The notes under the pieces were generated by a model that was given only the letters and a program-made list of their open reading frames with translations, had not been told where the DNA came from and made no database searches. A stretch of DNA of 64,000 nucleotides from a virus, in IMG/VR virus record IMGVR_UViG_3300036861_001052, positions 1 through 64,000 of that record; one strand, written 5' to 3'. Numbering within the stretch: position 1 is the first letter of the stretch; each line of letters starts with the position of its first letter. This document shows positions 1 through 64,000 of the stretch, one piece after another. The position numbers and the translations under genes were made by a program.

Positions 1-270
1 GGCGGTGCGCCGACGGTCGACGCGGGCGCGACGGGCGGGACTCTGGGCTCCGGCGGAAGCGGCGGAACCGGTGGCGTCACGCCGACGGGCGGGACGGGCG
101 GAGAAGATCCGTGCTTGTTTGGACTCTGCTGCCAGGGCACGCCGTGCGACGCTCCGTGCGGCGCGGCGTCGGGCGGCCCTTGCTGTAAGCCTGCTCCGCT
201 CACGGGGTGCGGCTGCCTCGAGAAGCCCTCCGGGTGCTCCGGGATCTGCGGCGCGTTCGTGTGCAAGTGA
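1..270 (+). CDS. 3' part of Gly-rich linker / Cys-rich (lipo)protein, myxobacterial type (partial)
   Basis: Frame 1 reads GGAPTVDAGATGGTLGSGGSGGTGG...PCLFGLCCQGTPCDAPCG...CGAFVCK, ending at TGA 268-270; not in the ORF track. Confidence 0.7.
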   Translation, partial: GGAPTVDAGATGGTLGSGGSGGTGGVTPTGGTGGEDPCLFGLCCQGTPCDAPCGAASGGPCCKPAPLTGCGCLEKPSGCSGICGAFVCK

Positions 271-282
271 AAGGAGTCGGGC

Positions 283-651
283 GTGAAAGAGAGCGAAATG
301 TCCGCCATCAGCAGACTGAGCAAGGTGCAGAGCGTTCTCATGCACCACAGCTCGGGACTCTTCACCGAACTGAACGCGATGAAGAATCCCGTCGGGCCGC
401 CCATGCTCGTCGTCGACCGCGCGCGCTCGCTCTGCGGGCTTCTCCTCGACGCGCTCCAAACTGAGTCCCCGCGGATCCCAATGATCCTCTTCTGTCCTAG
501 CTGCGGCAAGCGCCACATCGACGAGGGCATCTGGGAGAACAAGCAGCACCACACGCACTCGTGTCAGGAGTGCGGCTTCACGTGGAGGCCCGCCGTCGTG
601 AACACGGTCGGCGTCCGGTTCCTGCCGGGTTTCAAGAACGAGGAGCCATGA
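283..651 (+). CDS. hypothetical phage protein with Zn-ribbon
   Basis: RBS AAGGAG upstream; CPSCGKRH...HSCQECG. Confidence 0.7.
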   Translation: MKESEMSAISRLSKVQSVLMHHSSGLFTELNAMKNPVGPPMLVVDRARSLCGLLLDALQTESPRIPMILFCPSCGKRHIDEGIWENKQHHTHSCQECGFTWRPAVVNTVGVRFLPGFKNEEP

Positions 652-992
652 GCGACCCCAAGACCCCCAACGAGAAGCTGCGACTGTTCGCCGAGATTCT
701 CACTGAGCTCGCTTACGATCAGGACCCGCCGAGCGGCTACTTCGAGCACAGTCTCGAAGCGGCGCTCGACGAGCACAACATGAGCCGTGACGACCTCGAC
801 GCACTCTCGAAGGAGCTCGGTTTCGAGTGGCGCTGCCAGGACGAGCCGGATGATCCGAAAACGCTTTGCAAGGCCTGCGGCGGCGGCCTAGCCGGGAGTC
901 GGACCCGGAACCTTTGCTGCTGTGCGGAAGGCGCAAAAGTCGCTCGTGGAGCCGAGCTCCGTTACAAAGACTCGATACGTGCCTGGCCATGA
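648..992 (+). CDS. hypothetical protein
   Basis: ATGA overlap with the previous gene and GAGGAG RBS; starts MSDPKTPNEK. Confidence 0.65.
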   Translation: MSDPKTPNEKLRLFAEILTELAYDQDPPSGYFEHSLEAALDEHNMSRDDLDALSKELGFEWRCQDEPDDPKTLCKACGGGLAGSRTRNLCCCAEGAKVARGAELRYKDSIRAWP

Positions 993-1324
993 GTGACCCG
1001 AGCAATGTCCGGCAGCTGGGCAAACATCCCCGTTGGGAGCGCGGTGGCGGTCGCGAGGAAACCGAACCCTTATTCCGCACCTTTCAGGTCGGCAAACCCG
1101 TCAGCGTCGACTGCAGAGAGGCCTTGCGGGCCTACGTGCTCGGCCAGCGACGTGGTCCCGTGACCGTACAGTGGCTAGTTCGCGGTCACTGGCGCAACCA
1201 GCCGTGCGGGCCTGGACTTACAGATCGCAAAGGCATTTGGATAATGCCGCATTGGAAAGGCCCCGCTGACGCACCGATCAACCTGCGACCGCATCTAGTC
1301 GGCAAGGACGACACAGGCGCTTAG
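989..1324 (+). CDS. conserved phage hypothetical protein (VRGHWRNQ motif)
   Basis: ATGA overlap; VRGHWRNQPCGP...WIMPHWKGP, a motif recurrent in phage proteins. Confidence 0.7.
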   Translation: MSDPSNVRQLGKHPRWERGGGREETEPLFRTFQVGKPVSVDCREALRAYVLGQRRGPVTVQWLVRGHWRNQPCGPGLTDRKGIWIMPHWKGPADAPINLRPHLVGKDDTGA

Positions 1325-1330
1325 GCTCCC

Positions 1331-1549
1331 ATGCGTCCCCTGTCCACCGCAGAGCTCTGTGCGCTCGTACCGCCAGTGAAGACGATCTCTCCTGAGCTCT
1401 CCCGCGAGCTCGAGGCACGCGGCCTCATCGAGCTCTACCGCGACAGCGACCGTCCCATGTTCCGCCTGACCGCTCTCGGCGAGCTCGCCCTCCGCGTGCA
1501 CGCTGCCTTCCTCTCTTCCGTCTACTCCGAAGGAGTACGCATCACATGA
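1331..1549 (+). CDS. small winged-helix-like protein
   Basis: LEARGLIE...FRLTALG pattern. Confidence 0.55.
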   Translation: MRPLSTAELCALVPPVKTISPELSRELEARGLIELYRDSDRPMFRLTALGELALRVHAAFLSSVYSEGVRIT

Positions 1550-1671
1550 AATCGAAAAAGAAGAAGTCCGTCCGAACCACAAAGACGAACATCCGCACCA
1601 TTCGGGTCCGCCTGATCGGCACAGCCCCCCTACTCCAGGGGAAGTACTGGGCCAACGTCGTACTCTCGTAA
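1546..1671 (+). CDS. 41-aa peptide resembling the N-terminal strand of the downstream Cas7-like protein
   Basis: AAGGAG RBS and ATGA overlap; IRTIRVRLIGTAPLLQGK versus LRVVQFKCVGTAPYVQNK in 1820-2557. Confidence 0.55.
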   Translation: MKSKKKKSVRTTKTNIRTIRVRLIGTAPLLQGKYWANVVLS

Positions 1672-1682
1672 AGAAACGCTTC

Positions 1683-1787
1683 TGCCCGCGAGGGGCGGAG
1701 TGAGCGGTCTGGGGACTTCAGGCCCCGTCTTTTCCGGTCTGACGGTCCCGATTAGACCAGGTCGTCTCACTCCGCCCCTCCTGGGCA
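1683..1787 (+). promoter_or_regulatory. structured leader (multi-branched stem-loop) upstream of the Cas7-like gene
   Basis: Perfect 15-bp inverted repeat 1690-1704/1766-1780, outer TGCCC/GGGCA pairing, inner GGTCT/AGACC and two small hairpins. Confidence 0.6.
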
Positions 1788-1819
1788 CAAACAAACCAGG
1801 AGAAACGAAACGCAAATCA

Positions 1820-2557
1820 ATGAAACGAGCAGCAACCCGAGCGACCGAAACGGATCTCGGCCACGCGGAGGACGGAACGCCGGTCGTCGGCCTCAATGTC
1901 CCGCCGGCAGATCTCCGAGTCGTTCAGTTCAAGTGCGTGGGCACCGCTCCCTACGTGCAAAACAAATTCAGCGGAGAGCAGAAGAGCGGCATCCGCAAAA
2001 CCCAGGAGGCTGGTAGCCAGGCCAAGAGCAAGCGCAAGCGCGATCCCAAGGACTTCAACCGCCTCTACGAGAACGCAAAACACGTGAGCGAGGAAGGCTG
2101 GATCGGCATCCCAGCGTCGTCGTTCCGGTCGGCGATGATCTCGGCCTGCCGCCTGGTCGGATTCAAAATGACAATCGCAAAAATGACCGTTTTCATCGTC
2201 GCCGACGGTCTCGACGCGGAAGAAGGCACGCCGCTCGTCCGGATCTTCGGAGAGCCGGAACAGCACGAGGCCGCTGCACGGAACGCGACCGGTGTCGTCG
2301 ACATCCGGGTCCGTCCCATGTGGCGGAGGTGGCACTGCACCCTCAACGTGCGCTTCGATGCTGGCCAATTCAGCGCGCAAGACGTGTTGAATCTACTCGA
2401 GCGCGCTGGGGCTCAGGTCGGCATCGGAGAAGGCCGGCCGGATTCGAAAAATAGTACCGGAATGGGTTGGGGCACCTTCGAAGTGGAAGGCCTCAGCGCA
2501 GGCGACCTTCCTTCCGGTGTCACTCCGCTCCGAGGCAAGAAAGGACGCGCTCAGTAA
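1820..2557 (+). CDS. stand-alone Cas7/RAMP-like RNA-binding protein (VIPR-like effector)
   Basis: AGGAG RBS; RAMP hallmarks: N-terminal strand followed by GTAP, GIPASSFRSAM (cf. IPGSSxKGxxR), C-terminal Gly-rich loop AGAQVGIGEGRPDSKNSTGMGWGTFEV; no other cas genes in the window. Confidence 0.8.
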   Translation: MKRAATRATETDLGHAEDGTPVVGLNVPPADLRVVQFKCVGTAPYVQNKFSGEQKSGIRKTQEAGSQAKSKRKRDPKDFNRLYENAKHVSEEGWIGIPASSFRSAMISACRLVGFKMTIAKMTVFIVADGLDAEEGTPLVRIFGEPEQHEAAARNATGVVDIRVRPMWRRWHCTLNVRFDAGQFSAQDVLNLLERAGAQVGIGEGRPDSKNSTGMGWGTFEVEGLSAGDLPSGVTPLRGKKGRAQ

Positions 2558-2567
2558 ACGACAACTT

Positions 2568-4111
2568 CGCTGGCCAGGCCCGGCACGGCCCGGCATGTCG
2601 AGGCTTGGCTTGGCGAGGATCGGTACGGCTGGCAGCGCTCCGCTGCGCGCGGCATGGCATGGCCCGGCAGGACACGGCATCGCAGGCTCGGCCGCGCTAG
2701 GCTGCGCGCGGTACGGCACGGACCGGATCGGCATCGCTGGCACCGCTGGGCATGGCTCGGCATGACTCGTCGGGGCTCGGCGGGCACCGCAAGGCGTGGT
2801 ACCGCTAAGGCACGGCTGGGCAACGCACCGCTGGCAGCGCGTGGCTAGGTCGCGCTGGGCGAGGCCTCACACGGCAGGCACGGCTAGCATTGGCACCGCT
2901 GCGCGAGGCCGGGCAACGCACGGCAGGCATCGCGCGGCACCGCATCGCTGGGCTCGGCACGTCGTCGCAGCGCAGGCAAGGCGCGGCACCGCACCGCTGG
3001 GCTCGGCACGTCGTCGCAGCGCAGGCAAGGCGTGGCGCCGCGTCGTACCGCTCGGCTCGGCTCGGCAGCGCAGGCATCGCAGCGCAAGGTGGCGCCAGGC
3101 ACGGCTGGACTCGGTAGGGCGCGGCGGCGCGGGCAACGCGTCGTATCGTAAGGCCGGGCTCGGCACGGCCCCGCTGGCAAGGCGTCGCGTGGCTCGGCGA
3201 GGTTTGGTCCGGCACGGCCCCGCTGGCAGCGCTGCGCTCGGCACGGCGTCGCACGGCGTGGCTCGGCTGGCGCGGCAACGCATGGCGCGGCGCTGCATGG
3301 CCGGACCCGGCGTGGATTGGCACGGCAGGCTAGGCATGGCACGGTCAGGCTCGGTGGCGCTGGGCTCGGCCGGCACGGCGTCGCTAGGCTGGGCAGCGCT
3401 GGGCGCGGCTGGCTCGGCAGCGCGTGGTGTCGCTCGGCTCGGTGGGGCACGGCACGGCTGGCAAGGCAACGCTGCGCGACGTCAGGCTTCTCGCGGTCGC
3501 GCTGGGCTGGGCATCGCACGGCGGGCACGACGTGGCTAGACCGGGCAGCGCCCGGCTTCGCATTCTCACGGCGGGCTTGGCAACGCTGGGCGAGGTCACG
3601 CGCGTCGCGGCAAGGTCTCGCTGGCAATGCAAGGTGTCGGAGGCACGGCGCGGCAACGCCGGATAGGTGACGCACCGCAGGCATCGCATGGCATGGCTCG
3701 GCCAGGTTCGGCAAGGCTGGGCATCGCAGGCAAGGTGGCGCTAGGTCAGGCCGGGAGCGGCGTCGCTGGCGACGCAGCGCATGGCGCGGCACGGAAAGGA
3801 GTCGCAACGAACGGCGGGCAGCGCAAGGTTAGGCGTGGCTTGGTCCGGACGGGGCACGGCATCGCGGGCGTGGCAGGGCAAGGACTGGAGCGGCAAGGCT
3901 CGGTCCGGCTGGCGACGCAAGGCGCGGCACGACTGCGCGGCGCTCGGCTGGGCATGGACTCGCACGGCGGGAACGGCAACGCGGCGCTCGGCAAGGCCAG
4001 GCACGGCACCGCTGGCGTGGTACGGCTGCGCATCGCACGGCAAGGTTCGGTGGGGCAGAGCACGGCTGGCATCGCTAGGCAACGCCGGGCAACGCCCGGC
4101 CGCGCCGGCAC
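2568..4111 (+). ncRNA. pentameric (G/C)G(C/T)NN array, about 31 units separated by 4-nt junctions; candidate guide-RNA array
   Basis: Manual parse gives runs of 7-12 pentamers (mostly GGCNN, also CGCNN, GGTNN, GGANN) interrupted by CGCT/CGCA/CGCG/GGCT/GGCA/GGCG/GGCC tetramers; begins 10 nt after the Cas7-like stop codon. Confidence 0.85.
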
Positions 4112-4116
4112 CCCCA

Positions 4117-4149
4117 CGGGGCGGCTGAATCCCGCGTTCAGCCGCCCCG
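4117..4149 (+). terminator. 13-bp GC-rich hairpin closing the array (terminator or RNA 3' stabiliser)
   Basis: CGGGGCGGCTGAA-tcccgcg-TTCAGCCGCCCCG followed by CTCATTTT. Confidence 0.7.
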
Positions 4150-4173
4150 CTCATTTTCGAAAGGATTTTTCAC

Positions 4174-4425
4174 ATGACCGACGAACAAGCCACGAAGTTC
4201 ATTGAAAAGAGCCGGCAGAAGATCCGAGCGCTCATCGCCGGACTCGAGATCATTCAGGACCGGACGACCGGCGCGAGCTTCTACAACTCGAGCGGTGACA
4301 GCATCACGTTCACGATCGCGACGCCGCTCACCGACTCCGAGGCACAGGCGCTCCAGGCGCTCGACTTCGAATACCGCTGGTACCCCGAGCACGGCCACGG
4401 CTGCGCCCACTTCCGCGAATGGTGA
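4174..4425 (+). CDS. hypothetical protein
   Basis: AAAGGA RBS; protein-like composition. Confidence 0.7.
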   Translation: MTDEQATKFIEKSRQKIRALIAGLEIIQDRTTGASFYNSSGDSITFTIATPLTDSEAQALQALDFEYRWYPEHGHGCAHFREW

Positions 4426-4440
4426 CCGAAAGACAAGCAC

Positions 4441-5010
4441 ATGAACGACATCGAACTCATCCGCAAAAACGATCTCCTGCAGCGAGAGCTCACAAAGCTC
4501 GTCCGCCTCGACGGCTCTCTCCGTCCCGAGGACATCCTCGACGCCGCGAAGTCCGCGGCGCATCCCCTGCACAGCTGCTTCGTGTGGGACGACACCGAGG
4601 CCGCGGCGCGCTACCGCCTGCTCCAGGCCAAGGCGCTCGTCCGCTACGTCCGGATCATCATCCCGACTCCGGAGCACCGGACCATCATCGTCCGCATGTT
4701 CGCGTCGCTTCCGAGCGATCGGTTCTCGGGGGCGGGCTACCGTACGCTGAGCTCCGTGCTCTCGGACGAAGAGAAGAAGCGCGAGCTCGTCATCTCCGCT
4801 CTCCGCGAGCTCGAGGCCTTCCAGCGCCGCTACGCGAATCTCCAGGAGCTCGCCGGCGTCATGGGGGAGATCACCCGCCTCACCCGCAATCTCGAGAAGG
4901 CCGCCCGGACGAAGAAGCCGCGGAAGCGCCGCCCGAAGCGTAAGGGCCTGAAGCCGCCGCCGAAGATCCGGAAACCGAAGGGGCCGGGGCGCGGGGCGCC
5001 CAAGCATTGA
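4441..5010 (+). CDS. conserved phage protein (PLHxxFxWDD...AAxxYRLxQA) with Lys/Arg-rich tail; candidate accessory of the Cas7-like system
   Basis: LRPEDILDAAKSAAHPLHSCFVWDDTEAAARYRLLQAK; basic C-terminus. Confidence 0.7.
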   Translation: MNDIELIRKNDLLQRELTKLVRLDGSLRPEDILDAAKSAAHPLHSCFVWDDTEAAARYRLLQAKALVRYVRIIIPTPEHRTIIVRMFASLPSDRFSGAGYRTLSSVLSDEEKKRELVISALRELEAFQRRYANLQELAGVMGEITRLTRNLEKAARTKKPRKRRPKRKGLKPPPKIRKPKGPGRGAPKH

Positions 5011-5017
5011 GGCGCGC

Positions 5018-5959
5018 ATGCACATTTTGGCGTATCAGATCGGAGTCCTCTACCCGGGATTCGAGGACGCGCCGCGGGCAGAGCTCGCTCGCGTCTTCGG
5101 AGAGTTCGGGTTCGAGAGGGCTGCCCATACGGCGACCGACATCGATCGGCACCGCGCCCTCTCCGTCGTGATCCGGAAAGTCGGCTCACACAGAAAGGAC
5201 GGTCTCCGCGCTTCCGTCGTGAGGCCCCCGCTCCACTTTCAGATCGAAGAGGCCGACCCAGACGGGGCAAGCCCCTACGTCATCGGCGCTCGGATCTTCT
5301 CCGAGCCCCGCGGCATCGTGATCGAGGCGCCCGCCTATGGCCCCTTCAAGAAGTCCCGGGCCCTCGCCGAACGTATCCAGCGCCGGGCTAACCGCCTGGT
5401 CACGCACGCCGACACGCGCGCGGTCTCCCGCGCCGTCAAGGCCATGGTGGAGGAGGCGCGGGCGTTTAGGTTCATTGCGAGGGGCTCTTACATGCTGCGG
5501 GCCGCTGACCCGGTCTCCGGGCGCCTCGTTCAATGCCTCCGGGCGCTTCGGCGAGAGTTCTACGACGAGGAGCGCCGCACGGGCCTCCGAGCGTCCGTCG
5601 TCGAGATCTTGGACAAGCCCGATAACCGACACGCCGTCGCCGACGCCGTGACAGACGACGCCGAGCGGCAGATCGCCCTCCTCGTCGAGCAGCTCGAGGA
5701 AGATTCACACTCGGAAAGCCTCCGGCCGGAAACGCTCGAGAAGAGGCGGCGCACCCTCCGCGCCTTCCACGAAAGTCTCGTTTCCGTCCAAGACCTCATG
5801 GGCCCCTGGTTTCTGCCGACCGCGGCTCGCGCGAAGGCCATCCTCGGCGCCTACGACTCGGCTGGCTCCGGCCTCGAGCTCTCGGTACCCTTGTCGCTCG
5901 AGCCCGTGCAAAAGACCACCAAACATCCACCACTCGCTTTACCAAGGGGCCTCATATGA
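5018..5959 (+). CDS. hypothetical protein, helical C-terminus
   Basis: GAGG RBS; 313-aa ORF coupled to the next gene. Confidence 0.65.
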   Translation: MHILAYQIGVLYPGFEDAPRAELARVFGEFGFERAAHTATDIDRHRALSVVIRKVGSHRKDGLRASVVRPPLHFQIEEADPDGASPYVIGARIFSEPRGIVIEAPAYGPFKKSRALAERIQRRANRLVTHADTRAVSRAVKAMVEEARAFRFIARGSYMLRAADPVSGRLVQCLRALRREFYDEERRTGLRASVVEILDKPDNRHAVADAVTDDAERQIALLVEQLEEDSHSESLRPETLEKRRRTLRAFHESLVSVQDLMGPWFLPTAARAKAILGAYDSAGSGLELSVPLSLEPVQKTTKHPPLALPRGLI

Positions 5960-6174
5960 CCGACGACGCCGAGCTCAAGGCTCATGCGCTCAGCACCGAA
6001 GCTCGCCGCTGTGCCGAGAAGATCGCGGCAGAGTCGCCCCCCACGCGGATCATCGTCGTGGCCTTCCAGGACGGCGACGACTTTGGCGCCTCGGTCGTCC
6101 GGCAGAGCGGACAAGAGATCGTGCATATCGTGCGGGCCCTACGGGCCATCGCCTCCCAACTCGAGCAGAACTAG
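5956..6174 (+). CDS. hypothetical protein
   Basis: ATGA coupling. Confidence 0.6.
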   Translation: MTDDAELKAHALSTEARRCAEKIAAESPPTRIIVVAFQDGDDFGASVVRQSGQEIVHIVRALRAIASQLEQN

Positions 6175-6590
6175 TGCAACGCTTCATCGTCGTGAACATC
6201 ACGAAGCGGCAGTTTCTCGACCCGGCGGCGTTCGGGGAGGGGCGAGGACTCCTCGACTTCGGGGCGAGCGGATCCGGCACCATGCTCGGGCTCGCCGTCC
6301 TTCTCGCCTCGGGCTGTAACCAGGGCCTCCGGGAGCTCCAGGTCGACCATCCTCTCATCGGATCCTGGAACGGCGACCGAATCGCCATCTCAGGCGATCT
6401 CGACACGCAGATCTTCACCGAGCTCCAGGGCTCGGAATTCCGACTGCTTCCGATCGCTCCATCGCTCTTCGAGGTGGCCCTGCGGCTCTACGACGACATC
6501 TCGGCGCAAGTCCTCGAGCTCATAGCCATCGAGCCCTACGAAAAACGCGCGCTCGAGAACAAGGGAGCGCTACCTAAAAAAGGAGACTGA
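6174..6590 (+). CDS. conserved phage hypothetical protein
   Basis: VNITKRQFLDP..FG and IGSWNGDRIAISGD, motifs recurrent in phage proteins. Confidence 0.7.
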   Translation: MQRFIVVNITKRQFLDPAAFGEGRGLLDFGASGSGTMLGLAVLLASGCNQGLRELQVDHPLIGSWNGDRIAISGDLDTQIFTELQGSEFRLLPIAPSLFEVALRLYDDISAQVLELIAIEPYEKRALENKGALPKKGD

Positions 6591-6592
6591 CC

Positions 6593-6805
6593 ATGGCCGA
6601 AACCATTTGGGACAAAGACGCGCGCGCCGCAGCGGCCGCCATTCTCACGAACCAGCGTAGCCCCAAGAACGAAGTGCCCGATGCCAAAAGCGTCGCGAGC
6701 TACGCAGCCGTCATCGCCGACGCCCTCGGTGCCGAGCGGCTCCGTCGCTACGAGGAGCGCATCGCCGCACTCGACAAGAAGCCCTCCGGAAAGCCCGGCC
6801 CATGA
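6593..6805 (+). CDS. hypothetical protein
   Basis: AAGGAG RBS; coupled to the next gene. Confidence 0.65.
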   Translation: MAETIWDKDARAAAAAILTNQRSPKNEVPDAKSVASYAAVIADALGAERLRRYEERIAALDKKPSGKPGP

Positions 6806-7569
6806 GAACCATCGCCTACCTCGGCGACTACACGGCGCTCACGACGACGAAGTACGGGGACAAGATCTACGTCGACACGCGCGACACGTCGCTTGCGCCG
6901 CATCTCCTCGTCGAGGGCGACTGGGAGCCATGGGTCACCAATGCCATGCGCTCCGTGCTCTCGAGGATCGGGCCTGGCTTTACGTTCATCGACGTCGGCG
7001 CGAACTTCGGCTGGTACACGCTCCTAGCGCACCGGATGGACGCGCACTCCGTCGTCGCCATCGAGCCCAACCCCCGCCTCTTCGAGCTTCTTCGAAAGAC
7101 CGTCGCCGTGAACGGACGCATCGGAAAGACTGGTCTTATGGAGTTGGCAGCGACAGCCACTGTCCAACGGCTCTTTCTCGAGTTTACGTGGGACGAGCTC
7201 GGCGGCGGGCGGCTCGTGGAAGATGCCACGCGGAGCCACTCGCGAGTGGTCCCCGTCAGCGGAGTTCCGCTCGACACCGTCATCCCCTACGCCTCCACCC
7301 TTCCGCCCCGCGTCGTCATCAAAATCGACGTCGAGGGTGGCGAGGTCGACGTGCTCAGGGGAGCTAGCAAGATCCTAGATCTCGGCCCCATTCTTTTCGT
7401 GGAGCACCACCAGGAAAACACCGCCGCGCTCTGGGAGCTTCTCGGTTCGCGGTACACGATTCATCTCGCCAAGCACGACGGGCACCGGGGGGCCGCGCTC
7501 TCGCTCTCCGAGGCCCTGGACATCCCGAACGCCGAGACCCTCATCTGCCTCCCCGTCACCCTCCCATGA
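6802..7569 (+). CDS. FkbM-family SAM-dependent methyltransferase
   Basis: FIDVGANFGWYT, AIEPNP, IKIDVEGGE motifs. Confidence 0.9.
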   Translation: MRTIAYLGDYTALTTTKYGDKIYVDTRDTSLAPHLLVEGDWEPWVTNAMRSVLSRIGPGFTFIDVGANFGWYTLLAHRMDAHSVVAIEPNPRLFELLRKTVAVNGRIGKTGLMELAATATVQRLFLEFTWDELGGGRLVEDATRSHSRVVPVSGVPLDTVIPYASTLPPRVVIKIDVEGGEVDVLRGASKILDLGPILFVEHHQENTAALWELLGSRYTIHLAKHDGHRGAALSLSEALDIPNAETLICLPVTLP

Positions 7570-7883
7570 CCAAGAACGAACAGGGCGAGCTTATCGCGAC
7601 GCTAAAAGCCCACATCGAAGAGCTCGAGACCCAGCTCCGGGAAGCGAGCCAAGAGCTCGCCTTCGAGGAGAAGATCACCGCCGACCTGCACGAAAAGGTC
7701 GCGCGACTGGAGAAGCACCGGGGCATCGACCCACAGAGGATTGCCGCTGCCGTGCACGAGCTCCTCTACGACGAGGGCATGGCGCCGGGGGACCTGCCGT
7801 GGAAAGTCGCGCCGGCCCTCTGGCGGCAGAAGCTTCTCGGGGTCCTGTCGCGTTTCGAGTTTCCGGACCCGCACTGGGGCTAG
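7566..7883 (+). CDS. coiled-coil hypothetical protein
   Basis: ATGA coupling; heptad pattern. Confidence 0.65.
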   Translation: MTKNEQGELIATLKAHIEELETQLREASQELAFEEKITADLHEKVARLEKHRGIDPQRIAAAVHELLYDEGMAPGDLPWKVAPALWRQKLLGVLSRFEFPDPHWG

Positions 7884-7939
7884 CCCGGCGACAAAAGCCC
7901 CTTGGCGAGCCCCCCGGGGACCTGGGAGACTAAAGAGCC

Positions 7940-8119
7940 GTGGCGATCGACAAGAACGCCGCCGAAGTCGTGAGTGAGCTCCGGACCATCCTACGATCGG
8001 ATCCGGAGCGCTTCGACAAGCTCTGCCAGGACATCATCGTCTCGGCCACGGACGAAGTGACGAAAGAGTTCTGGGAGGACGTCCGGAGATTTGCGCGAGC
8101 CGAAAAGGAAGATGTCTGA
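7940..8119 (+). CDS. 59-aa hypothetical protein
   Basis: GGAGA RBS, GTG start, MAIDKNAAEVVSELR...; below the ORF-track cut-off. Confidence 0.55.
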   Translation: MAIDKNAAEVVSELRTILRSDPERFDKLCQDIIVSATDEVTKEFWEDVRRFARAEKEDV

Positions 8120-8121
8120 GA

Positions 8122-8532
8122 ATGCCCGTCCGCAAGCTCAAGACCGCCAAGGAGTCTAGGTTCGCGGCGGAGGTCCGGCGGATGCTCGGAGTCGGGCCCG
8201 ACACTGACGTCGTCATGAAGACCCCGGAGTTCCACAGGCCGCGAGGTGCGACCGCTCCCGCGGCACCGCCGACGGACTTCGAAGCTCTCCGCGGCCTCGA
8301 CTCGAACGCCCTCCGAGAGCTCGGCTGCTCTGTGTGGTCAGAGCCGGACGACAAGGGCACCGTGCTCGTGCTCCTGCCGGGCGAATGGTACTCGTCCATC
8401 CCGGACGGCACCGAGCTCGAGAGCATCAGCCACTGCGCGGTACAATTCCGGAGAGGCATGACGAGCGCCGGCATTAGGTTCGGGTGCCTGGCGTATGGGC
8501 TACGGGTCAAGGAGTCGCGAGGCCGCGGGTGA
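8122..8532 (+). CDS. hypothetical protein
   Basis: Operon packing. Confidence 0.6.
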   Translation: MPVRKLKTAKESRFAAEVRRMLGVGPDTDVVMKTPEFHRPRGATAPAAPPTDFEALRGLDSNALRELGCSVWSEPDDKGTVLVLLPGEWYSSIPDGTELESISHCAVQFRRGMTSAGIRFGCLAYGLRVKESRGRG

Positions 8533-8828
8533 TGCACTACAAGCTCGTCGGCCACGAGCCCGTCCTCTGCGAGGATGTCCTCGAGTGGCAAGCTTGGCTC
8601 GCGACGGCTGATCGCAAGGTTGCCCTCACCGAGGTAGGGCCGTTCGTGGTGTCGACCGTATTTCTCCCAATAGGGGTCGAGGCTATGTTCCGGCGTCCGC
8701 CGCGACTCTTCGAGACAATCGTTTTCCGAGACGGGAGCCCCGACGAAGTTACGCGCACCGAGACGTGGGCCGAGGCTGAAGCGCTCCACGCCTCTATGGT
8801 CGCAAAGTGCAAAGGTAAGGTGAACTAG
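8532..8828 (+). CDS. conserved phage hypothetical protein
   Basis: VSTVFL...LFETIVF...TWAEAEALH, a motif common in phages. Confidence 0.7.
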   Translation: MHYKLVGHEPVLCEDVLEWQAWLATADRKVALTEVGPFVVSTVFLPIGVEAMFRRPPRLFETIVFRDGSPDEVTRTETWAEAEALHASMVAKCKGKVN

Positions 8829-9160
8829 TGGACCTGTCGGCCGTTCGCTGTCCGGACTGCGGGAAGCCCGGAGATCTCTACTTCTGGACGGACGGCAATC
8901 GCGTGGAGGCCTCGTGCTCTTGCGGAGGCGGCTTTGCCTCGCAAGGCGACGACGACATGGTCCGAGCCGTTCGTGCCCTCCTCCCAGGCGCCGGCGCGCA
9001 CACCTTGCTCGCGCGTGGCGTCACCGCCGTCGGAGACTACCTCTACTCCCCGGCGAAGCTCGGACGCATCAAGACTCCTCGCGAGACCGAACGCGACCTG
9101 ACAGAGCTCCTCCGTTGGCTCAGGGACGCGCGTGGATTTCTCGACCGGATCCCGAAGTGA
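8828..9160 (+). CDS. Zn-ribbon hypothetical protein
   Basis: CPDCG...CSCG. Confidence 0.6.
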   Translation: MDLSAVRCPDCGKPGDLYFWTDGNRVEASCSCGGGFASQGDDDMVRAVRALLPGAGAHTLLARGVTAVGDYLYSPAKLGRIKTPRETERDLTELLRWLRDARGFLDRIPK

Positions 9161-9594
9161 GCACCGCGGCCAATAGCCCTGACCTCACCACGGCGCACGG
9201 CGTCGGAGAAGTCCTGAACGCTCGCGGCCCGCTCTGGGACGAGGAGCACGGGGCACGCCTTCCCCAGGTAGCCTACGCCTGGCATATCCATCGGGACGGC
9301 GACTGGGTACGGGAAGACGCCGAGGAGTACGGCTGCGCGAGGGCCGCAATGGTTTTTCAGCGCGAGGGCGAGGCCGCTTGGCGCGGCCCAGAAAACCATC
9401 AATTCGTTACTGCGGAGGATGCCAAGGCGGCTTGCGACGCAGTCCTTGTCGCTCGCGGCTGGCTTTTCGACGAGACTTCGGTGCGCCCCGACCGGGAGAC
9501 GCTTTCTGTGCGGCGCTGCATTCACGGAGAGGCGCACGACACATTCTGTGCGGCCTGCGGCCTCCATAACTTCATCGAGCCAGAGCCCCCGTGA
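9157..9594 (+). CDS. hypothetical protein
   Basis: GTGA overlap start; C-terminal CIH...CAAC. Confidence 0.55.
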   Translation: MSTAANSPDLTTAHGVGEVLNARGPLWDEEHGARLPQVAYAWHIHRDGDWVREDAEEYGCARAAMVFQREGEAAWRGPENHQFVTAEDAKAACDAVLVARGWLFDETSVRPDRETLSVRRCIHGEAHDTFCAACGLHNFIEPEPP

Positions 9595-10097
9595 TCATCC
9601 TCACCTACCACGCGGTCGAGCAGTTCATGAGCCGGTGCAAGACCGAGCTCTCGCACGAGGCGGCGTGGAACTACCTCGAAAAGCAACTCCCTTACGCAAG
9701 GAAGCTCCGGGAGCGTAGCCTCTGCGGCGACACGCTCTGGTCCCTCCCGAACGGCCACTACCTCATCACGAAAGGAAGCCGTGACGGAGACGTCGCCGTC
9801 ACCTTCCTCCGCGAGCTCACCGAGCGGCAGGGGCCGGGGCCGACTCCGGAGGAGCTCGAGATGCTCATCGAGCGCGCGGTCCTGGACAGTCCGGCTTCTG
9901 CTGCCCCACGCGAAGGGACGCTGCGGTTCGAGGTGTCGGTGAGGTACACGCTCGGCGCCGACAACGAGCCCATCGCCGTCGAGCGCATCGAGCAGTCCCT
10001 CCGGACGGCAGTCGGGGCCCTGAAGGGGCGCCACTTCGCCAAAGCCACCGTGCCGACCGTCTTGATTGTCCGCACCGAAGACAAGGAAGCGCCATGA
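9591..10097 (+). CDS. hypothetical protein
   Basis: GTGA coupling; ILTYHAVEQF start. Confidence 0.6.
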   Translation: MIILTYHAVEQFMSRCKTELSHEAAWNYLEKQLPYARKLRERSLCGDTLWSLPNGHYLITKGSRDGDVAVTFLRELTERQGPGPTPEELEMLIERAVLDSPASAAPREGTLRFEVSVRYTLGADNEPIAVERIEQSLRTAVGALKGRHFAKATVPTVLIVRTEDKEAP

Positions 10098-10825
10098 CTT
10101 GGATCGAAACGTTCAGTGGAAAGAGAATCGACCTCGCGATGCCCGACCCGGAGGAGATCTCCCTCGCCGACATCGCTCACGCCCTCGCGCGTATCAACCG
10201 CTTCGTCGGCCACACCGGCAAGGGCTACTCCGTCGGAGAGCACTCCCTCTGGGCCTGGAAGATTGCCGCCCTCGAGCGTCCGAAGGACTATCTCTTCCAG
10301 CTCCACGCCGAGCTCCACGACGCCCACGAGGCCTACACTGGCGATATCTCGCACCCGATGAAGATGCTGCTCCGGCGGCTCGGCGCTGGCGACGCTCTCG
10401 AGAGGATCGAGCGCGGGGTGCAGAACGCAATCCTCGGAAAGCTCCGCGTCCCGCCGCTTTCGGAAAACGACCGGCGCGCCGTCAAGATCATCGACGTGCG
10501 CCTTCTCGCGACGGAGCACCGATGCCCAGCCCTCATGCCCCACGGCGGACAGCACCCATGGGACGCTGACGACTTCGAGCACTACGAGGGGATCCTCGAC
10601 GGGACGGTCGGACTGGAGCCCTACGATATGCTCGGGCCAGACGTTTGGAACGGGGACTTCCCGGTTCGAACTTCATTCCCAACCTGGCTCGGAACCTTTC
10701 AGCCCGCGGAAGAGCACCCAGTGTACAGACCCATCTCGAAGCCACTTTCCGAGTCGGAGGTCGCCTTTCTCTTCCAGAGCAACACGGACCGCCTCCTTTC
10801 CCTCATCTACGAGCCCTCCCCATGA
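10094..10825 (+). CDS. HD-domain phosphohydrolase (YfbR/YfdR-like 5'-deoxynucleotidase)
   Basis: DIAHALARINRFVGHT..YSVGEHS and LHDAHEAYTGDI..P.K. Confidence 0.85.
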   Translation: MTWIETFSGKRIDLAMPDPEEISLADIAHALARINRFVGHTGKGYSVGEHSLWAWKIAALERPKDYLFQLHAELHDAHEAYTGDISHPMKMLLRRLGAGDALERIERGVQNAILGKLRVPPLSENDRRAVKIIDVRLLATEHRCPALMPHGGQHPWDADDFEHYEGILDGTVGLEPYDMLGPDVWNGDFPVRTSFPTWLGTFQPAEEHPVYRPISKPLSESEVAFLFQSNTDRLLSLIYEPSP

Positions 10826-11217
10826 ACGTCTCCGAACTTTCGGATGACCAGCTCGTCGATGTCCTCATCGCAGAGACGGCTCGCTGGGCGCCTGCGGCCT
10901 CCGGCGTGTTGCTCGATCCCTTCGCCGAGGGACATCGCCAGAACCTCCTGGCCTGCAAAGACCAGCTCCTTCAGCGTCTCCGAGAACGCCTCGATAAGCC
11001 CCACCCGCTGCGGGACCAGATCCTGAAGCTCCTCACCGAGGACGGCACCGCGATGCGTACAGTGTCCGTCGAGCCTCCGGGATCGATCGGGGAGCCCGTA
11101 TGGGCGACGGTCAGCTTCGGCTGGCTCACGGTGAAGGGCACCGGACCCGATAAGCTCAAGGCTCTCGCCGACGCCTTCTTCGAGTACGACAAGGCCTTGA
11201 GGTCAGGAGGAGGATGA
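10822..11217 (+). CDS. hypothetical protein
   Basis: ATGA coupling. Confidence 0.6.
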   Translation: MNVSELSDDQLVDVLIAETARWAPAASGVLLDPFAEGHRQNLLACKDQLLQRLRERLDKPHPLRDQILKLLTEDGTAMRTVSVEPPGSIGEPVWATVSFGWLTVKGTGPDKLKALADAFFEYDKALRSGGG

Positions 11218-11480
11218 AGCTCTCTTCCAGAGGACGAGTGATGCCCAGTGACGACTGGCCCACAAAAGAAAGGCTGTCCGAGTTGGCTCAGTGGCCAGAC
11301 CTAGACGCGCTCTGCCGGCACTGCTGCTTGCGTCGCGGCCTGCATCGCACCTCCGACGACAAGTGCCCCGGTGACGAGGTCACCGTCGTGTGGAAGGAAA
11401 CCGAGAGCCACCGAGAGTTCATGCAGCGGGTCGACGCGAACTTCGCCGTCCGTTCGAGCTTCTTCGAAGCTTCGGAATAG
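11214..11480 (+). CDS. hypothetical protein (CxxC...H...C)
   Basis: AGGAGG RBS. Confidence 0.55.
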   Translation: MKLSSRGRVMPSDDWPTKERLSELAQWPDLDALCRHCCLRRGLHRTSDDKCPGDEVTVVWKETESHREFMQRVDANFAVRSSFFEASE

Positions 11481-11523
11481 CCGAGGCTCGCGTCCTCCGG
11501 GCACCTCGTTTAGAATCGGGGCC

Positions 11524-12516
11524 GTGCGCCGTAACCCGGCTCCGATGGCAGTCCTCGAGCCCGAGCCCGGGCTCCGCGAGGACATTGCGGCCGGCGTCAC
11601 CTGGGCGCGCTTTCTCGACCTGAACCACCGCCGCTTCGAGCGGACCGTGGGGATGCCGGTCGGCGAGCGCCTCGGCTGCGGGCTCTTTGGCTGCGTCTAC
11701 GAGACGACGCCTCCCTGGGTGGTGAAGTTCACGAGGGATGAGACGGAGGGGCCGATCTGGGCGCTCATGGCGGAGCTCCTTGCCGATCCCGAAGTGACCG
11801 GTGAGCTCGACGCGTTCCTTCGCGTGCGGGACGTCGTCCGGATCCGCCCCGACGTCATCTTCCGCGGCGAGGAGATGCCCGTCTACGGGATCGTGCGCGA
11901 GGAGGCCCTGCCCGTTCTCTACGAGCCCTACCTTGCGACCGACGAGACGCTTCGTCGTATGGGCGCGACGCCGGACATGCTCCGGAAGGCGGGCCTGCCG
12001 GTAGAGCGGCCTTCTCTGAACGACATCAACGACTCGCTCTCCAAGTTTCCGCCGCCCGTAAGGAGCTCTTTCCGGGAGCTCTTCGCCGTGCTGCTCGGCC
12101 TGATGGAGTACCGAAAGCACGCGCTCGTCTATCACAAGTGGCGCGGGGGCCTCATCCACGGCGAGTACGAGGGCCTGTCTCGAGAAGACGCAGAGGACAT
12201 CGCCGACCAGTCGTTTCGGGACATGCTCGGCGCGATTGACATGATGCGGGGCGGCTTCGATTTCACGAACCGCTACGGAGACGACATCGGCCGGACTCTC
12301 CTCGCCGCCGTGAACTTCGCCGATCTGGTCTTCCGAGATTTGCACCTCGGTAACGTGGGCTGGAGGATCCACGAGAAGATCGGCGGCGACTCCCGCCCGC
12401 TCACCATGGTGATCCTCGATCCGGGAGCGATGGCGACGCCGTACGTCCCGGAGATCCACGAAGTCGAGCTCGTTGCAAACCTCTCGCGAGAGCTCCGGAG
12501 AGCCCGTGGATCGTAA
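11524..12516 (+). CDS. protein-kinase-like enzyme, paralogue 1
   Basis: LGCGLFGCVY (Gly loop), VVKF, RDLHLGN, ILDPG; start GTG 11524 or ATG 11545; TAGAAT at 11511-11516. Confidence 0.8.
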   Translation: MRRNPAPMAVLEPEPGLREDIAAGVTWARFLDLNHRRFERTVGMPVGERLGCGLFGCVYETTPPWVVKFTRDETEGPIWALMAELLADPEVTGELDAFLRVRDVVRIRPDVIFRGEEMPVYGIVREEALPVLYEPYLATDETLRRMGATPDMLRKAGLPVERPSLNDINDSLSKFPPPVRSSFRELFAVLLGLMEYRKHALVYHKWRGGLIHGEYEGLSREDAEDIADQSFRDMLGAIDMMRGGFDFTNRYGDDIGRTLLAAVNFADLVFRDLHLGNVGWRIHEKIGGDSRPLTMVILDPGAMATPYVPEIHEVELVANLSRELRRARGS

Positions 12517-12862
12517 GGCCCTCCTCTTCTTCGGTGGCGGCATTGCCGCGGCAGGCGCTGCGGCCCTGGCGTATCTCCTCCGGACGCCGGCAGAGGACGA
12601 GACTCCGCTTTGCAAAACCCCGCCCCCCGGTCCTCAGCCACCGGTGCCTCCCGGCTGGCGCATGTACTCGGGCTCGGTGAGCTCGCTCGCTTCCCAGAAG
12701 GCTCGCCAGATGCTCTCCATGCCGATGGGCTCGAGTGACAGCTTCCTCGACGAGGACGGAGAAGTCCTGGGCGTGCTCGTCATGTGGCACTGCCACGATC
12801 CGTCCGAGGGCGTGACGCCGGTCGGCTGGCACAAGGGCGCGACGCTCTTCAGGATCGGCTGA
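12506..12862 (+). CDS. N-terminally membrane-anchored protein
   Basis: ALLFFGGGIAAAGAAALAYLL hydrophobic helix. Confidence 0.65.
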   Translation: MDRKALLFFGGGIAAAGAAALAYLLRTPAEDETPLCKTPPPGPQPPVPPGWRMYSGSVSSLASQKARQMLSMPMGSSDSFLDEDGEVLGVLVMWHCHDPSEGVTPVGWHKGATLFRIG

Positions 12863-12935
12863 TCAACTACCAGGATTTCAGGGCTCCGGTGGAGAAGCTT
12901 CCGGCTAAGCCCGAAACCGGTTAGTCTTTAGCTCG

Positions 12936-13235
12936 ATGCTGTACGGACTCGGCGCCACCAAGGACATGCTCTCGGCCGCGATCGCGGCGCTGCCTCCGTG
13001 CTACTCGCCCGAGCTCGACAACTGTCTCGACCGGGACAACGTCGATGGCCTACCGAAGGCGCAGTGCGACCTCATCCACGGGCCCTACGCGCAGGGAGTC
13101 GACGACAAGACCACGTTCGCGATGGACCACGCCATCAACGCCCTCTCGGTCTGCGAGCCGCCGTCGATGGTCCCCTACGTCGGGGCCGCGTTCGCGGCGG
13201 GGATCTTGCTCTCGGCGCTCGTGCTTAGACGTTAG
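12936..13235 (+). CDS. C-terminally membrane-anchored Cys-containing protein
   Basis: VGAAFAAGILLSALVLRR tail. Confidence 0.65.
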   Translation: MLYGLGATKDMLSAAIAALPPCYSPELDNCLDRDNVDGLPKAQCDLIHGPYAQGVDDKTTFAMDHAINALSVCEPPSMVPYVGAAFAAGILLSALVLRR

Positions 13236-13292
13236 GGAAGATTCTACGGCGATTCTGGGAGATTGCCGGGATGCTCTTCCAGAAAGGTCGCA

Positions 13293-13655
13293 CTAGCGGA
13301 TGTTCTCTATCTCATGGAGATAGTTAATCGCCTGGTCGTACATACCGGACGTAACGCTCCGCTGCGCGGCCAGGAGCCTCAGCGCTAAGTCAGGATGCCC
13401 CGTCGTGTGCTGAAACAATAGGAGCAGCTCGTACATGCAGCCCTGAGCGTCTTTCTTAGTAGCACCGCTCTTCGCTGCCTCGAGCGCCGCAATCGTAGTG
13501 TGCAGAACCACTTGGTAACAGATCTCCTCGAGCTTCACGTTGCGCGCGGCATAAGCCGCCGCAAAGCGCTCTCGATACTGCTTCACGAGGTACGCGAAGG
13601 TTCCCTGTGGGTAGTAGGCCGAAATGAACGCGACGGCTCCCATTTCTGAGTACAT
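13293..13655 (-). CDS. lower-GC helical hypothetical protein (moron-like)
   Basis: Visibly more AT-rich codons than its neighbours; has its own intergenic leader. Confidence 0.55.
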   Translation of the reverse strand: MYSEMGAVAFISAYYPQGTFAYLVKQYRERFAAAYAARNVKLEEICYQVVLHTTIAALEAAKSGATKKDAQGCMYELLLLFQHTTGHPDLALRLLAAQRSVTSGMYDQAINYLHEIENIR

Positions 13656-13723
13656 GGGTACGCATTTTGCCCCCCCCCGGGGGAAGTCAATGACCTTTTG
13701 ATGCCGCCCTGATCCCCGGTCGC

Positions 13724-14596
13724 TTAGAGCGCCGCGCGCGGATTCTCGAGGAGCACGGTCTCGATCTCCATCTTGTCCGTCGGCGTGTGACCCGGATCGA
13801 AGACCACGACCTTCGCCCAGTCGTCGTCGCTGCGCGGAAGGTGCCAGCCGATGTTCATGTTGTGGACGTCGCGGAGGAAGATGCGGTTCGAGGCGAGCAT
13901 CCCAAGGGACTCTCCGAGCGGCCCCATGAGCGGCCCGTGGAGGTGACCGAGTACGCGATCGATCGCCTCCTCGACGTCGTCCTGCGAGTCCATGCCGTAT
14001 CGACTCCTCATCGCCCCGAGGCGGGAGCGCTCTACGGAGCCGAGTCGCGACTTTCCGAAGAGATGCCAGAGCGTCGCGAGCTCTCGGTAATCGAAGAGCC
14101 CGTCGAGCCCATCGGAGAAGTCCTTCTGTCTGTCGGTCCCGCGCCTCAAGTTGAATGGCGCCTCCGGCGCCGGGAGCTCGAGGAGCTTCGTCTTAAACCC
14201 GCTCGTGAGGAGCGTCGTCCCGTGCCCGCGCTTGCCGAGTTCTTTCTGGCTGTACTCCCGAAAGACCGGCTCCACGGCCTCGCGCACGATGGCCCAGACC
14301 TTCCGGTTCTTGCCGCCGACCCTGAGATCAGGCGTCAGGCGCGTGATGCTCTTGAGCTCCACGAAACCGTCCGCGCCGTAGTCCTCGTCGGCCATGATGC
14401 CCCCGATCTTCGACCAGATGGGGCCCTCTGTCGGATCGATCGAAAACTTCACGACCCAAGGGCTCACCGACTCGAAGACGCAGCCCCAGTGCCCGCAGCC
14501 GAGCATCTCGCCTAGCGGCACACCGAGCGCGCCCGCGATGGCGTGGCGCTTGGTCATGAGGGCCTCGACCCACTGCTTCTTACGGTTCGGGAGCAT
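13724..14596 (-). CDS. protein-kinase-like enzyme, paralogue 2
   Basis: LGCGHWGCVF, PWVVKF..D.TEGPIW, RDVHNMN, VFDPG. Confidence 0.8.
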   Translation of the reverse strand: MLPNRKKQWVEALMTKRHAIAGALGVPLGEMLGCGHWGCVFESVSPWVVKFSIDPTEGPIWSKIGGIMADEDYGADGFVELKSITRLTPDLRVGGKNRKVWAIVREAVEPVFREYSQKELGKRGHGTTLLTSGFKTKLLELPAPEAPFNLRRGTDRQKDFSDGLDGLFDYRELATLWHLFGKSRLGSVERSRLGAMRSRYGMDSQDDVEEAIDRVLGHLHGPLMGPLGESLGMLASNRIFLRDVHNMNIGWHLPRSDDDWAKVVVFDPGHTPTDKMEIETVLLENPRAAL

Positions 14597-14837
14597 TGGC
14601 GATGAGTTCCCGGAGCGGCGCCTCGCCAGGGCCGGGAGGCCGGAGCGGCGACCACCGTATGAACGCGTCCGGCATTTGTCGGCGCGCAGCGATTGCCGCG
14701 AGTTGGGCGCTCCTCCAGTCGTCGAACGGACCGAGCGCGTACGTCACGAGGCCCTCATCGCCGTCCGGATCTGACAAGGCAATGAAGACGACGTACTGAC
14801 CGTGGAAGGCGTACCTCGGATCCGGCGGGACGATCAC
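14580..14837 (-). CDS. hypothetical protein
   Basis: GTGA overlap with the SLT gene stop. Confidence 0.55.
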   Translation of the reverse strand: MIVPPDPRYAFHGQYVVFIALSDPDGDEGLVTYALGPFDDWRSAQLAAIAARRQMPDAFIRWSPLRPPGPGEAPLRELIANAPEP

Positions 14838-15490
14838 AGGATCCTCGCGAGCTGCCGCGGGGGCTTGGTGAGCCCCGCGATGATCGCCGCGGCGTAGAGC
14901 CCCGCTGCACCGAGCATAACTCCCATGAGAAGCCGCGGGCGGCGGAGGCTCATGTACATCACGGCGGCGTTGTTCCACTTGATCACGTTGCCGGCGTAGT
15001 CGTCGGCCATGGCGAGGTTCCAGCGGTTCTTGCCGGGACTGCAGACAGAGCCCGAGTTATACGCAGCGGCTATCTCGGGGAGCTGCCCGTGGCGGCGCTG
15101 ACTGAGATCGGCGAGGAGAGCCGCGCCGACGTCGATGTTCGACTTCGGATCGAACATGTCGGCCGGATCTGCGCCGAAGAGGCGCGCCGTAGCAGGCATG
15201 ATCTGCATGAGCCCCCGCGCGCCCGCGTAGGAGACCTTCGTCGCTTGGTCTTGTGGGTCGTCCGACCAGAGGCCCGTCTCCTCCGTCATGATGGAGAGGA
15301 TCCACGCGGGCGGCAGGCCGTACGTGCCCGCAGCGTCGAGGATGAGGCCCGACCAATTGTTCCACGAGGCGGCCATCTGCTCGAAGTGCACGCTCCCCGG
15401 CTCGAACGCCGGCGTCCCCTCGCCGTCGACCTCGATGAGGCCGTCGGGGCGCATGTCCCACCTCTGGCCACCGCAAGCGTTCTCGAGCAT
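14834..15490 (-). CDS. lytic transglycosylase (SLT) with C-terminal membrane anchor
   Basis: IMTEET, GARGLMQIMPATA, AAYNSG; hydrophobic LLMGVMLGAAGLYAAAIIAGL. Confidence 0.9.
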   Translation of the reverse strand: MLENACGGQRWDMRPDGLIEVDGEGTPAFEPGSVHFEQMAASWNNWSGLILDAAGTYGLPPAWILSIMTEETGLWSDDPQDQATKVSYAGARGLMQIMPATARLFGADPADMFDPKSNIDVGAALLADLSQRRHGQLPEIAAAYNSGSVCSPGKNRWNLAMADDYAGNVIKWNNAAVMYMSLRRPRLLMGVMLGAAGLYAAAIIAGLTKPPRQLARIL

Positions 15491-15738
15491 CAGCCACGCT
15501 CCCCCGGAGGGTAGCTATCAGGTACCTCTTCGTCATCTGCCGCGACTTCGGCGAGCGCGCGAAGAGCGCCGACCGCTGCGATGACGCCTGCCGCAGCGCG
15601 TTCTACGCGTTCTTCCCAAACAGCAGGGATCTCTTCGCGATCGCCGATTCGTCGCTCGATTTGCTCGATCGCGTCGTGGAGGTCCTCCATGCGATCGCCA
15701 AGTTGCTTCGAAATGTCGACGATGAGGTCTTCGGGCAT
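15490..15738 (-). CDS. hypothetical coiled-coil protein
   Basis: Coupled to the SLT gene. Confidence 0.55.
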   Translation of the reverse strand: MPEDLIVDISKQLGDRMEDLHDAIEQIERRIGDREEIPAVWEERVERAAAGVIAAVGALRALAEVAADDEEVPDSYPPGERG

Positions 15739-15771
15739 GGCTAATTCTACCTTCTAGATCCCCATGCTAAC

Positions 15772-16350
15772 ATGCCCCACGTGGACAGACGCTGGCTCCT
15801 CGGAGGGCTACTCATTGCGGGCGGCGTAGGCCTCGTAGCCGCCGCGACGCGGCGCCCGAAGCTCAGCGAAAAGAGCCGGGTTCTGCTCATCGGCGATTCC
15901 ATGGCCGTGGGGCTCGATCCCCACATGCGAGAGCTCGCCGAGGAGAGCGGCATCGAAGCGTACGCCGCGCGCGCTACGGTCGGGACCCGGATCGATCAGT
16001 GGGCGTCGAGCTCCGCGCTCGACAAGGAGCTCGAGAGCTTTCAGCCGACTCTCATTCTCGTCTCGCTCGGCACGAACGACGAAGCGCTCGGCGAGGGCGC
16101 GGCCGACCGGCAAGAGCTCTACCTCGACGAGCTTCTAGAAAAGCTCATGGCTACGGGCGCCGAGGTTGTTTGGATCTTGCCGCCGGCCTTACCGTTTCCG
16201 ACGCACGGCGTGACGGAGCTCATTCGCGACAAGGCGCCGTTTTACTTCACGAGCGACCGGCTCGACATCCCGCGCTCTCCCGACGGTCTTCACCCGAACG
16301 CCGCCGGCTACGCGGGCTGGAGCGGGGCCATCTGGAGGTGGCTCTCGTAA
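15772..16350 (+). CDS. SGNH/GDSL hydrolase with N-terminal membrane anchor
   Basis: LLIGDSM, LGTND, DGLHP catalytic blocks. Confidence 0.9.
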   Translation: MPHVDRRWLLGGLLIAGGVGLVAAATRRPKLSEKSRVLLIGDSMAVGLDPHMRELAEESGIEAYAARATVGTRIDQWASSSALDKELESFQPTLILVSLGTNDEALGEGAADRQELYLDELLEKLMATGAEVVWILPPALPFPTHGVTELIRDKAPFYFTSDRLDIPRSPDGLHPNAAGYAGWSGAIWRWLS

Positions 16351-16724
16351 TGGCGAAACCAGGGGAGATGCCCGGGTTTTTCGACCGGTACTCCGTCGGC
16401 CACGCCGCGCTCGGCTGCGTGTTCGAGGCGTCACGAATCCCCGCGCCCATCGCGCTCGGCTCCCACGTGCTCTTCGAGATGGTCGAGGACGACGCGAAGA
16501 CGCTCCTGAAGCCGCTCTTCCCCGACACGCGGCCAGAGTCCCTCGAAAACCACACGGGAGACGTCGTGGCGTTCGCGGCGGGCTACTACGCGACGCGCGT
16601 GCTCCGAGGCAGCATCGACAGCGAGCTCCTCTTGAGCGCGTTCGTGGGGCTCGGAGCGGCGATCTGGATGTGGGCACTTCTTCGGGGCCCGGGCGGCGCG
16701 CCGCGCCCCGGGCCGGAGTTTTAG
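16350..16724 (+). CDS. membrane protein with conserved His/Glu (possible metal-dependent membrane enzyme)
   Basis: TAATG coupling; D.YSVGH, H..FEMVE, ESLENH.GD; TM helices. Confidence 0.6.
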   Translation: MAKPGEMPGFFDRYSVGHAALGCVFEASRIPAPIALGSHVLFEMVEDDAKTLLKPLFPDTRPESLENHTGDVVAFAAGYYATRVLRGSIDSELLLSAFVGLGAAIWMWALLRGPGGAPRPGPEF

Positions 16725-16731
16725 GCGGCCC

Positions 16732-17109
16732 GTGTCGGAACGCGACCCGGCCGTCGACAAGGCAATCGAAGATGCGCTCGATCAGCTTTTCCGCATGGAA
16801 AAGCTCCTCACGAAGATCGATCGGAACAAGATCCTGTCCGCCCTCGAAAACCTGAAGAAGGCCCTCGGGGGCATCGAGGACCTCCAAGAAGCGCTCGAGG
16901 CGATCCCCCATACCGAGCTCGACATGCGAATGGCGCGCCTCCGAATTCAGGCCATAACGGGCCTCCAGCCGCCGTCTCTCGCCTCCGACCCCGACCGGAC
17001 GCCCGTCGAGCACATGCAGGTACGAAGACCCTCCTCGTCGACGTTCAAGGCGAGGGGCGAGACCCAGCCGGGCCTCGGCACGAGGATCCCACATCCGAAG
17101 AAACCATGA
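16732..17109 (+). CDS. hypothetical protein
   Basis: Helical ORF in operon. Confidence 0.6.
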   Translation: MSERDPAVDKAIEDALDQLFRMEKLLTKIDRNKILSALENLKKALGGIEDLQEALEAIPHTELDMRMARLRIQAITGLQPPSLASDPDRTPVEHMQVRRPSSSTFKARGETQPGLGTRIPHPKKP

Positions 17110-17114
17110 TCCCT

Positions 17115-17134
17115 ATTGGCTAGCACTGCTAGCC
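17115..17134. promoter_or_regulatory. palindromic operator GGCTAGCA-c-TGCTAGCC
   Basis: 19/20 identical to the reverse complement of 59878-59897. Confidence 0.65.
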
Positions 17135-17158
17135 GTGCTAGGGCTGTCTGTAAGCCAC

Positions 17159-17344
17159 GTGACCGACGATAACCCCGATCGGGGCCTTTCTCGAAACCGG
17201 CGGGGCGTCTACCTCAGGATCCCGGTCCTCTTGTACGACAAGCTCCTACGCCTGGTCGCCGCCAAGACCGCGAAAGGACGCCAAGCCTCCGTGAATAGCG
17301 TCGTGATTTCCCTCATCGAGGATGCCGATGAGCCGGCGGCCTAG
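17159..17344 (+). CDS. Arc-like ribbon-helix-helix regulator
   Basis: VYLRIPVLLYDKL...ASVNSVVISLIE. Confidence 0.65.
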   Translation: MTDDNPDRGLSRNRRGVYLRIPVLLYDKLLRLVAAKTAKGRQASVNSVVISLIEDADEPAA

Positions 17345-17371
17345 ACCCCCCTCGGACCCTGGGGTGATGAA

Positions 17372-17641
17372 GTGACGGACGGCAAGCGCTACCGGGCGTA
17401 CCTCATGAAGTTCGAGCCGAAGTGGCCGCCGATGTCGGAGGCCTTCGTCGATCGGGTGATGCGGGAGGCGGACTTCTGTATGGAAGCTCCGCGAGGGCTC
17501 AAGGTCGGCGAGACCTTCCGCGTTTCCGGGATCACCCAACTCGGCGAGAACGGCTCCTCGCCGCGCTTCGGCGTCCGCATGAAGGTCGTCGAGCTTCACC
17601 ACTTCGGCAAGGTCGCCACGGTCGAGGAGGCGCCAGAATGA
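17372..17641 (+). CDS. hypothetical protein
   Basis: Operon packing. Confidence 0.55.
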   Translation: MTDGKRYRAYLMKFEPKWPPMSEAFVDRVMREADFCMEAPRGLKVGETFRVSGITQLGENGSSPRFGVRMKVVELHHFGKVATVEEAPE

Positions 17642-17727
17642 TGGCGGTTCAAACTGACGGGATCGACTACTGGCTTGCGGTCCAGCGCCCCCTGTTTCCT
17701 GCCCTCATGAACATTGAAGGAGACACG

Positions 17728-18105
17728 ATGAACAACATGAAGGTGATCGCGAAACGAGACGATGTCCTGACCGCCCTCCGCACGAACAGAGAAGAGCACC
17801 AGCAGATCCTGAAGGAGGCCCGCGCGGGCTACGTGCAGAAGGCGAGAGAGGCCCTATCCAAGCGCCTCGACCAGCTCGCGAGCGGAAAGCTCCTGGCGCT
17901 TCACTTCGACCTCGTCCTGCCGAGCGACTACACGAAGGAGTACGACGCGGCCATCCGGATGCTCGAGCTCCACCAGGAAGACACCGTAACGCTCGACGAA
18001 TCCATGGTGCGCTGCCTCGTCCTGAACGAGTGGGGCTGGATGAGCGGCTTTCTCACCTCGAACTCCGCCTACTCGAACACGGCCCGATCGAAGCTCTCGG
18101 AGTAG
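17728..18105 (+). CDS. conserved phage hypothetical protein
   Basis: GAAGGAGA RBS; P.DYTKEYDAAIRMLE...V.NEW.W. Confidence 0.7.
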   Translation: MNNMKVIAKRDDVLTALRTNREEHQQILKEARAGYVQKAREALSKRLDQLASGKLLALHFDLVLPSDYTKEYDAAIRMLELHQEDTVTLDESMVRCLVLNEWGWMSGFLTSNSAYSNTARSKLSE

Positions 18106-18106
18106 C

Positions 18107-18841
18107 TTGTCCCTCACGCGCGTCACGATCTCGGGCGCCGACGACGGCGTGGATCCTGCGGAGCTCGCTCGGCTCTCTGCCGAGTTTCCGTTCGTGGAGT
18201 GGGGGATCCTCTACTCCGCGAAGCGGAACGGTGAGCCTCGTTACCCCTCGCTCGGCTGGCGCGTTCGGCTCGGCAAGATCGAGACCCGCATGCAGCTCTC
18301 GCTGCATCTTTGCGGCCAAGTTGCGAGGGACGTGCTCGAGGGGGACACGGAACTCATCGGGACCGTCGACGACGACTACCAGCGGATCCAGGTCAACGGC
18401 TGGCAGCCGTCGGGGCAGGAGTTTCGGTCGGTCGTCCTCGGCGAGAGCCGAGAATTCATTTTACAGGCGCGATGCGAAGAGGATTTGCCTCGGGCGTCTC
18501 TCGAGATCTCGGCAATCGAAGCCGAGGTGCCCTCCGAATGGACCGGGGCGGTCTCGGTGCTCTACGACGTTTCCGGAGGTCAAGGCATCACTCCGCCGTC
18601 CTGGCCGACCCATCGACTCCCCATGCGCTTCGGCTGGGGCCGACTCGGCTACGCTGGCGGCATCGGTCCTGACAATGTGGTCGCCGTCCTGCTGGCCATA
18701 GGCGCCGTCCCTCAGGACTTCTGGATCGACATGGAGAGCGGAGTCCGGACGGACGACAAGTTCGATCTAGCAAAGGTGCGCCGCGTCCTCGATCTCGCCG
18801 AGCCGTTCGTGAGACACGGACAAGACCTGAGAAGGAGCTAA
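18107..18841 (+). CDS. phosphoribosylanthranilate-isomerase-like TIM-barrel protein
   Basis: LYDVSGGQG, GYAGGIGPDNV, WIDMESGVRT phosphate-binding motifs. Confidence 0.75.
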   Translation: MSLTRVTISGADDGVDPAELARLSAEFPFVEWGILYSAKRNGEPRYPSLGWRVRLGKIETRMQLSLHLCGQVARDVLEGDTELIGTVDDDYQRIQVNGWQPSGQEFRSVVLGESREFILQARCEEDLPRASLEISAIEAEVPSEWTGAVSVLYDVSGGQGITPPSWPTHRLPMRFGWGRLGYAGGIGPDNVVAVLLAIGAVPQDFWIDMESGVRTDDKFDLAKVRRVLDLAEPFVRHGQDLRRS

Positions 18842-18846
18842 ACCCC

Positions 18847-19203
18847 GTGGGAGCCCACCTTATCGACGGCGAGTTTCAGTCCGACAAGTACCCGACGTGT
18901 CCGCGCGGCAAGGTGCCGCTCAGCGTGAAGGACCGGACGGCCCAAGACCTCCTCTGGGAGTACGCGCAGAGGCGGCGCCTGGTCGACGCGGAGTTTTCCG
19001 ACGATCTGGAAGCAGCGCTCAAGGCCGCGGGGTTCGTGCCGCCGGACAAGAGGTTTTGGTTTTGCATAGGCGACGTCGTCCGCCACAAGCAGACGCGACG
19101 CACTGGGACCGTTAACCGAGTCGTCCCCGATACGGGTGAGCTCTGGATCGACCACACCGGGCCCTACGACCCATCGCAGTTCATTCTGCTCGCGGCCAAA
19201 TGA
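18847..19203 (+). CDS. hypothetical protein with C-terminal SH3-like segment
   Basis: AAGGAG RBS; IGDVVRHK...GTV. Confidence 0.6.
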   Translation: MGAHLIDGEFQSDKYPTCPRGKVPLSVKDRTAQDLLWEYAQRRRLVDAEFSDDLEAALKAAGFVPPDKRFWFCIGDVVRHKQTRRTGTVNRVVPDTGELWIDHTGPYDPSQFILLAAK

Positions 19204-19352
19204 CACTCTTCGACACCCTGAACGCCATCCTGGTTCTTCTTTGCCTCGCGATCCTTGCGACAGGAGGGCTAGTTGGGCTCGTCTGGGCACTCGCCGAATG
19301 CGCCGTCGTGTGGCTCTTCTTGCGCGCGACGCGCGGCGGCTGGGGGCACTAG
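19200..19352 (+). CDS. 50-aa hydrophobic membrane peptide
   Basis: ATGA overlap; LNAILVLLCLAILATGGLVGLVWAL. Confidence 0.5.
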   Translation: MTLFDTLNAILVLLCLAILATGGLVGLVWALAECAVVWLFLRATRGGWGH

Positions 19353-19702
19353 TGAAGCGCACACCGAAACGCCGTCCTAAAGCGCGGCATCCCATGCAAC
19401 CTGTCATCGTCGACGAGCACGGGATCCACCGGTTCAAGGAAAACAAGATCGTGAGCTGGCTTCTGGATGTTAGAGGCCCCAAGTCCCTGAACGACATTGC
19501 CCTCCAGGGGTTTCCTCGTGAGGACGAGGAGCAATTCGCCCAGCTCATCGGCTACTCGGTGAGCGGCGCCTGCGATCTCTCGTACATGAGCGCCGACGTG
19601 TGCAATGCCGCGTTCAAGGAGTCCTGCCGTATCAGGGAGGCTAGCTCAAAGGCCAATCTCCCGCCCAGACGCCGGGCCCAGAAGCGGGGGCGGCGTTCGT
19701 GA
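19352..19702 (+). CDS. conserved phage hypothetical protein
   Basis: HPMQP..D..G..RFKEN.IV and EQFAQLIGYSVSG. Confidence 0.7.
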   Translation: MKRTPKRRPKARHPMQPVIVDEHGIHRFKENKIVSWLLDVRGPKSLNDIALQGFPREDEEQFAQLIGYSVSGACDLSYMSADVCNAAFKESCRIREASSKANLPPRRRAQKRGRRS

Positions 19703-19962
19703 TCCGCTTGATTCGTGAGGCCTATGCGCGCTTCCTTTTCCGGAAGTGGGACCGTGACTTCTACGCTGCAGAGAGACGGATGCGAGGATGCGCCCACGCC
19801 CGCACGGGCTTCGTCGACGTTGGCGTAGTGTACGAAAAATGCCGTGACTGCTGGGCACTTCGGGTGCCGGCTTTCGACGGGTCCGAAGCGCTACACTGGA
19901 CCCCGAACTCGGCGTCACCGAGACGGTCGCGCTGGGTGAGCGCGCCGGGAGAGAGCGCATGA
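19699..19962 (+). CDS. hypothetical protein
   Basis: GTGA/ATGA coupling on both sides. Confidence 0.55.
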   Translation: MIRLIREAYARFLFRKWDRDFYAAERRMRGCAHARTGFVDVGVVYEKCRDCWALRVPAFDGSEALHWTPNSASPRRSRWVSAPGESA

Positions 19963-20468
19963 TCCGCTTCGTCCAAAAAGGCTCCCTCTTCGGCTCCGAG
20001 ATGCAAACCCTCGTAAACCCCGTGAACCGGGTCGGAGTCTCCGGCGCGGGCCTCGCCAAGGACTTCAAGCGGCGCTGGCCGGACATGCATCGCGACTACG
20101 CCGCGGCCTGCAAGGATAAGACGATGGGGGCTCTCCGGCTCTCGTGGACCTTTCCGCACGTCCACATGGTGCTCTGCTTCGTTACGAAGGAGCACTGGCG
20201 AAACCCCTCGACTCTCGAGCTCATAGAACAGGGCCTCACCGAGTTTGCTGCCTCGGCCTGGATCAAAGACGGCACGATCACCAGCATCGCCTTTCCCGCG
20301 CTCGGCTGCGGCAACGGTGGCCTCGACTGGAAGGACGTCAGGCCGCTCATGACGCGGTATCTCGAGCCCCTCGATCTGCCGCTCGAGATCTACGAGCCGA
20401 TAGACCGAGCCGCTCTCGCTCGCTCGCGCGAGCGCGGTCCCTACCGCCGCAGAACGCAGGTCTTCTAG
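19959..20468 (+). CDS. macrodomain protein (DarG-like ADP-ribosyl glycohydrolase)
   Basis: LVNPVNRVGVSGAGLA, F.TK.HWR.PS, SIAFPALGCGNGGLDW. Confidence 0.85.
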   Translation: MIRFVQKGSLFGSEMQTLVNPVNRVGVSGAGLAKDFKRRWPDMHRDYAAACKDKTMGALRLSWTFPHVHMVLCFVTKEHWRNPSTLELIEQGLTEFAASAWIKDGTITSIAFPALGCGNGGLDWKDVRPLMTRYLEPLDLPLEIYEPIDRAALARSRERGPYRRRTQVF

Positions 20469-20706
20469 CCCCCGAGCGGGAAGAGCGCGCCGTTAGACTG
20501 GGAGACGCAGTCGGCGCTAAATTCGGTCGCCCGGAGCGTCGCTGCCACGCCGGGCGCAAAGCCACCGAGGTTCGTGCCACCTACTAGGAGCGGGGCAGAC
20601 GACGTGTAGAGGAGCCACACCGTGACGGTCGCTGGATCGACGCCGTCGGGGATCGTGACCGCGGCCGAGCCCGCCATGCTGTCCCACTGCACGTCCGATT
20701 GGTTCT
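20465..20706 (-). pseudogene. C-terminal fragment of the spike-family gene interrupted by the transposon
   Basis: Joins in frame to 24496-25216 once the element and one TSD copy are removed: ...RIPPAVG|ENQSDVQW... Confidence 0.8.
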
Positions 20707-20786
20707 CGCCGACGGGGCTTTGCCCGCTAATCGCCACCTGCCCGGCAATTGCTCCGGCTGCCCGACAATTCGAGATGGTCATCTGG

Positions 20787-21182
20787 TCATCGCCCTCTCC
20801 ATTCTTTCAGGTACTCGACGTACTCGTCTTCTGTGTGGCCGGGCTTTGGGTACGGCCATGACTCGGTGTCGTGCCGGCAGATGCGCTCGCCGGTAGGAAA
20901 CGTCTCGATAAACCACTCAGGGACACGTTCGCCGCATCTCGTGCAGGTCACATGACCGGCGGGGCTGCCTTTGCGTTCCGTACCGCGCCGACCCCACAGC
21001 CATAGGATGACCGAAAGGACTAGGAAAAACACGGAGACAGTGCCCAGCCAATTCCATGTCCACCAGGCAACGCTTGCGGCAGGAGCAACGTTCTTGATCA
21101 CGCTGACACCTCCGGTCGCCGCGGCAAGAAATACCGATACGATTGCTGCCCAGGACGCGGTGGGCCTAGTCTCTGGCGCCAC
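20787..21182 (-). CDS. transposon cargo: two-TM protein with C-terminal Zn-ribbon
   Basis: Two hydrophobic helices; CTRCG...CRH. Confidence 0.6.
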   Translation of the reverse strand: MAPETRPTASWAAIVSVFLAAATGGVSVIKNVAPAASVAWWTWNWLGTVSVFFLVLSVILWLWGRRGTERKGSPAGHVTCTRCGERVPEWFIETFPTGERICRHDTESWPYPKPGHTEDEYVEYLKEWRGR

Positions 21183-21528
21183 GCTTCTGCCCTCTGCGAT
21201 ACTCCCGGATCACTCCGCGGAGCATTCCGCGCACCGCGGGCATCGCCGCCGCAGGCACCGACTCCAGTAGAGCCACCATCGGATCTTTTTCTTCGTTCGG
21301 GAGCGCCGTCTCGCCGAAGAGCGCTCCGACTGGAAGCCTGAATGCGCGGGAGAGGCGAACCAGAGTCCCCACCGCCGGTAGCCGCTCGCCACGTTCGAGA
21401 AAACTTACGTACTCGACACTCAAGTCTAGTTTCTCGGCCAGTACAGCCTGGGACCAGCCCGCGCGGCTCCGACACGAGCGGACCGCTCTGCCTATCTGTT
21501 TGGCTGCTTTCTGTTCGATGTCGTCCAT
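21166..21528 (-). CDS. transposon cargo: XRE-family HTH regulator
   Basis: GWSQAVLAEKLDLSVEYVSFLERGERLP. Confidence 0.85.
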   Translation of the reverse strand: MDDIEQKAAKQIGRAVRSCRSRAGWSQAVLAEKLDLSVEYVSFLERGERLPAVGTLVRLSRAFRLPVGALFGETALPNEEKDPMVALLESVPAAAMPAVRGMLRGVIREYRRGQKRGARD

Positions 21529-21637
21529 TTCCGGGCAATGGAGCCCGGGGCGTCGACGACACGCGATGGACCGCCAGTACAGACCATAGACACGTACTAC
21601 AAGTGCGTGTATCCATGTCGATCCAAACGGGAGGCAC

Positions 21638-22423
21638 ATGATGGCTAAACGCGACTTGATGGGCTTTATGGCTGTATTCCTGCTTGGTTGTGGGGGCTCG
21701 GATGCTCCGAATGCGCCCGGCGCCGGTGGCGCCAATGTCGCGACAGGCGGTTCCACGTCCGCTGGCGGTGTCGCGACCGGGGGCGCTGCCGGTGCTGCCA
21801 CCGATACCGGTGGCGTCGCGAGCACAGGCGGGGCGCCCGGCAACGGCGGCGCGGGAGGAAGCGTTTCGAGCGGCGGCACAATAGCCACCGGCGGAGCGGC
21901 ACCGACAACGGGTGGCGTCCCAGGAACTGGCGGCGCTCCTAGCTGCCCAGTGAGCCTCCAGTGCGGCACTGCTTGCTGTAATCCCTTGGCCGTCTGCTAC
22001 GACGACGGGGCCGGGAACATGAGCTGCGCCGTGGCCTGCAGCCGAAACTCCGAGTGCCCAGGAGCAACGCCCGTCTGCACACTGTTCGCCGACGGCTCGT
22101 CCGGCTGCACACCAGACCTCGGTGGTCTCCAACGATGCGAAACAGCAGCCGACTGCTCTACCGGAGCATGCGCACCGAATGTGGATACGTCCGGAAACCC
22201 AATCGGACCGTTCATTTGTGTGCCGAACGACGGCGCCGCATACCACGGGTGCCACGGCCTTCTGACGACGTGCTCGGCGCCGTACTGCTGCTTCACGGAC
22301 GGGAACGACAACCAATTCTGTGCGACGGCGTGCGTGAACGATTCCCAGTGCGGCGCAGCGCATTGCCGGTCGCTCAGCAACGCGAACACGACCTGTTCCG
22401 CGACAATGGGCTGCGCCCCGTAG
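21638..22423 (+). CDS. transposon cargo: Cys-rich lipoprotein with Gly/Ala/Thr linker
   Basis: GGAGG RBS; lipobox LLGC; GGxx linker; many paired Cys. Confidence 0.8.
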   Translation: MMAKRDLMGFMAVFLLGCGGSDAPNAPGAGGANVATGGSTSAGGVATGGAAGAATDTGGVASTGGAPGNGGAGGSVSSGGTIATGGAAPTTGGVPGTGGAPSCPVSLQCGTACCNPLAVCYDDGAGNMSCAVACSRNSECPGATPVCTLFADGSSGCTPDLGGLQRCETAADCSTGACAPNVDTSGNPIGPFICVPNDGAAYHGCHGLLTTCSAPYCCFTDGNDNQFCATACVNDSQCGAAHCRSLSNANTTCSATMGCAP

Positions 22424-22704
22424 ACTCCGGCAGCTAGGGGGGCGCCGCCGGCAACGCGCATTTGTCGTGTCACGACGATTGCGCGACATACTTTTTGACT
22501 TCGTCTGGGGCATGGAGAGATGGGGGTATAGAAATAGATAGATGGCCGACCTAGGTCGGCCACGACGGGCATCGCGAGCGTTAGTGGCGCTCGGATTGAT
22601 GACCCGAACGGAGGAGTCATGTGCACCCCCCACAGACGGGTCACTCCGTCGCGGCCAACCTGCGTCGGCCGTCTCGTTCTGCCCCCGGAGCAGCGGCGTG
22701 AGCG

Positions 22705-22872
22705 CTAGTTCATACCGGCGGCACGGCCCGCTACCCAACGGATCCAATTGCTCAAGTCGCGGCCCTCGCGCTCCGCAGCTTTCACGAAGGCTTCTTTCTC
22801 GGCATCGGTCAGGCGCAGACGGATCGACGCTTCTTTCCGGTCGCCTTTTGGTTTTCGACGCTTCGTCGCCAT
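22705..22872 (-). CDS. transposon RHH regulator (DUF1778/MobC-like)
   Basis: IRLRLTDAEKEAFVKAAEREGRDLSNWIR; divergent from the transposase with GTGGCC repeats upstream. Confidence 0.7.
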   Translation of the reverse strand: MATKRRKPKGDRKEASIRLRLTDAEKEAFVKAAEREGRDLSNWIRWVAGRAAGMN

Positions 22873-22960
22873 GTGGCCCAGTGTGGCCACAGTGGAATAC
22901 GCGGTCAAGAGGAATCGTTTGCTCGCGCCCGTCGTATCTTGTGGCAACACCGGAGATACA

Positions 22961-24160
22961 ATGGATACCAGGCAGGAACGCGGACGAGCACTCGCTCAGA
23001 ACAAGAGGATCAGGCAGGTCCAGGACGCTCTCTGGTCCGTTCCTTCCCAGACCCAGAACTCGGGCGGCTACCTCGTGGATGTGCGCGCGGCCACATGCAC
23101 TTGTCCAGATCACGAGGAGCGCCGCACGAAGTGCAAACACCTCTGGGCCGTCGAATTCGTTCAGACGGTCGAGGTCCAGTCGGACGGCTCCGCGACAATG
23201 ACCGAATCCGTAGTCCTGACCCGGAAGTCCTACGCCCAAGACTGGCCGCGCTACAACGCCGCTCAGTGCGCCGAAAAGGCGACCGCGCAAGCGCTTCTCC
23301 GTGGGCTCTGCGCCGGCATCCAGACGCCGCCGCACCCCGGACGTGGTCGCAAGCCTACGCCACTCTGCGACGCTGTATTTGGCATGACGTGGAAGGTCTA
23401 CACGACCATGAGCGGCCGTCGTGCCACGACGGACCTGGAAGCGTGCGCCGACGCCGGTCACATGCGGAAGGCCCCTCGTTACAATACGCTTTTCGACCTG
23501 TTCGATCGTCCTGACATGACGCCGCTCCTGACGACGCTGGTTGAGGAGAGTGCGGCGCCGCTTGCGTGCGTCGAATCGAACTTCGCCGTCGATTCCACCG
23601 GATTCGGCACTGTCACGTACCGCCGATGGTTCGACCACAAATACGGACGCGAGATGAGGGAACACGGGTGGGTCAAAGCCCACGCGATGGTCGGCACGAA
23701 CACCAACGTCATCACCGCGATCCGCGTAACAGGTGGTTACGAAAACGATTGTCCGGAGCTTCCAGCACTGGTCGACGCGACGAGACGGCGCTTCGCCCTG
23801 GCGGAAGTCAGCGCGGACAAGGCGTACCTGTCCCACGGAAGCCTCGCCGCCATTGAAGCCGCTGGAGCAGTTCCGTACATCCCATTCAAGATCAACTCCA
23901 AGGCTGACGGCTCGGCCGCGTGGCGCCGAATGCTTGGCCTCTTTCTGTTCAAACAGGCGGACTTTTTTGCGCACTACCACGCACGGTCGAACGTCGAGAG
24001 CACCTTCTCTGCCCTCAAGCGCAAGTTCGGCGGATCCGTCCGGTCGAAGAACGAAACCGCACAGGTCAATGAGGTTCTGTGCAAGGCGTTGTGCTTCAAC
24101 CTTTCGTGTCTCGTCCACGCGATCCACGAGCTTGGAATCGATCCGACCTTTGCGAGGTGA
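22961..24160 (+). CDS. SWIM zinc-finger DDE transposase (IS4/IS5-type DDE domain)
   Basis: GGAG RBS; CTCPDH...CKH; VDSTG, ADKAY, RSNVESTFSALKR. Confidence 0.9.
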   Translation: MDTRQERGRALAQNKRIRQVQDALWSVPSQTQNSGGYLVDVRAATCTCPDHEERRTKCKHLWAVEFVQTVEVQSDGSATMTESVVLTRKSYAQDWPRYNAAQCAEKATAQALLRGLCAGIQTPPHPGRGRKPTPLCDAVFGMTWKVYTTMSGRRATTDLEACADAGHMRKAPRYNTLFDLFDRPDMTPLLTTLVEESAAPLACVESNFAVDSTGFGTVTYRRWFDHKYGREMREHGWVKAHAMVGTNTNVITAIRVTGGYENDCPELPALVDATRRRFALAEVSADKAYLSHGSLAAIEAAGAVPYIPFKINSKADGSAAWRRMLGLFLFKQADFFAHYHARSNVESTFSALKRKFGGSVRSKNETAQVNEVLCKALCFNLSCLVHAIHELGIDPTFAR

Positions 24161-24163
24161 GTC

Positions 24164-24442
24164 GTGAGCGACCTGACAGACCAGGAACAGGCCAACGTCC
24201 GCAAGGCGCTCGCGGTCCTGCGGCTGCGGTGCGGTACGTGGGTAACGCTCGCGAAGGCCCTGCGCGTGAAGTACTCGACGCTGCAACGCGCGGCTGGCGG
24301 CCACGACGCGGTGAGTGCGCGACTGGCGCTCAGAACCGCTCGACTCGTCGGAATCGGTATCGACGACATTCTCGTCGGGAAATGGCCGCCTCCGAACACG
24401 TGTGCCCACTGTGGACAGCCGATGCCCAGGCCTGCCCGGTAA
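24164..24442 (+). CDS. transposon HTH-like protein with C-terminal CxxC
   Basis: LAKALRVKYSTLQR; CAHCG. Confidence 0.65.
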   Translation: MSDLTDQEQANVRKALAVLRLRCGTWVTLAKALRVKYSTLQRAAGGHDAVSARLALRTARLVGIGIDDILVGKWPPPNTCAHCGQPMPRPAR

Positions 24443-24495
24443 TTGCGATGCCTGCACGAGAATTGCGCCAGGCGTTCGCATTCCCGGGCAAAGCC

Positions 24496-25216
24496 CGCCG
24501 ACGGCGGGAGGAATGCGCGAGCCAGCCTGGCCGTTACCGACAGCGAAAAAGTCGTTCGGAAAAGACGGCGACGCCGTGAACGCGATCGCCGGCACGGCCG
24601 AAAACTGCACGTTCGTGTTGGGGTCCGTGTTGCCGAGCGTCATGTTCCAGTAGATCTCGACGACGTTGCCCGGCACGGCATTCGGTAAGACCACCTGAAG
24701 AGGCGCCGGATCGGGACTCGCGTCACGCGGAAACGGCTCGCTCGAGGCCGCCTGCACCTCGAAGCTCACCGTAGGCTGGTCCCAGCCGGTCTGGACGAGG
24801 CACGGCGCCTCTCCGTCGCCGCCGGCAACGGTGCCCGTGACGACCATCCCCATGAACTCCGTCCCCGAGCTCGATCCGGCGATCTGCGTGTCCGAAAACA
24901 CGTCGCTCACAGCCGGGCTTGCGGCGAGCCGAGCAATCAGCAGGGCTTCGGACTCGCTCGCGAGAAAGCACGTGACCACGGGCGGCTCCGACTGAAAGCC
25001 TCCGGTCGTGTCGGCGAGAAGGCCCGCGTCTATTTCGACGACGAAGCTCGGTCCCTGTCCGCCGCCCGCGAGCGTGAGACCCACGACGACGTAGCCGTCC
25101 GGCAGAGCGCCGATGGCGTCGTTCACGCGGAGGGTGAGATCATCCGGAAGCGAGCTCTCGACGATGCGCGTGATGAGCGACGACGCCGCCGAGACCGCGA
25201 CTGATCCGTACTTCAT
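24496..25216 (-). pseudogene. N-terminal part of the spike-family virion gene (restored product 320 aa)
   Basis: MKYGSV...LTLAGGG.GPSFVV...QIAGSSSGTEFMGM shared domain; interrupted at the TSD. Confidence 0.8.
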
Positions 25217-25224
25217 GGGCTCGC

Positions 25225-26073
25225 TCAGGCCGAAGCGCGGAGAGAAGCCGAGAGCACAGAGCCGGCAGCCGAAGTGATGCGGAGACCGAGCTTCGTCGAC
25301 GCGATCACCTGAGGCTCGAGGACGACGAAGCCCAGGACCGACACGTTGTCGAACTCGCCGGCAGCGACGTGACCCTTGGTCGACGCGACCACGCTCGGCG
25401 TCCCGAGCGGATCGGTCACGATCTCGGCAGTGAAATCTCCATCCGCCGTGAGGCCCACGGTGATGCTCGCTTCAATCTCAGCGAAGATCGCGCTCGTGCC
25501 CGTGTAGAGGATCTCTTGCGGAGAGGCCAGCGTGAACCGCGTGCCCATACTGAGCGCGTCGAACGCCAGGATGGTCTCTCCCGCACCGAGCGCCTGGAGC
25601 GTGGTCGCGACGGCGAGGAGTCGAACGTCATTGCCGCCGAGCGGCACGGACGACGCCCCGAATACGGTGAGGCCCATCACGCGCTGGCCCTTGGCGGCGC
25701 CGGCGACCTGCTCGTCCACCACCCCGAATGGCACCAGGCCTCCCGCCGGCGGCGGCACGCCCGCGGCGGTCTTCGCGCGCGCGAGCGCTTCCGGGTCGCT
25801 CCCGAGGTAGCACCGCACCAAGGTGCCCGAGATGCCGTTGATCGCTCCGATGAGCCCGCCGTTCACGTCGTCGAGAGGCGCCGTCTCGAGGAGCACGGTG
25901 AAGCTGTGGCCGTCTCCCGACCCAGCCAGAGAGATCGAGCTAGTGACCCTCGAGTTACCGTCCACCGCGAGGAGGGCGGCGTTCACGAGGGCTTCGAGCT
26001 CTTCTGGATCTGCGGCCTCGAGAAAAAAGGTTTCCGTGTCCGCGTTGCCACCAACTGTTCCAAATTGCGTCAT
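25225..26073 (-). CDS. spike-family virion protein (shared N-domain plus beta-rich head)
   Basis: SLAGSGDGHSFTV...QVAGAAKGQRVMGL. Confidence 0.75.
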   Translation of the reverse strand: MTQFGTVGGNADTETFFLEAADPEELEALVNAALLAVDGNSRVTSSISLAGSGDGHSFTVLLETAPLDDVNGGLIGAINGISGTLVRCYLGSDPEALARAKTAAGVPPPAGGLVPFGVVDEQVAGAAKGQRVMGLTVFGASSVPLGGNDVRLLAVATTLQALGAGETILAFDALSMGTRFTLASPQEILYTGTSAIFAEIEASITVGLTADGDFTAEIVTDPLGTPSVVASTKGHVAAGEFDNVSVLGFVVLEPQVIASTKLGLRITSAAGSVLSASLRASA

Positions 26074-26528
26074 GTGTTTGTCCCTCGATCTGTAAAACGT
26101 TCTCCTGCTAGAAATGCCATGATACCCCAGCCGGCGCCCGCCGCGCCCATTGCGAGGCGCCGGAGCGATCCGTCACCGCGTGCGGCGCGAATCGCCGCCT
26201 CCTGGTAGTCGTCGAGACTCTCGGCGTCCGCCGCCATCCAGAATTTCGCGACGACGGCCGGAAGGGCCGCGGGAGGCCAGCCCGAGTCGCCGCTCTCCAC
26301 CTTGTCAGACAGGAGGAGGTGCAGGACGACCCCGCTAGCGGCGCTCGAGATCCCGATGGCGGCAACGCCGAGCCGCCACTTTCCGGTCGCCTTCGCACGC
26401 TCGTCGTTCTCGGCGATGAGCGCCTGGAGTTTCTGCTCGAAGGCGCGTTCCAGCTGCTCCGGGTCGCTTCCTTGAATGAAGTCGGCCCGGACGTACGCGC
26501 TCGCGGGAAGTGCTGCGTGTAAAAACAA
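26070..26528 (-). CDS. divergent domain-only member of the spike/penton family
   Basis: GSDPEQLE...KFWMAAD.E.L...MGAAGAG; weak match to the family. Confidence 0.55.
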   Translation of the reverse strand: MFLHAALPASAYVRADFIQGSDPEQLERAFEQKLQALIAENDERAKATGKWRLGVAAIGISSAASGVVLHLLLSDKVESGDSGWPPAALPAVVAKFWMAADAESLDDYQEAAIRAARGDGSLRRLAMGAAGAGWGIMAFLAGERFTDRGTNT

Positions 26529-26542
26529 CTCGGGGCTCTCGG

Positions 26543-27079
26543 TCAGGTTATCTGCGGCGGCGGGACGAGTCCCGTAACGGCGACCATGAAGCGTTGACCC
26601 TTCGCGCTGCCAGCGACGGCGACGAAGTTACAGAGCACCGTTGCGTCGCCACCAGGCGTTCCCGCAGCGGCGTCCAGGATGTCGCTCACGGCCTTGTTCA
26701 GGGCGGCGTCGACCGCGTCCTGCTCGGCCGCGACCGCGAACTTCGTGAGGAAGAGTGCCGGGTCGAGAAATACTGCCGCGGGCGAGAGCGGCAGAGCCGA
26801 CGACTCGCCGACGAGCAGGTTCTGGACGGCTGCGATGCTCGCGCGGGTGAAGTACACCGTGAATATGAACGTATGCCCGTCGCCTGCAGCAGCGAGAGAA
26901 GCGTCCACCGGCGTGAACTTGTTCTCATCGCCCTGGATGGCGGCGTTCATGGCCACGATCTCGGCAAGGTGAAGGGCGACGACGCGGGCCATTTCCTCCG
27001 CATCGGCCGCCTGAGCGCTCCGAATGAAGTAGTCAGGGACGCCGCTCGTGCGAGAGAGATAGAGATCCGAAAACGACAT
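26543..27079 (-). CDS. domain-only member of the spike/penton family
   Basis: GAGGA RBS; SLAAAGDGHTFIFTV...VAGSAKGQRFMV. Confidence 0.7.
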   Translation of the reverse strand: MSFSDLYLSRTSGVPDYFIRSAQAADAEEMARVVALHLAEIVAMNAAIQGDENKFTPVDASLAAAGDGHTFIFTVYFTRASIAAVQNLLVGESSALPLSPAAVFLDPALFLTKFAVAAEQDAVDAALNKAVSDILDAAAGTPGGDATVLCNFVAVAGSAKGQRFMVAVTGLVPPPQIT

Positions 27080-27137
27080 GGGTGGTTTCCTCGGGTTGGG
27101 GTCCCGGCGGCGTTGGCTCTACCGGGACAGAGACAGA

Positions 27138-27623
27138 CTACCTGGACAGGACGCGGCGGGCTAGTACCACGCCGATGCTAGCCAAACCGACCCCGAAGAA
27201 AGCCCGCACGCCGGGCCTCGCTAGAAACGGTCTGTCCTCCGGCCACGGCAGGTCTGGATCGGGGCAGTCAGCGTCACCCGTGCACACGTCGGAAATCTTG
27301 AGCCCCGGATGCCACTCGAAGTGACCCGGATCCCAGCCCCAGTCGCCGCCCCAGACCCCGCCCATCTTCTTCCAGTACTCGCCGAGAATCGCGTAGCCGT
27401 CGGAAAGCCCGTCGATGTGCAGGTCCGCGGCGCGTCCCCAGACGTGCCAGGAGATGCAGCCTCGCGCCTGCGTCGCGACTCCTGGCGCCGACTCGTAGAT
27501 GGCGTTCTGCTCGGCGCAGCTCCGCCTTGTCGAGACGACGTGGGCTGAGACGCCGCTCCGAGCCGCGAAGCGGAGGAGCTCGTCGAGCTTGTCGCTCATC
27601 CACGGCGTGAGATCGGGGTTCAT
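27138..27623 (-). CDS. M15-family peptidoglycan endopeptidase with C-terminal membrane anchor
   Basis: RS..EQ..IY, SWH.WGRAAD, WGGDW..D.GHFE; TM tail. Confidence 0.85.
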   Translation of the reverse strand: MNPDLTPWMSDKLDELLRFAARSGVSAHVVSTRRSCAEQNAIYESAPGVATQARGCISWHVWGRAADLHIDGLSDGYAILGEYWKKMGGVWGGDWGWDPGHFEWHPGLKISDVCTGDADCPDPDLPWPEDRPFLARPGVRAFFGVGLASIGVVLARRVLSR

Positions 27624-27973
27624 TCGAAGGCAGGCTCTGGCTCCGCCGAGAGCTCCGGGGGGTTCGGCTCCTGCGGGACTGGAGCGGGGTTCTCCTCGTA
27701 CTCCTCTTTCTTCCGCCGCGGCCTTCCTCGGTAGACTTCGGCAGTGACGTTCTCGCCGGTCCTGGCCTCGTACTGCGCGACGATGCGGAAGCCCTGCCGC
27801 GACTTAGGATTCGTGGTCACGGCGCGATCGTGTTTGCCTTCCGTCGCGCCGATGCGCGCGAGGTCTTTCGCAGCCTTGAGCTCGAGAGGCTTTCGATTCA
27901 CCTGGCGGACGGGGCTTCGGCGGTCCCGGATCCCCATTTCCCAGACGTGGTAGCCGTGGGCGTTCGGCTTCAT
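27620..27973 (-). CDS. basic hypothetical protein
   Basis: ATGA coupling. Confidence 0.6.
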   Translation of the reverse strand: MKPNAHGYHVWEMGIRDRRSPVRQVNRKPLELKAAKDLARIGATEGKHDRAVTTNPKSRQGFRIVAQYEARTGENVTAEVYRGRPRRKKEEYEENPAPVPQEPNPPELSAEPEPAFE

Positions 27974-28212
27974 TCGTCACCTCTAATGGCTATCTTCATC
28001 GCAGCATCGGCGACAGCCCCAACCGGATCCACCAAGAACCCCAGGGTGGACTTCGCCGCTTCCGGCAGATCGCTCGCGTAGAGTTCTCTCCGGAACCTCG
28101 CGCGCTCTTCGAACTCGACGAGCATCGCCGCGGCGCGCGCGATCACCTTGTCGAAGCGACGTGCTTGGCGCGCCTTCATCCTGGCTTTCCTCGTGCGCTT
28201 CTCCCGGCTCAC
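27970..28212 (-). CDS. hypothetical protein
   Basis: GGAGG RBS, GTGA overlap. Confidence 0.55.
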   Translation of the reverse strand: MSREKRTRKARMKARQARRFDKVIARAAAMLVEFEERARFRRELYASDLPEAAKSTLGFLVDPVGAVADAAMKIAIRGDE

Positions 28213-29021
28213 GTCGCCTCCTTCGCCCATAGGAGCACCACGTCCTTCGGGTAGTTCAGGCCAGGATCTGTATGCGTCGTCTGATGAAACGCTAGCCGGA
28301 CGTCGTTATGCGTGCAGAGCCCTCGGCCGCCGGCTCGGAGCGTACCCGGAGTGAGCCACACGAGCGGGACGTCCCACTTCTTCGCCTCGAAGGCTATGAG
28401 GCGCGCGACGAGCCGCAGCATGCTCTGGCCGTAGGGATCGAGCCACTCGTCCCTGGTCTGCTTCGCGTATCCGGCCTGCTCGATGCCGATCGTCCATTCG
28501 TTTGGCGGCGCGTGGTAGGCGATGTGCTCGTCGGGCACGCAGCGGATGATGCTGTCGACGTCGACGACGAGGTGCGCGCTCGCGGGCTTCTTCGGTCCAA
28601 GCTGGAAGTACGTTCCGATCGCCTCGGCACTCGAGAGGCCCTCTCCGGTCTCTGCCGAGTGGACCACGATGGCGTCGATCGAGGGGCGATTCGCCCAGCG
28701 CCAGTACTTGGCAGGCACGTCCTTGATCGGAGGCAAACCCGTATCCGGAGGCGGCGACGGATCGATGAAGAGCGTCGGGTCAATGAACGCGCGGGTCTTC
28801 GGGCCAACGACTCCGTCAGGCTCGAGCTTTCGCCGCCTCTGAAACTCTTTTGTCGCTTCCTTCGTGACCGCGCCGAAGCCGCCATCGACCGTGATGGGCC
28901 AGGAGTATCCCCACGGCTCGGGGCGCTTTTCGTAGCGCTGGACCGCCTGCCACGCGGCCACGTCGTGGCCGACCATGCCCTGCTGGAGCAGCCGCCATTC
29001 GCTCGGAGCAGGCTTGAGCAT
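28209..29021 (-). CDS. endolysin: peptidoglycan-binding domain plus N-acetylmuramoyl-L-alanine amidase (Amidase_2)
   Basis: DG.FG..T..A.K.FQ...L..DGVVGPKT; IVVHS, SAHLVV, AYHA, IGIE, H.D...HTDPG. Confidence 0.9.
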   Translation of the reverse strand: MLKPAPSEWRLLQQGMVGHDVAAWQAVQRYEKRPEPWGYSWPITVDGGFGAVTKEATKEFQRRRKLEPDGVVGPKTRAFIDPTLFIDPSPPPDTGLPPIKDVPAKYWRWANRPSIDAIVVHSAETGEGLSSAEAIGTYFQLGPKKPASAHLVVDVDSIIRCVPDEHIAYHAPPNEWTIGIEQAGYAKQTRDEWLDPYGQSMLRLVARLIAFEAKKWDVPLVWLTPGTLRAGGRGLCTHNDVRLAFHQTTHTDPGLNYPKDVVLLWAKEAT

Positions 29022-29029
29022 TGGAGTTT

Positions 29030-29611
29030 TTACCTGTCGACGCTCACGCTCACCGGCAGAAGCGCGAAGCCGCCCTTGTCCGGCTCGTGAAGATCGCAGG
29101 CGCGGCCCGCTGATTGAGGCACCTCGATGTGCCGGCCGCCCTCGCACCAAGTCGATCCAGGATCGGTATTCTTGTAGGCGATCTTCTGACCGCGGCTCGC
29201 GAGCCACGACGACGGATCCACGCTCGCCATTGCTCCACCCGGCAAAAATTCCGTGACGCTGAAGTAGACGCGGCCCGTCGACTCGCCGAGCTTCTGCCCG
29301 CGGCCGACGTACTGCCCCTCTTCGACGTCACCCGGCACGACGCCGTCCATCATCACGAAGACCGGCTCGTAGAGAGATCCGACGACGACGAAGCTATCGC
29401 CGACTGCCGCGACGCGTCCTCCCACTGTCGAGTACACAGGGCTACCCTGTGGGGTACTAATCACGAGACTTGGATCGCACACGCTACCCCGGCGGGTACT
29501 GGGACAGGACTCCACACTGCCCTCTTTCACTACGGCTCGAAACGGCCGAAAAAACGTTTTGACGATCGCGACGCCGGCAATCGCTCCGAGCACATAGGGC
29601 GCAGTACTCAT
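29030..29611 (-). CDS. degenerate M23-peptidase-fold protein with N-terminal anchor
   Basis: GSPVYSTVGGRV, VEEGQYVGRGQKLG; metal-binding His residues absent. Confidence 0.6.
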   Translation of the reverse strand: MSTAPYVLGAIAGVAIVKTFFRPFRAVVKEGSVESCPSTRRGSVCDPSLVISTPQGSPVYSTVGGRVAAVGDSFVVVGSLYEPVFVMMDGVVPGDVEEGQYVGRGQKLGESTGRVYFSVTEFLPGGAMASVDPSSWLASRGQKIAYKNTDPGSTWCEGGRHIEVPQSAGRACDLHEPDKGGFALLPVSVSVDR

Positions 29612-29674
29612 CTCTCGATCATGCCGGAACTAGGCGCTTCCCGCAAGGCTTGGTAGGCTCTACGCAGATCCCCG

Positions 29675-29974
29675 ATGGCGCAGCGTTTCTCGCCTGAGCT
29701 CCCCTGGATCCTGGTCCACCCGTCCCGAAGCGGCGGCTTCTACATGACCTGCGAGGTCTGCGGAGAAGAAGGCCACGGCATGGATCACCGCGAGGCGCAC
29801 GCCTTCGCGTACCAGCACCGCGAGCACACCGCAGGCGAAGGCTACCTCGGCGCCGGCGACGCTTTCGCGGCAGTCGCCAAACCCATCGCGCGCGCGATGG
29901 GCAAAGCCCCCTGCACGCCCTGCGAAGCGCGGCGGCGCGCCATGAATCAAGTCAGGTTTCCCTGGCCCTGGTAG
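29675..29974 (+). CDS. Cys/His-rich small protein
   Basis: CEVC...H..H, PCTPCEARR. Confidence 0.6.
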   Translation: MAQRFSPELPWILVHPSRSGGFYMTCEVCGEEGHGMDHREAHAFAYQHREHTAGEGYLGAGDAFAAVAKPIARAMGKAPCTPCEARRRAMNQVRFPWPW

Positions 29975-30214
29975 TTGTCCGAGAACGGAAAGACGGTGCC
30001 CAAGACCGACAAGGAAGCCCCTACCAAGCCCGAGAATCACGACCCTCTCATGGCCGCGTTTGCGCGGCTCGAGGGCAAGGTCGACAAGATGCTTGGCATG
30101 ATGCACGCGTTTTTCGACGAGCTGAACGAGCAGCGCAGGGAGCTCAACATGCAAAGGCTCCGGGTCGAGGCCCTCTCCGAGCGTGTCAGGATGGAGCTAG
30201 CCGATGGTCCCTGA
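29975..30214 (+). CDS. coiled-coil hypothetical protein
   Basis: Operon packing. Confidence 0.55.
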   Translation: MSENGKTVPKTDKEAPTKPENHDPLMAAFARLEGKVDKMLGMMHAFFDELNEQRRELNMQRLRVEALSERVRMELADGP

Positions 30215-30611
30215 GGGAGATCGCGTGGAACGACTCCGGCTCGATGCTCTCGAGCGCTGGCGCGACAAGGTCGACGATGAGAGAGGAACAATCATGGGCG
30301 ACCTCGGCATGATCCGAGGGCTACTGGAAGGCATCAAAGACGACTTCGCCGACGTGAAGACTCGCCTCTCCAATATCGAGGACAAGATCGAGGAACGCCC
30401 GAGCCGCACGGAGATCCAGAAGCTCGATCGGGATATCGATAGCCTCCGGGCCAAAGCCAAGGACAGTAAGATTCGGGGCTGGACGAAGTTCGAGGTGACG
30501 GGGCCGGGAGGGATGAAGTTCAAGCTGCTTGGTGTCTCGGGCGTCACGATCGTGCTCGTCTTGCTCCTCGCCGTCATCGGCGTGACCCTCATCCTGCTCC
30601 TCAAGAAGTGA
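30204..30611 (+). CDS. coiled-coil protein with C-terminal TM helix (holin-like candidate)
   Basis: VTIVLVLLLAVIGVTLILLLKK. Confidence 0.6.
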   Translation: MVPEGDRVERLRLDALERWRDKVDDERGTIMGDLGMIRGLLEGIKDDFADVKTRLSNIEDKIEERPSRTEIQKLDRDIDSLRAKAKDSKIRGWTKFEVTGPGGMKFKLLGVSGVTIVLVLLLAVIGVTLILLLKK

Positions 30612-30776
30612 GCTCTCTGTCGAGCTCGGCCTGCTCAGCTGGCGAGAGCGCCTCCCACAGGCTGTCGAGCTCTTCGATGTAGCGGCTCTCTTCCGATCCG
30701 GAGAGCGAGCCGCCCGCTTCCTCCCTGGCTTTCAGAAGCGCCCGGAGAAGCCGGCGATAGCGTTCCGCGGTGTCGC

Positions 30777-30968
30777 TCACCGGCGGGACGAGCGCCACGG
30801 GGCTCGCTCCCCAATTTCGTCCAGATAATCCGCAAGCTCCCGGAGAGCGTCCCTCAGATCAGAAACCGCTTGGGACTTGGTCTCGCCAAGACCGTAGACG
30901 CCAGACACACCTCGGCAGCTGGCCGTCCAGACGCCCTCTTCCTTCCAAGCGATGGGCTCGCTAACCAT
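30777..30968 (-). CDS. HicB-like small protein
   Basis: EEGVWTASC..VSGV.G.GET..QA..L.DAL. Confidence 0.6.
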   Translation of the reverse strand: MVSEPIAWKEEGVWTASCRGVSGVYGLGETKSQAVSDLRDALRELADYLDEIGERAPWRSSRR

Positions 30969-31012
30969 CGGAGAGAAAAGTCTACCGACCGCGACTTAGC
31001 TCGTCAAACAGT

Positions 31013-31564
31013 TCACCGGAGCCCCAATCTCCGGGGCCTTACGCCCCTCTCGAACGATTGGAGCTCGCAGGGCCCCGAGTAGCCGATGGTCTTACCCGTG
31101 AAGTGCTCGGCGATGGCGTCCGCCGTCCGCTCGACCGTGTCCTTGTCCCGCTTCCTCCAAAACCTATCTCTCGCGAGCACAGCTTCGAGCCCTCTCTGAT
31201 CGAGCTCCTGGTCTGGGACTTCCGGCATGGTCACGAGCTCGCCGTCGTCGACGACCATGTACATGCCCGGGTAGAGGAAATCGACCGCGTGCCCGAACTC
31301 ATGACTCAAGATGGCGAGGAGCGTCCCCTCGGGGAGCTCGGCAAACTCGGGAGCGACCACGATGCGCCGGCCCGTGTCCTCGGTCGCTGCGAAGTGCCGG
31401 GGAGCGTCGTGGGCCCACCGGGCGATTTCGAGCGTCGTCTTCTTCGCGCGCGGTGCGCCACGGGCGAAGATGTCCCGGACGACCGTGAAGTACGGATCTA
31501 TGACGGCCCGGGCCTCGTCGAGCGTGAGCTCGCTCCGGATTGGTGGACACGCAGACTTCGGCAA
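31013..31564 (-). CDS. zincin-like metalloprotease (HExxH)
   Basis: AILSHEFGHAVD...VERTADAIA. Confidence 0.75.
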   Translation of the reverse strand: MPKSACPPIRSELTLDEARAVIDPYFTVVRDIFARGAPRAKKTTLEIARWAHDAPRHFAATEDTGRRIVVAPEFAELPEGTLLAILSHEFGHAVDFLYPGMYMVVDDGELVTMPEVPDQELDQRGLEAVLARDRFWRKRDKDTVERTADAIAEHFTGKTIGYSGPCELQSFERGVRPRRLGLR

Positions 31565-31567
31565 CGC

Positions 31568-32032
31568 TCAGCCGTTCCGGGCCCTCCAGGCGCCGACCTC
31601 GTCGGCCCATGCCTTGGCCTGGCCCATGGGGATGAGGTTTCGACTGATGGCGTCGTTTACGCGCTGGCGCGCTTCGTCCGGCGTCACTTGCGGGCAGAGC
31701 GGCTCGCGGCACTTGCTGCAGTAAACGCTCGCTGGGTAGAGCGTTCCGTTGTTCTCGCTGTACTGCCAGCCGGTCGGCGGAAGCATGCTTTTACCGGGAC
31801 CGTTGCTCCCGACGACGAAAAGCTCCTGCCACTCGAGCGTGAGGTCGTGGCCCTTGTTGCATTTGCGGCAGTTGATCCGGATCTTGACTCCATCCGGACC
31901 CACGCTCTCCCTGAGGGTCTCGTAGTCTTTGATGCCGCCGCCCTCGAAGACTCCGCCGTCATCGTTGGTGCCGCCGGTGTAGTCGTCGAAATAGTCGACC
32001 CCGGGATCTCTCTGTCCACGAAACACGCTCAT
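31568..32032 (-). CDS. Zn-finger protein
   Basis: AAGGAG RBS; CRKC and CSKC. Confidence 0.65.
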   Translation of the reverse strand: MSVFRGQRDPGVDYFDDYTGGTNDDGGVFEGGGIKDYETLRESVGPDGVKIRINCRKCNKGHDLTLEWQELFVVGSNGPGKSMLPPTGWQYSENNGTLYPASVYCSKCREPLCPQVTPDEARQRVNDAISRNLIPMGQAKAWADEVGAWRARNG

Positions 32033-32125
32033 CGGGTCTCTCCTTTGTCGCTCGCTCGGGGGCTTAAAAGCTCCTGCCTAATTTATACACTACACTCTAC
32101 TCGGCCGAAAGTGCGGCGTTTCCGC

Positions 32126-33676
32126 TCACCGGGAAACGTAGCTGCGGCCCTCGGAAACGTCGACCTTCCCCGTCACCCGAAGCGTGACGTTGTGGAGTCC
32201 CGGCGAGAGCGGACCCGAGTCGTAAAGAAGCTGATTGTAGATGTCGGAGACGCTGACGAGAGAAACCGGCGCGCCGTACGCGCCGCCGTCGAGCGAGAAC
32301 TCCACCGAGCCGTAGGTGGGGCCCATGGTCCCGAAGATCATGAATCGCGTCGTCGCCCGCGCCGGCGCAAGCTTCCAGGTATTGCCGTTCGTGGAGCTAC
32401 GGGCGGACGAGTACTGGAAGGAGCCCGTGGTCGGATCGGCAATGCCGACCTGATCTTTGATGAGGCTCCAGGCACCGACCCGCACCACGTCCACGTTGAA
32501 GGACCAGCCGTGATACTGATCCCAGTACTGCCTCCTGTAGACGTTCGAGCGGATGTCGCGAAGGACGTCGAGGTAGATGCCGAGCGGGTTCACGGTCGCT
32601 TCGCTCCTTGCGACGAGCTGCGCCGTCGGCAAAAAGGCTCCGGCCTCGCCGACCTCTCCCGTTGAATAGAGGTAGACGACGTGGGGGCCGCCGTCGAGCG
32701 CGGCTTGCTGCATGGCCGTTCTGAGGTTCTGTTCCCACTCGGTACGAATCGGAATATCCGTCCAGTTACCGACGTCGCCGTGCCACGGCCGCGAATCGAT
32801 CGATTGCGCGATGGTCTTGAACGAATACACCGTGACGCCCGTCATTTGCCTGTAGACGCGATCGCCCGCGAGGACCCACGCGTACGTATTGGGCGCCGCG
32901 GTCGGCGACTGGATGATGCCGGCGTACGCGCTGACGGCGTTGGTCCCGAGCGCCGTCACCTGCGGGGACTGCCAGTTTCCTTGCACCAGGTACGGATCGA
33001 CGCCGAGCGTGTCCTGGCACTCGGTAACGATGGCGTTCTTGTGGGTCACGTCCCAGACGCCGTTCAGGCCAGAGTTATCGTCGTAGAGCGTGATCACGGG
33101 CTTGCCACCGACCTTGAAGTGCTGGTCGTCGCTCATGAGCGGCCCGAGGCTTGCCACGAACGTCGTAAAGTTGGCAAAGTTTCCACCCCGAAGACGCCCG
33201 GGGACCGGCTGATCGGCGTCCGTCGCCATCGCGAGCTGCTCGATGAGCAAGTGCCACTTGATTCGAGGCTTGTACGGGCTTGCGAGATAGCGCTCGATGA
33301 CATGGAAGGCGTCGCTGATTACGAGACCCCCAGGAGGGGGACTCGCGGCCCAAAGCGCGGCCGTCGGAAACCAGAAGAATTCGATGACGCCCACGCCGCC
33401 GTCACTCAAGGACTTCAGCATCGCGTCGCAATTGGCTTGCTCCGTCGGATCGTCGCCGCTGTTCCACATGTGCCAGTAGGGAGTTCCGTCGGCGCGGATT
33501 GCCTGCCTGTGGCCGTATTTGCGCTGGTAGCCGATCGAATCCGGATCCCCGTCGATGACCATGATCTCGGATCCGGGAGCGACGAAGTTCGTCGAATTGA
33601 TGAAGCACCCCGCCCAGCACGACGCCATGAACACCGCGTCCGTGTAGTAGCGTCGATTGATCGCGTATCTCGCCAT
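32126..33676 (-). CDS. GH99/GH71-like glycoside hydrolase with C-terminal beta-sandwich
   Basis: GVIEFFWF, HFKVGGKPVITLY, DSRPW, YSTGEVGEAG.FLPT; C-terminal LLYDSGPLSPGLHNVTL. Confidence 0.6.
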   Translation of the reverse strand: MARYAINRRYYTDAVFMASCWAGCFINSTNFVAPGSEIMVIDGDPDSIGYQRKYGHRQAIRADGTPYWHMWNSGDDPTEQANCDAMLKSLSDGGVGVIEFFWFPTAALWAASPPPGGLVISDAFHVIERYLASPYKPRIKWHLLIEQLAMATDADQPVPGRLRGGNFANFTTFVASLGPLMSDDQHFKVGGKPVITLYDDNSGLNGVWDVTHKNAIVTECQDTLGVDPYLVQGNWQSPQVTALGTNAVSAYAGIIQSPTAAPNTYAWVLAGDRVYRQMTGVTVYSFKTIAQSIDSRPWHGDVGNWTDIPIRTEWEQNLRTAMQQAALDGGPHVVYLYSTGEVGEAGAFLPTAQLVARSEATVNPLGIYLDVLRDIRSNVYRRQYWDQYHGWSFNVDVVRVGAWSLIKDQVGIADPTTGSFQYSSARSSTNGNTWKLAPARATTRFMIFGTMGPTYGSVEFSLDGGAYGAPVSLVSVSDIYNQLLYDSGPLSPGLHNVTLRVTGKVDVSEGRSYVSR

Positions 33677-33684
33677 TGGTGGGC

Positions 33685-34827
33685 TCAATTCAGAAAGTAG
33701 TTCTCCAGGCGAAAGAGCTCGTCGTCGGCCACGGCGCCCTGAAACCCCACGAACTCGCTCATGTCGTTGTTCGCGAAGTTTCCCGTCGCCGTCGTCTTGA
33801 TCGCCGAGACGCACATCTGGTTCAGGGTGAGACTATTGGCGATCGAGTTCGTGCCAGGGACCATGCTCTCGCCGCCGATGATGTCCAGGCCGTTCACACG
33901 CAGGCGCGACTCGACGCCGTCGAACCGCCAGATGATGACCTTCGGCCCGACGTTCGGGAAAGCGAGCGAATCGATGGTCGAGATCACGCCCGCCGTCGCA
34001 CGGCGAGTGATCTGATAGCTGTTCACGCCATTTTTCTTCAGCGTGACGTTCGGGAGGTTTGCGTCCGTCGTGTTGCCGGCGCACCAAAACGCTGTGGTGC
34101 CGACCTGATTGATGACGATGCCGCCGATCCAAATCACCGTGAACGGTGAGTTCAATCCGCCGAAGACCGTATTCCACACGCCCGAGGTCGTGTTGAAGTG
34201 CCGGTCGCTCGTCCCGTTGTACCGCATCGTCTGAAGGCCACCGGGCCCGGCGACGATGATCTGCGGGCGCTGCCCGGCTGTGACGTTCGCGAGATCGTTC
34301 GTGGCTGGCACGACCTTGTCGACGACGACGCTTGCGATGGCCTTGTAGGTGTTGTTTGCGTGATACGTGCCGGACGGAAAGTTGATCGTGATGCCCGTGC
34401 CGCTGATGAGCACCGTCGCTGCGGTGGTGCCGGTTTGATATGCGGGCCCCACTCCGTTGTTGAGCCACACGCTGTACGTTGCGACGCCGCGCGCACCGTC
34501 ACTGGTAGTGACCAAGATCCCGAGCGGCTGCTTGAGCGTTCCCGTGAACGTGACCACGGGTGGCGAGGTGCCGCCTGCTACGGGCGTCCCGCCGATGGTG
34601 TACGAGCTCTGGTCGTACCAGAAGCGAAGCGTCGCGCTCGTGATCGCGCTCGGTGACAGCGGCGACGAGTCGACCGAGAATGTATTGACCCCGAGGCAGC
34701 TTCGGCCGATGCCCCCGCACCGGACGCCGCGCGGAGCGTGGCGCGGAGCGTGCCGGGGCGCGCGAAGCGCCCGGTCGAGGTCTCGGAGTTTCGGGCTCCG
34801 TAGCTCCTGGTCTAGGGTCGCGAGCAT
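33685..34827 (-). CDS. virion protein with LamG/concanavalin-like domain
   Basis: LRFWYD, Q.P.I..G.G, FTVIWIG, E...F...VADDE...LENYF; Arg-rich leader. Confidence 0.6.
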   Translation of the reverse strand: MLATLDQELRSPKLRDLDRALRAPRHAPRHAPRGVRCGGIGRSCLGVNTFSVDSSPLSPSAITSATLRFWYDQSSYTIGGTPVAGGTSPPVVTFTGTLKQPLGILVTTSDGARGVATYSVWLNNGVGPAYQTGTTAATVLISGTGITINFPSGTYHANNTYKAIASVVVDKVVPATNDLANVTAGQRPQIIVAGPGGLQTMRYNGTSDRHFNTTSGVWNTVFGGLNSPFTVIWIGGIVINQVGTTAFWCAGNTTDANLPNVTLKKNGVNSYQITRRATAGVISTIDSLAFPNVGPKVIIWRFDGVESRLRVNGLDIIGGESMVPGTNSIANSLTLNQMCVSAIKTTATGNFANNDMSEFVGFQGAVADDELFRLENYFLN

Positions 34828-34835
34828 CGCGGGCC

Positions 34836-35882
<1,047 letters not shown>

Positions 35883-35918
35883 CTATCAGAAAGCCGCCCG
35901 CCGCGGGGGCGCTCCGGA

Positions 35919-36551
35919 TCACCGGTCCTTCTTTCGAGACGTCAGAGTCGCCGAGAGATCGAGCACCGCGTTCCAGTGGTCGTTGAAGCGGCGGGCACGC
36001 ACCTCGTCGGCGTAGAGCGCGAACTCGGTGATGCCGATGGGGATGACGACGTAGTCGAAGTCGCACGAGACGGGGTAGTGCCCGACGCCCATCTCCTGCC
36101 GGTTCTTGGCGTTCAGGTAGGCGAAGGTCTGCTGGTTGATGAAGCGGCGGTGGGTCGGGTCCTGAAAGGCGCGGTCGCTCCGCGCGCAGGGCACTTGCAC
36201 TTCCATCTTCCCGCCAGGGACGAGAATGCGATAGCACTCGTCGAAGAACGCGAGGAAGTAGTCTCGCCCCACGAACTCTCCACTCGGATCGTCGCCGCGC
36301 TCGATGAACCTCGCGGGAATATGCTCGACGAAGTGCGTCGCATTGATCTCGTCGACGCTCGACGTCTTCCAGGGAAGCGGAAAGCACATGAGATCCACGT
36401 GGTGAGTCCCGCAGCCCGGACGTATGTCGACACCCTCGAATCCCTCCTTAGGTGCGCCTCCGCAGCCGAAGTCGAGCCGGAGCCCCGGCGTCGGCTCGTA
36501 AAGTACGGGTTCAGTAGACAACGCCGGTCTCCACGTCGAGGTGACCGACAC
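35919..36551 (-). CDS. class I SAM methyltransferase (Methyltransf_11-like)
   Basis: LDFGCG, HFVEH, ECYRILVPGG, DPTH; true start may be TTG 36521. Confidence 0.85.
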   Translation of the reverse strand: MSVTSTWRPALSTEPVLYEPTPGLRLDFGCGGAPKEGFEGVDIRPGCGTHHVDLMCFPLPWKTSSVDEINATHFVEHIPARFIERGDDPSGEFVGRDYFLAFFDECYRILVPGGKMEVQVPCARSDRAFQDPTHRRFINQQTFAYLNAKNRQEMGVGHYPVSCDFDYVVIPIGITEFALYADEVRARRFNDHWNAVLDLSATLTSRKKDR

Positions 36552-37250
36552 GAACGCGCGTGTCGACGGCGATGCGCATTCCGGCGAGCCGCATCCGCTC
36601 GCAGAAGTAGAGGTCCTGGGTCTTCATCTCGACGCCTCGTTTTTCAGGGAAAACATTGTTCACCGTCACGAACCACGGCGGGGGGATCTTCCGAAACGTG
36701 TCCATGCGCCAGAGGGCGCAACCCATCCCGATGCCGTTCACCTCGATGATGTTGCCGCCGCGCATTGCGTCGACGACGTTACGCGGCTCGAACGTGCAGA
36801 CGCCCGTTTTTTCGAAGTCCCGCGGGTTACCGTAGGCCTGCGGCATGTTGTAGGCGCCCTTGGTGAAGTAGATGCCCGAAATAGCGGCAAAGGGGCCGAC
36901 ATCGATCGACTGCAAGAGCTGGATGTGCGCGTCGGGAGGCGGAAGGTTGTCGTCCTCGAGCGTCAGCACGTACTTGTAGCTCGAGAACATCTCGTTTTTG
37001 AGAATTTCCTCGATCATCCTGTTGTAAGCGTGGCCTACTTCGTCGCCGACCGCATAGATCTTCGCTCGCCGTTGATTCATCGGCTGGATGAGACTCTCCC
37101 AAGCATTGACGACACGGAAATGGATCTTGCCGCGCGTCGGCACGACGATAATCGTCGAAGAGTCCCGAAACGTGCTCCCCGGCAAGAGCTCGACGCGCTC
37201 GAAGCCGAGCATCCTGTCTTTTTCAGCGGCCGCTTGGACGTCGATCAGCA

Positions 37251-37251
<1 letters not shown>
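36511..37251 (-). CDS. GT-A-fold glycosyltransferase
   Basis: IVVPTRG, LTLEDD, GIGMGCALW, TQDLYFC, VDTRVRVGH. Confidence 0.8.
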
Positions 37252-38933
<1,682 letters not shown>

Positions 38934-38976
38934 TTATTCTCCGTTAAAATAGACTACCAGAACTTCTCCGGGCCTT

Positions 38977-39312
38977 CTACTCCGCCGCGTGCCGCGCCTC
39001 CCGGTCCTCGACGACCTCTTCGGCGTCGTAGAGAGCGGCTAGCACTTCCAGATAGAAGCGATTCATGGAAGGGGGAGCGATCCCCCCCGCGTCCTGCATG
39101 CTCGCATCCTTCACGAGCATGTCGTGCTCCATGTCGGTGAAGATCTTGTCACCCGGACACGCCAGCTTGTCCGAGATGGAGAGCGCGACCTTCACGTTTC
39201 CAATCCGCCTCCAGAACGGCCTCGTCAGCACCACTTCTTCGAGTACATCCTCGGCCGAGTAGGCCTTGTTGCCAATGGGCACCACCTTCTTCGGCAGTCG
39301 AACCTTCTTCAT
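38977..39312 (-). CDS. hypothetical protein (possible fibre chaperone)
   Basis: AAGGAG RBS; lies between fibre genes. Confidence 0.6.
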   Translation of the reverse strand: MKKVRLPKKVVPIGNKAYSAEDVLEEVVLTRPFWRRIGNVKVALSISDKLACPGDKIFTDMEHDMLVKDASMQDAGGIAPPSMNRFYLEVLAALYDAEEVVEDREARHAAE

Positions 39313-39333
39313 GCTCTCTCCTTTTTCACTTCC

Positions 39334-41163
39334 TCATGCCGCGAACGCCGGGACCTTCAACTGGGTCCCGCCGATGTTGATATCCAAAAACCGGTCCACC
39401 GTTGCCGGCACGGCAGCCCCAGCGCCCGCGTTCGCGGTCGTGCTCGTGCCGTTCAGGCGAAGATTGATGCCGTTGAAGCGCCAGGCCGGTAGGCCTCCAG
39501 TCGAGTACTGAATATAGCCGTTCACGGCGTCTGCAGTCGGGTTCGTCTGAGCGTTGGCGACATAGATGATGCCGTCGCCCGTATTCGCCGGAAGCTCCGT
39601 CGTCGACACGCCCGAGAGCTTGACGAGCGAAAGCACTCGCCTGTCGAGCGCGACCTCGGTGGCCTCGACCATTGCCAGCGCTCCGGCCGAAGTATCGTCG
39701 ACATTCAAGCTCATCCTGACACCGCCCATGAGCCCGTTTCCGTCGGGGCCGCCACCAGATAGGAGGAGAATGCCGCCGTCCCCGTCGGCCCCTCCCGCGG
39801 TAACCGACTGCGCGTGTATCCAGAGCCGCTGCGCGGCAGGCCCGAGGCTCGCCTGTTGAATGATGTTCGGGTTTGCGACGGTCCGTATGAACGACAGCTC
39901 CGCCGGCGTAAACTCCGACCTGGTCGAGTTTATCGTGAGCCGCGCCGTTCCGGTGATGTCGACCTGGAATGTCGTCACACAGCGGAGCTGAAGTGTCGGC
40001 GTATGCACGTCGTCGCCGATCTGAAGGCTGTTGGTCGCGGCATCGGCGACGAAGCCCTGCACGTCGAGCGTGTTCGTCGCGTTCCGGTAATAGAGGATCC
40101 AGCCCTTCGTGAGCCTGATCGTTCCGGTGCTTGCGACCGGAGCGGCGAGGCCTCCGCTGCCGTGAATCGCCAGCACCTCTCCGACCTCGAGGGCGTTCGC
40201 AACCTGCACGTTGTAGGTGCCGCTCGGAAAAATCGTCAGCCGATCGGTCGGCGGCGAGCTCGAGGACGCCCGGAAGATGATCTTCTGAGGAACGCTTCCC
40301 GCGGCGACGGCACCGGACACCTCGAATGAAATCTCCGAGCTCGCGACATAGTTCGCGCCGTCGAATCCGGCGGACACGACTCTCGCGAGGCTATCGCCAT
40401 TGGCGACCGTCGTTTGCGCGACGCGCGTGCCCCGGCTCTTCATCCCGAGGAAACGCGCTGCCGCGGTGTCCGCCGAGTGCTGCGCGGCAATGATTCCGCG
40501 CACGGTCGCAGACCCCGTCTGGACGGAAACGACGCTGCCTGCGGCTTCGCCGTTCGTGACGGCGCTGCCGGCGTAGTAGCTCCCGGTCGTGAAGAGATTC
40601 TCGGCCTGGAAGTTCGTGGACCACGTCGGGACGCCGCCGATCGTGATGATGGCCTGGCCATTCGTGCCGCTTGGCGTGATGCCGATCTGGAGCTGTTCGT
40701 TCGCGCCGGGATTGAGCACGGTCGTCGTGATGAGCGAGCCCTCGGCGACCTTCGGATCTAGATAATTAGGCGTCGTGTCGGCCGCCGTCACGGCGACCAG
40801 GTTCGACGCGATGCCCGTCGGGCCCGTAGATCCCGTGGGGCCAGTCGGACCGGTAGCGCCCGTCGGTCCCGTGGGGCCAGTCGGGCCGTCCGTTGGCCCC
40901 GTGGGCCCGGTCGCGCCCGTGTTCGCGGCGCCGCCCGGAGTTCCCGTGGGGCCGCTCGGCCCGGTCGGCCCCGTCGCGCCTGTTGCGCCCGTGTTCGTGG
41001 CGGCTCCGCTCTGGCCCGTGGGGCCCGTACTGCCGCTCGGCCCCGTCGCGCCCGTCTGTCCCGTCGCTCCGGTCGGACCCGTCCCCGCCGTCCCGCCGCC
41101 GAAACCGGGCGGGACACGCGCGGTGCCGCGCCCAGATGTTCCGGTGCGATCTCGGATGGTCAT
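39334..41163 (-). CDS. collagen-containing fibre protein lacking the shared N-domain
   Basis: GPTGATG stalk, then phage-fibre-like segments (KSRGT...V.NGD.L, ..RLTI). Confidence 0.8.
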
Positions 41164-41171
41164 GTCATCGG

Positions 41172-43483
<2,312 letters not shown>

Positions 43484-43485
43484 GC

Positions 43486-43953
43486 TCACGCCTTCGCTTT
43501 GTAGGCCTTGTATGCCGTGTAGCCGCCGGCAGCGACGCCGATGGCGCCGAAGATCGCCGAGACCACCGCTTCGTGCTTGTCGCTCGGATCGGCAGAGCCC
43601 CACCATTTCTGCGCGCGGTACATGTTGAAGAGCGAGCCCGAGAGCATGATGCCGGACACGCCGCCCCACGCTCCGCCGAGCGCAAGCCCCGTCCCGAACG
43701 AGAGCGCCGCGACGAGCGACGTGATGCCCGCCGATCGGAGCGCGGCATCGGGAGACGCGTCGGGTGGCTCTATGAAGTCGACTTTGCCGCCGACCGCTTC
43801 CGCATACGCGCCCATCCCATCGGGATAGCCTACGGGCACCGCGTGAGCCCCTAGTCCGTCGGGACTCGGCGCCCCCATGCCGGCCGCGGGCTTGCCTCCG
43901 CCAGATCCTTCTTCGGGGATGTTCTCGAAAACGTCGGCGGGCGATCCGAACAT
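43486..43953 (-). CDS. multi-TM Gly/Ala-rich membrane protein
   Basis: Several hydrophobic Gly-rich helices. Confidence 0.65.
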   Translation of the reverse strand: MFGSPADVFENIPEEGSGGGKPAAGMGAPSPDGLGAHAVPVGYPDGMGAYAEAVGGKVDFIEPPDASPDAALRSAGITSLVAALSFGTGLALGGAWGGVSGIMLSGSLFNMYRAQKWWGSADPSDKHEAVVSAIFGAIGVAAGGYTAYKAYKAKA

Positions 43954-44037
43954 GACTCCGAGGATAGCCTGGGGGCGATGCCGTGTGAAGCTCCGAGGAT
44001 CGGGGCCCCGACTTCGGCTATAAAACGGGGCTGCCAC

Positions 44038-46116
44038 ATGAGTGACCCGGAGGTGCGGCTCGTCCTCTCCATGATCGTCCGGAACGAGTCCCGCGTCATC
44101 GATCGGTGCCTCGATAGCGCCCTCTCTATCGCGCAGGGCTTCGTCATCTCGGACACCGGCTCGACCGACGACACCAAAGAGCGCATCGCGCTAGCCGGAA
44201 AGCGGCACGAAGTGCCAGGGATCGTCGTCACCGATCCCTGGAAGAACTTCGGCTGGAACCGCACCCGCGCCGCGAATGCGACCCGGCGCTGGGTCAAGGA
44301 AAAATCCTGGGACCTTGACCATACCTACATGCTCCTGCTCGACGCGGACATGGTCCTTCGGGTGCTGCCGTCCTTCAAACGGCAAGCTCTTTCCGCCGTT
44401 TACTACCAGATCGAGCAGCGGAGCCCGAGTCTCTCCTGGCTAAACACACGGCTTTGCAGGCTTTCCCATAACTGGGAGGCCATTGGCGTGACGCACGAGT
44501 ACTGGGCGCCGGCCCCCAATGCGTCTCCTGAGCGCCTCGACTCCCTCTACATAGAAGACGTCGGCGACGGCGGCGCCAAGGGCGACAAGACCGCACGGGA
44601 CATACGCCTGCTCACCGACGGGCTCAAAGCCGAGCCGGACAACGTCCGCTACTACTTCTACCTCGCCCAGTCGTACTTCGATGTCGGTAACTACGCTGCG
44701 GCTCTTCCTCTCTATGAAGAGAGGCGGCGTCGCGGCGGATGGGCCGACGAGTGCTGGTACTCGCTCTTCAAGATGGGCCTCTGCGAGCTCCGGCTCGGCC
44801 ACGACCGAGAGGGCACGCGACTTTTGCACCAGGCGTTCGAGGAGAGACCCGGGCGCGCCGAGTCCGTCGCGCACCTCGCCCGCTTCTACAGAGAGCGGGG
44901 CTCGAATAACCTGGCGGTGCTCTTCGCGAGAGAGGCGCTTCGGATCCCAGTCTCGACCGAGAGCCTCTTTGTCGAGACGACCGCGCATCTGGAGATGCCG
45001 CTCGAAGATCTCGGGATCTCCGCCTACTACACGCCGCACAAGGACGAGGGCCGGCTCGCGTGCGCAAAGCTCCTGAGCCTGCCCGGCTCCAGGGAGTTTC
45101 ATAACCACATCCTTCGCTGCACGAGCTTCTATGCAAAGCCCATCGCGCCCCTCGCTGTGCGCAGGGGGACGTTCGCGATCCCGGAGGAGCTCCTGTCCGC
45201 GCCGGGGCCGTTTCTCGGGACCGAAGAGAACAAGACGCGGTACCTACCTAAAAATCCGTCCATTGCCCACCTTGGCCCCGGCTCCTCGCCCCTCGTCAGC
45301 GTGAATCTCGTAAACTACCACCACGAGCGCGGCGTCATCTTCGCGCCGAAGGATCCTGACGGCATCGTCCGCACCCGCAACGTAAACTTCGTCTGGGATC
45401 CCGTCCGCGCAGAGACAACCCATCTGCGAGAGTTCACTCCGTCGGAGTGGCCGGGCGGATGGGCAGCCGAGCCGCACGTCAGAGGTCTCGAGGATGTGCG
45501 ACTCTTCGCTCACCGTCAGCAAATATGGTTTACCGCAACGTGCTTTCATCCTCCGACGAAGCCAGGCTCACGCCATCTGTTCATCCCGAGCGTAGTCCTC
45601 GGTAAGCTCGGTCCCGCCGGCGTGGAGCATCTGACCGCGCTCACCTACGCCCGGGCCGGGCACTGCGAGAAGAATTGGCTCCCGTGGTCCAACGGAGAGC
45701 AGGTCTTCATGCTCTACGGCTACGATCCGCTCGTCGTGCTCGAGGTAGACGTCGTGACCGGCGTTGCGCGCGAGACCAGCCGGCGCTCACCAGGCCGTTC
45801 AGCTGCCTCCTGGCGCGGCGGCGCGCCGCCCGAAATCTCTCCATGGGGCAGGCTCGTGTTCATCGTGCACGAGGTCGCTCACTTCGACGACCGGCGCGTC
45901 TACATGCACCGCTTCGTCGAGCTCGACCGGGAGCGCTCGCTCTCTCGGTGTAGCCTTCCCTTCGTGATTGACCACGCGGGCGTCGAATACGTGGCCGGGC
46001 TCCTTTCGCTCGGAGAGACCGCGATCGTGACGTACGGACACGAAGAACGTGAAGCGCGGTGGGCCGAGTTTTCCTGGGAGGACATCGGCCGCTTACTCGG
46101 AGAAGACGCACTATGA
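44038..46116 (+). CDS. GT2 glycosyltransferase with TPR region and beta-propeller-like C-terminus
   Basis: SMIVRNE, DTGSTD, LLDADM, GVTHEY, YYFYLAQSY, GLEDVRLF, EKNW, RGG. Confidence 0.85.
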   Translation: MSDPEVRLVLSMIVRNESRVIDRCLDSALSIAQGFVISDTGSTDDTKERIALAGKRHEVPGIVVTDPWKNFGWNRTRAANATRRWVKEKSWDLDHTYMLLLDADMVLRVLPSFKRQALSAVYYQIEQRSPSLSWLNTRLCRLSHNWEAIGVTHEYWAPAPNASPERLDSLYIEDVGDGGAKGDKTARDIRLLTDGLKAEPDNVRYYFYLAQSYFDVGNYAAALPLYEERRRRGGWADECWYSLFKMGLCELRLGHDREGTRLLHQAFEERPGRAESVAHLARFYRERGSNNLAVLFAREALRIPVSTESLFVETTAHLEMPLEDLGISAYYTPHKDEGRLACAKLLSLPGSREFHNHILRCTSFYAKPIAPLAVRRGTFAIPEELLSAPGPFLGTEENKTRYLPKNPSIAHLGPGSSPLVSVNLVNYHHERGVIFAPKDPDGIVRTRNVNFVWDPVRAETTHLREFTPSEWPGGWAAEPHVRGLEDVRLFAHRQQIWFTATCFHPPTKPGSRHLFIPSVVLGKLGPAGVEHLTALTYARAGHCEKNWLPWSNGEQVFMLYGYDPLVVLEVDVVTGVARETSRRSPGRSAASWRGGAPPEISPWGRLVFIVHEVAHFDDRRVYMHRFVELDRERSLSRCSLPFVIDHAGVEYVAGLLSLGETAIVTYGHEEREARWAEFSWEDIGRLLGEDAL

Positions 46117-47468
46117 AGCTCGGCATCCCCACCCTGAACCAGTACGATTCCGTCCGGCGGCTCATCGAAAGCGCCGAGCGCGGTTCGATCGCGCCGGAGT
46201 CCTACATCGTCATCGACAACGGCGGCGGTTACCTGCCTGGCCCGCCGCTGTCCTCTGGTCGCGACGTCGAAGTCGTGCGCCCGGGAATCAATCTCGGCGT
46301 CGCCGCCTCCTGGAATCGCCTGCTCGACATGGCGGGGGACCACACCATCGCCATCTCGAATGACGACGTCGTCTTCGGCCCTGAGACGTTTCGGTCGCTC
46401 TTCGAGGCTTCCCAGCGCTTTCTCTTCGTCGGCGCGGTCGGCGGCTGGGCACTCTTCGCTCAGAGCCCCGAGTGCACGCGTCGCGTCGGCCACTACGACG
46501 AGCACTTTTACCCGGCCTACTACGAGGACTGCGACTACCTCCTCCGCATGCGGCGCGCGGGCGTAGAGTTTCACGACATAGGCTGGGCCGGGGCGACGCA
46601 CGACGGAGAGGCGACGACAAAGAGCGCCTCCGAGTCGGAGCGCGCGCTCATCGCCGAAGGTCGCTCCCGGAACTACTCCTATTTCGTGACCAAGTGGGGC
46701 ACGGACAGCCCCCGGTGGGGAAACCCCGACGTCAATAACTTCAAGGAGCCCTTCGACGGAAAGACTCCGGCGTACTGGTCGAACAGGCCGGAGACGCTCC
46801 CGACCAGTATGGAGGATCTCCGCACGGTCATCTCCCCCATGCGCTTCGACGTCCTGAACCTCATCGCCGATACGATCGGTGCCAAGCGCTACCTCGAGAT
46901 CGGAGTCTCCGACGGAGAGAGCATGCGCAAGGTGCACATCGACGAGCGCTGGGGCATCGATCCGAAGGCGCAGCTTTCCGGGGTCACTTCGTCGACGGTC
47001 TTCATCCCCCAGACCTCCGACTTCTTCTTCGCAAAGATTGCTCCGAATGTCGGTAAATTCGACCTCGTCTTCATCGACGGCGATCACCAGGCCGAGCAGG
47101 TCTACCGAGAAGTCAGAGCGGCGCTTCCTCTTCTCACCCAGAAGGGGGTCATCGTGCTCCACGACTGTAACCCCCACACCGAGGCCATGCAGGAAGTGCC
47201 GCACCGCTCCGGCTGGCAATGGACAGGCGACGTCTGGAAAGCGGTCGCGCGCCTGCGCGCAAGAGGAGAGTTCGTGCACGTCATCCCGGCAGACTTCGGC
47301 ATCGGCATCGTGCTCCCGAAGTCTCGGGGGCACGCCCCAGAGACGACCATCATGCCCTGTGAGTGGTTTCGCCTGCGCTACCAAGATCTCGAAGCCGACC
47401 GGGAGAACCTCCTCGGCCTGATTCGTCCTGGCGGCTGGGCCGACTGGATCCGCCGCTTCGTCGCCTGA
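46113..47468 (+). CDS. GT2 glycosyltransferase fused to Methyltransf_24-like domain
   Basis: VIDNG, GVAASWN, NDD, DE.FYPAYYED.DY; YLEIGV, FIDGDH, IVLHD. Confidence 0.85.
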   Translation: MKLGIPTLNQYDSVRRLIESAERGSIAPESYIVIDNGGGYLPGPPLSSGRDVEVVRPGINLGVAASWNRLLDMAGDHTIAISNDDVVFGPETFRSLFEASQRFLFVGAVGGWALFAQSPECTRRVGHYDEHFYPAYYEDCDYLLRMRRAGVEFHDIGWAGATHDGEATTKSASESERALIAEGRSRNYSYFVTKWGTDSPRWGNPDVNNFKEPFDGKTPAYWSNRPETLPTSMEDLRTVISPMRFDVLNLIADTIGAKRYLEIGVSDGESMRKVHIDERWGIDPKAQLSGVTSSTVFIPQTSDFFFAKIAPNVGKFDLVFIDGDHQAEQVYREVRAALPLLTQKGVIVLHDCNPHTEAMQEVPHRSGWQWTGDVWKAVARLRARGEFVHVIPADFGIGIVLPKSRGHAPETTIMPCEWFRLRYQDLEADRENLLGLIRPGGWADWIRRFVA

Positions 47469-47469
47469 C

Positions 47470-47673
47470 ATGATCGATCCGGAGAAAAGAAAGGCCGACT
47501 ACTACGCGCGCAAATGCTCCGGGCGCTGCGTCGTGTACGGCTGCCCCAACCCTCAAGCAGAAACGTTCCGGTGCGCCCATCACCAAGAGCTCAGTCGGCT
47601 GCATTCGCGCCGGCACAATCAAAGGAAACGACATGGCCGTTCCTCTCGTGCTTCAGTGGTCGATTCATTCTAG
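47470..47673 (+). CDS. small Cys/His protein
   Basis: C..GC...C..H. Confidence 0.45.
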   Translation: MIDPEKRKADYYARKCSGRCVVYGCPNPQAETFRCAHHQELSRLHSRRHNQRKRHGRSSRASVVDSF

Positions 47674-47806
47674 AGACGCCTCCATGGCTTTGGAGCGGCT
47701 CGTGTGGTGGCTCTATCCCTGGAAAAACCCGCCGTACTTGAGCCCGCTCAAGCGGCACCTCGAATTCCTCAAACCGCAGAAGGAAGACGACGAGTCAGCT
47801 AAAGCT

Positions 47807-48169
47807 TTACCTGGCTCTGTCGAGTAGCTTGTAGGAGCGATCCACGCGCTTACTGCGCGGCGCCTTCTTATTCCGCAGAGCCTTGCAGGCGCAGGCCTCT
47901 ATCTTCACCTGCTTCTTCAGCCAGCGCGCCGCGTAGGTCTCCATGTACTCCTGAGCACGACGGAGGTCGGGAAACTTGCCGGCGTAGTCGTGCCCGTGAT
48001 CTCCGAGAAAGCCTTCCGGCCCCTCATTGGCTCCCTCGACCACCAAGACGTGCCAGTCGCCGTCTCGTTCGTTGGTCGACATGACAAGCCGGCGGTCCTT
48101 GTGGTGAAGCACGCATGCAACCTGAGCCGACACTACCCAGATCATCGGCAGACGCCTGATAAGCTTCAT
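47807..48169 (-). CDS. hypothetical protein
   Basis: ATGA coupling. Confidence 0.55.
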   Translation of the reverse strand: MKLIRRLPMIWVVSAQVACVLHHKDRRLVMSTNERDGDWHVLVVEGANEGPEGFLGDHGHDYAGKFPDLRRAQEYMETYAARWLKKQVKIEACACKALRNKKAPRSKRVDRSYKLLDRAR

Positions 48170-48969
48170 TCTGCTGCCTCGCTCTCTTTCTCTTCCGGAG
48201 GACAAATCTTGACGAGGGCCTCGATGTCCTCCGCGATGTGTGCCATCCGGTGCTTGTAAACGCTCTCTTCGGCCCGGAGAGTCGCGATGGCGCTCGTCCG
48301 ATAGGCGCGATTCGTGAGAGCGCGTACGGCCTCGCCTACGTCTCCGTGCGCCCACGTGTCGATCATGACGCCCGACTTCTTCTGGAAGGTTTCGACCCTT
48401 TCGCGAAGTCTGTCTCGCTCCTCTTCGAGCCGCTCGATGCGCCGCGCGAGCTCTCCGTGACCGTCCTTTGCCCCCTCTTCCTTGCCCTCGCTCCGCTCAC
48501 GGCGGAGAAGGTCGTCGAATGCCTCGCCGTGCCGCCTGAGGATCGCCGCCACGAACGACTTCGTGAGCGGCTTCGGGCTGAGCTCCGGCGCCTTGACGAC
48601 GATCTTCGCCTTCCTTGCCTCGCTCACCTCGTAGAGCCCCCAGGTCGGGGGGAGCTCGTCCGGCGCGATGAGCCCAGCCGGGGCAGCGATCCACCACCTG
48701 TCGCAGAACGACTGGATCTCCTCCGCCTTCTTCGGGTTTTTGAGCTCACGCTTCCAGTCGGCGCGGTCGACCTTGATCTCGAAGCCGTGCACCAAAAGAC
48801 CTCGTGACGGCCAGATCCCCATGACGATCGCGTCCGCCCAGCGCCGTTGAGTCCATCCGACTCCGTTACCGACCTGCTCGAAGAGCGCGTACGCCGGAGA
48901 CGGAAACTCTGCCCTGAGGGCCGCGATGCAGCCCACCGCCGAGACATCGGCCACTTCTCGGTTTTTCAT
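48166..48969 (-). CDS. PD-(D/E)XK nuclease-like protein (MmcB-like) with coiled coil
   Basis: RWADAI...GFEIKVDRADWKREL..P.K...FCDRWWIAAP. Confidence 0.75.
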   Translation of the reverse strand: MKNREVADVSAVGCIAALRAEFPSPAYALFEQVGNGVGWTQRRWADAIVMGIWPSRGLLVHGFEIKVDRADWKRELKNPKKAEEIQSFCDRWWIAAPAGLIAPDELPPTWGLYEVSEARKAKIVVKAPELSPKPLTKSFVAAILRRHGEAFDDLLRRERSEGKEEGAKDGHGELARRIERLEEERDRLRERVETFQKKSGVMIDTWAHGDVGEAVRALTNRAYRTSAIATLRAEESVYKHRMAHIAEDIEALVKICPPEEKESEAAE

Positions 48970-49226
48970 TGTTCCCCGAGGGGTTCAGGGTCGATGCCGC
49001 TACCCTCGCAGCGAGCGCAGGGATCTTCGTTCCCAGCCGGCACTCCGTAGCACCAAGAGCACGCCTCGCGAGCCACGGCGCTGACGGCGTAGTCGAGCAC
49101 GACTGGATTGCGCTTCTCGAAGAGGGCCATCGCATCCTTCGCGTCTTCCGCGTCGATGATGCACCGCATGTACCCTTGCCACGAAAACAGGTAGCGCCGT
49201 AGACTCGTCTTCTTTCTGTAGATCAC
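48966..49226 (-). CDS. Zn-finger hypothetical protein
   Basis: CSWC...CARCEGSG. Confidence 0.55.
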   Translation of the reverse strand: MIYRKKTSLRRYLFSWQGYMRCIIDAEDAKDAMALFEKRNPVVLDYAVSAVAREACSWCYGVPAGNEDPCARCEGSGIDPEPLGEQ

Positions 49227-49501
49227 TACGCCGCTCTCCTTTGCGTCTCGAACCACTCTTCTTCTTTGGCCCTCTCTCGCTCTTCCTTCCGCCACTTCCA
49301 CCAGCCGTAGCAGTTGATGCAGAAGAACGTGACGGCGTTCAGGATGATGGGCTTACTCCCAAGCTGCACGCCGTAGAGGCCCCAGCTCACGATGGCCACG
49401 ATGCGGATCACCCAGCCCGAGCGCCACTTCCAGGCAAGCATCATGTTGCCGGCGACGTTCAAGGCAAAAGAGAGGAAGCCGTTTGCGTCCGCGAAGGTCA
49501 C
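49226..49501 (-). CDS. three-TM protein, PnuC/SemiSWEET half-transporter-like
   Basis: LAWKWRSGWVI...W..YG...N.YGWWKW. Confidence 0.6.
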   Translation of the reverse strand: MTFADANGFLSFALNVAGNMMLAWKWRSGWVIRIVAIVSWGLYGVQLGSKPIILNAVTFFCINCYGWWKWRKEERERAKEEEWFETQRRAA

Positions 49502-51369
49502 GGGGCCGCCTTCCGGTCGACAGGGAAGAGGGGGCGCTTGATATCGCGGCGCGCCGGCGCGCGCGTGAGTCGTTCTAGCGCGCGCTCGGGCGCCGGCGGC
49601 GGCAGGTCTGCCGCGACGAGCGTCACCGGCAGAGGCGTGCACTTCACCGGGGCCGGCAGGCTCGGCACTCGGAGAGCCGGGCGCCCCGCGGCCGCCCCCA
49701 CCAGGAACGCTACCGCCACGGCGGCGACAGCGATCCAGTATCGCTTTTTCACCGGTTTCGGAGCGAGGAGGGCGTTCATGGCGGCGGGATGGAGGCGCAC
49801 GGTCGCTTTGACGTCGTCGCGAGTTACCGAGACGGGCGGACCGAGAAAAGATCCCCTGGCGCGGCTCATCACGTCCGCCTTGACCGTCTTCTTCATAGGC
49901 CCTGCTTTCTCGCCCACTCGGCCCACGGCGTGTCCCGAAGGGAGAGATCGTCTCCGTGCTCGTCGCAGTAGGCGACCTGGCGGGCGATCCACTTCGTGCC
50001 GATCTTCACGCACCCCGACCAGGAGCACCGGGGGATCGTCTCGACGAGCGCGAGGAGCTCGGCCGTCCCCTGAGCGCTGTGCTCGTCCAGCACGGCGAGC
50101 ACCGCCGGCACGCAGTGGTGAAAGGCCTCGGCGATGTCCTGCGCGCACGTGTTGCAGAATCCGGGCTCTTGATCCGAGTCGTCCTTCCGATGAAACAGGC
50201 ACCGGCAGCGAAGACACGAGTCCGGCTCTTCGTCGTTCGGGGGGCCGATCGAGGCGTGGACCCGACGCAGGCGCTCTGCGCAGTCGTTCATGTGGCGGGA
50301 CCTTGTCGCTTGTCGCTGTACTCGGCTCGCACCTGCCGTAGCACGGCGTAGAGCCCTTCGGTCATGCTGAGCAGCGTGTCTCCCGCTTTGGCGCGCAAAA
50401 TTGCATCCACGACATCCGTAGCCCGAATGAGGACCGCTTTGGCCAGGTTTCCGAGAGCAATAGGTCCTCCCGGCCACCGCCACTCACCGCTCTTCCAGGG
50501 GACGTGACCCCATGGGTCCAGCACAAGGTCGCTCCCCTTCGTAGGCTCGGGAGGCTCCGTAAGATCCAGGATTCGATTGTCACGCTCCTCGAGCTTCCGC
50601 CCGAGCACGACGGCGAGGGTTCCGAGCGCACTCCGGAGGTCGTCATTGTCCAGCCGGAGCCTGTCCACGTACCGGCTCACCTCGTCCTGGAGCTCCCGGA
50701 ACCAAGTGACGCCCTTCACCGTCTCCCAGCGCTCGCCCATGGGCGGCGTCCGGAGCTTCTGTTTCATCGCCTCCACGTCGTGGTGCCGCGGCTCGTTATA
50801 ACTGCTCTGCCGCGTCCAGCAGCTCCGATGCAGACCGGACCATCGGTGCTGCGCGTTGCCGGGCAGGCTCACCAGGTACTCCACGGGCTCGCCGACCCGG
50901 CGAAGCGACGCGTCGTGACGCGGCAGCTCACAGAAGAGGCACGTGCACCAGACGTCCTCGCCTTCTGCCGGCCTCACCTTGAGGACCAAGGGAGGCGTCA
51001 ACTCGCCCTCGCTCACTTGAGTCCCTCCGAGATCGGAGGAAACTTCGGATCCATGCTCCAGGCGATCGCCTCTTTCTTCAAGCAGACGACGGTCGGACCA
51101 AACCCCATCACGGCCACGTACCCGTAGTGCTCGCAGGTCTCGATCGCTTTCCACTTCCTTTCGTACGCCCGGTCGAACTCAGCGTCCGACCCCGAATCTG
51201 ACGGCGGTCGCGCCGCAGCGCTCGCCGGCGCCCCCACCCTCGCCGCCACGGCGGACGGCAGCGACATCGGCACCGCGCTCGGGCTCTTTCTTGGAGCCTC
51301 ACGCGCGTTGCAAGAGACGAGCACGAGGAGGACCGCCACGTGGCGCTCGGTCATATTGAATGGATTCAT
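49498..51369 (-). other. four coupled hypothetical CDSs: 49498-49896 (one TM), 49893-50291 (Cys-rich), 50288-51016, 51013-51369 (lipoprotein-like LVSC)
   Basis: Successive 4-nt start/stop overlaps. Confidence 0.55.
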
Positions 51370-51373
51370 CGGT

Positions 51374-52216
51374 TTACTTTTCTGCAACGAGTACGCTCAC
51401 TCCGACTTTGCCGTCCGCATGCTGCTCGACTCGGAAGGCCCACGAGCGCGGGGGATCCCCGAGTCGCATGGCCCGCACGTAGCCGAGCTTGAAGTCCTCG
51501 CTGCTTAAGAGAGTCGACGCCTCGATCAGGGCCGGCTCCGGGATCTCGCTCGGCATCGCGCGCCGAAACCCCTTCACCGGCGACTTGTCCGGGCGCTTCT
51601 GCATCCGCGTGAGCCACTTGTCCGCGCGGCCCCACGCCCTATCGTCGGGCTTACAATTGCCTCCGCTCCCGTACCCCATGAACGTCGCCGCCACGCGCTC
51701 CCGGCTCGCTCGCTGCCCGATCCAGACGCCGCATTGCTTCGCGACCGAGACCCAGACGCGCGCCGTCGCGTCCGCGCACCTCGCCGTGCTCTCCTCGTCC
51801 GTGCCCGAGAGGGTCTTCCACTCGTCCTCCGGTACGAGCCTGGACGCATGGATCTGACCGAGACACTTGGCGAGGCCGCGGTCCTCGTTCCAGACGGGGT
51901 GGCCGGTGCCGGCATGGATCCTTTCGTCGAACCTGGTCTCTTCGTTCGTGAGGATGAGGATCGCCATCGCGAGCTCGCTTCCCGTCCAGCCCTTACCGTC
52001 TGCGTACGGTACGACCGCGTGGGCAAAGCCACGGGACAGCCTCTCGAGCCGAGCAAGCTCCTCGCTTTCGGTCTCCCCTGGAGCATGCGAGCGGGGCAAT
52101 TCCCGCGCCGTTTCGAAGAGCCACCGTGCGAGGGGCTCTTCGTGGGTCGCATGCGCGGGGATCCCGATCCCTAGAATCAAGCAGACACTGACCATGAAGA
52201 GTCTCAGTCGAGTCAT
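51374..52216 (-). CDS. secreted lysozyme/transglycosylase-like protein
   Basis: Signal peptide (AHA); NEETRF...DRG.A.CLGQIH resembles the SLT core. Confidence 0.5.
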   Translation of the reverse strand: MTRLRLFMVSVCLILGIGIPAHATHEEPLARWLFETARELPRSHAPGETESEELARLERLSRGFAHAVVPYADGKGWTGSELAMAILILTNEETRFDERIHAGTGHPVWNEDRGLAKCLGQIHASRLVPEDEWKTLSGTDEESTARCADATARVWVSVAKQCGVWIGQRASRERVAATFMGYGSGGNCKPDDRAWGRADKWLTRMQKRPDKSPVKGFRRAMPSEIPEPALIEASTLLSSEDFKLGYVRAMRLGDPPRSWAFRVEQHADGKVGVSVLVAEK

Positions 52217-52290
52217 GATGCACACCTCGCCGCAAAGCCTGGCATAGGGGCCCATGCCCTGTCTAGATTCCGGCACAAGACCAAGAGCTC

Positions 52291-55200
52291 TCATGATTTT
52301 TCTTTGATGTCGTCGAGCACGTGCTCGGGCGCGATGTCCGTGCGGTGAGAGTGCTCGATGGCCAGATGCAAGTCCCTGCCGAGCGCGCGCCGGGCGCGCA
52401 CTTCTCCGATGAGCCGCCGGAGAACGCTCGGTCGCGGCAGCTGGCCGGTCCAGTTGTCGTTCTCGTGGTCGCTCTTCTCGAGCATCTTATCCATCTCGAT
52501 GAGCTCGCTTTCTTTCAGCGCGCCGAAGATGCGGCCGCAGGCGCTGCAGCGGTTCTTGCCGTGCGACATCGCGTCGAGCGGGCTGTCGTGCATGCTGCAC
52601 ATGGGGCAAGTTTTCCGGCTCATCGCTGCTTATTCAGATACTGTCCAGGCACCACGAGCTCGATAGCATCGAGGAGCTGGTCCATTTCCTCAAGGTAACT
52701 CGCTGGCGCCGTCGAAACCCGCAGTTCGTCACCAATCCGCGATACGAGGTTGTGAGCCCTCGCCAGGAGCTCCCACTCGCTCATCTTCTGTGGGTCGTGC
52801 CGGCGGAGCCACTCCTTGAGCTGCCGGAGGAGTGACCGCTTGTGACTGAGCTCGGCGAGCGCCTGGGTGCGCCACTCGAGATCGGAGCGCACGGAGAGAC
52901 TGTCCTGCAGTCGATCGACCTCTTCGATGAGCTCGGCCCGAAGCTTGAGGGCCTCGTCGTAGCTCCGCGGCTCACCGAGGATCGCCTGCATTGGAAAGTG
53001 CGCCTTCACTGACACGACTCCATTCTCCGGCACGTGTACCCGGTCGCGGTCCAGCCGCAGACGTAGGGGTGCCCCTCGAATTCCACGGGATCGACCGGAA
53101 CGCCGCCCATGGGGGAAGCGTAGCAATTTCGCCGAACGCCCAGATCCCACGCAAGCCACACGAGGAGACCCCCCATCGCCACGCAGCCGACCACGATCAT
53201 GCCCCGCAGAAAGCTGTCGAAGCTCTCGTCCTTCATAACGCGCACCACATCGCAAAGAACAGACACGCAGCGGCGAGCATGAAGCAGAGTGTCGTAAGCC
53301 ACGGCTCCGAGCTCCCGATGGCAGCGCTGACAAGGCCACAGAGCGCCAGGATTAGCACGACGATCGTCACGCTCTTGACTCGCTTCTTCTCTGCCGCGTT
53401 GGCGATCCGGAGCGCAACCTGGGTACGCGCGACGACGTTCTTCGAGAGCAAGCCCTCGTCTTCGAGCGACTGAAGGAGCCGCACTTCTTCGTCGGATAGG
53501 TTCTCCATCACCAGAACCTCCTTCCTTTCTGAATTCGCGGAAACCGGACAAGCACCGGCCCGAGCCATACGCAAAACTCTCCCTGGATCGTGAGGCGATA
53601 GCCGTAGCCCCAGCGGTACGGCTTGAAGGCGCGCTCCCAGCCGAGCCACCAGACCGAGATGGTCCACGACGAAATGAGAGGCTCGACGGGCCTCGGCTTG
53701 ATCGCCCAGCCGCTCATAGGGACCTCAAGAACGGCGACGTCAGGTACGAGGCCGCGAGGTAGCCAGCGACCCCGAGCACTGCCATCCGGGCGACCGGACT
53801 CATCCAGTAGCTCGCGGGCAATACGACGAGCTTTGTTCCGTCGAACTCTGCGCTGTGGTCGCCCGCGCAGACCAGCCTGACCGCGGAGACGGCGCACACG
53901 TTGTAAAATTGGGGGCGCACGACGAACCGCTCGGCGTCGAATGCGCCGCCGAGCCGTGCGCTCTCGAAGCGGCCGACGGAGAAGCCCACGCCGTGGTACC
54001 AGACCCAGACCGAGGAGCATAACGGGCATCCCCCGATGGGGCAGAGTCTGTCCGGGAGCTCGTCCAGGTTTCGCTCTCCGACCTCGAGCCAGATCACTGG
54101 GCCTCCGACCGCCGGCCCCCGCGGGGGCGTGCGCTCTTCGAAGTATGTAGGCAAGTCGAAGTCCGTCATCATCTCGAGCACCACCACGCGACGACGATCG
54201 CCAAGACGACGAAGGCCACGGGCACGATGAGCGCAGAGAGAGCGCTCCCGGGCTTTGGTCTCGGGCGACGGGTCTCCTCGAGAATGGTATTCGAGGTGCC
54301 GCCCTCCTCTGTCACGGCGAGCGGAAGAGCCACATGGGCCGACTCCGACACGCCGGCGTCGTCGAAGATCCCGCCCGTGCGCTCGCCCGCGATCTCCTCC
54401 TGCATCTCGAGCTGGGCCCTGTAGTGCTCGCGCACGACCGGATCCTTGATTCCGGCAAGGGCCTCTTCCATCAGTCGCTTGTCCATGTTGTCTCCTTTGG
54501 TGTGTCGCCGGTCTCGAGCGCCTTCGCTCGTTCGTGATAGTGCGCCGCAATCGCTTTCAGGGCGTCGCGGTCCCGCTCGGCCGCACGCGCCTTGTCCCAG
54601 ACGAGATCCGCGAGCTCTCGCCACGCCGACGCGAGGCGTGTTTTCTCGGCGGCGAGCTCGCCTTGCGCTTTTTCGACTAGCTCGGCGCGGCGCACGGTCG
54701 GAAGCACGAGCTCCCGAGCAGCACGGAGCTCGACGCGAAGGCGCCGGGCTTCTTGCGCTTTCGACAGAAGATCCTTCCAGTCGAAGAAGCCGTGGCTCCG
54801 GGCGAGGCGATTCGGGTTCATAGGATGTGGGAGACTCCGAAGGCTGCGGCCGTTATGAGCACGAGGTTCTTTTCGCCTTCGATCGCGTCGTCCTTGACCA
54901 TGGGTTTGTACGTCATGTGCCCGAGCTCGCGGAGCATCGCCGCAGGCTCGGCGTTGCCCCCAGCCTGCCGGATGACCGAGAGCAGGTACTCCTGACCCAT
55001 GGTGCCGCGCATTGCCCTGACGAAGCAGACGGCCCAGAGCGCCTGGTGCTCGCGGCTGTACTGCCAGGTCTCTTCCGCGCCGTGCCGCGGCCAGCGGATC
55101 AGCTGCCTGACTTCTTCGCCGGCCAGATCTGGTAAGAGCCTCGACGCGAACGCCACTTGCGCCCGATCCATCTGCTCGTCCCGAAGGAGCTCGGAGGCGC

Positions 55201-57156
55201 ACGAGACCCAGAGCCGCGCGCGGGCCTTCTGAGGCCCCGTCCACTTGACGGAGTTCGAGCCGAGGAGGACCAGCTTTCGGAGGCCGTCTTCGCTCATCAC
55301 GAGTGAGCCCTTCTCGTCGGCGAGCGCCATCCCGCTCGGACTCTTCTCGGTCGGCTTGGTGTGCGCGCCGGTCGCGTGGAAAACCGGTGCCATGACGTCC
55401 ACGAATTTGACTGGATCTTCGACGAGGCACGTGTTCAAGAGGAGCTGCGCGTAGCCCGAGGTCAGGGTGACGCCGAAGGCGCCTAGCGCCATGACGCCCG
55501 CGCTCGCGGCGTGCACCTGGTCGACGGCGACGCCCGCGTGGCGCGCTGCCAGCCCGAACGTGATCTCCCAGAACGTGCTCCCCACTTTCGGTGACCGCGT
55601 CCCCGGAGCGCACCAGCCCTGAAAGCCTTCGTGCTTCACCCATTGCACCCAAGGCTCGCCGGTAGGCGTGCGGGGCGACGGGGGAGGCGCCGCGTCTCTG
55701 ATTGGATCGAACATCACGGGCGCTCTACCTCGTAGGGCCACGTGGTGGCAGTGATTTTCTTGATCCTATGGACGGGGATGCAGCGGAGCGTGGGCGAGCC
55801 CCACCTCCAGAAGCCACGCTTGGTGGCCTGCTCGAGAGCGAGGTCGATCAGATCCTCTGCGAGCTCGGGCTCTCCGTTCTCGATGCGCCCCTTGAGCACG
55901 CACGTCTCGCGCGAGCCGTCGTCGAGCGTGAGCACGAAGTGCACCTCACCGACGTCGACTTTTTCTGCCGCGAACATTACCGCCCGCGCGGCGTCGGCGA
56001 ACAAGGGCGCGGTCACCATGTCGTCGGCAAGCCTCTCGGCCGCCGTCCTCTTCTTCCACGGCCACATCAGTGTTCTCCGATCCACTTCTGAACGAGCTGC
56101 AGGCGCTTGAGCTCGCGCTCCAGCCAGCTATTCCAGTAGTAGTCACACTGCTCGCCCGACGGAAACCGGTACCAGATGATGCCCGTGTCGGAGCGATACC
56201 TCCGTCCGTCAGAGAACTCGAGCTCCCACTCGTCGTCGACCTTCGAAAGGCCGATCGCCCGCGGGGAAGAATCAGGAGAACCGTCGCGACGCACCTGATC
56301 GAGGAGATTGCCTACGAAGACGCCGCACAAGAACGCGATAAAAAACTCTAACCACATCATGCGTCCCCCAAGGTCACCCAGTGCGGGAGCCGTTCGAAGA
56401 GCTCGACGAGCTCGGTGACGATGCGTTCGCTGACGTCGGTGCGCGGCACGTCCCACTGGTAACGCCACGGAAGGCCTGTCGACGTGTCGACGAGCTGGCA
56501 CTGCGGGATCGCCCCCGGGACGTACACATCGAGAATCTTCGGCAAGTTCCAGCGGGCAAGCTCCGGCTCAGGCTCCCGGAGCCAGAGCCACGAATGCTCC
56601 ACGAACCCAAACCTCCCGTCACAGACCGGGAGCTTCAGCATCCGGCCGACGGCGCGCGCAAGCTCGTGGCACCGGATCGGCTGCCTGGTCTCTTCGTCGA
56701 GGTACGGCGCCACGCGCACCATGCGCTCGGCGCGCTCGCGCGCGAAGAGCTCCTCGCCCGTGAAGATTTCTGCCGCTGCGTACCCGATCATGATCGCTTC
56801 CCCTAGAACGCTGCGAGCCAGCCGACGAGAAGCGCGACCGACGCCACGCAAACCTGCAAGATGCCAACCTCCAGCGGGCCCTTATCGTTTGTGGGGGCAG
56901 AGGCGCGGGCCGTCAGAAAACCCAGGAACACACTGAGGCCCACCGCGTGACCGAGGGACAACGGCGGTGCATGAAAGACCGGCGCCACGTGCCACTGCCA
57001 GAGCTTCATCGCCACGAATCCCTGGTAGAAGGTCACCGGCACGATGAACAGGAAGGCGATGAACACCTCGGCGCCGTTGTTCGTCCTGGCGGACTTCGAG
57101 AGGACGTGGGCGGCCACCACCCCGCTTGGATCTCCGACAAACTTCGGACTGACCAT
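52291..57156 (-). other. run of small coupled hypothetical CDSs: 52291-52623, 52620-53009, 53006-53236, 53233-53508, 53508-53717, 53714-54172, 54169-54486, 54471-54821, 54818-55717, 55714-56067, 56067-56360, 56357-56791, 56803-57156
   Basis: Mostly 1-4 nt start/stop overlaps tiling the - strand; several have TM helices or CxxC. Confidence 0.55.
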
Positions 57157-57707
57157 TATTCCTCCCCCTCCGGCTTCTTCGCTCCCGGCGGGAGCATCTT
57201 CGCCAAGAACTCCGGGCTCGCGACCTGCCGGAGGATGCTCTTCACGTCGCGCTGGTACCACTGCTTGAGCGCGCGGTTTTCGGCGGTATCGGGGATCCGG
57301 CGCGTGTCGATGATCTCGTCCTGCCGCGCGAGCGCGACGATCGAGCGCTCGACCTTCTTCGCACGGTCGCTCTGCTTGTGGCGGATGACGTCGGCGTCGT
57401 CGACAGACGCCCGCGCGCCGAGACCGCGGTGCCGGATGAGAGCACGCTTGTACTTCGCGTGCAGGAGCTTCTCCGCGCGGCCCGCGCAGCCCCGGATCGC
57501 GTCCACCTCTTCGGTGTCCATCCGAGGGAGGCGCCCGTAGCCCTCGACCGCCTTCAGGATTTCGTTGTAGGCGGCAAAGTTATACGGGTGCCGCTGCGCC
57601 CACCAGTCGAGGAAGGCGGCGATGCGCGCCGGCTTCGAGAGCGCCGTGTCGAGCGGAAAGCCCGCGACGTCCCGGGTTCCCGTTTTACTTTTACGAACAG
57701 CCATCAC
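57156..57707 (-). CDS. basic hypothetical protein
   Basis: AAGGAG RBS. Confidence 0.65.
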   Translation of the reverse strand: MMAVRKSKTGTRDVAGFPLDTALSKPARIAAFLDWWAQRHPYNFAAYNEILKAVEGYGRLPRMDTEEVDAIRGCAGRAEKLLHAKYKRALIRHRGLGARASVDDADVIRHKQSDRAKKVERSIVALARQDEIIDTRRIPDTAENRALKQWYQRDVKSILRQVASPEFLAKMLPPGAKKPEGEE

Positions 57708-57708
57708 T

Positions 57709-58608
57709 TTACTTCTCCTTTGGCAGAGCCCGGAAACCCGGGTCTCGGTAGTCCTGGATCACGCGCCACGCCTCCATCACCGCCTCGAACTGCGGCCTGG
57801 TAGCGTCGCTGCCGTGCCGGTCGGGGTGGTACTCGCGCGCGAGCTCCTTGAAGCGGCGCTGCGCAGTCTTGAAGAACGCCTCCCCGGGCGCTTCCGTCGT
57901 GCTCTTCGGCGGATCGAGATGCAGCGTACGGCACGCCTCCACGAGCGCCCGGCGCGTGATCGCGACCGAGAGCGGGACCTGCCGGCGGCGCCGGGTGCCG
58001 ATCCTCGACTGGAATTCGGCGAAGACGACCTTGAGATCCGTCTCGAGCCGCTCGATGTCCGTCGCGAGCTCCATTTCGGAGTGCCCCATGAGTCGCTCCT
58101 GGACGTAGCCACGGATGAGGCCCCGGAGCTCGATCCAAAACTGTCCCTCCGACGTCTTGCCGCTCGAGTCCCGCGGCGGACGCTCCGAGACCGCGCTCTT
58201 GCTCTTCAGCCACGCGGGGCGGCGGACGATTTTTCCAGCGACATGGTAGATGTTTGGGCGAGCGTCGTACTCGGCGAGCACGCGCGACAGCACTTCCTGA
58301 TCGGTCTCGCCGCGCCCCTTGGTTTTCTTCACGGTGTGCGCGAGCTCGCAGGCCGTCCGGAGCATCATGTCCTCCTCGACCCGCTGCCAGAGCACCTCGA
58401 AGGCGTCGCCGTAGCCGAGCAGGCGCTGCCGGAGCGCGATCGGATAGCGCTGCGTGCCGAGCACGGTCGCCACGTAGTCGGCCCGGTCGCGCTTTTCCGT
58501 GCGCACCTCGAGCTTGCCGTAAAGGTTCCACATCTCGAGCTCGATCTCCGCGCGGGCGCGTTCGGTGTGGGCGCTGGCGTGGTCACGGATGAGCTCGGAG
58601 AGGGTCAC
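57709..58608 (-). CDS. protein with C-terminal J-domain (DnaJ-like)
   Basis: ACRTLHL...AQRRFKELAREYHPDRHGS....FEAVMEAW. Confidence 0.8.
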   Translation of the reverse strand: MTLSELIRDHASAHTERARAEIELEMWNLYGKLEVRTEKRDRADYVATVLGTQRYPIALRQRLLGYGDAFEVLWQRVEEDMMLRTACELAHTVKKTKGRGETDQEVLSRVLAEYDARPNIYHVAGKIVRRPAWLKSKSAVSERPPRDSSGKTSEGQFWIELRGLIRGYVQERLMGHSEMELATDIERLETDLKVVFAEFQSRIGTRRRRQVPLSVAITRRALVEACRTLHLDPPKSTTEAPGEAFFKTAQRRFKELAREYHPDRHGSDATRPQFEAVMEAWRVIQDYRDPGFRALPKEK

Positions 58609-58720
58609 GGCTGGTCCTTTCGGCGCTTTCGCTCTTCGGACGTCAGGTCCACCGCGATCCCGTGGCCCACGTAGTGACCGGCGAGAGCAGCGGCGGCCAT
58701 ACAAAGGAGCGTGTAGCGGT

Positions 58721-59026
58721 TCACGGCAGCATCGTTCCCTTCGCTCGCTCTAGCTCCAGATCGAGACCGAGGGCATCGTGAATACGCGCCCGCGTGTCGA
58801 GCCCGCCACGATGGTAGGCCCAGGCCATCCAATTCAGCAGAAGCTTGGCCTGCGCCTCGCTCAGGCGAACCTCCGCGCGCATCACCGCACCATCGGGCCA
58901 CGTCACGAACCAATGGTTTTCCGGATTCCGGCGACCTTCGCATTCTCGCGAGGCCGTGAAGCCCATATCGCAGAGCACCGTCTTCTTCGGCTTTCCTGGT
59001 ACGCGAATTCTTTTTAGCTTCGCCAC
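58721..59026 (-). CDS. hypothetical protein
   Basis: Operon packing. Confidence 0.55.
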   Translation of the reverse strand: MAKLKRIRVPGKPKKTVLCDMGFTASRECEGRRNPENHWFVTWPDGAVMRAEVRLSEAQAKLLLNWMAWAYHRGGLDTRARIHDALGLDLELERAKGTMLP

Positions 59027-59030
59027 TCTT

Positions 59031-59198
59031 CTACGGTCCTTTCTCGTCGACCTTCTTGTAGCCGTCGACGGCGAGCCAGCCGACTCCGACGTAGCCCAGC
59101 GTGATCCACAGAAACCCGATCCACGGAGCCGGGGCCCACGGCGACAGAAGCCCCGCCATCGCGAACGCCATCGGAAAGATCCATTGCGCGTCCTTCAT
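59031..59198 (-). CDS. 55-aa two-TM membrane peptide
   Basis: MKDAQWIFPMAFAMAGLL...WIGFLWITLGYVGVGWL; ATGA overlap. Confidence 0.5.
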   Translation of the reverse strand: MKDAQWIFPMAFAMAGLLSPWAPAPWIGFLWITLGYVGVGWLAVDGYKKVDEKGP

Positions 59199-59698
59199 TC
59201 CCACGCCTTTCGGAGCGCCTCGAGCTCGCGAGCGAGCGCATCTTGCTTCTCGCGGATATGGACGACGTTCTCGAGGATCGCCGCCGTCATCTTGACGAGC
59301 GCGTCGAGTGCGGTGGCGTCGTCCCCGGCTTCCTCGACCGACGGCGCCTCTTCTGCTTCAGCGGCCTGGTCCGGCGGCACGAAGATTTCGGTAGCGCCCG
59401 CGCTTCCCGGCCAGAGGAGCGTGCCGACCTCGTTCGCGAGGATGATCTGCTCGAGACCGGGCGTTGCCGTGTAGACCTTCGCCGCTTTTCCGAATGCCGA
59501 GATCTCAGGCGAGAGCGTCACTGTCACGAGGCCCTGGTCCTCGAGTCGCCGGAGGAGCCTCGTGCGCCAGCTCCAGCGAAAGTTCGGGCCGAAGAGCTCG
59601 CGGCCCGTCGCGCCGCGGTCTCCGGCGGCGCGGAGATACTCGAGCGCCTTCGTTGCTTCCGCGAACTGCTGAGCGGCTCTGGCAGCGTAGTACCTCAC
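59195..59698 (-). CDS. winged-helix DNA-binding protein with coiled-coil tail
   Basis: GATGREL...LLRRLEDQGLV...KVYTAT. Confidence 0.6.
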   Translation of the reverse strand: MRYYAARAAQQFAEATKALEYLRAAGDRGATGRELFGPNFRWSWRTRLLRRLEDQGLVTVTLSPEISAFGKAAKVYTATPGLEQIILANEVGTLLWPGSAGATEIFVPPDQAAEAEEAPSVEEAGDDATALDALVKMTAAILENVVHIREKQDALARELEALRKAWE

Positions 59699-59877
59699 TC
59701 GCCGAGGATCTCCTTCACGCAGATCTCACCGGGCCCGAGGGAGAGGACGTTAGACATCGACTTTCCTTTTTCTTTTTCCCGGGCGCGTCATGGCGCGGCG
59801 CGACCGGGGGGAGAATCAAGGCGCCGCCAGGGCGCGATTCATGGGGGTGTGAATACGGGCGACCTGGCGACGTCCTT

Positions 59878-59914
59878 GGCTAGCAGTGATAGCCAATCGG
59901 TACGGATATGTCAA
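59878..59914 (-). promoter_or_regulatory. sigma70-type leftward promoter with operator overlapping the -10 box
   Basis: TTGACA (59914-59909)-17 bp-TATCAC; palindrome TTGGCTAGCAGTGATAGCCAA 59876-59896. Confidence 0.7.
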
Positions 59915-60046
59915 GCTCCCCTCTGTGACCCAAAGTTGCGGGCCGCGACCGGGGGGGCTCCGGGGCGCGGCCCGCGTCTCCGCCCCCAAAGGAGTTAGGC
60001 GAGCGGAGAGCTACCGGCTAATCCACGAAGGAAAAGGAATCAAGCG

Positions 60047-60751
60047 ATGTCGAGGTTTACGGTAGAGCTCACGCTCGACGAGGTCGGCGACGCGAGGCGG
60101 GCGGCAAAGAAGCGCGGCGACGCGGGACCGATGCGCGCGATCGGAGAGCAAGCGATCGCTGTCGCGTGCCGGCGGCGCTGGGAGGGCACGTTGGTAAACT
60201 TCGAGAAGTGGGACTCGTGGAAGAAGATCGGACGCGTGCCGCGGTGCATCGAAGTGCGCTTGGTCGACGCCGTGATTTCAGATCTGGATCTGGTTCAGGA
60301 TACCCCGGAGGACACTGTCGTCGTGCTCGTAGGTACCCGGGAAGCGCCCCGCTTCCTCCTCATCGGGTGGGCGTTCGCGGGGGATGTGCAGCAAGACAAG
60401 TACTGGCGAGAGGACGAGCGGAAGTTCGTGATGCCGCACATGAATCTTCGAAGTTGCTACGAGCTCAAGCGGCAGCCGAGAAAAACCGGCAGGCGCCTGC
60501 ACCGGAGCGATCCTGCTGACGATTTCGCTGGATACGGCGGCTGGCCAATGATGCTCGACACCGACGATGGGCGGCACCCGAAGTTCTACGGAAACCTCAT
60601 CCGATCGAAGTGGTCGCTTCCCTGTAGGCGTTGTCAGACGCTCGTCGTCGCGGGACAGCTTCAAGGTGGCAACTATCGCACCGGAACCATTCATGGAGAT
60701 CCAGAGGACTGCGGCTTCAAGATCGACGAGCCGAAAAAATCTTCTGCGTGA
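60047..60751 (+). CDS. hypothetical protein (possible degenerate nuclease fold with C-terminal Zn site)
   Basis: AAGGA RBS; IGEQA...IEVR...LIGW; CRRC...H....C. Confidence 0.6.
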   Translation: MSRFTVELTLDEVGDARRAAKKRGDAGPMRAIGEQAIAVACRRRWEGTLVNFEKWDSWKKIGRVPRCIEVRLVDAVISDLDLVQDTPEDTVVVLVGTREAPRFLLIGWAFAGDVQQDKYWREDERKFVMPHMNLRSCYELKRQPRKTGRRLHRSDPADDFAGYGGWPMMLDTDDGRHPKFYGNLIRSKWSLPCRRCQTLVVAGQLQGGNYRTGTIHGDPEDCGFKIDEPKKSSA

Positions 60752-60794
60752 GGCTTGACTAGATATAGACGTACCGGGTAAGGGACGAGATCCC

Positions 60795-61004
60795 ATGTCC
60801 GACACCATTGAGTCCATGCCGATGAAGAAGAAGCAGAAGCGGGCTCCGCGCAAGCGGCCGCTGTTCATGATCAAGTTCGACCACGAGGACCGAGCGATGC
60901 TCGATGAAGCGAGCCGGGTGGAGAAGCTCACTCGGAGCGACGTCCTTCGTCGAGCTCTTCGCGCCTATTACAGAAAGCTCCGCATCGACAAGATAGCCAG
61001 CTAA
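60795..61004 (+). CDS. CopG-like ribbon-helix-helix regulator
   Basis: FMIKFDHEDRAMLDEAS...TRSDVLRRALRAY. Confidence 0.75.
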   Translation: MSDTIESMPMKKKQKRAPRKRPLFMIKFDHEDRAMLDEASRVEKLTRSDVLRRALRAYYRKLRIDKIAS

Positions 61005-61029
61005 GCCCTGCGGCAAAGGAAACGACGTA

Positions 61030-62016
61030 GTGGCTTGGCAGATCGACCCAAAGATCGCTGACGACCCGTGGTTCATGGAGGACCTCAACCGGGAGACGCA
61101 GGCGCTCTTCACATTTTTGCTGATCTGTCCGCTCCGGACGACGCTTCCCGGTCTCTACAAGAACATCAGCGTCGCGATCGTGGCCGACACGTGGAAGCAG
61201 CCGTTTGCCGAGGTCCAGCCTATTTTTCAGAAGCTTCTCGAGCCCTGCAGCGAGGGCCGGCGGCACGTGCTCTACGACGGCCGTGCCCGCGTTCTTCGGA
61301 TCCCGAGCGCACCGAAGTGGAATCACGGCCCTGGCGACAAGATCCTAGCGGCCTGGTTTCGGTGCTGGTGCGCCGTTCCGGACTGCGACCTCAAGTGGGA
61401 TCACCTCGACGGGATCCGGGACGCGGTCAATCTCCACAACCCGAAAGTTGCAGCCAGGTGGCAAACCACCTTCGAGCCGCTCCTCGCGAGGCGGGCTGCT
61501 GGGCTGAGGTCTGCGCGCCCCATCGACCTCCGCGCGCTGACGAACGCCGTTCGAACGCCGACCGAACGTTCACCGAACACTGATAACGGTCACTCGGCCG
61601 GCCCGACGCTCATCTCAGAATTATCTCCTAGGTATAATACTTCCGTTCCTACTGGACCAGAACGCCGTTCGAACGGCGTTCCTATGCCTCTGGATCAGGA
61701 TCTGGATCAGGAAGAGGATCAGGATCTGGATCTGGATCAGGATCCGCGGCGTTCGAACGCCGTTCGAACGGCGTTCCCAGAAAGCTCTAAGATTTTAAAT
61801 CTATCTAACTCCTCAGAACCAGAGGGAAAAGAGCCACGTAATGGCAATGGAAGGGTTTCGAAAGACGACAGGGAGGCTTTCGGAGGAAGTGACGGCGACC
61901 AGGTCGACCCTGAAAGCCACCCTGCGACAGCAAGCGCAGAACGCCGGCGGGAGTTCGAATTGGCTGGCTGGAAACTGTCCCCGATTGGCGTCTGGATCCC
62001 CCCAGGGTTTTACTGA
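61030..62016 (+). CDS. phage replication initiator-like protein
   Basis: N-terminal W.ID..I..D.WF..L; low-complexity DQD linker; sits upstream of DnaC and DnaB. Confidence 0.7.
   Translation: MAWQIDPKIADDPWFMEDLNRETQALFTFLLICPLRTTLPGLYKNISVAIVADTWKQPFAEVQPIFQKLLEPCSEGRRHVLYDGRARVLRIPSAPKWNHGPGDKILAAWFRCWCAVPDCDLKWDHLDGIRDAVNLHNPKVAARWQTTFEPLLARRAAGLRSARPIDLRALTNAVRTPTERSPNTDNGHSAGPTLISELSPRYNTSVPTGPERRSNGVPMPLDQDLDQEEDQDLDLDQDPRRSNAVRTAFPESSKILNLSNSSEPEGKEPRNGNGRVSKDDREAFGGSDGDQVDPESHPATASAERRREFELAGWKLSPIGVWIPPGFY
61542..61810. repeat. putative replication origin inside the initiator gene
   Basis: 22-bp palindrome GAACGCCGTTCGAACGGCGTTC at 61660-61681 and 61755-61776, partial copy at 61542-61557, (WGGATC)n tract 61691-61744, AT-rich patch 61781-61810. 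Confidence 0.7.
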
Positions 62017-62746
62017 AACCGAGCTCCTCGCCGAAAACATCGACGGCTACCGAGACGCCGAAAACCGCCTCGTGCTCTGCGCCAAATGCCCTGAGACGGG
62101 CGGCGGCTGCGCAAACGAGTTCTCGGTCGTCCCGGTAGGCGAACGCCCCGTGTGGCGTGACCGTAGGCTCGTCTCGGAGCCTTGCCCGAAGTGGGCGGAG
62201 TTCAAGACCAGGCGCCGGCTCAAAAATTCGGACGTCCCGGAGTTCTACTGGGACTCGTCGTTTTTCGCGTACGGCCAGCCGAAAAATTCCGCGCGCCTCG
62301 CCGAGGTCATGAAGTTTTCGCAAGCGATCGCCGAGGGCCGACGAGAGTTTCTCGTGCTCTCCGGGCCAGCCGGATCGGGTAAGACCCGTCTCGCCGTCGC
62401 GCTCTTGCGAGCGCTCGTGCAAAAAGTTCCGCGAGCCCTGCTCTGGTACGCCGACGTCACGACCGTCCGGAGCCAGATGAAACTTCGCTACGACGGCGAC
62501 GACGAGTCGCAAGGAGATCCGTTCGGGCACGCGCGAGAGTCGCACGTGCTCGTCGTCGATAACGTCGATCCAGCGAAGTACGCGAAAGAGCCCTGGGTCG
62601 CCGATCGCGTCGGAGCGCTTCTCCGCGAGCGGTGGCTCGGGCGGCGCGTGACCGTCGTCTGCACGCACGAGCGCTTTGCCGATCTCGAAAAAGCCTACGG
62701 AGACATCCCACAATTTTCCGAGACGAGACGTTGCCAGCTGTCGTGA
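61841..62746 (+). CDS. DnaC/IstB-like AAA+ helicase loader
   Basis: C..C Zn site; SGPAGSGKTRLAVA (Walker A), LVVDNV (Walker B); start uncertain. Confidence 0.85.
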   Translation: MAMEGFRKTTGRLSEEVTATRSTLKATLRQQAQNAGGSSNWLAGNCPRLASGSPQGFTETELLAENIDGYRDAENRLVLCAKCPETGGGCANEFSVVPVGERPVWRDRRLVSEPCPKWAEFKTRRRLKNSDVPEFYWDSSFFAYGQPKNSARLAEVMKFSQAIAEGRREFLVLSGPAGSGKTRLAVALLRALVQKVPRALLWYADVTTVRSQMKLRYDGDDESQGDPFGHARESHVLVVDNVDPAKYAKEPWVADRVGALLRERWLGRRVTVVCTHERFADLEKAYGDIPQFSETRRCQLS

Positions 62747-64000
62747 AAGCTCCAGAGGAGCTCCGCCCGATCCCCGGACGAGTTCCGCCGCACGATCTCG
62801 ACGCCGAGGGCGCCGTCATCGCGGCCATCTTGCTGGTCGCATCCCAATTCGATCTCGTGATCGGGATCGTGAACTCCCTCTCGTTTTACTCCGACGCGAA
62901 CAAGATGGTCTTCAAGGCCATCGAAGATCTCGTGAGTCGCAACGAGCCCGTCGACGCGATGACCGTCGCCTCCGAGCTCCGCCGCGCGGGCACTCTCGAT
63001 CGCGCCGGCGGCTCGCCGTACATCGCCCAGCTCATCGGCGCGACGCCCGCCGTCGCCAACGTCGTCACGCACGCCGAGATCGTGCGAGACAAGTGGCAGG
63101 CGCGTCAGCTCATCCTCCGCGGCCAGCGCTTCATCGCGGAAGCGTACGTCGGGACCGATCCGTCGATCGAGATCATCCAGCGCGCCGAGACGTCGCTCGA
63201 CGAGCTCCTGTCTACCGGCGTCGGAAGCGAGCTCATCGCCGTCGGAAAAATCGCCGCCGATGAAGTCGCGATCCGCGAAGAGCTTCGCCGCACGGGCTCC
63301 ACCGGCCGCGGCACGGGCTCCCCGACCGGCTACGAGAGACTCGATCGGATGTGCGGCGGCACGCACGACACGGATCTCGTGATCGTCGCCGGTCGGCCAG
63401 GGATCGGCAAAACGACCTTCGCCATGAATCTCATCGCAAACCTCGCGCGCCCCTCGATCGGCGGCCCTCCGGAAGGCGCGGCCTTCTTCTCGCTCGAGAT
63501 GCCGAAAGAGCAAGTCGCGATCCGCTTCGCGTGCGCCGAGCAACAAGTCTCCGTCTCGAACGCTCGCCGCAATTCTCTTCGCGACGACGCGTGGGCGCGC
63601 TTTCAGCGCGGCGCCGAAGAGCTCCAGAGGTTTCCGATCTGGATCGACGACGCGCCGACGATCACCGTGCTCGAGGTCCGAGCGCGCGTGAAAAAACTCA
63701 TGCGCGACATCGCCTCTGGCAAAGCCGGAGTCCCGTGCTCACGGCTGAAGCTCGTCGCGGTAGACTATCTGCAGCTCATGCAGGGGATCCGGCAGAAGGG
63801 CGACACGCGCGAGAGCGAAGTCGCGAGCCTCTCTCGCGGGCTGAAAGCGCTCGCGAAAGATCTCGGCCTCACTGTCATCGGCGTCTCGCAGCTGAACCGC
63901 AATCCCGAGCGCGGAGGAAAAAAAGACAAGCGGCCGGAGCTCAGTGACCTGAGAGAATCTGGCGCGCTAGAGCAGGACGCGGACGTGGTGTGGTTCGTGT
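62743..64000 (+). CDS. dnaB: replicative DNA helicase (truncated by the window end)
   Basis: GRVPPHDLDAEGAV, IVAGRPGIGKT, FFSLEM, VDYLQL, SQLNR, RPELSDLRESGALEQDAD; absent from the ORF track because it has no stop. Confidence 0.95.
   Translation, partial: MKAPEELRPIPGRVPPHDLDAEGAVIAAILLVASQFDLVIGIVNSLSFYSDANKMVFKAIEDLVSRNEPVDAMTVASELRRAGTLDRAGGSPYIAQLIGATPAVANVVTHAEIVRDKWQARQLILRGQRFIAEAYVGTDPSIEIIQRAETSLDELLSTGVGSELIAVGKIAADEVAIREELRRTGSTGRGTGSPTGYERLDRMCGGTHDTDLVIVAGRPGIGKTTFAMNLIANLARPSIGGPPEGAAFFSLEMPKEQVAIRFACAEQQVSVSNARRNSLRDDAWARFQRGAEELQRFPIWIDDAPTITVLEVRARVKKLMRDIASGKAGVPCSRLKLVAVDYLQLMQGIRQKGDTRESEVASLSRGLKALAKDLGLTVIGVSQLNRNPERGGKKDKRPELSDLRESGALEQDADVVWFV

What the first reader, a model, noticed from the sequence alone, without database searches (positions are those of the whole stretch)
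2568..4111. Two-level grammar of the array: about 31 guide-sized units delimited by 4-nt junctions
Seen: the 5-nt phase slips by one base at regular intervals because a tetramer (CGCT, CGCA, CGCG, GGCT, GGCA, GGCG, GGCC) replaces a pentamer. This yields units of 7-12 pentamers (commonly 8-9, about 44-49 nt). Unit 1 (2572-2626) is ggcCA ggcCC ggcAC ggcCC ggcAT gtcGA ggcTT ggcTT ggcGA ggaTC ggtAC, giving CA-CC-AC-CC-AT-GA-TT-TT-GA-TC-AC. Units almost always open with GGC, and the last NN is often AC/AT/TC/CC. A few 6-mers and an irregular stretch near 3625-3680 break the pattern. CGC is frequent at the constant position, so the consensus here is SGY rather than strict GGY. Inference: tetramers mark processing sites or filament boundaries, and each unit carries 14-24 informative bases, enough to specify a unique target.
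Basis: partly seen in the sequence, partly recalled or inferred. Interest (0 to 1): 0.85.

Follow-up and report, generated by a model that had tools for sequence, protein, structure and literature searches.

The report
Staggered VIPR guide-RNA array in phage
The 1.5-kb five-base repeat is the guide-RNA array of a phage VIPR system, a CRISPR-related RNA-guided DNA silencer described in 2026 preprints, and its four-base steps are the junctions between about 30 guide-sized units, so it is a new example of a known kind.

Summary
Window 2568-4111 parses into 278 pentamers, 34 tetramers and 3 hexamers. Positions 1-3 (S-G-Y) are constrained and positions 4-5 are near-random. Without any parsing, autocorrelation is highest at lag 49, which equals 9 pentamers plus 1 tetramer. 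Tetramers are far more evenly spaced than chance: 30 of 33 intervals hold 7-12 elements, against at most 18 in 20,000 shuffles.

The gene upstream (1820-2557) has a Cas7/RAMP-like fold and is homologous to the phiSUSP1 Vipr protein. The same pentamer-plus-tetramer grammar lies beside its homologues in 62 of 81 loci from many phyla.

This matches the 'staggered vrRNA arrays' with 1-nt overlaps in bioRxiv 10.64898/2026.04.26.720920 (fig. S18 legend). That paper's text names sRNA-seq confirmation only for two other architectures.

This scan has already reported such arrays in at least 11 other genomes.

Features particular to this array:
- C replaces the first G in 22% of heads.
- The junction tetramers vary rather than being GGCA.

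RNA ends could not be tested. No convincing target was found in 8 collection scans.

Verdict: real, ordinary for its kind, and a new member of a known kind.

The parts
1820..2557 (+). vipr gene: a lone minimal RAMP/Cas7-like protein of 245 aa counted from the ATG at 1820. The longest ORF begins at a GTG at 1700.
   Evidence: The AF2 model has pLDDT 83.2. Foldseek against PDB gives 42 matches at E<=1e-3, led by chains of type III-A Csm complexes, with type III-B, III-D, type VII and Cas7-11 complexes further down the list; the best is 9g9k_I at E 3.9e-5. hhalign of the family profile A1 against the phiSUSP1 protein at KT454805.2 28474-29058(-) gives probability 92.9% and E 3.8e-7 over 54 C-terminal columns that include the G-rich loop. 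It hits phrog_4652 at 3.8e-18 and has no Pfam family.
2568..4111 (+). Staggered vrRNA array: 278 S-G-Y-N-N pentamers broken by 34 four-base steps and 3 six-base elements into 30 guide-sized units plus 3 short ones. There are no tails or ribozymes between units.
   Evidence: No Rfam family reaches gathering score anywhere in the window. It is the only such array in the 138-kb genome. ORFs overlapping it have no Pfam family. A 300-nt piece folds no better than shuffles, z = 0.41.
2926..3072 (+). Three consecutive 49-nt units. The first two are near-duplicates that differ in 2 of 9 NN dinucleotides, which shows duplication in unit register.
   Evidence: TRF finds period 49, 2.4 copies and 92% matches at 2923-3041. 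The units are listed. In two soil runs a 38-nt contig carries about twice the depth of the flanks (53.1 vs 26, and 35 vs 18.9), as expected for two copies.
3623..3679 (+). Irregular stretch: three short units of 19 nt each, made of 3 pentamers plus a tetramer.
4117..4158 (+). Intrinsic-terminator-like hairpin (14 pairs, 10 of them G-C) followed by a T run, directly after the last repeat.
   Evidence: The RNA fold gives -37.4 kcal/mol, z = -3.6.
4174..4425 (+). 83-aa ORF of unknown role between the array and the accessory gene.
   Evidence: No Pfam or PHROG family. tblastn finds no homologue in any of the 81 related loci. Its membership in the system is doubtful.
4441..5010 (+). Conserved accessory gene of this Vipr clade (vap-like), 189 aa.
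   Evidence: Homologues occur in 70 of 81 related loci, always on the vipr strand and mostly 0-500 bp downstream of it. It hits phrog_15946 at 1.1e-22. It is not homologous to the phiSUSP1 gene next to vipr (hhalign probability 0.2%). The AF2 model has pLDDT 90. Foldseek against PDB finds nothing at E<=1e-3. The best VIA match for residues 4-117 is 2od5_A, 'putative nucleic acid binding protein', Z 6.5, rmsd 3.4, 81 aligned; this is a middling score.

Best explanation
The tract is the guide-RNA (vrRNA) array of a phage VIPR system, of the published 'staggered' architecture.

Shown here:
- A Vipr-type RAMP gene sits directly upstream on the same strand, and a clade-specific accessory gene sits downstream.
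- The tract is made of S-G-Y heads alternating with near-random NN dinucleotides.
- A one-base phase slip recurs every 7-12 repeats.
- The same grammar accompanies Vipr homologues across many phyla.

Taken from the preprints on the type II system of phage SUSP1, and inferred for this locus:
- One Vipr protomer binds each pentamer.
- Two neighbouring protomers clamp each GGY and expose the NN pair.
- The NN string pairs with double-stranded target DNA, skipping one base per repeat, and silences it.

My own inference:
- vipr and the array are transcribed together, rightwards, to the terminator at 4117-4158.
- At a four-base step only one base separates Y from the next GG, so the five-base protein register cannot continue. 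The filament ends there and a new one starts on the following GG.
- This cuts the transcript, physically or at least functionally, into about 30 guides of 14-24 informative bases without any tail, handle or ribozyme.
For: Grammar of the array:
- Lag-49 autocorrelation (0.518) exceeds lag 5 (0.504) and lag 50 (0.316).
- 30 of 33 inter-tetramer intervals lie in 7-12, against at most 18 in 20,000 shuffles.
- 34 of 34 elements after a tetramer start with GG, although 61 of 278 heads overall are CGC.
- C-heads are 0 of 30 at the first repeat of a unit.

Constraint pattern:
- Entropy is 0.39-0.90 bits at the head positions and 1.87-1.94 bits at NN.
- NN identity between adjacent units is 0.337 against about 0.27 background.

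Protein:
- Foldseek top matches are chains of type III Csm/Cmr, type VII and Cas7-11 complexes, 42 of them at E<=1e-3.
- hhalign to the phiSUSP1 Vipr candidate gives 92.9%. I read the GGT-NN arrays with tails flanking that gene.

Comparative evidence:
- 25 of 28 IMG/VR loci have period-5 tracts beside the homologue.
- 62 of 81 loci have a same-strand array by a stricter parser.
- In 83 arrays, 305 of 500 intervals lie in 7-12, against a shuffle mean of 109.8 and maximum of 143. The mode is 9.
- The tetramer is GGCA in 248 of 314 regular units.
- The accessory gene is present in 70 of 81 loci.

Literature:
- Staggered arrays with 1-nt overlaps, vrRNAs of 9-16 repeats, and variant repeats such as YNNNG.
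- One protomer per repeat, with GGY held by two protomers.

Other:
- A terminator directly follows the array.
- The array has no excess RNA structure.
Against: - Nothing here shows transcription, RNA ends or Vipr binding.
- By the preprint's own text, the staggered architecture was not among those confirmed by sRNA-seq.
- No natural target was established. The one exact 22-base hit lies in a cellular GH2 beta-galactosidase gene, with the skipped base at codon position 1 rather than at the wobble position. No other unit matches that contig, so I read the hit as chance.
- Local tests show no advantage of the 1-nt skip rule over 0, 2 or 3, though the local databases are tiny.
- 22% of heads have C in place of the first G, a base that SUSP1 Vipr contacts specifically. 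About 11% of heads are otherwise degenerate. Part of the array could therefore be decaying.
- The homology to SUSP1 Vipr is detected only over the C-terminal 54 columns, and the TM-scores to Cas7-type chains are modest, 0.3-0.43.
Confidence: 0.75

Rival explanations
1. The array is a VIPR RNA, but it is not cut into separate guides. It would be one long Vipr-coated transcript, for example a multi-footprint silencer, a protein store, or a decoy or sponge for rival Vipr proteins. The four-base steps would only kink or interrupt the coat.
For: There is no tail, handle or ribozyme between units. The staggered form has no published RNA-end data. Solo vrRNAs that redirect a rival's Vipr are described for satellites of SUSP1. 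The structural preprint says some natural vrRNAs reach up to 30 repeats.
Against: The step spacing is tightly held at 7-12 repeats here and in 305 of 500 intervals of relatives. That is the published length range of single vrRNAs, 9-16 repeats. The legend of fig. S18 speaks of 'individual processed vrRNAs'.
Confidence: 0.17
2. The tract acts as DNA: a phased array of protein-binding sites, for instance for the downstream 189-aa protein or for packaging, and not as RNA.
For: The downstream protein has a weak PHROG hit to a terminase small subunit (E 5.5e-4), a basic tail, and a middling structural match to a putative nucleic-acid-binding protein. In relatives the module sits near packaging or replication genes.
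Against: Among relatives, 7 minus-strand calls were made across. Five of them overlap a stronger plus-strand call, and 2 (L016 4926-5460, L027 2548-2657) do not. All other calls are on the vipr strand. The array is followed by a terminator. A homologous protein family is shown in the preprints to bind such repeats as RNA. A 5-bp site spacing with a 49-bp super-period fits no helical-repeat logic that I could construct.
Confidence: 0.04
3. It is a decaying higher-order satellite: a 49-nt unit built of pentamers, amplified and drifting, with no present function.
For: There is a clear 49-nt higher-order period and a recent in-register duplication. About a third of heads depart from GGY: 65 with C at position 1 and 32 otherwise degenerate, of 278.
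Against: Decay would erode all positions alike. Here the heads keep 0.39-0.90 bits of entropy while NN is at 1.87-1.94 bits. The same grammar is kept next to homologous genes in 62 of 81 loci, in contigs whose G+C ranged from 0.42 to 0.68 among the 28 IMG/VR loci. The DNA is identical in several soil runs.
Confidence: 0.03

Closest known systems
VIPR systems with 'staggered' vrRNA arrays (bioRxiv 10.64898/2026.04.26.720920, Results 'Diverse VIPR systems' and legend of fig. S18)
   Same: A lone Vipr RAMP gene plus an accessory gene. Uninterrupted GGY/NN pentamer tracts in which successive guide-length segments are offset by one base (a '1 nt overlap', which equals a four-base step). No tail between the units.
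   Different: I could not see the figure, the type assignment or the supplementary data. In this array the first G is C in 22% of heads, against a median of 1.2% and a maximum of 9.7% in 49 relatives. The junction tetramer is varied (GGCA only 3 of 34), whereas it is GGCA in 248 of 314 units of relatives. At about 33 units, this array is the longest among the 63 loci I parsed, this window included.
Type II VIPR of Escherichia phage phiSUSP1 (KT454805.2; same preprint and 10.64898/2026.04.26.720927)
   Same: A homologous Vipr protein. A pentamer code with constant GGY and variable NN. Arrays on the gene's strand, flanking the two-gene operon.
   Different: Each SUSP1 vrRNA ends in a roughly 40-nt conserved tail, and a further stretch of non-repeat sequence separates it from the next vrRNA. 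Here there is neither. The SUSP1 heads I read are mostly GGT; here they are GGC or CGC. The accessory genes are unrelated. tblastn with the window's protein does not reach SUSP1 at E<=1e-3.
Class 1 CRISPR backbones (Cas7-family subunits on crRNA)
   Same: A RAMP fold. One subunit per fixed RNA increment, with periodically displaced bases, as the preprints state.
   Different: The increment is 5 nt with 3 bases sequestered, rather than 6 nt with 1 flipped. There is no repeat-spacer array, and guide boundaries are not set by a repeat handle. I did not search the window for other cas genes.
TRAP-type ring proteins that bind triplets spaced by 2-3 nt (recalled; no call)
   Same: An RNA made of a constant triplet plus a two-base spacer, in runs of about 10-11.
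   Different: This was only an early analogy of mine. The neighbouring protein is a RAMP, not a TRAP-like ring, and the published Vipr assembly is a helical filament.

Membership tests
VIPR system | Vipr protein: a small stand-alone RAMP with RRM core, G-rich loop and thumb | tested here: met
   Foldseek against PDB returns chains of type III, type VII and Cas7-11 effector complexes: 42 matches at E<=1e-3, best 3.9e-5. hhalign to the phiSUSP1 Vipr candidate gives 92.9% and E 3.8e-7 over 54 columns that include the conserved G-rich loop. That loop region is invariant in 18 homologues. I did not map the thumb residue by residue.
VIPR system | vrRNA: tandem pentamers with a constant GGY (or a related consensus) alternating with hypervariable NN, next to vipr | tested here: met
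   The entropy profile over 278 pentamers. The array starts 11 nt after the vipr stop codon, on the same strand. The head is S-G-Y rather than strict GGY. The preprint lists variant consensuses such as YNNNG.
VIPR system | An accessory (vap) gene in the operon | tested here: met
   A homologue of 4441-5010 accompanies vipr in 70 of 81 loci. Which of vap1-6 it is cannot be said. It is unrelated to the SUSP1 neighbour. A DNA-binding role is unproven.
VIPR system | vrRNAs are expressed and co-purify with Vipr | not testable with these tools
   This needs RNA sequencing or biochemistry.
VIPR system | NN strings match natural targets under the 1-nt skip rule | tested here: inconclusive
   Seven different patterns were scanned exact-match only in 8 collection scans. 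Local mismatch-tolerant tests were also run. No convincing target emerged. Exact matching and small local databases make this a weak test.
VIPR, staggered-array architecture | Successive vrRNAs abut with a 1-nt overlap, with no tail or ribozyme between them | tested here: met
   34 four-base steps at regular spacing. Every element of the 1544-nt tract is 4-6 nt long. No Rfam family, hammerhead included, reaches gathering score.
VIPR type II (SUSP1-like) | Each vrRNA ends in a conserved structured 3' tail of about 40 nt | tested here: not met
   There is no non-repeat insert between units. The only hairpin follows the last unit. The locus is therefore not filed as type II.

The most novel reading that the evidence does not exclude
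A one-base phase slip may be the whole punctuation mark. In this reading guide boundaries are written purely as a break in the five-base register. The Vipr filament reads that break by failing to extend and by re-nucleating on the next GG. No handle, tail, ribozyme or dedicated nuclease would be needed. Two features particular to this array fit the idea. The sequence of the tetramer is free (nine kinds), yet its length and the following GG are kept in 34 of 34 cases. The relaxed first base (C in 22% of heads) is never tolerated at the first repeat of a unit (0 of 30). That would be a mode of guide demarcation unlike that of CRISPR or of tailed VIPR arrays, and the published work does not report an experimental test of it.
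Probability: 0.35. Interest if true: 0.55.

Novelty: new member of a known kind. Interest (0 to 1): 0.3.

Why it matters
The kind is already described, so the main value is confirmation and detail.

- It is conserved beside Vipr homologues in 62 of 81 loci from very different bacteria and phages.
- This supports the idea that the one-base overlap of 'staggered' arrays is a functional delimiter and not an assembly or alignment curiosity.
- This array is a good test case for that question, because its tetramer sequence is free while its length and the following GG are fixed.
- A 30-guide array in a 138-kb soil phage would also imply a large repertoire of silenced rivals or host genes. Those targets remain unknown.

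Tried and rejected
Protein coding. A 5-nt period with a slip every 49 nt cannot keep a reading frame. The three long ORFs across the array have no Pfam family above noise.

TRAP-like ring or DNA-curvature ideas. I held these before the literature search and dropped them once the neighbour proved to be a RAMP and the VIPR papers were found.

Self-targeting. The best matches of 30 units in the phage's own 138-kb genome are the same under skip rules 0-3.

Cross-targeting within fetched DNA. 307 units were searched against 0.8 Mb. There was no excess for skip 1.

Collection scans for targets (exact match only).
- Six single-unit patterns in viral contigs gave 0 hits each.
- One degenerate pattern covering the duplicated units at 2926 and 2975 gave 8 hits, 6 of them distinct.
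- All 8 are codon-aligned in the frame opposite to the guide and read one short peptide motif. They lie in unrelated genes: two 570-aa copies, a 674-aa protein and small ORFs. I read this as a common peptide, not a target family.
- One 22-base pattern in metagenome contigs gave 1 exact hit. It lies inside a GH2 beta-galactosidase gene, with the skip at codon position 1. I read this as chance.

Composition test.
- NN dinucleotides of relatives correlate best with codon positions 1-2 in sense (r 0.51).
- Those of the window correlate best with positions 1-2 in antisense (rho 0.47).
- With 16 categories and six comparisons, neither result is significant.

Public runs.
- Five soil DNA runs hold the stretch or part of it, and no RNA holder is listed.
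- Laying four of them showed the array letter for letter in two runs that may be the source, and in short contigs of a third.
- Contigs break at the 49-nt duplicate. Nothing could be learned about RNA ends.

Accessory protein. There was no PDB sequence match and no Foldseek match at E<=1e-3. Only a middling VIA match was found.

Which of the seven VIPR types this is. The figures and supplementary data that define the types (Fig. 5A, figs S16-S18, data S4) were not available to me. The text does not say which type carries staggered arrays.
Full report
WHAT IS THERE

Window 2568-4111 (+) is a 1544-nt, 74% G+C, G-rich tract: G 646, C 503, A 212, T 183. It lies between a 245-aa gene that ends at 2557 and a strong hairpin with a T run at 4117-4158.

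- Identity is 0.504 at lag 5. The lag-5k series then fades while the lag-(5k-1) series grows.
- The maximum of the whole profile is 0.518 at lag 49, against 0.316 at lag 50 and 0.278 at lag 48.
- The 49-nt period persists at 98 (0.469) and 147 (0.444), and at about 0.38-0.41 out to lag 784.

A dynamic-programming parse gives 278 pentamers, 34 tetramers and 3 hexamers.

THE TWO LEVELS ARE REAL

- Pentamer positions 1-3 have 0.90, 0.39 and 0.77 bits of entropy. Positions 4-5 have 1.87 and 1.94 bits.
- With hexamers counted as ordinary elements, the 33 intervals between tetramers hold 8.48 +/- 2.11 elements, and 30 of 33 lie in 7-12.
- 20,000 shuffles of the element order gave a mean sd of 8.16 (never below 3.93) and at most 18 intervals in 7-12.
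- Row lengths are 49 nt (9 rows), 44 (7), 59 (4), 54 (3), 39 (3) and 64 (1). Three rows ending in a hexamer make 50 nt each with the short row that follows. Three short 19-nt units lie at 3623-3679.
- The element after a tetramer starts with GG in 34 of 34 cases, although 61 of 278 heads overall are CGC.
- C-heads are absent from the first repeat of a unit (0 of 30) and are commonest at the tetramer itself (15 of 30).
- The NN positions of neighbouring units are almost unrelated: per-base identity is 0.337 at a lag of ten elements against about 0.27 elsewhere. Most of that excess comes from one recent in-register duplication at 2926-3072.

A uniformly decaying satellite would not keep its heads while randomising exactly two of every five positions.

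WHAT IT BELONGS TO

The upstream protein has no Pfam family and one PHROG of unknown function.
- A model built on 18 homologues has pLDDT 83.2.
- In the PDB it finds chains of type III-A Csm, III-B Cmr, III-D, type VII and Cas7-11 effector complexes: 42 matches at E<=1e-3, best 3.9e-5, with modest TM-scores of 0.3-0.43.
- That these chains are the Cas7-family subunits is my reading. The preprints name 6IFK and 6IFN as Csm3/Cas7 references.

A full-text search for pentanucleotide repeats in phages led to bioRxiv 10.64898/2026.04.26.720920. I read its outline, all of Results, the Discussion, two Methods sections and the legends of figs S9-S22 as passages. It describes VIPR:
- a lone Vipr RAMP and an accessory vap gene;
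- vrRNAs of 9-16 YNNGG repeats;
- NN dinucleotides that read double-stranded DNA while skipping one base per repeat.

It lists several array architectures, among them 'staggered arrays with overlapping vrRNAs'. The legend of fig. [quoted passage not shown] A one-base overlap between two pentamer tracts is exactly a tetramer step. The text adds that only 'the latter two' architectures, ribozyme-interspersed and single-vrRNA, were confirmed by sRNA-seq.

To test membership I fetched phage phiSUSP1.
- I read the GGT-NN tracts with conserved tails on both sides of its two-gene operon.
- I compared its 194-aa protein with the profile of the window's family. hhalign gives probability 92.9% and E 3.8e-7 over 54 C-terminal columns, including the G-rich loop.
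- The neighbouring SUSP1 gene is unrelated to the window's downstream gene.
- The window has no tails between units, and no Rfam ribozyme anywhere in it.

It is therefore a VIPR system, not of the SUSP1 type, and of the staggered architecture.

THE GRAMMAR IS CONSERVED

- 28 IMG/VR loci and 53 loci from named genomes encode homologues at 41-63% identity. The named genomes include Bradyrhizobium, Roseococcus, Planctomycetota, Clostridia, Bacteroidales and candidate-phyla bacteria.
- In the phage collection, the homologues are in Cyanophage Cy-LDV1, 27 Mycobacterium phage records and 5 Gordonia phage records.
- 25 of the 28 IMG/VR loci show period-5 tracts beside the gene, in contigs of 0.42-0.68 G+C.
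- By a stricter parser, 62 of 81 loci have an array on the gene's strand. The 19 without one include short contigs.
- Across 83 distinct arrays, 305 of 500 inter-tetramer intervals lie in 7-12 (mode 9). Shuffles give a mean of 109.8 and a maximum of 143.
- The tetramer is GGCA in 248 of 314 regular units, and the next head is GGC, GGT or GGA in 299 of 314.
- NN composition shows little positional bias inside units, at most 0.24 bits.
- A homologue of the window's 4441-5010 follows vipr in 70 of 81 loci.
- The window's own 138-kb genome has one vipr and one array.

WHAT IS PARTICULAR HERE

- The first head base is C in 22% of pentamers, against a median of 1.2% and a maximum of 9.7% in 49 relatives.
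- The junction tetramer comes in nine kinds, with GGCA only 3 of 34.
- The array lies between vipr and the accessory gene, together with an 83-aa ORF that has no homologue in the 81 loci.
- It is the longest array among the 63 loci I parsed, this window included: 312 repeats against 202 in the next.

HOW IT MOST LIKELY WORKS

The companion structural preprint is 10.64898/2026.04.26.720927. I read its abstract, section 5 and passages. It reports:
- one protomer per repeat;
- each GGY clamped jointly by two adjacent protomers;
- the 3' end capped by the tail pseudoknot;

From this I infer that a four-base step, with only one base between Y and the next GG, cannot be spanned in register. A filament would end there and the next would begin on the following GG. 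Whether the RNA is also cleaved there is unknown.

Two observations fit a single-stranded, co-transcribed, protein-coated RNA. The tract shows no more predicted structure than shuffles (z = 0.41). It ends at a terminator.

TARGETS

I could not establish any.
- Self-matches and matches within 0.8 Mb of fetched DNA show no preference for the 1-nt skip rule.
- Six exact-match gapped patterns found nothing in the viral collection.
- A degenerate pattern for the duplicated units found 8 places. All are codon-aligned on the opposite strand and spell one short peptide, but they lie in unrelated genes.
- The two NN differences between those duplicate units would be conservative amino-acid changes in that antisense reading. 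This is an anecdote, not a test.
- One 22-base pattern has a single exact hit in the metagenome collection, inside a cellular GH2 beta-galactosidase gene and out of the wobble register. I take it as chance.
- A composition test of NN against codon dinucleotides is weak.

VERDICT

Four 2026 preprints cover VIPR. Besides the two above:
- 10.64898/2026.10.15.759431, read as passages only, does not mention staggered arrays.
- 10.64898/2026.10.21.760802, read as passages only, reports 99 period-5 clusters.

This scan has already filed the same architecture in at least 11 other genomes. This is therefore a new member of a known kind.

Noticed in passing
window 1546-1671 (+): A 41-aa ORF just upstream of vipr ends in a segment that resembles the conserved N-terminal strand of Vipr proteins (the '...I.GTAPL...' motif of alignment A1). 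It may be a remnant or a split-off piece of a second vipr. tblastn with Vipr does not detect it.
   Followed up: partly
window 2568-4111: C at head position 1 is preceded by G or T at the previous N5 more often than G-heads are. G-heads are preceded by C in 88 of 186 cases. The cause, whether mutational or structural, is unexplained.
   Followed up: partly
window 6802-7569 (+): An FkbM-family methyltransferase gene (Pfam PF05050, E 1.4e-16) lies a few genes downstream of the VIPR module.
   Followed up: no
L007 5630-5909 and 7132-7303; L038 (three arrays); L039, L040, L063: Many relatives carry two or three separate staggered arrays: upstream of vipr, between vipr and the accessory gene, and downstream. 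The window has a single large one.
   Followed up: partly
L016 and L069: These two relatives have an unusually high tetramer-to-pentamer ratio: 30 to 97 in L016, and 21 to 83 and 18 to 66 in L069. That suggests either a different unit length or a repeat variant that my parser handles poorly.
   Followed up: no
Phage records (27 Mycobacterium and 5 Gordonia phage records, Cyanophage Cy-LDV1): Cultured phages with laboratory hosts encode homologues of this Vipr clade, annotated as hypothetical proteins. They would be convenient systems for testing staggered arrays. I did not inspect their flanks for arrays.
   Followed up: no
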